Source: Vulcanimicrobiaceae bacterium (GTDB lineage Bacteria > Vulcanimicrobiota > Vulcanimicrobiia > Vulcanimicrobiales > Vulcanimicrobiaceae). From it: a stretch of DNA of 11,787 bases. The stretch is from positions 1 to 11,787 of the forward strand of contig JBHEMM010000032.1 of NCBI GenBank assembly GCA_046262595.1, in the 5' to 3' direction. Below are positions 1 through 11,787 of this stretch, one piece after another (the first letter of the stretch is position 1; every line of letters starts with the position of its first letter). Below the pieces are notes generated by a model. It made no database searches. It worked only from the letters and a program-made list of their open reading frames with translations, and was not told the DNA's origin. The position numbers and the translations under genes are program-made.

Positions 1-194
1 GCATTACTCGCATCAGGACTAAATGAGATTGACCGCCCTTCAGAAACGGCAGCTAAAAAATCTTCTCGTGTCATTGCTCCACACCGACGATAGGCCTCAG
101 CGAGGGGCCCACGACGCATATAGGCTGCGCCGATTCACGAGGCCTTTGGAAGAGGCGCCTCAAACCCAATGCGCTTCTGGGGCTACCTGCGTCG

Positions 195-217
195 ACTGTA
201 TGCGCAACTGTATGCGC
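195..217. repeat. Tandem 11-bp direct repeat ACTGTATGCGC (195-205, 207-217), possible tyrosine-integrase arm-type sites
   Basis: Two exact copies with a 12-bp period about 50 bp beyond the tRNA 3' end. An 8/9 inverted copy (CGCATATAG) lies at 115-123. The repeat is seen directly; the function is inferred. Confidence 0.45.
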
Positions 218-222
218 GTAGG

Positions 223-260
223 AAAAGAAATAAGGCCCTGCGATGTGCAAAGCCTTATTT
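223..260 (-). terminator. Intrinsic terminator of tRNA-Asn
   Basis: Minus-strand RNA AAAUAAGGCUUUGC-ACAUC-GCAGGGCCUUAUUU forms a 14-bp stem with 2 G-U pairs, followed by CUUUU. It starts 4 nt after the tRNA CCA. Confidence 0.75.
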
Positions 261-264
261 TTCA

Positions 265-340
265 TGGCTCCGGATGCTGGACTCGAACCAGCGACCCGCT
301 GATTAACAGTCAGCTGCTCTACCAACTGAGCTAATCCGGA
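265..340 (-). tRNA. tRNA-Asn (anticodon GTT), CCA encoded
   Basis: Reverse complement TCCGGATTAGCTCAGTTGGTAGAGCAGCTGACTGTTAATCAGCGGGTCGCTGGTTCGAGTCCAGCATCCGGAGCCA is 76 nt, with acceptor stem TCCGGAT/ATCCGGA, D-arm, anticodon loop CT-GTT-AA and T-loop TTCGAGT. Confidence 0.98.
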
Positions 341-441
341 ACGTTCTTCTTCGACGGGTGCATGAGCCGGTCGAAGGGGGCCCGCGATTATTAGGCATCC
401 CGCCCCGGCCTCCTTTGCCGGGGCATTGAAGAAAGCGTAAA

Positions 442-1650
442 GTGTCCTCCGTCTTTTCGTCACCCAGCTTTCGCCGCTATTACACGGGTCAAGCGCTCAG
501 TTTGCTCGGCGATGGTCTGCGCGTGCTGGCAGTACCGCTGCTCGTCTATAAGCTGACGGGGTCGGCGCTTTCGACCGGCGTTTCTTACGTGTGCGAGATT
601 GCGCCGTTTTCGATTTTCGGCCTCATCGGCGGGTCGCTCGCGGATCGCCTGGACCGCCGGATGTTGATGATCGGCACGGACGCGGTGCGCTGCGCCATCA
701 TGACGGCGTTCGCGCTGCTCTACGCGGCACATGCGCTTACAATCCCCATGCTGTACGGCGGTCTCATTCTGATCTCGATGTGCGCCGCGGTGTTCTTGGG
801 CGGCCAGGCGTCCAGCATTCCGTTTCTGCTCGGCAAAGAGCGTGCGACGCAGGCAATCGCGGCGATCAATGCTGCGGAAAGTTCATCGAACCTGATTACG
901 CCGGCCATCGGCGGCGCGATCTTCAGCATCTTCGGGCCCTTGCCGGCGCTCGCAGTCAATGCTTTCACGTACTTGTGCTCCCAACTCGTACTCGGCAGCA
1001 TTAAAACGCTAGGGCCTGAAAAAGTGAGCGGGCTGCCCGATTTGCGAACGATCGGCAAAGACATTGCGCTGGGTTTCCGCTTCGTCTTCGGCGATCGCGG
1101 AATGCGCGCTCAAGCGTATGCGAGTTGCACGCTCAACCTCATCGGCTTCGGCGGCTTTTCGATCATCATCCCATTCTTGAAGAAAACGTTCGGTGCAAGC
1201 GATCCCCAAGTGGGCCTATTCTTCAGCATGACGGCCGTCGGAGCGGTCTGCGGCTCGCTTGCCGCCGCGCGCATCGGTTCGCGCTGGCCCATCGGGCGCA
1301 TGCTGTGCGTCGCGCTGACGCTGGATTCGCTGCTGTTCATCCCCGTCGTCCTCACGCGCAACATGTGGGTTGCGGGAACGTTCTGGGCCATCGGCAATGG
1401 CTGCGCCTACTTCGAGATCGCGCAGATCATCGGATTCCGTTTGCGCATCACGCCCGAGCCGTACGTCGGACGGGTGTTCGGCGTCGTGCGTCTCGTGGTG
1501 CTGTGCGGCATGGCGCCCGGCATTTTGGGCTTCGGCTATCTCGCGGACCACTACAATCCGCATGCCGCGATGACGGTGTCGGCGATCGCTTACGTCTTCG
1601 TCGCGCTGGGCGCCATCGCAACGCCCGCAATACGCGAAGAGCGCCGCTAA
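442..1650 (+). CDS. MFS transporter (DHA3/macrolide-efflux-like, 12 TM)
   Basis: 402 aa with about 12 hydrophobic segments, MFS motif A (GGSLADRLDRR), N-terminal FRRYYTGQALSLLGD and C-half ITPEPYVGRVFG pattern. GTG start. Confidence 0.92.
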   Translation: MSSVFSSPSFRRYYTGQALSLLGDGLRVLAVPLLVYKLTGSALSTGVSYVCEIAPFSIFGLIGGSLADRLDRRMLMIGTDAVRCAIMTAFALLYAAHALTIPMLYGGLILISMCAAVFLGGQASSIPFLLGKERATQAIAAINAAESSSNLITPAIGGAIFSIFGPLPALAVNAFTYLCSQLVLGSIKTLGPEKVSGLPDLRTIGKDIALGFRFVFGDRGMRAQAYASCTLNLIGFGGFSIIIPFLKKTFGASDPQVGLFFSMTAVGAVCGSLAAARIGSRWPIGRMLCVALTLDSLLFIPVVLTRNMWVAGTFWAIGNGCAYFEIAQIIGFRLRITPEPYVGRVFGVVRLVVLCGMAPGILGFGYLADHYNPHAAMTVSAIAYVFVALGAIATPAIREERR

Positions 1651-1663
1651 ACGCGGCGCTCTT
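1637..1663. terminator. Perfect 11-bp hairpin between convergent genes, possible bidirectional terminator
   Basis: AAGAGCGCCGC-TAAAC-GCGGCGCTCTT, with the MFS stop codon in the loop. The U-tract is weak. Confidence 0.5.
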
Positions 1664-1687
1664 GCATTTGCGGGTCGAGAGGCGTTC

Positions 1688-2281
1688 TTAGTACGGGCGT
1701 CCGGCTTGGCGGCGGACCATCAGCGGACGCGTGAGCGTCAGTTGGAAGTTCGTGCCCTGCTTCATCACGATGTTCGACTTCTTGTTGTAGCCGACCAGGA
1801 ATCCGCCCACTGCTCCGACGGCTCCGCCCAGGCCGCTGTGGAAAATCGTCTTGCCGATGATGTTGCCGGCGAGCATGCCGCCGATCGTCGTGAGCGCGAC
1901 GTGGCCGCCGTTGCGCGTTTGCTGCTGCGGCGCGCCGGTGGTCATCACGGCGTTGATCGGATAGCTCGCGCCGTTCTGCAGCGTGATGCTGTCCCACGCG
2001 AAGTGCAGTTGGGGCGTGCGGCCTTGGCCGGCCTGAACCACTTTAACGATCGTGCCGTTCACGATCGCATTTTGGAAGGTCGTGTCGTCGTTTGGATACG
2101 GTGCTATGACGCGCGCGGTGAAGTGCTGGCCCGCATACGCGTTGCCCGAGTCAACGGTGTCCTGCATCTGCACGTTGACGGCCTGACCTTGCGAAAGCGT
2201 CACGGTCTGAGCGAGCGCTGCTACAGGCAGCATGAATGCCAGGAGCATCGCCAGCGCCGGGATTCTGCTTGGATGGATCAT
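1688..2281 (-). CDS. Secreted protein with VirB10/TrbI-like beta domain and glycine-zipper hairpin
   Basis: Strong SD AAGGAG 5 nt before ATG and a Sec signal peptide (AMLLAFMLPVAALA|Q). Sequence pattern VNVQMQDTVDS..AGQHFTARV..IVNGTIVKV..LHFAWDSITL, Gly-rich TIGGMLAG..GGAVGAVGG, and C-terminal GTNFQLTLTRPL. The family is recognised by pattern only. Confidence 0.7.
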   Translation of the reverse strand: MIHPSRIPALAMLLAFMLPVAALAQTVTLSQGQAVNVQMQDTVDSGNAYAGQHFTARVIAPYPNDDTTFQNAIVNGTIVKVVQAGQGRTPQLHFAWDSITLQNGASYPINAVMTTGAPQQQTRNGGHVALTTIGGMLAGNIIGKTIFHSGLGGAVGAVGGFLVGYNKKSNIVMKQGTNFQLTLTRPLMVRRQAGRPY

Positions 2282-2341
2282 GAGTTCTCCTTTTATACCT
2301 CTACCGGGGTTGATTCGGTGCCATGGTGCCCATGGTGTCTG

Positions 2342-2369
2342 TTACGTAGAACGTTGCGCGTCTACGTAA
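2342..2369. other. 9-bp inverted repeat overlapping the metK stop codon
   Basis: TTACGTAGA (2342-2350) pairs with TCTACGTAA (2361-2369). There is no U-tract on the minus strand. Confidence 0.4.
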
Positions 2370-3582
2370 AGTTCGGCACCTTGAGCGCCTGCGTGCCGGC
2401 TGCCTTGCGAAGCGCCTCAACCTTGTCCAAGCGCTCCCACGGCAGGTCGAGATCCGGACGCCCGAAGTGCCCGTACGCGGCCGTCTGGCGGTAGATCGGG
2501 CGGCGCAAATTCAGATGCTGGATGATGGCGGCCGGGCGCAGATCGAACGTCGTTTTCACGAGCTCGGCAATCTGCTCTTCGGGAATCTTCGCCGTTCCGA
2601 ATGTCTCCACCAGAACGCTGACCGGATGCGCAACGCCGATCGCATACGCAACCTGCACCTCGCACCGATCGGCCAAACCTGCTGCAACGACGTTTTTTGC
2701 AACGTGGCGCGCTGCGTACGCTGCCGAGCGATCGACCTTCGTCGGATCTTTGCCGGAAAACGCGCCGCCGCCGTGACGCGCCATGCCGCCGTACGTGTCG
2801 GCGATAATTTTGCGTCCGGTCAGGCCCGCATCGCCCTTCGGCCCGCCGATGACGAAACGGCCCGTCGGATTGACGTAGACGCGCGTACGCTCGTCGCGCA
2901 GCGAGGCCGGAATAACGTGGTTTATCACTTTTTCGGTGATCTCGGCCCGAATCGTTTCGAGGGGAATATCCGGATCGTGCTGCGTCGAGATCACGACCGC
3001 TTCGACGCGCACCGGCATATCGTTTTCGTACTCGACCGTCACTTGCGATTTGCCGTCGGGCCGCAGATACGGAATGTCGCCGTTCTTGCGCAGCGCGCTC
3101 AAATGACGGGTGAGATTGTGCGCCAGCACGATTGGCAGCGGCATGAGCTCCTCGGTTTCGCGGCACGCGTAGCCGAACATCATGCCCTGATCGCCCGCAC
3201 CGATCGTCTCGAAGGCGTCCTCGGGGTGTTGACCTGTTTTCGCTTCGAGCGACTTGTCGACGCCCATCGCGATATCGGCCGACTGCTCGTCCACCGACAC
3301 GCTTACGCCGCACGTTTCCGCATCGAATCCGACGGCGGACTTCGTGTAGCCGATGTCGGCAATGACTTCACGAACGATGCGCGGAATATCCACGTACGTC
3401 GTCGTGCTGATCTCTCCGGCGATGTGGATCTGACCCGTGATCGCAAATGTCTCGCAGGCGACGCGTCCGTTCGGGTCGGCTGCGAGAATCGCGTCCAGCA
3501 CGGCATCGGAGATCTGATCCGCGACTTTGTCTGGATGACCTTCGGTGACCGACTCGCTGGTGAAAAGACGACGGTACGCCAT
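2362..3582 (-). CDS. metK: S-adenosylmethionine synthetase (methionine adenosyltransferase)
   Basis: Signature motifs [48 protein letters not shown] and TAAYGHFGR. Confidence 0.99.
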
Positions 3583-3586
3583 TCGC

Positions 3587-4924
<1,338 letters not shown>

Positions 4925-4973
4925 TCATATTCTGCCCGAGGTTTACCCGGCCCGCCACCAAATGTGTCGCATT

Positions 4974-5531
4974 GTGGATAGTTTGGACGGATATCTGACA
5001 AAACTCGCATCCTCCGAGCCCACGCCGGGCGGCGGAAGCGCCGCGATGGTCTGCGGGGCGCTCGCGTGTTCGCTGGTTGCGATGGTCGCGCGCATCTGTC
5101 ACGCGGAAGGACTTGCCGAAGAAGCTGACGCCCTGCGCGAGCAGATGACCGTCATGCGCGAGCAAGACGAACGGGCGTTCCAAGCCGTCGTGGACGCCAA
5201 GGGTGACGCCGATGCGGTGCAGCGGGCGCTGTTCGGCGCGGCGGCAGCGCCGCTTCAAGGCGCTGGCGCGGCGTTTGAAGCGCTCAAGTTATGCGAGCGC
5301 GCGCTCGCGCTCAACAACCGGCATCTGATCAGCGACGTCGGATGCGCCGCGGAGTTTGCGCACGCCGCCGTGACGGCATGCGCCTATAACGTGCGCGTGA
5401 ACCACCGTTACATCAAGGCAAGCCGCGAACGCGCCGATGTTGCCGCGCAGCGCACGGCGCTGGGATCGCTCGAGGCGCAGGCGCGCGCGCTGTATCAGCG
5501 CACCGCCGATGCGGTCGCGGGCGGCTTATAA
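4974..5531 (+). CDS. fchA: Cyclodeaminase/cyclohydrolase family protein (FTCD C-terminal domain; FchA-like methenyl-THF cyclohydrolase)
   Basis: Motifs YLTKLASSEPTPGGGSAA..GAL..SLVAMVARI, D..AF, NRHLISDVGCAAEFA and AYNVRVN. The start is GTG 4974 or ATG 4962; the listed 4527 start runs antisense over ahcY. Confidence 0.85.
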   Translation: MDSLDGYLTKLASSEPTPGGGSAAMVCGALACSLVAMVARICHAEGLAEEADALREQMTVMREQDERAFQAVVDAKGDADAVQRALFGAAAAPLQGAGAAFEALKLCERALALNNRHLISDVGCAAEFAHAAVTACAYNVRVNHRYIKASRERADVAAQRTALGSLEAQARALYQRTADAVAGGL

Positions 5532-5586
5532 CGACGGCGCGGTCCAAAGGCGTTCCTGACGAATTGCGCGCCCGAAGTGGCGTTGA

Positions 5587-6393
5587 TTAGCGCTCTACAG
5601 TCCTCAGAAAAGGACGGATGTCGGCTTCGTCAACCTCCATGCCGACGCCCCTGCGGTGATAACGGATGTCGTGGAAATCGGCGCCCGCAGTCATCAATAG
5701 GCCGTACTGTTTGGCGCGATCGCGAAAATATTGAATTTGCCCCGCTTCGTGCGTCGGGTAAAACACCTCGAGGCCGCGCAGCCCGCGTTCGGCAAGCGTC
5801 CCGATCATCGCGTAATCGCGCAAGCGCCCCGGGTGCGCCAGTACCGGAATACCGCCGGACTCCAAAATGACATCGATCGCCTCGTACGGCGTGATGTGCG
5901 TGGACGGCACGTAACCGGGGGTACCGCGGCGTAAGAACTTGCGGAAAGCCGTTTCAATGTCGGGCGCGATGCCCAAAGACACCAAGGCTTTACCCACGTG
6001 CGGCCGTCCCAGCGAAGCGCCTTCTTTCGCGTGCGCGTGAACGTCCTCGAGCGTCAGCTCGTGCCCCGCGCCGCGCAGCAGATCGACGATGCGCGCGATG
6101 CGCACGCGGCGCGCCGCGCGATTCGCTTCGAGCACGCGCGAGAGCGCTGAGTCACCCAAGGGCAGCCGGTAGCCCAGCACGTGCACTTCGCCGTCATCCC
6201 ACGTGGTGTTGATTTCGATGCCCGTCACGACCCGCGCGCCGCCCGTATCCAGCGGCTCGCGGTACGCGCCGAGTGTGTCGTGATCCGTAATGGAGAAGAC
6301 GCAGACGCTGCGTTCGCGCATGAACGCGCACAGCGCCGCAGGTGAAAGCGAACCGTCGCTTTCCCACGTATGGGAATGAAAGTCGACCAGCAA
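5587..6393 (-). CDS. PHP-domain phosphoesterase (YciV/TrpH-like 3',5'-nucleoside bisphosphate phosphatase family)
   Basis: Motifs DFHSHT..SDG, ITDHDT, GIEI, EVHVLGY, GRPH, LAHP, GLEV and GADFH. TTG start 5 nt after the spoVS stop. Confidence 0.93.
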   Translation of the reverse strand: MLVDFHSHTWESDGSLSPAALCAFMRERSVCVFSITDHDTLGAYREPLDTGGARVVTGIEINTTWDDGEVHVLGYRLPLGDSALSRVLEANRAARRVRIARIVDLLRGAGHELTLEDVHAHAKEGASLGRPHVGKALVSLGIAPDIETAFRKFLRRGTPGYVPSTHITPYEAIDVILESGGIPVLAHPGRLRDYAMIGTLAERGLRGLEVFYPTHEAGQIQYFRDRAKQYGLLMTAGADFHDIRYHRRGVGMEVDEADIRPFLRTVER

Positions 6394-6398
6394 GCCGC

Positions 6399-6698
6399 TT
6401 AAGTCAGGGGGCGCCGCTCGACTGCGAGCGAGATGCCGGTCCGCTCGTTACCGTTGATCTCAACGTCCATGAAGGAAGGCACGCACGCCAGGTCGATCTC
6501 TCCGCCCTTCAAATAGCTGCGGGCGATGGCCACCGCCTTGACCGCCTGATTGATCGCACCGGCGCCGACGGCTTGCAGCTCAGCCGCCGTCCGTTCGCGC
6601 AGAACGGCCGCGAGTGCGCCTGCAACGGAGTTCGGATTGCTCTTCGCCGAGACTTTGAGCACGCTGCTCGTAAGTTGCCGTACGGGATTTTCAATCAT
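6399..6698 (-). CDS. spoVS: Stage V sporulation protein S family (Alba-like nucleic-acid-binding fold)
   Basis: VLKVSAKSNPNSVAGALA..QAVGAGAINQAVKAVAIAR..CVPSF.DVEINGNERTGI. ATGA overlap with the ymdB stop. Confidence 0.96.
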   Translation of the reverse strand: MIENPVRQLTSSVLKVSAKSNPNSVAGALAAVLRERTAAELQAVGAGAINQAVKAVAIARSYLKGGEIDLACVPSFMDVEINGNERTGISLAVERRPLT

Positions 6699-7492
6699 GC
6701 TATGCCTCGTTGGAAGATGCGCTTGATCTCCGTAGCGCGGCCGGACCCTACGTCGACTGTTACGACGGCAGCGCAGAATTGTTTGCTTCCGGACTTCTGT
6801 ACCGAAAACCGCTCGGACACTCCTAAGGTGAAGCGTTCTAAAACAGCGTCCGTTTCCATCCCGATGACGCCGTCCGTCGGGCCGGTCATGCCGACATCGC
6901 TCACGTAGGCGGTGCCGCCGGGCAAAAGGTGCTCGTCCGCCGTCTGCACGTGCGTATGCGTGCCGTACACAGCCGAGACGCGTCCGTCGAGGTAGCGCCC
7001 CAGGGCGACTTTTTCGCTGGTGGCTTCGGCATGCACGTCCACGACGATGATGCTCGTGCGCTGTTCCATTTCCGCGACGGCGGCTTCCGCAACACGAAAC
7101 GGGTCGTCCACCGGCGGCATGAACGTGCGGCCCATGATATTGAGAATGCCCACGGTGGCGTCTCCAGCTTTAATGAAGTTGAAGCCGCGGCCCGGAACGC
7201 CCGGCGGATAGTTCGCCGGCCGCACGACGCGCTCGCTTTCCTCTAAGTACGTCTTGAACTCGCGCTTATCGAAGATGTGATTGCCGCTTGTAATGAAGTC
7301 GACGCCGGACTCAAACATTTCGCGCGCGGTTTGAGCGGTGAGGCCGAAACCGGCTGCCGCGTTCTCGCCGTTAGCGATGCACAGGTCGATGCCGTGCTGG
7401 TCGCGCGCCAGAGGCACGCAGCGCTTGAGCGTATCGCGTCCGGGGGAGCCGACGACGTCCCCGATGAGGAGCAGGCGCAGCGAAGTAGCTAT
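6695..7492 (-). CDS. ymdB: YmdB/TIGR00282 family metallophosphoesterase (2',3'-cyclic nucleotide phosphodiesterase); true start non-canonical (ATA 7492 or CTG 7480)
   Basis: Motifs NGENAAAGFG, TSGNHIFD, RPANYP, DVHAEATSEK, GTHTHVQTAD and DVGMTGP. The in-frame extension upstream of the listed 7417 start reads LRLLLIGDVVGSPGRDTLKRC, the family's first metal-binding motif. Confidence 0.93.
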   Translation of the reverse strand: MATSLRLLLIGDVVGSPGRDTLKRCVPLARDQHGIDLCIANGENAAAGFGLTAQTAREMFESGVDFITSGNHIFDKREFKTYLEESERVVRPANYPPGVPGRGFNFIKAGDATVGILNIMGRTFMPPVDDPFRVAEAAVAEMEQRTSIIVVDVHAEATSEKVALGRYLDGRVSAVYGTHTHVQTADEHLLPGGTAYVSDVGMTGPTDGVIGMETDAVLERFTLGVSERFSVQKSGSKQFCAAVVTVDVGSGRATEIKRIFQRGIA

Positions 7493-8037
7493 CTGCGGGC
7501 CGACGCCTTAGCTTTTTTCTGCGCTTTCAGAAAGTACACGAGCACCCGCTTCTCTTCGCGGAAGCCCACCAGACTTCTGGATTGCGCCGGATCGCGCAGC
7601 GCCTCGATGGCGGATTCGGCAAGTTCGTCCTGCAGCACGGGATCCTCATCCGGCTGCTCGTCCGGAACGGGGTTGCGCACGAGCGCCGCGCCGAAGCGTT
7701 CGCAGAACAGACCCACGAGCATCGCCAATTCGCCGTTGCTGAACGTCTCGAGATCGCGGCTGACATGAACGAAACTCATCGCACGGTCCGACTCGCACTC
7801 GACCAGCACGCTGCCCTCGTCACCGCCCAGGGCCAAGAAGCCGTCGACGTGTTCCTCGATGTCCGCCGCCAATGCGCGCTGCGCGCTTTTGTCGATCCGC
7901 TGCGAGACCGCAAATGAAAAGCGCACGCTGTTCTCGCCCGACGCCGAACGCATCGAAGCGATCTCCGGATAGCGCACGAGCAGTGCGCAGACCAGCGAAA
8001 CGGTATCGCTATTTTCGACGGGTAAACGGGCGCTCAT
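7489..8037 (-). CDS. Hypothetical acidic soluble protein, first gene of the ymdB-spoVS-PHP operon
   Basis: 182 aa with a plausible SD (GAAGG) and a stop overlapping the ymdB start. SLVCALLVRYPEI and LVGFREEKRVLVY resemble an uncharacterised protein recalled next to ymdB in Firmicutes (not verified). Confidence 0.75.
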   Translation of the reverse strand: MSARLPVENSDTVSLVCALLVRYPEIASMRSASGENSVRFSFAVSQRIDKSAQRALAADIEEHVDGFLALGGDEGSVLVECESDRAMSFVHVSRDLETFSNGELAMLVGLFCERFGAALVRNPVPDEQPDEDPVLQDELAESAIEALRDPAQSRSLVGFREEKRVLVYFLKAQKKAKASARR

Positions 8038-8165
8038 AACGGCACGGACCTTCTCTTCCGGGGGTGGGGGTCGGGTCTATTAGACGCCGCCTGAAGGGGC
8101 ACCCCTCTCCCCTTCTGCGACTTCTAACCCCCCCCGCTAGAGGGCGGGGTTGCACCAAAGGACCC

Positions 8166-8194
8166 CGGCTAGGGACGCTTTTTGTCCCTGGCCG
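8166..8194. promoter_or_regulatory. Inverted repeat CGGCTAGGGAC-N7-GTCCCTGGCCG in the divergent intergenic region (operator or RNA hairpin)
   Basis: 10/11 Watson-Crick symmetry, fully paired with one G-U on the + strand. It lies between the divergent starts at 8037 and 8272. Confidence 0.45.
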
Positions 8195-8271
8195 CGCGGA
8201 CCGGCAGCCCTCACCAGGGAAGCGGCCGGGGCGGTAAGATTCTTTCACGCTAATGCGATGAGGGGATGACT

Positions 8272-9276
8272 ATGCGCTTTGCCCGCTCCTGGGCCGCTCC
8301 TGCGGCAGTTCTGATGCTTTCCTTGCTGGCTGCGTGCGGCGGCGGCGGGGGCGGAGGCTCGGTGACGCCGCCCGGCGGCGGCAACGGCGGCGGCGCAACG
8401 CCGACGCCGCACGCGACGGCCACACCGGCTCCTGGCGCGACCGCAACACCCACGCCGGGTGCGACGGCAACGCCTACGCCGACCGCAACCGCCACGCCGA
8501 CTGCGGCCGCGACCGCAACGCCGACGCCGAGTGCGTCAACGACGCCTTCCGCGCTCAGCTGGGTCGCTGCGGGGACCGGTAACATCAATGGCTCAGACGA
8601 CCAGTTCGTCAGCAGCGAACCGCACACGGGCAACAGCAACAACGGCGAAGGCAACCTCATGCCGGGCGATCAGGGCGCCCAGCCCAACGGCGGCGGGCAA
8701 GGTCCGGTGGGGACCGGCGCGGTGGACGGCATCACGTGCGACGCCTCGATGTCGAACAACTATCATGTCCACGCGTTCGTCGGGCTCTTTGTAAACGGCA
8801 CCGAGATCGCGATCCAGGACGCGGCCGGCATGGTGAACCCGTACGGCGACTTCGGTCCATCGGCAGACACCGACGGCTATCCGAATCAAGAAATCTACGC
8901 CACGTGCTTCTACGATCTGCACACGCATGACGCAAGCGGCATGGTGCACATCGAGAGCACCAACCCAACCGGCGCGACGATCAATCAGTCGATCTACAAC
9001 GTGAACAACTTCTTCGACGTCTGGGGCGTCATGGTGAACTCCACGCAGTTCGGTAAGTTCAGCGGTCCGGTTGTCGTATACACCTCGGGCCAGCTCTCTC
9101 GCGCCGGCCAGTGCCAGGGCCAATACTGCGAGGTGGGCTCGAACAGCTACTCTCTATGGACCGGCGATCCCACGCAGATCCCGCTCTACTCGCACGAAGT
9201 GATCTGGTACGAAGTTGGGACTGGCAACCCGGACGCGGCGCATTTGCCCGGCGTTAACTTCGCCATCACCCAGTAG
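8272..9276 (+). CDS. Lipoprotein with Gly and Pro/Thr/Ala linker and a C-terminal His-motif (putative metal-binding) domain
   Basis: SD GAGGGG 6 nt before ATG 8272 and lipobox LAAC (Cys22 at 8335). Domain motifs YHVHAFVGLFVNG, CFYDLHTHDASGMVHIES and FFDVWG. Tandem stops TAG TAA. Confidence 0.85.
   Translation: MRFARSWAAPAAVLMLSLLAACGGGGGGGSVTPPGGGNGGGATPTPHATATPAPGATATPTPGATATPTPTATATPTAAATATPTPSASTTPSALSWVAAGTGNINGSDDQFVSSEPHTGNSNNGEGNLMPGDQGAQPNGGGQGPVGTGAVDGITCDASMSNNYHVHAFVGLFVNGTEIAIQDAAGMVNPYGDFGPSADTDGYPNQEIYATCFYDLHTHDASGMVHIESTNPTGATINQSIYNVNNFFDVWGVMVNSTQFGKFSGPVVVYTSGQLSRAGQCQGQYCEVGSNSYSLWTGDPTQIPLYSHEVIWYEVGTGNPDAAHLPGVNFAITQ
8395..8550 (+). repeat. Intragenic imperfect 24-bp (8-aa) repeat encoding an ATATP(T/A)Px linker
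   Basis: Encodes ATPTPH-ATATPAPG-ATATPTPG-ATATPTPT-ATATPTAA-ATATPTPS. Confidence 0.8.
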
Positions 9277-9290
9277 TAAGGCGTCTGGGC

Positions 9291-9317
9291 GGCGGAGCGC
9301 AAGAATCGCGCTCCGCC
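9291..9317 (+). terminator. GC-rich hairpin after the lipoprotein gene
   Basis: Perfect 10-bp stem GGCGGAGCGC-AAGAATC-GCGCTCCGCC. The U-tract is weak (CTTCTT about 8 nt later). Confidence 0.55.
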
Positions 9318-9328
9318 CTCCGCGCTTC

Positions 9329-9358
9329 TTGCAGTCGAGCGGCGTTGCTCAGTATGAT
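9329..9358 (+). promoter_or_regulatory. Sigma70-type promoter for the RPPP-leader / cytochrome-porin operon
   Basis: TTGCAG (9329-9334), 18-nt spacer, TATGAT (9353-9358). ATG 9368 follows 9 nt later with no SD, suggesting a near-leaderless mRNA. The spacer holds a GAGC-N6-GCTC dyad. Confidence 0.6.
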
Positions 9359-9367
9359 AGTGGCAGC

Positions 9368-9919
9368 ATGAAAGCACTCTCCCGGCCGGGCCGGGTCATG
9401 GCACACGCGCTCGTCGCAGCCGCGCTCGGCCTACCCGTCGCGCTTTTGGCGCATGCCTTCGCGTTCGGAAGCAACCACGCTGTAGCCGGGGCGCTCCAAA
9501 GCGCTGCGCTGGCCGGCGGCGCGCTTGTCCTGCTGAGCGTGGTCGCGTTATCGGCGCGCGCGACGGCGCAAGGCACGATCGCCGCGGCGCGCGTGCGCGC
9601 GCACTTGCCGCATGCGGTTTGGCTGAGCATCTCCGGCGCCGCCTGGTTCGGGCTGCTCGAGTTGTGTGAATCGCCGCACGCCATCGCGGCAGCCGGTGTT
9701 GCCGCTGCACTGATCGTTGCATCTCTAGCCATTCACGCGCTCGTCGGCGCATTCGCGCGCTGGCTTGCCGCCATCGCGATCGCCGTCTGCACCGGACGTT
9801 TCGATGCGAGGGCGCGCGCAAACCACGTGCCGGCTTTTTCATTCTTTGCACCGCGTGCGCATCGTCTGCTCGCGCACTCCACGCGGCTGTTTTCGCGGCC
9901 GCCCCCTGCCTTTTCCTAA
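9368..9919 (+). CDS. His-rich 4-TM membrane protein ending in RPPP; putative regulatory leader / translation-arrest ORF
   Basis: 183 aa from ATG 9368 with about 4 hydrophobic helices, 10 His and an ELCESPH loop. The C-terminus is LFSRPPPAFS*, with RPPP codons at 9896-9907. Confidence 0.78.
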   Translation: MKALSRPGRVMAHALVAAALGLPVALLAHAFAFGSNHAVAGALQSAALAGGALVLLSVVALSARATAQGTIAAARVRAHLPHAVWLSISGAAWFGLLELCESPHAIAAAGVAAALIVASLAIHALVGAFARWLAAIAIAVCTGRFDARARANHVPAFSFFAPRAHRLLAHSTRLFSRPPPAFS

Positions 9920-9953
9920 ACGCCGCGCGTTTCTTCACCCGTTTAGGAAAGGC
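9908..9953 (+). promoter_or_regulatory. SD-sequestering mRNA hairpin (translational attenuator)
   Basis: TTTCCTAAACG (9912-9922) is the exact complement of CGTTTAGGAAA (9940-9950), extended by GCC/GGC across a 1-nt bulge. The 3' arm carries the AGGAAAGG SD of the ATG at 9959. Confidence 0.85.
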
Positions 9954-9958
9954 TCACC

Positions 9959-11704
9959 ATGTCCGGTTTTTCTTCGGGCGCGCGCAGCTTGTGCGCCGTC
10001 GTCCTTCTCCTTCTCGGCGCGCACGCGAACGCGTCGGCGATTCCAGTCTTCGCGAACGGTCAAGGCGTCTCGTGTGAAACGTGCCACACGACGTTTCCGG
10101 GCATGACGCGCTACGGCATGTCCGTGATGATGACAAACTTTCAAATTTTGAACCGCCATCTGCAAGACCAGGCGCTGCCGGTTTCCGCGCGTCTATACAT
10201 CACCTCGCTTCTGGGCAACGGCGATCATCCGGGCTCAACGACGGTGGACGATCTCTCGCTGCTCGCAGGCGGTTTTTTAGGGCGAAACTTCACGTGGTAC
10301 GGCGAGCAGCATGTTATCGACACCGGAATGCCCGGCGAGACGGAGCAGCTGTGGCTGTCTTGGAACGGCGTGCTGCGTGGAACGAACTCGCTGCAAGTCG
10401 GTAAATTGCATACGCCGTTTCCTTTCATGCCGGCGCACGCGTGGACGATAAGCCCGTATCTTTTGGCAACGCAAACGACGGGCGAGAACACGTTCAACCC
10501 CAGTGATGCGCGCTGGGGCGCCGCATTCAACGGCATGTCGAACGAGTTCATGTACAGTCTCTCCTGGCTGACCGGCAGCGGGCCCACCGGCGACGCGCTC
10601 AATTACAACAAGACAGCCAACCCGCGCGCCCTCGACGCCAACATCTCGTACGGCGGCATGCAGCTGCCCTGGACCGCCGGCTTGGTTGCGATGCGCGGCG
10701 ATTCGCCGGTGAACGATCCGCTTTCGGGTCGTTTCCTGACCAGCAACGCCTTCACGCGCGCAGGCGTCTACTTCGCATATCAAGATGCGATGTGGCACTA
10801 TCAAACGATGCTGTACCGCGGTTCGGACGCAAACCCCGGCGTCGGATTGACGAATGTTCCGCTGAGCGGATTTTTCTTTGAGGCGGAGCGCGATCTTGGT
10901 TGGCGCAATCATCTTCTTCTGCGTTACGATGTGGCGTCGAGCGACACGCTCAACCGTCAGCTCGTCGCGGACCTCTCGCACAATCTTGCGCCGAACGCGG
11001 CGGTCATCGCTGAAGTTGCGGGCTATCCCGGCGCTAAGCCGGCGGTCGGCCTGAGGCTTGCCTACGCCGGCCCCTACGAGAGCGGCAAGCGCTTCTTGCG
11101 CAACGCAACCGTTGTGCCGGTAAACACCCAGAGCGCGAAGACTTCCGCGCAGCCGGCTGCCGCGGCGTCCGCGCCGCCCGCAACCAGCGGTGATGCGAAC
11201 AATGGCGCCAAACTGGTGCAGGCAAACGGCTGCGCCGGTTGTCACGGTGCCGCATTGCGGGGCGGATCCGTCGGCCCCGCGCTCTTCGGCATCGAGCACA
11301 AACTCTCGAGCCCGCACATTGCAGACTTCATCGCACACCCTCGGGCGCCCATGCCGAATTTCGGCTTCAGCGCGCAGCAGATTGGCGACATCGTCGCTTA
11401 CCTCTCGAACTTGGACGGCGGTGCGGCGCAGGGTCCCGTCGTAACGTTCGATCCGACCACGCCGACCGATCACGCAACGATAACCGTGCGCTTCCCCGGA
11501 ACTCCGCCGGCTGCGGTAAGCGTTGTACCAACGATGCACATGGGCTCGGCGGCAATGGCAGCGCGCGCGGTACCTTTAACGCAATCGGCCTCCGACCCGC
11601 ACGTTTTCACCGGACCGGTCGTGTTTTCGATGAGCGGACCGTGGACCGTGCGCATCGAGTACGACGGCAAAACGCTCGACGTCCCGCTCAACGTGGGACA
11701 GTAA
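9959..11704 (+). CDS. Cyc2-like heme c/outer-membrane porin fused to a second cytochrome c domain and a YtkA-like domain
   Basis: Signal peptide ending ASA|IP, then AIPVFANGQGVSCETCHTTFPGMTRYG (Cyc2-type N-terminus, CxxCH at residues 39-43). About 300 aa of amphipathic aromatic beta-strands and an Ala/Pro linker follow. Then come CAGCHG..GP.L..MPNF (class I cytochrome c, C425-H429, M465) and C-terminal MHMG..FTGPVVFSMSGPWTVRIEY. Confidence 0.85.
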   Translation: MSGFSSGARSLCAVVLLLLGAHANASAIPVFANGQGVSCETCHTTFPGMTRYGMSVMMTNFQILNRHLQDQALPVSARLYITSLLGNGDHPGSTTVDDLSLLAGGFLGRNFTWYGEQHVIDTGMPGETEQLWLSWNGVLRGTNSLQVGKLHTPFPFMPAHAWTISPYLLATQTTGENTFNPSDARWGAAFNGMSNEFMYSLSWLTGSGPTGDALNYNKTANPRALDANISYGGMQLPWTAGLVAMRGDSPVNDPLSGRFLTSNAFTRAGVYFAYQDAMWHYQTMLYRGSDANPGVGLTNVPLSGFFFEAERDLGWRNHLLLRYDVASSDTLNRQLVADLSHNLAPNAAVIAEVAGYPGAKPAVGLRLAYAGPYESGKRFLRNATVVPVNTQSAKTSAQPAAAASAPPATSGDANNGAKLVQANGCAGCHGAALRGGSVGPALFGIEHKLSSPHIADFIAHPRAPMPNFGFSAQQIGDIVAYLSNLDGGAAQGPVVTFDPTTPTDHATITVRFPGTPPAAVSVVPTMHMGSAAMAARAVPLTQSASDPHVFTGPVVFSMSGPWTVRIEYDGKTLDVPLNVGQ

Positions 11705-11705
11705 C

Positions 11706-11787
11706 GTGCGCCGCCGCGACTTCCTGGGCGCCGGCGGCGGCGCAATGCTCGCGCTTACGCTGCCGCGTCTCTCGTCCGCGGCTTCCG
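11706..11787 (+). CDS. Tat-exported protein, 5' fragment only (runs off the window)
   Basis: GTG 1 nt after the previous stop. Reads MRRRDFLGAGGGAMLALTLPRLSSAAS, a twin-arginine RRxFL motif plus h-region. Not in the supplied ORF track. Confidence 0.7.
   Translation, partial: MRRRDFLGAGGGAMLALTLPRLSSAAS

Follow-up and report, generated by a model that had tools for sequence, protein, structure and literature searches.

A four-helix membrane protein ending in RPPP as a candidate translational leader of copper-related genes in Eremiobacterota

In the window analysed here (the whole stretch of 11,787 nucleotides, positions 1 to 11,787 of the forward strand of contig JBHEMM010000032.1, assembly GCA_046262595.1, from a Vulcanimicrobiaceae bacterium), the gene P0004 encodes what appears from its alignment and predicted fold to be a conserved four-helix inner-membrane protein, with histidine and glutamate residues gathered at its predicted periplasmic face. 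By analogy with known arrest leaders, P0004 is probably a cis-acting translational leader, a functional analogue of CutF and CruR drawn from a different protein family. The features of the locus are as follows.

8266 to 9276, + strand: upstream lipoprotein gene P0002, whose C-terminal domain is a paralogue of a 254-aa operon protein
9353 to 9358, + strand: -10-like hexamer TATGAT, 9 nt 5' of the P0004 ATG, read from the sequence
9368 to 9919, + strand: leader gene P0004, 183 aa by translation, with ATG at 9368 and stop codon TAA at 9917-9919
9452 to 9499, + strand: predicted periplasmic-face motif 1, His29...His37...Gly41...residue 44, from the alignment
9659 to 9679, + strand: predicted periplasmic-face motif 2, Glu98-x-x-Glu101-x-x-His104, at the end of helix 3, from the alignment
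9689 to 9790, + strand: helix 4, residues 108 to about 141 (AlphaFold2 helix 108-151; hydropathy)
9884 to 9907, + strand: putative arrest motif R-L-F-S-R-P-P-P, residues 173-180, with the core RPPP at 9896-9907
9908 to 9922, + strand: 5' arm of the stem (anti-SD), made up of the last three sense codons, the stop codon and 3 further nt
9940 to 9953, + strand: 3' arm of the stem, containing the SD AGGAAAGG (9945-9952)
9959 to 11704, + strand: putative regulated gene P0001, a cytochrome-porin with a signal peptide, CETCH, a 16-strand porin-like barrel, a cytochrome c domain and a C-terminal beta-sandwich

The leader gene and its family

No SD is visible at the P0004 ATG in the window sequence, which suggests that the mRNA is leaderless or nearly so. 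In relatives where the leader is the first gene, TATGAT or TAGAAA is found 6-11 nt before the start codon. A scan with the sigma-70 consensus gave no full promoter at the start of P0004, and Rfam returned no matches in 9100-10100 at E <= 1. On the 5' side, the C-terminal domain of the lipoprotein P0002 is 35% identical over 167 aa to the 254-aa operon protein (E = 4.5e-25).

Homologues of P0004 occur in 213 of 401 genomes sampled from its phylum and form 275 clusters at 50% identity, with full-length members that are mostly 160-200 aa in length. Pfam contains no model for the family, and P0004 itself has no match there at E <= 10. A search for homologous proteins with the family alignment recovered nine proteins only, and no paper describing the family was found in the literature.

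Predicted fold and conserved residues

A reading made earlier from the sequence alone had described a 183-aa open reading frame of about four transmembrane segments ending in SRPPPAFS. Translation, AlphaFold2 and hydropathy bear this description out at 9368-9919, where the translated C-terminus reads RLFSRPPPAFS. The AlphaFold2 model, built with a 149-sequence alignment, has a mean pLDDT of 86 and places helices at residues 7-33, 41-62, 69-79, 83-99 and 108-151, followed by a disordered tail (152-183). Four membrane helices are predicted, in agreement with the hydropathy profile. Lysine and arginine residues are confined to the N-terminus, the loop at 63-82 and the C-tail, with none in the loops at 34-40 and 100-107, and the predicted topology is N-in/C-in. 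Two further details of the sequence-only reading also held: the hydrophobic part of helix 4 stops near residue 141, 36 residues ahead of R177, and CxxC is absent, since the only cysteines are C100 and C141.

Five residues of the two periplasmic-face motifs (H29, H37, E98, E101 and H104) are nearly invariant across the 149-member alignment. H29 and H37 are present in every non-gap row (135/135 and 137/137, respectively), while position 44 is histidine in 115 of the 149 members and glutamine in P0004. Within motif 2, E98 is found in all 149 members, E101 in 148 (with a single Asp) and H104 in 137. The distance from E101 to the arginine of the putative arrest motif spans 72-79 residues, and lies between 72 and 76 in 144/149 members. 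The conservation of the distance between transmembrane segment and motif, raised beforehand as a point to examine, is thus borne out, in that both the sensor-like motif and the last helix stand at a distance from the arrest motif that is fixed within a few residues. In the distant member L098, CPFC occupies the place equivalent to the conserved-residue site of P0004.

Full-length conservation and the confident fold (pLDDT 86) indicate that P0004 may also work as a mature protein, unlike the rapidly degraded CutF. No PDB structure matched the P0004 model in Foldseek at E <= 0.001, and no ESM Atlas neighbour of P0004 carries a Pfam family. DUF6412 was considered as an assignment and rejected, as its ESM Atlas score of 0.81 is at chance level and no family member matches it. 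One ESM Atlas neighbour cluster is labelled Actinomycetota, which is noted as a lead only.

The C-terminal R-(P/A)-P-P motif

In P0004, R177 is encoded at 9896-9898, P178-P180 at 9899-9907 and the terminal A-F-S at 9908-9916. The expectation that homologues would keep a terminal R(P/A/G)PP is matched by R(P/A)PP in all 149 full-length members: R177, P179 and P180 are invariant in the alignment, and position 178 is proline in 144 and alanine in five. A direct count over 155 family proteins gave RPPP in 143, RAPP in six and a shortened or frameshifted end in the remaining six, and every one of the 73 loci examined has RPPP. The motif lies 0-17 residues from the stop codon family-wide (three in P0004), with nine or fewer residues following RPPP in 141 of 143 members, and 16 and 17 in the other two. 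The motif persists in distant members belonging to two other families of the class, whose C-termini read FKRPPPAI, FNRPPPALQV and FNRPPPSLQSA.

At 22 loci the anti-SD lies 3' of the proline codons, and there the second proline of the motif is encoded by CCG (11 loci), CCT (six), CCC (four) or CCA (one). Because the proline codons vary synonymously where the anti-SD lies downstream of them, the codon usage indicates that selection acts on the peptide sequence of the motif. The host genome encodes EF-P, and EF-P relieves poly-Pro pauses, so the presence of this gene counts against a stall at RPPP. In the literature, RPPP has been listed as 'RAPP-like' (PMC10987492), and no published report of arrest at RPPP was found.

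A stem that pairs the leader end with the downstream SD

The SD of the downstream gene lies 6 nt 5' of ATG 9959. Folding of 9880-9975 with RNAfold pairs 9908-9913 and 9915-9922 with 9940-9953 around a 17-nt loop, with U9914 bulged. The stem joining the end of P0004 to the SD of the gene after it, as first proposed from the letters, is therefore real at 9908-9922/9940-9953, but its 14 bp are arranged as 6+8 and not as 11+3. The minimum free energy of this 9880-9975 fold is -32.9 kcal/mol, whereas 200 dinucleotide shuffles give -22.3 +/- 2.8 (z = -3.75) and none of them is as stable.

Two architectures are found among the relatives. In one, the window class, the partner of the SD is the stretch of codons immediately behind PPP; in the other, which most loci have, it is the proline codons themselves. 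The proline codons are the anti-SD in about two thirds of loci, with the stop codon 5-8 codons farther on. With downstream start codons chosen by SD score and L077 left out, 65 of 72 loci have at least six of the 13 SD-window nucleotides paired with the zone from the arginine codon to eight nucleotides past the stop, while the other seven lack SD pairing in the MFE fold. The shuffle control for this count is weak (9.2 paired nucleotides of 13 in real sequences, 7.2 in shuffled ones), since any purine-rich SD finds pairing partners in a C-rich leader end.

Further tests compare the arms with one another, with the limit that these permutations and shuffles ignore relatedness among the sequences. 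Cognate anti-SD and SD arms pair at -16.6 kcal/mol and non-cognate arms at -12.5, a difference that none of 10000 permutations reaches and that holds within each class (L009, L077, L079 and L081 are omitted here, as their downstream start is ambiguous or a tiny ORF lies between). Compensatory changes are also in excess, with 21 double-change cells against 12.6 +/- 3.0 in the window class and 19 against 7.7 +/- 2.3 in the class that pairs through its proline codons, values met in 0/500 shuffles in either case. Covariation of the anti-SD stem, likewise suggested in advance, is thus found, and RNAalifold independently predicts the stop-codon/SD stem for the window class. The distant member L098 has a different and unrelated pair of arms, CTCTCCAAGTC with GACTTGGAGAG. 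Long GC-rich interactions obtained with RNAduplex between the leader end and 160 nt of downstream sequence were without meaning and were discarded.

These data bear on the idea that RPPP serves the mature protein as a functional motif, such as a polyproline docking site in the cytosol, and that the stem either affects mRNA stability or arises incidentally from C-rich proline codons near a purine-rich SD. The ability of such codons to pair with any SD, seen in the 7.2 of 13 SD nucleotides that shuffled leader ends still pair, is what this explanation would predict. It is nevertheless highly improbable, given that the window-class anti-SD does not consist of proline codons and yet the stem is kept with compensatory changes, that the motif always stands 0-17 residues from the stop at the far end of a disordered tail, and that RAPP, a proven arrest motif, substitutes for RPPP in some members.

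A second alternative is plain translational coupling, in which any ribosome at the last P0004 codons opens the stem, P0004 is a stable membrane subunit of a copper system, and RPPP at most prolongs the dwell without any tuning by a ligand. In the window class the stop codon is inside the 5' arm, so the stem would be opened by any terminating ribosome and a stall need not be involved. The full-length conservation of P0004 as a confident four-helix bundle is in keeping with coupling, as are operons with a second leader copy, in which the leader start overlaps the stop of the oxidase gene in the classical manner of coupled genes. However, in about two thirds of loci it is a ribosome dwelling on the motif that would best keep the stem open, as the proline codons are the anti-SD there and the stop comes 5-8 codons later. 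Coupling alone also leaves unexplained the invariance of R-(P/A)-P-P, the interchange of RPPP and RAPP and the fixed spacing from E101 to the arginine, and as the whole explanation it is considered unlikely.

Downstream genes and the link to copper

The cytochrome-porin predicted from the sequence alone is confirmed as the gene downstream of P0004, with the CETCH haem motif at residues 39-43 of P0001, a porin-like barrel and a cytochrome c domain at 412-482. Beyond the window, the contig continues 3' of P0001 with genes for a multicopper oxidase, an epimerase, a 254-aa HxH/HTHD protein and two Sco-like proteins. Across the 73 loci, the downstream genes include 60 TonB-dependent receptors, two CopC-CopD fusions, two cytochromes c and two redoxins. 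The next gene is always co-directional with the leader and mostly copper-related, and the copper link already suspected is supported by these downstream genes.

The preponderance of TonB-dependent receptors recalls CruR, and a CruR-type control of transcription would have the stalled ribosome block Rho or another terminator between the leader and the next gene, with the stem as a secondary element. CruR acts in this way upstream of a TonB-dependent transporter (PMC9426467), and 60/73 genes downstream of P0004 relatives belong to the same category. Spacers in the present family are short, mostly 26-68 nt and 39 nt in the window, against the 162 nt given for cruR-bfrG (PMC9426467). Furthermore, no U-tract follows the stem, and the element that is conserved and co-varies is specifically the SD pairing. 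Control of this type is thus quite improbable here, less so than a motif of the mature protein but more so than simple coupling.

A proposed mechanism

For the favoured reading of P0004 as a translational leader, a sequence of events may be proposed. By analogy with RAPP peptides, a ribosome pausing at RPPP would cover approximately 9908-9917 and hold the stem open, which would free the SD of P0001 and allow a second ribosome to start at ATG 9959. If the pause were short, the stem would re-form after termination and the downstream gene would stay poorly translated. More speculatively, the length of the pause could be set from outside the cytoplasm. With the ribosome at RPPP, helices 1-3 would already be in the membrane and helix 4 just out of the exit tunnel, and a metal, most likely copper, at the His/Glu site might alter the insertion or packing of helix 4 and thereby the pull by which the arrest is released. 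Because uptake-type genes predominate downstream (TonB-dependent receptors, CopCD, Sco), expression at low copper, with copper releasing the stall, would be the likelier direction of control.

A fuller version of this scheme, possible but doubtful, is that P0004 is a force-gated, polytopic sensor of metal that acts co-translationally. Helices 1-3 would form a periplasmic-face His3/Glu2 copper site while the tail is being synthesised, and its occupancy would decide whether helix 4 inserts forcefully enough to break the arrest. The same design would switch uptake genes (TonB-dependent receptor, CopCD) and the cytochrome-porin/multicopper-oxidase module phylum-wide, from an apparently leaderless mRNA in which the stall codons are the anti-SD in most members.

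Comparison with known arrest leaders

Leaders whose arrest peptides report extracytoplasmic metal, such as CutF and CruR, have come to light only recently. CutF of Rhodobacter capsulatus (cutFOG, DUF2946-like) resembles P0004 in being an exported or membrane-targeted leader with a C-terminal PPP beside a basic residue, in the stem-loop between leader and next gene that shields the SD of that gene, and in the multicopper oxidase of its operon, with sensing proposed to be extracytoplasmic and co-translational. However, CutF has fewer than 150 aa, with a signal peptide that is cleaved and CxxxC, and is degraded after export, whereas P0004 has 183 aa, four helices and a His/Glu motif, with no CxxC and no PF11162 (DUF2946) match at E <= 10. 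In addition, the gene next to P0004 is the cytochrome-porin and not the oxidase. None of 146 family representatives matches PF11162 at E <= 0.1, and a six-frame search of 41 related genomes gave nothing above the cut-off, with sub-threshold matches never at the P0004 locus.

CruR of Bordetella pertussis (bp2923, DUF2946) is described as carrying RAPP three residues from its C-terminus upstream of a TonB-dependent transporter (PMC9426467), and its arrest has been shown by toeprint (PMC12992588). It shares with the P0004 family a TonB-dependent transporter downstream, as in 60/73 P0004 relatives, and a conserved spacing between metal motif and arrest motif. The differences are that CruR has RAPP, CXXC at a 45-residue spacing, a 162-nt spacer and Rho-dependent termination, while the P0004 family has RPPP, ExxExxH with additional histidines at a spacing of about 74 residues, and an SD-sequestering stem.

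Also close are four-TM RAPP/RGPP arrest peptides beside metal genes in Streptomyces lividans, for which arrest was demonstrated experimentally (EMBO J 2025, PMC12992588). On the features described there, the SLIV_18480 type is likewise a polytopic leader with four predicted membrane segments and a C-terminal R-x-P-P. Its conserved histidines are predicted copper ligands, and the gene that follows is metal-related. It differs in belonging to another phylum, in being longer (with the arginine at 273), in carrying RAPP or RGPP and in having its arrest established in vitro and in vivo (PMC12992588). The S. lividans screen looked for RAPP and RGPP only, so families with RPPP would be missed (PMC12992588). 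A search of 10 supplementary files of that study gave no mention of Eremiobacterota, Vulcanimicrobiota or Baltobacter.

The sequence-only reading had placed the leader in a sensor class different from DUF2946. No family member matches DUF2946, which agrees with this view, but 'different class' was overstated: a published census of CutF-like proteins already has clusters with histidine-only metal motifs (PMC9973294), and the Streptomyces peptides have four transmembrane segments (PMC12992588). As four-helix RAPP arrest peptides beside metal genes were reported in Streptomyces in 2025, the P0004 family is a variant on a known principle and not a new class of arrest leader.

The family would nonetheless slip past both published filters, one for proteins shorter than 150 aa with a signal peptide and the other for RAPP/RGPP motifs only, and with its unrelated, sensor-like body of four helices it would bring the principle to Eremiobacterota. 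Comparative support for the mechanism is unusually clean, in that the SD pairs with the putative stall codons or their immediate neighbours, RPPP and RAPP are swapped within one family and the distance from the sensor-like motif to the putative arrest motif is fixed. The family may thus offer a natural series on how metal binding on one side of a membrane becomes ribosome release on the other, and would help to annotate copper-handling operons better in a phylum of which hardly any members are in culture.

MifM, SecM, ApdA and ApdP are force-released monitoring substrates. Their arrest motif, R-A-(G/P)-P in kind, is C-terminal, as is the putative one of P0004, and they too begin with a segment for membrane insertion or export. 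In both cases a stem hides the SD, which a stalled ribosome opens in those leaders and would open in P0004, and the linker from the membrane segment to the known or putative arrest site has a length at which insertion force can act. The genes under the control of those leaders encode parts of Sec or YidC, so that what they monitor is the localisation machinery, and a Sec or YidC component is downstream in 0/73 loci here. The P0004 loci, in contrast, have metal-handling genes and conserved putative ligand residues at the predicted periplasmic face.

The leader locus

The window, which is GC-rich (62.7% G+C for the genome), opens a contig of 29,912 bases and covers 11,787 of them. It contains P0004, a putative ribosome-stalling leader that stands immediately ahead of the cytochrome-porin gene P0001 and whose features are as follows.

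Features of the P0004 leader locus
9368-9919, + strand: P0004 leader frame, ATG at 9368 and TAA at 9917-9919; 183 codons, product ending RLFSRPPPAFS
9896-9898, + strand: Arg177 codon, from the translation of P0004
9899-9907, + strand: Pro178-180 codons, from the translation of P0004
9908-9913 and 9915-9922 with 9940-9953, + strand: anti-SD/SD stem, from RNAfold of 9880-9975
9945-9952, + strand: SD AGGAAAGG, within the 3' arm of the stem and 6 nt ahead of the ATG at 9959

The presence of an RPPP leader with a stem that pairs with the SD of the next gene is confirmed. The coordinates that the sequence-only reading gave for the frame, the motif and the stem proved correct when the window sequence was re-read; its division of the stem into 11+3 bp is replaced by 6+8 bp in RNAfold of 9880-9975, 14 bp in all, with a single U bulging out and a loop of 17 nt. 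The minimum free energy (MFE) is -32.9 kcal/mol versus -22.3 +/- 2.8 in dinucleotide shuffles, and none of 200 shuffles equals it. No Rfam family matches the leader and stem region. A second small hairpin of 8 bp with a UUUC loop (9883-9902) overlaps the Arg177 and Pro178 codons, and a terminator-like scan marks 9870-9886.

A leader family of one phylum

P0004 matches no Pfam or NCBIfam family, even at E <= 10. Homologues were found in 14 of 41 related genomes by a single-protein search and, with profile A1 (21 sequences), in 213 of 401 genomes sampled across the phylum, a tally that includes seven genomes flagged unpublished, from which none of the fetched loci come. Positives include 208 of 296 genomes of the window's own family and four that belong to two further families within the class. 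In HMMER, 1.84 billion representatives yielded 275 clusters at E <= 0.001. By their source names, the members of the family belong to Candidatus Baltobacteraceae and Cybelea, i.e., Eremiobacterota (Vulcanimicrobiota in NCBI). One member, P0158 (119 aa), joins the leader's first 84 profile positions to a SecA_DEAD fragment (E = 3.6e-9) and probably stems from gene calling that produced a chimera or a truncation.

Among 149 full-length representatives, R177, P179 and P180 are each invariant and position 178 is Pro in 144 and Ala in five, so that the terminal R(P/A/G)PP expected from the window is present throughout as R-(P/A)-P-P. A direct count in 155 family proteins gave RPPP in 143, RAPP in six and truncated or frameshifted ends in six, with most often three residues after the motif (57 proteins), followed by six (30), five (14) and seven (13), over a range of 0-17. 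Also conserved in the full-length set are H29 (135/135 non-gap rows), H37 (137/137 non-gap rows), E98 (149/149), E101 (148/149) and H104 (137/149).

AlphaFold2, run on the 149-sequence alignment, modeled P0004 with a mean pLDDT of 86 and four long helices (7-33, 41-62, 83-99 and 108-151), bearing out the roughly four membrane segments read from the sequence, while residues 69-79 form an additional short helix and 152-183 a disordered tail. Lys and Arg residues are found at the N-terminus, between residues 63 and 82 in the loop and along the tail, with none in loops 34-40 and 100-107; by the positive-inside rule, this distribution would place both termini in the cytoplasm, and H29, H37, residue 44 and E98/E101/H104 would lie at the predicted periplasmic face. 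The distance from membrane to motif is nearly fixed: the hydrophobic end of helix 4 lies 36 residues before R177, and E101 and the motif Arg are 72-79 residues apart (72-76 in 144 of 149 members).

Pairing of the leader end with the downstream SD

In the 73 leader loci collected from relatives, RPPP is present in all 73 and the stem takes two architectures. Loci of the window's class have three residues and then the stop after RPPP, and their anti-SD is made up of the final codons together with the stop codon (for example, CTTTCCTAA with TTAGGAAAG, CTTCCTTAA with TTAAGGAAG and CGCTTAAACGC with GCGTTTAAGG). Five to eight residues follow RPPP in the larger class, whose anti-SD is the Pro codons themselves, typically CCTCCTCCGATCG with CGATCGGAGGAG. 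The design recurs in distant members from other families, whose arms are unrelated in sequence (CTCTCCAAGTC with GACTTGGAGAG, for instance).

With downstream starts assigned by SD strength and a partner zone from the Arg codon to stop+8, at least six of the 13 SD-window nucleotides are paired with the leader end in the MFE fold of 65 of 72 loci. The shuffle control for this count is weak (9.2 real versus 7.2 shuffled nucleotides paired) because C-rich ends pair with any SD. Swapping the arms among 69 distinct loci was more informative: cognate arms averaged -16.6 kcal/mol versus -12.5 for non-cognate arms, a value attained in 0 of 10000 permutations, as also holds within each architecture class, in a test that, like the shuffle controls, takes no account of relatedness among sequences. 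Covariation in the stem was assessed on MAFFT alignments not fitted to structure. In the window's class (19 sequences), 78.6% of cells are paired, every slid register is worse, and 21 double-change cells occur versus 12.6 +/- 3.0 in shuffles (0/500); RNAalifold independently predicts the stop-codon/SD stem. In the Pro-codon class (42 sequences), 76.6% of cells are paired, with 19 double-change cells versus 7.7 +/- 2.3 (0/500). The anti-SD stem thus shows an excess of double changes in both classes. The Pro codons vary synonymously in the 22 loci where they are not the anti-SD and are fixed as CCT-CCT-CCG in the 47 loci where they are, which indicates that RPPP is under selection as a peptide and, in most members, has been recruited as RNA in addition.

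Upstream of the leader start codon by 6-11 nt lies a -10-like hexamer, TATGAT in the window's class and TAGAAA in the larger class, seen at window 9353-9370, in L002, L003, L006, L007, L011, L038, L039 and L056, and in most Pro-codon-class loci. No SD is visible ahead of the leader start in these same places, and its mRNA thus seems to be leaderless, or almost so. Larger-class loci have a common upstream pattern, GTACGACGC ... CAAGGCC ... TAGAAA, which may represent a promoter and a regulator site. In one relative (L013; G012, C1), the leader frame continues 36 codons beyond RPPP and overlaps the receptor gene start, and the SD/Pro-codon pairing persists.

Proposed mode of action

The regulatory reading of P0004 as a putative arrest leader is well supported by these sequence comparisons. 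By analogy with RAPP, the ribosome would halt with 9902-9904 as its P-site codon and 9905-9907 as its A-site codon. Since ribosomes shield some 12-15 nt on the 3' side of the P-site codon, a paused one would cover about 9908-9917, which includes all 5'-arm nucleotides pairing with AGGAAAGG, and this SD would become accessible for translation to start at 9959. A ribosome paused on a leader of the larger class would sit straight on the anti-SD. Plain translational coupling, by which an unpaused ribosome would open the stem, is unlikely, mainly because of the larger-class geometry: with the stop 5-8 codons past the anti-SD, such a ribosome would free the SD only briefly. On balance, stall-dependent unmasking of the SD is the probable mode of action. 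From the fixed spacing and the MifM, SecM and CutF precedents, it is conceivable that the pause would end when helix 4 inserts into the membrane, and that metal bound at the His/Glu face would modulate this step. The genome encodes EF-P.

Relation to known leaders

CutF of R. capsulatus and CruR of B. pertussis are DUF2946 leaders (PMC9973294; bioRxiv 10.1101/2025.02.05.636593; PMC9426467). Stalling at the C-terminal PPP of CutF melts a stem-loop hiding the cutO SD (PMC9973294; bioRxiv 10.1101/2025.02.05.636593), and CruR, with CXXC and a RAPP motif three residues from its C-terminus, is encoded ahead of a TonB-dependent transporter and works via Rho (PMC9426467). Contexts and logic are alike in P0004. 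However, P0004 lacks CxxC, does not match the PF11162/DUF2946 profile at E <= 10 (0/146 representatives at E <= 0.1; 0/41 related genomes above the cut-off) and, at 183 aa, exceeds the 150-aa filter that the published census describes (PMC9973294).

RAPP/RGPP small proteins, many with transmembrane segments, are over-represented upstream of TonB-dependent receptor, YcnI and PCuAC genes, and arrest was demonstrated for Streptomyces lividans proteins in which four TM segments are predicted, including SLIV_18480 with a predicted His-based copper site, in a study whose screen used only RAPP and RGPP motifs (EMBO J 2025; PMC12992588). This phylum is not mentioned in the 10 supplementary files searched (PMC12992588), and literature searches returned no description of the P0004 family. 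The proposal of a new sensor class is weakened by the four-TM S. lividans arrest proteins (PMC12992588). What is new is a phylum-wide variant of a system type already known, not a new kind. In L098 (G030, C11), a distant member that belongs to a different family within the class, CPFC (a CxxC) and then AH stand at the ExxExxH position, which hints at a link to Cys-based sensors.

Downstream genes and copper context

The genomic context of the leader points to copper. On the contig, it is followed by P0001, a multicopper oxidase (HWHG and HCHNEIHMMDGMM motifs), an epimerase, a 254-aa protein (HxH and HTHD), a Sco protein (CKDVCP) and a Sco-like membrane protein. The label of cytochrome-porin suits P0001, which has a signal peptide, CETCH at residues 39-43, a barrel of 16-18 long beta-strands matching the general porins OmpU, Omp32 and OmpT (Foldseek E about 1e-9, TM-score to target 0.6-0.7) and, beyond the barrel, a second domain of the cytochrome c type as well as a beta-sandwich at the C-terminus. 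This architecture presumably resembles that of Cyc2-type iron oxidases. At least 211 relatives of P0001 were found at E <= 1e-5, and the source names seen are all of this phylum. The C-terminal domain of the upstream lipoprotein P0002 (8266-9276) is paralogous to the 254-aa protein (C32, 14132-14896; 35% identity, E = 4.5e-25); HVHxH and HTHDxSG motifs are present in the two proteins, which match no Pfam family, and the shared domain may bind metal.

The leader is followed by a TonB-dependent receptor gene in 60 of the 73 loci, by an unnamed exported protein of ~300 aa in five, by a CopC-CopD fusion in two, by a cytochrome c in two and by a redoxin, reached via a tiny intervening ORF, in two; the downstream genes of L009 and L029 matched no family, that of L029 being a sequence homologue of P0001. 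The uptake-type genes suggest expression at low copper. The exported proteins (L055, L060, L075, L084 and L087) belong to no Pfam or NCBIfam family; those of L055, L075 and L087 have the mature N-terminus HVVCG(D/N)RVFPTT after an AQA signal-peptide end, and those of L055 and L087 an aromatic-rich C-terminus.

Genome G002 carries two leaders in one operon, the first ahead of the cytochrome-porin and oxidase genes and the second overlapping the oxidase stop codon and preceding the receptor (L018, on C66; copies at 2135-2665 and 5923-6441). A second copy between multicopper oxidase and TonB-dependent receptor is also seen at L004, L005, L015, L036, L037, L048 and L090, and the GTG or ATG with which the second copies start shares bases with the stop of the oxidase gene (GTGA or ATGA). 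In the redoxin loci L077 and L079, the Pro codons pair with the SD of the tiny ORF, which in L079 is 17 codons long. The last bases of this ORF overlap the start of the AhpC/TSA-type redoxin gene, an arrangement that looks like a two-step relay.

Follow-up and report, generated by a model that had tools for sequence, protein, structure and literature searches.

The window, the whole stretch of DNA analysed (11,787 nucleotides), derives from a soil bacterium of the phylum Eremiobacterota. It carries, on the forward strand, a leader gene, a predicted mRNA hairpin, a cytochrome-porin gene and the start of a multicopper oxidase gene. The cytochrome-porin reading frame (9959–11704, +) encodes 581 aa and contains all the motifs quoted from it by a sequence-only reading made earlier. 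The features are as follows.

9368–9919, + strand: leader gene, 183 aa (gene call P0147; alternative ATG at 9398), a predicted metal-sensing ribosome-arrest peptide
9909–9952, + strand: predicted mRNA hairpin, 5' arm (9909–9922) over the leader stop, 3' arm (9940–9952) with the Shine-Dalgarno-like sequence of the cytochrome-porin
9959–10039, + strand: signal peptide, residues 1–27, assigned by eye; its A-x-A end precedes the IPVF motif, and residues 2–19 form a helix in the model
10040–10174, + strand: Cyc2-like haem plug with CETCH (10073–10087) and the clade-specific Met49, Met54, Met57 and Met58
10181–11071, + strand: predicted 16-strand OprP-like beta-barrel; loop 3 (10409–10510) contains His151, Met157 and His160
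11072–11188, + strand: linker, weakly conserved, with low model confidence at residues 390–408
11189–11419, + strand: class I cytochrome c domain with CAGCH (11231–11245) and Met465 (11351–11353)
11432–11704, + strand: YtkA/FixH/CrdA-like beta-sandwich with invariant Met526, Met528 and Met558
11706–11787, + strand: start of a three-domain multicopper oxidase with the twin-arginine signal VRRRDFL; the gene continues to G000:C32:13123 across a 10-base N gap

The four-part cytochrome-porin is real and conserved. Scoring of 8000 candidates gave 207 relatives at E ≤ 0.001; among the 119 listed (self excluded) identity is 57–74%, and those named belong to Eremiobacterota/Vulcanimicrobiota. Both CxxCH motifs, His43, His429 and Met465 are invariant in an alignment of 100 relatives, and so are Met49, Met526, Met528 and Met558. 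Matches were obtained in 99 of the 251 genomes of the phylum sample, a figure in which complete copies, copies of the C-terminal part alone and distant barrels are pooled and to which three unpublished genomes contribute. With the architecture kept in 52 other loci, a chance fusion or an artefact of assembly is ruled out. In a PDB sequence search the cytochrome c domain is the only part matched. Neither the barrel domain nor the leader has a family in Pfam or NCBIfam. The barrel domain has no match among plasmids; a canonical-motif paralogue used as plasmid query retrieves two proteobacterial Cyc2-like proteins, to which the family profile matches weakly and at the N-terminus only. Fusion, oxidase link and leader were not found described in titles and abstracts; these proteins may nonetheless be listed in the supplementary data of PMC9973294 and PMC12992588 or in the tree deposited on figshare for PMC8406198.

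The N-terminus has the signal peptide and following CxxCH of Cyc2. At E ≤ 0.001 a profile of the haem-barrel domain retrieves 509 cluster representatives; of the 92 listed matches that are at least 330 aa long, 8 fit the strict canonical pattern and many more have AxPxFAR-like starts. The A3 profile reaches full-length AxPxFAR-type proteins at E 1e-10 to 1e-24 (1.84 billion searched). The Cyc2-like origin proposed earlier is borne out by this profile homology, established against canonical-motif proteins rather than against a characterised Cyc2 sequence, and by retention of AxPxFA and CxxCH. The N-terminal motif is divergent, as the sequence-only reading had remarked. In place of the published AXPXFAR[Q/K][T/Y] (PMC8406198), AIPVFA is followed by NGQ, which is invariant in 53 aligned family and paralogue sequences. 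PXL after CxxCH is replaced by PGM; the paralogues keep PxL. Since AxPxFA and CxxCH are kept while NGQ and PGM stand for R[QK][TY] and PxL, the protein is classed as a non-canonical homologue of the Cyc2 superfamily. The single-haem, barrel-terminated layout of Cyc2 occurs only in four split forms (L030, L037, L048, L052); elsewhere an extra CxxCH domain and a YtkA-like domain follow the barrel.

The AlphaFold2 model (mean pLDDT 77.6, pTM 0.60) consists of 16 strands in residues 75–371, a helical cytochrome domain and a C-terminal beta-sandwich. A porin fold had been expected at residues of about 75–375, and the best structural match is indeed OprP (Z 24.2, rmsd 2.7, 280 aligned), which belongs to the class of templates that the accessible parts of PMC8406198 and PMC13741234 report for Cyc2. 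The predicted barrel thus has the 16-strand OprO/OprP-like form of Cyc2. It is shorter than a typical Cyc2 barrel in residues, as had been suggested, but not in strands, the predicted number being the same. A barrel too small for the Cyc2 type is ruled out by these 16 strands. Both haem regions have pLDDT below 50, and with a pTM of 0.60 haem-haem reach is not readable from the model. As far as the accessible text of PMC8406198 and PMC13741234 goes, Cyc2 of A. ferrooxidans, Cyc2PV-1 and Cyt572 share with this protein the signal peptide, the AxPxFA and CxxCH plug and the predicted 16-strand OprP/OprO-like barrel. Unlike them, the present protein has NGQ and PGM, two haems, a C-terminal cytochrome and YtkA-like domain that are probably periplasmic, Met/His residues in plug and loop 3, an oxidase neighbour and predicted leader control.

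In porins generally, loop 3 lines the constriction. Met or His is conserved to at least 90% at 14 positions in 38 family barrels versus 4 positions in 15 paralogues; these include Met49, Met54, Met57 and Met58 of the plug and His151, Met157 and His160 of the long loop that joins strand 5 to strand 6. All family loci (53/53) and all three-haem loci (3/3; barrel and two cytochromes) have the loop-3 His/Met motif; it was found in 0/16 group-2 paralogues and 0/24 other barrels. Two of these 24 barrels without the motif, L104 and L109, are also neighbours of oxidases, of a different type. In a quick tree the family barrels group with the three-haem barrels in a single clade (SH-aLRT 91), so that motif and oxidase link have a single origin and the counts are not independent. 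By alignment, conserved Met/His residues in the haem plug and the predicted pore loop 3 are limited to this barrel clade.

These residues bear on what the pore may oxidise. Oxidation of Fe(II) or Mn(II), short-circuited to oxygen via cytochrome 2 and the oxidase and serving detoxification or iron uptake through a receptor, is regarded as unlikely. It would agree with the homology to canonical Cyc2-motif proteins and with the OprP-like fold. In the accessible parts of the sources, the contig name of paralogue L069 (k99_46640) is found on a long branch of a Cyc2 tree, from acid mine drainage (PMC8357290, supplement), Baltobacteraceae of mine tailings are predicted iron oxidisers (PMC13594681), and a porin-oxidase route for Fe(II) is hypothesised (PMC5566968). 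The paralogue group that holds this published Cyc2-like protein (16 loci, about 30% identical; barrel and one cytochrome where complete) has no oxidase neighbour, which counts against the reading, as do the replacement of FAR[QK][TY] and PxL and the nature of the clade-specific gains, Met and His being soft-metal ligands. The earlier caution against assuming Fe(II) oxidation is supported.

The C-terminal part is a fused cytochrome c, as read from the sequence earlier: residues 412–485 match Pfam cytochrome c above the cut-off, and both CxxCH motifs and Met465 are invariant. The YtkA-like assignment of the last domain, a likely copper binder, is supported by YtkA matches in 37/41 members at E ≤ 1 (best 2.2e-5), weak as these are, and by a CrdA-like fold. 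The copy at 9959–11704 itself scores 17.3 bits for YtkA (PF13115; cut-off 25.9) and 17.4 for FixH (PF05751; cut-off 23). Atlas neighbours of the domain are YtkA clusters (0.87–0.90), and it aligns with H. pylori CrdA (9ll2; Z 10.4, rmsd 3.3, 96 aligned, rank 50). CrdA is described as a Met-rich copper-binding copper-resistance protein in the accessible text of PMC9182242. The copper-linked porin offered earlier as an option gains from the Met/His plug, loop 3 and this fold. Related barrels end in one cytochrome, two cytochromes or a cupredoxin, so fusion to a periplasmic carrier is recurrent in the phylum and not unique to the family; of the unusual fusion claimed before, the second cytochrome and the YtkA-like domain stand, whereas C-terminal fusion as such is found on related barrels too. 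In the split loci L030, L037, L048 and L052 the barrel is encoded apart from the cytochrome-YtkA part, whose gene begins with a signal-like stretch of its own. Of the 15 cytochrome-YtkA proteins that were checked, only that of L092 is without both Met motifs, and L092 is also the one locus without a detected oxidase; in L078 one Met pattern is missing.

The oxidase starts one base past the cytochrome-porin stop, with its first 27 codons inside the window. The sequence-only reading passes over this neighbour, as it does the leader and hairpin upstream and the pairing of cytochrome-YtkA with the oxidase in barrel-less genomes. Cu-oxidase_3, Cu-oxidase and Cu-oxidase_2 domains and HWH, HxH, HPxHLHGH and HCH motifs are present, and domain 2 has an invariant Met/Asp/Glu-rich stretch. 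In NCBIfam it comes closest to the copper-resistance oxidase TIGR01480, at a score below the cut-off (relative in L028: 208.5 versus 478.95 bits). A Tat multicopper oxidase lies directly downstream in 47/53 family loci (L001–L053, with the fragment L070 left out); five of the remaining six end within 133 bases of the match, and L040 is without one. Counting from the oxidase, 56 of 161 family genomes were matched and 54 examined (all except G000 and the unpublished G305). Cytochrome-YtkA lies directly upstream of the oxidase in 49/54, five oxidases standing alone. A barrel is present upstream in 30/54 (in 29 of these, barrel and cytochrome were scored as a single ORF), and cytochrome-YtkA occurs without a barrel in 19/54, two of these cut by contig ends. 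The barrel is thus the optional part, and cytochrome-YtkA, found with the oxidase even in barrel-less genomes, belongs to the oxidase first; a mere appendage of the barrel is ruled out by its occurrence alone with the oxidase. In four barrel-less loci (L076, L120, L124, L133) the His-rich gene that lies upstream of the fused form is still there, an indication that the barrel was lost in situ. A separate family includes three loci where a barrel with two cytochromes precedes a two-domain oxidase.

Further downstream, the same contig carries two SCO1 genes. Such copper-supply neighbours may simply metallate the oxidase, whatever its substrate, a point against the Cu(I) reading given below. PcoB is not known to contain haem. 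PcoAB/CopAB with PcoC/CrdA likewise unite a periplasmic oxidase, an outer-membrane barrel and a Met-rich beta-sandwich in one operon. The present locus differs from PcoAB/CopAB in having no haem-free barrel of the PcoB type and no oxidase above the TIGR01480 cut-off: its barrel has 16 strands and carries haem, against about 10–12 strands given for PcoB in the accessible part of PMC5566968, and two c-type haems would add an electron path. By operon layout, the PmcA operon of Thioclava is similar in placing a periplasmic monohaem cytochrome c beside a multicopper oxidase, and that cytochrome c-oxidase operon has been linked to extracellular electron uptake; unlike here, the accessible parts of that source (PMC13488337) mention neither a haem porin nor a YtkA-like domain.

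A respiratory iron oxidase, in which a Cyc2-Cyc1 fusion feeds a caa3-type terminal oxidase for energy, is the least supported reading and is held to be very improbable. The source genome (G000, 89.7% complete) does contain four COX1 matches, including a locus with CuA and CxxCH, and a cytochrome c assembly gene, and the cytochromes and cupredoxins fused to related barrels are counterparts of Cyc1 and rusticyanin, the partners of Cyc2. The constant neighbour, however, is a non-pumping multicopper oxidase and not a set of respiratory genes; cytochrome-YtkA remains with the oxidase when the barrel is absent; and RuBisCO was not found in this 89.7% complete genome.

The leader has a His pair (9449–9478), ExxExxH (9659–9679) and a C-terminal RPPP (9896–9907) three residues before the stop. 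H22, E91, E94, R170, P172 and P173 are invariant in 47 leaders, with the second His a few residues past the first. The model (pLDDT 81.6) has four long helices, with the invariant residues at loops 1-2 and 3-4; a fold search with it gave generic helical matches only (best Z 7.7). A pattern for the RPPP end, written after the motif was seen, has 46 sense-strand matches versus 1 antisense in 69 loci (917,421 bases): 35/46 lie just before a cytochrome-porin and 11/46 just before a TonB-dependent receptor. It is absent from the 16 paralogue loci, and 18/53 family loci have no match directly upstream. Profile searches of G000 (89.7% complete) found one such barrel and one leader. The leader is likely a metal-sensing translation switch for the downstream gene, as judged from the RPPP motif together with the hairpin and codon bias described below.

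Membership of DUF2946 was considered and rejected. The leader has a proline-rich C-terminal end (RPPP) upstream of a metal-homeostasis gene, as in that family, but it is not below 150 aa (183 aa, four helices) and has no CXXC/CxxxC copper motif; no conserved Cys pair occurs in the 47 leaders, and DUF2946 does not appear in the list of weak Pfam matches, which shows 25 of 41 families. His/Glu ligands without a Cys pair suit Fe, Mn, Ni, Co or Zn no less well than copper, an observation against the Cu(I) reading. A His/Glu sensor favours the Fe(II) or Mn(II) oxidase; its ExxE we take to resemble that of iron sensors.

The nearest counterparts are nevertheless the DUF2946 copper-sensing leaders of CutF-cutO (Rhodobacter) and CruR-bfrG (Bordetella), which share an exported upstream ORF, a C-terminal Pro motif near the stop, a short spacer, and a multicopper oxidase or TonB-dependent receptor downstream. 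In the accessible parts of the sources, CutF combines a PPP motif with a stem-loop that hides the SD, ahead of a multicopper oxidase (10.1101/2025.02.05.636593, PMC9973294), and CruR, of opposite polarity, precedes a receptor (PMC9426467). The present leader differs in being a four-helix membrane protein with His/His/Glu/Glu, in ending in RPPP and not RAPP or GPPP, and in the regulated gene, a haem porin. Likened by description only, and as far as PMC12992588 is accessible, Streptomyces SLIV_18480 has four predicted TM segments, a His cluster, an Arg-x-Pro-Pro arrest end and a metal-related downstream gene; its predicted site is His3/Met versus His2/Glu2 here, and phylum and target are other.

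A hairpin over the downstream SD, as in CutF, is predicted here too. Of the 35 junctions between leader and cytochrome-porin, 33 were foldable; the SD region is mostly paired in 30/33, and z is below -1.5 in 28. The hairpin at 9909–9952 itself exceeds its shuffles in stability by only a small margin (z -1.2 to -1.6). Two leader sequence types, A and B, were distinguished; that at 9368–9919 is type B, usually found before a TonB-dependent receptor. In type A the anti-SD sits in the Pro codons, with CCT at the first Pro in 15/32 and at the second in 20/32 leaders (counts from kin, not independent), against a background of 189/3605 Pro codons (5%) in neighbouring genes. In type B the 5' arm spans the stop codon, and 12/12 arms pair best with their own 3' arm when compared with those of other classes, the classes being drawn by eye. 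With the anti-SD in the Pro codons or over the stop, a ribosome stalled at RPPP would leave the start site accessible. By analogy, the arrangement matches CutF rather than the polarity of CruR.

The TonB-dependent receptor is present in 17/53 family loci and an ArsP-like permease in 8/53. The receptor has a conserved His pair in its plug; its PDB matches are only weak. That the same leader types precede this importer fits import better than detoxification and speaks against the Cu(I) reading. A rather unlikely alternative is that the locus serves copper import and cuproenzyme loading: electrons would flow outward, with Cu(II) at the pore reduced by the haems to Cu(I) and the oxidase loaded by the YtkA-like domain and SCO1, and the leader would turn the operon on in metal shortage by the logic of CruR. 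The leaders before a receptor with a plug His pair agree with this, as do the tandem of receptor and cytochrome-porin at L020, L027 and L050 and the ORFs upstream of barrel-less copies in L091 and L152, CopD-like and YcnI-like by their motifs. Of the barrel-less loci only 2/9 showed a leader match, and one of these two is a remnant; the leaders thus accompany outer-membrane channels for the most part, again in agreement. A precedent is CruR, where metal releases the stall (PMC9426467, accessible part). However, a four-copper oxidase is costly to make under copper shortage, the SD hairpin and PPP are closer to copper-induced CutF than to Rho-dependent CruR, and a profile search of G000 (89.7% complete) found no ortholog of the receptor.

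The preferred reading, with a probability of about 0.4, is that the locus encodes an oxidase module gated by metal and not used in respiration, its substrate probably being Cu(I). Its mechanism is proposed for what sequence or model establishes, namely domain order, 16-strand fold, oxidase adjacency, Met/His conservation, and conservation of leader motif and hairpin. The barrel, being even-stranded, would have both termini in the periplasm, so that cytochrome 2 and the YtkA-like domain would be periplasmic and tethered. Loop 3 would be folded into the pore as in other 16-strand porins, bringing His151, Met157 and His160 near the Met-rich plug. A metal ion, most likely Cu(I), would be oxidised at this Met/His site via haem 1, and electrons would pass from haem 1 to haem 2, to the neighbouring multicopper oxidase and to oxygen. 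The cytochrome-YtkA part would dock on the oxidase, the cytochrome donating electrons and the Met domain handing over Cu(I). The stall would be set by metal at the His/His/Glu/Glu residues, which would share one face of the helical bundle; a ribosome stalled at RPPP would cover the 5' arm and expose the ribosome-binding site of the cytochrome-porin, and the module would be made only when the leader permits. Cu(I) is favoured by the Met/His ligands at the pore, the YtkA-like domain and oxidase domain 2. Because a periplasmic oxidase pumps no protons in oxygen reduction, the module would serve metal homeostasis and not energy conservation. A fuller account, in which a Cyc2 lineage was re-purposed from iron oxidation into a copper-selective redox porin tied to a multicopper oxidase and switched by undescribed four-helix His/Glu arrest peptides, is offered tentatively, as possible but less than probable.

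Cyc2 homologues in a genome are used as a sign of iron-oxidising metabolism, and it is such homologues that have led to Eremiobacterota being described as iron oxidisers (accessible parts of PMC8357290 and PMC13594681). The locus likely points instead to metal handling, probably of copper, and not to the iron-fuelled respiration usually inferred from such pores. Natural variants are on hand (fused, split, barrel-less and three-haem), and the His/Met residues of loop 3 are testable. The leader, if the reading is true, would extend copper-type arrest-peptide sensing to a membrane-embedded His/Glu family, and the clade would be a concrete case of a Cyc2-like protein seemingly built for metal homeostasis.

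The operon of leader, cytochrome-porin and multicopper oxidase genes is bracketed by two members of an unnamed family, both with conserved HxH and HTHDxSGxxH motifs. About six copies are present in the source genome. No informative match to the family was found in Pfam; it is possibly metal-binding. A housekeeping block adjoins the operon in about 30 of the 53 cytochrome-porin family loci. The source genome carries a second, distant multicopper oxidase.

Window, 442-8037: housekeeping block encoding an MFS transporter, MetK, AhcY, a PHP-domain protein, SpoVS and YmdB, plus a conserved hypothetical protein of 182 aa.
Window, 8266-9276, + strand: unnamed-family member 1.
Source genome, contig C32, 14132-14896: unnamed-family member 2.
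Source genome, contig C10, 25538-27568: second multicopper oxidase.

Family locus L040 encodes a full-length cytochrome-porin fusion that no oxidase follows. Its linker, like that of L036, contains Met-Gly-rich repeats. Loci L085-L087 encode a three-haem version, a barrel with two cytochrome c domains, followed by a two-domain Tat multicopper oxidase; the RPPP leader is present in L085 and L086. A type-B leader precedes the TonB-dependent receptor of L047 and its relatives, whose plug bears a conserved His pair and which also have a CxxxxxC loop.

L047, 11709-14024: TonB-dependent receptor.

Several further Cyc2-like haem barrels occur in Eremiobacterota (loci L054-L069 and L095-L114), including tandem barrels (L100), barrels with a fused cytochrome (L112) and barrels adjoining a different type of oxidase (L104, L109). 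A Caballeronia plasmid carries a Cyc2-like cytochrome with the canonical motif.

L115, 2918-5935: HiPIP, canonical-motif Cyc2-like cytochrome and c-type cytochrome, in a row.

In the P0168 cluster (Baltobacteraceae) a C-terminal cupredoxin domain is joined to the Cyc2-like barrel, a natural fusion resembling the pair of Cyc2 and rusticyanin.
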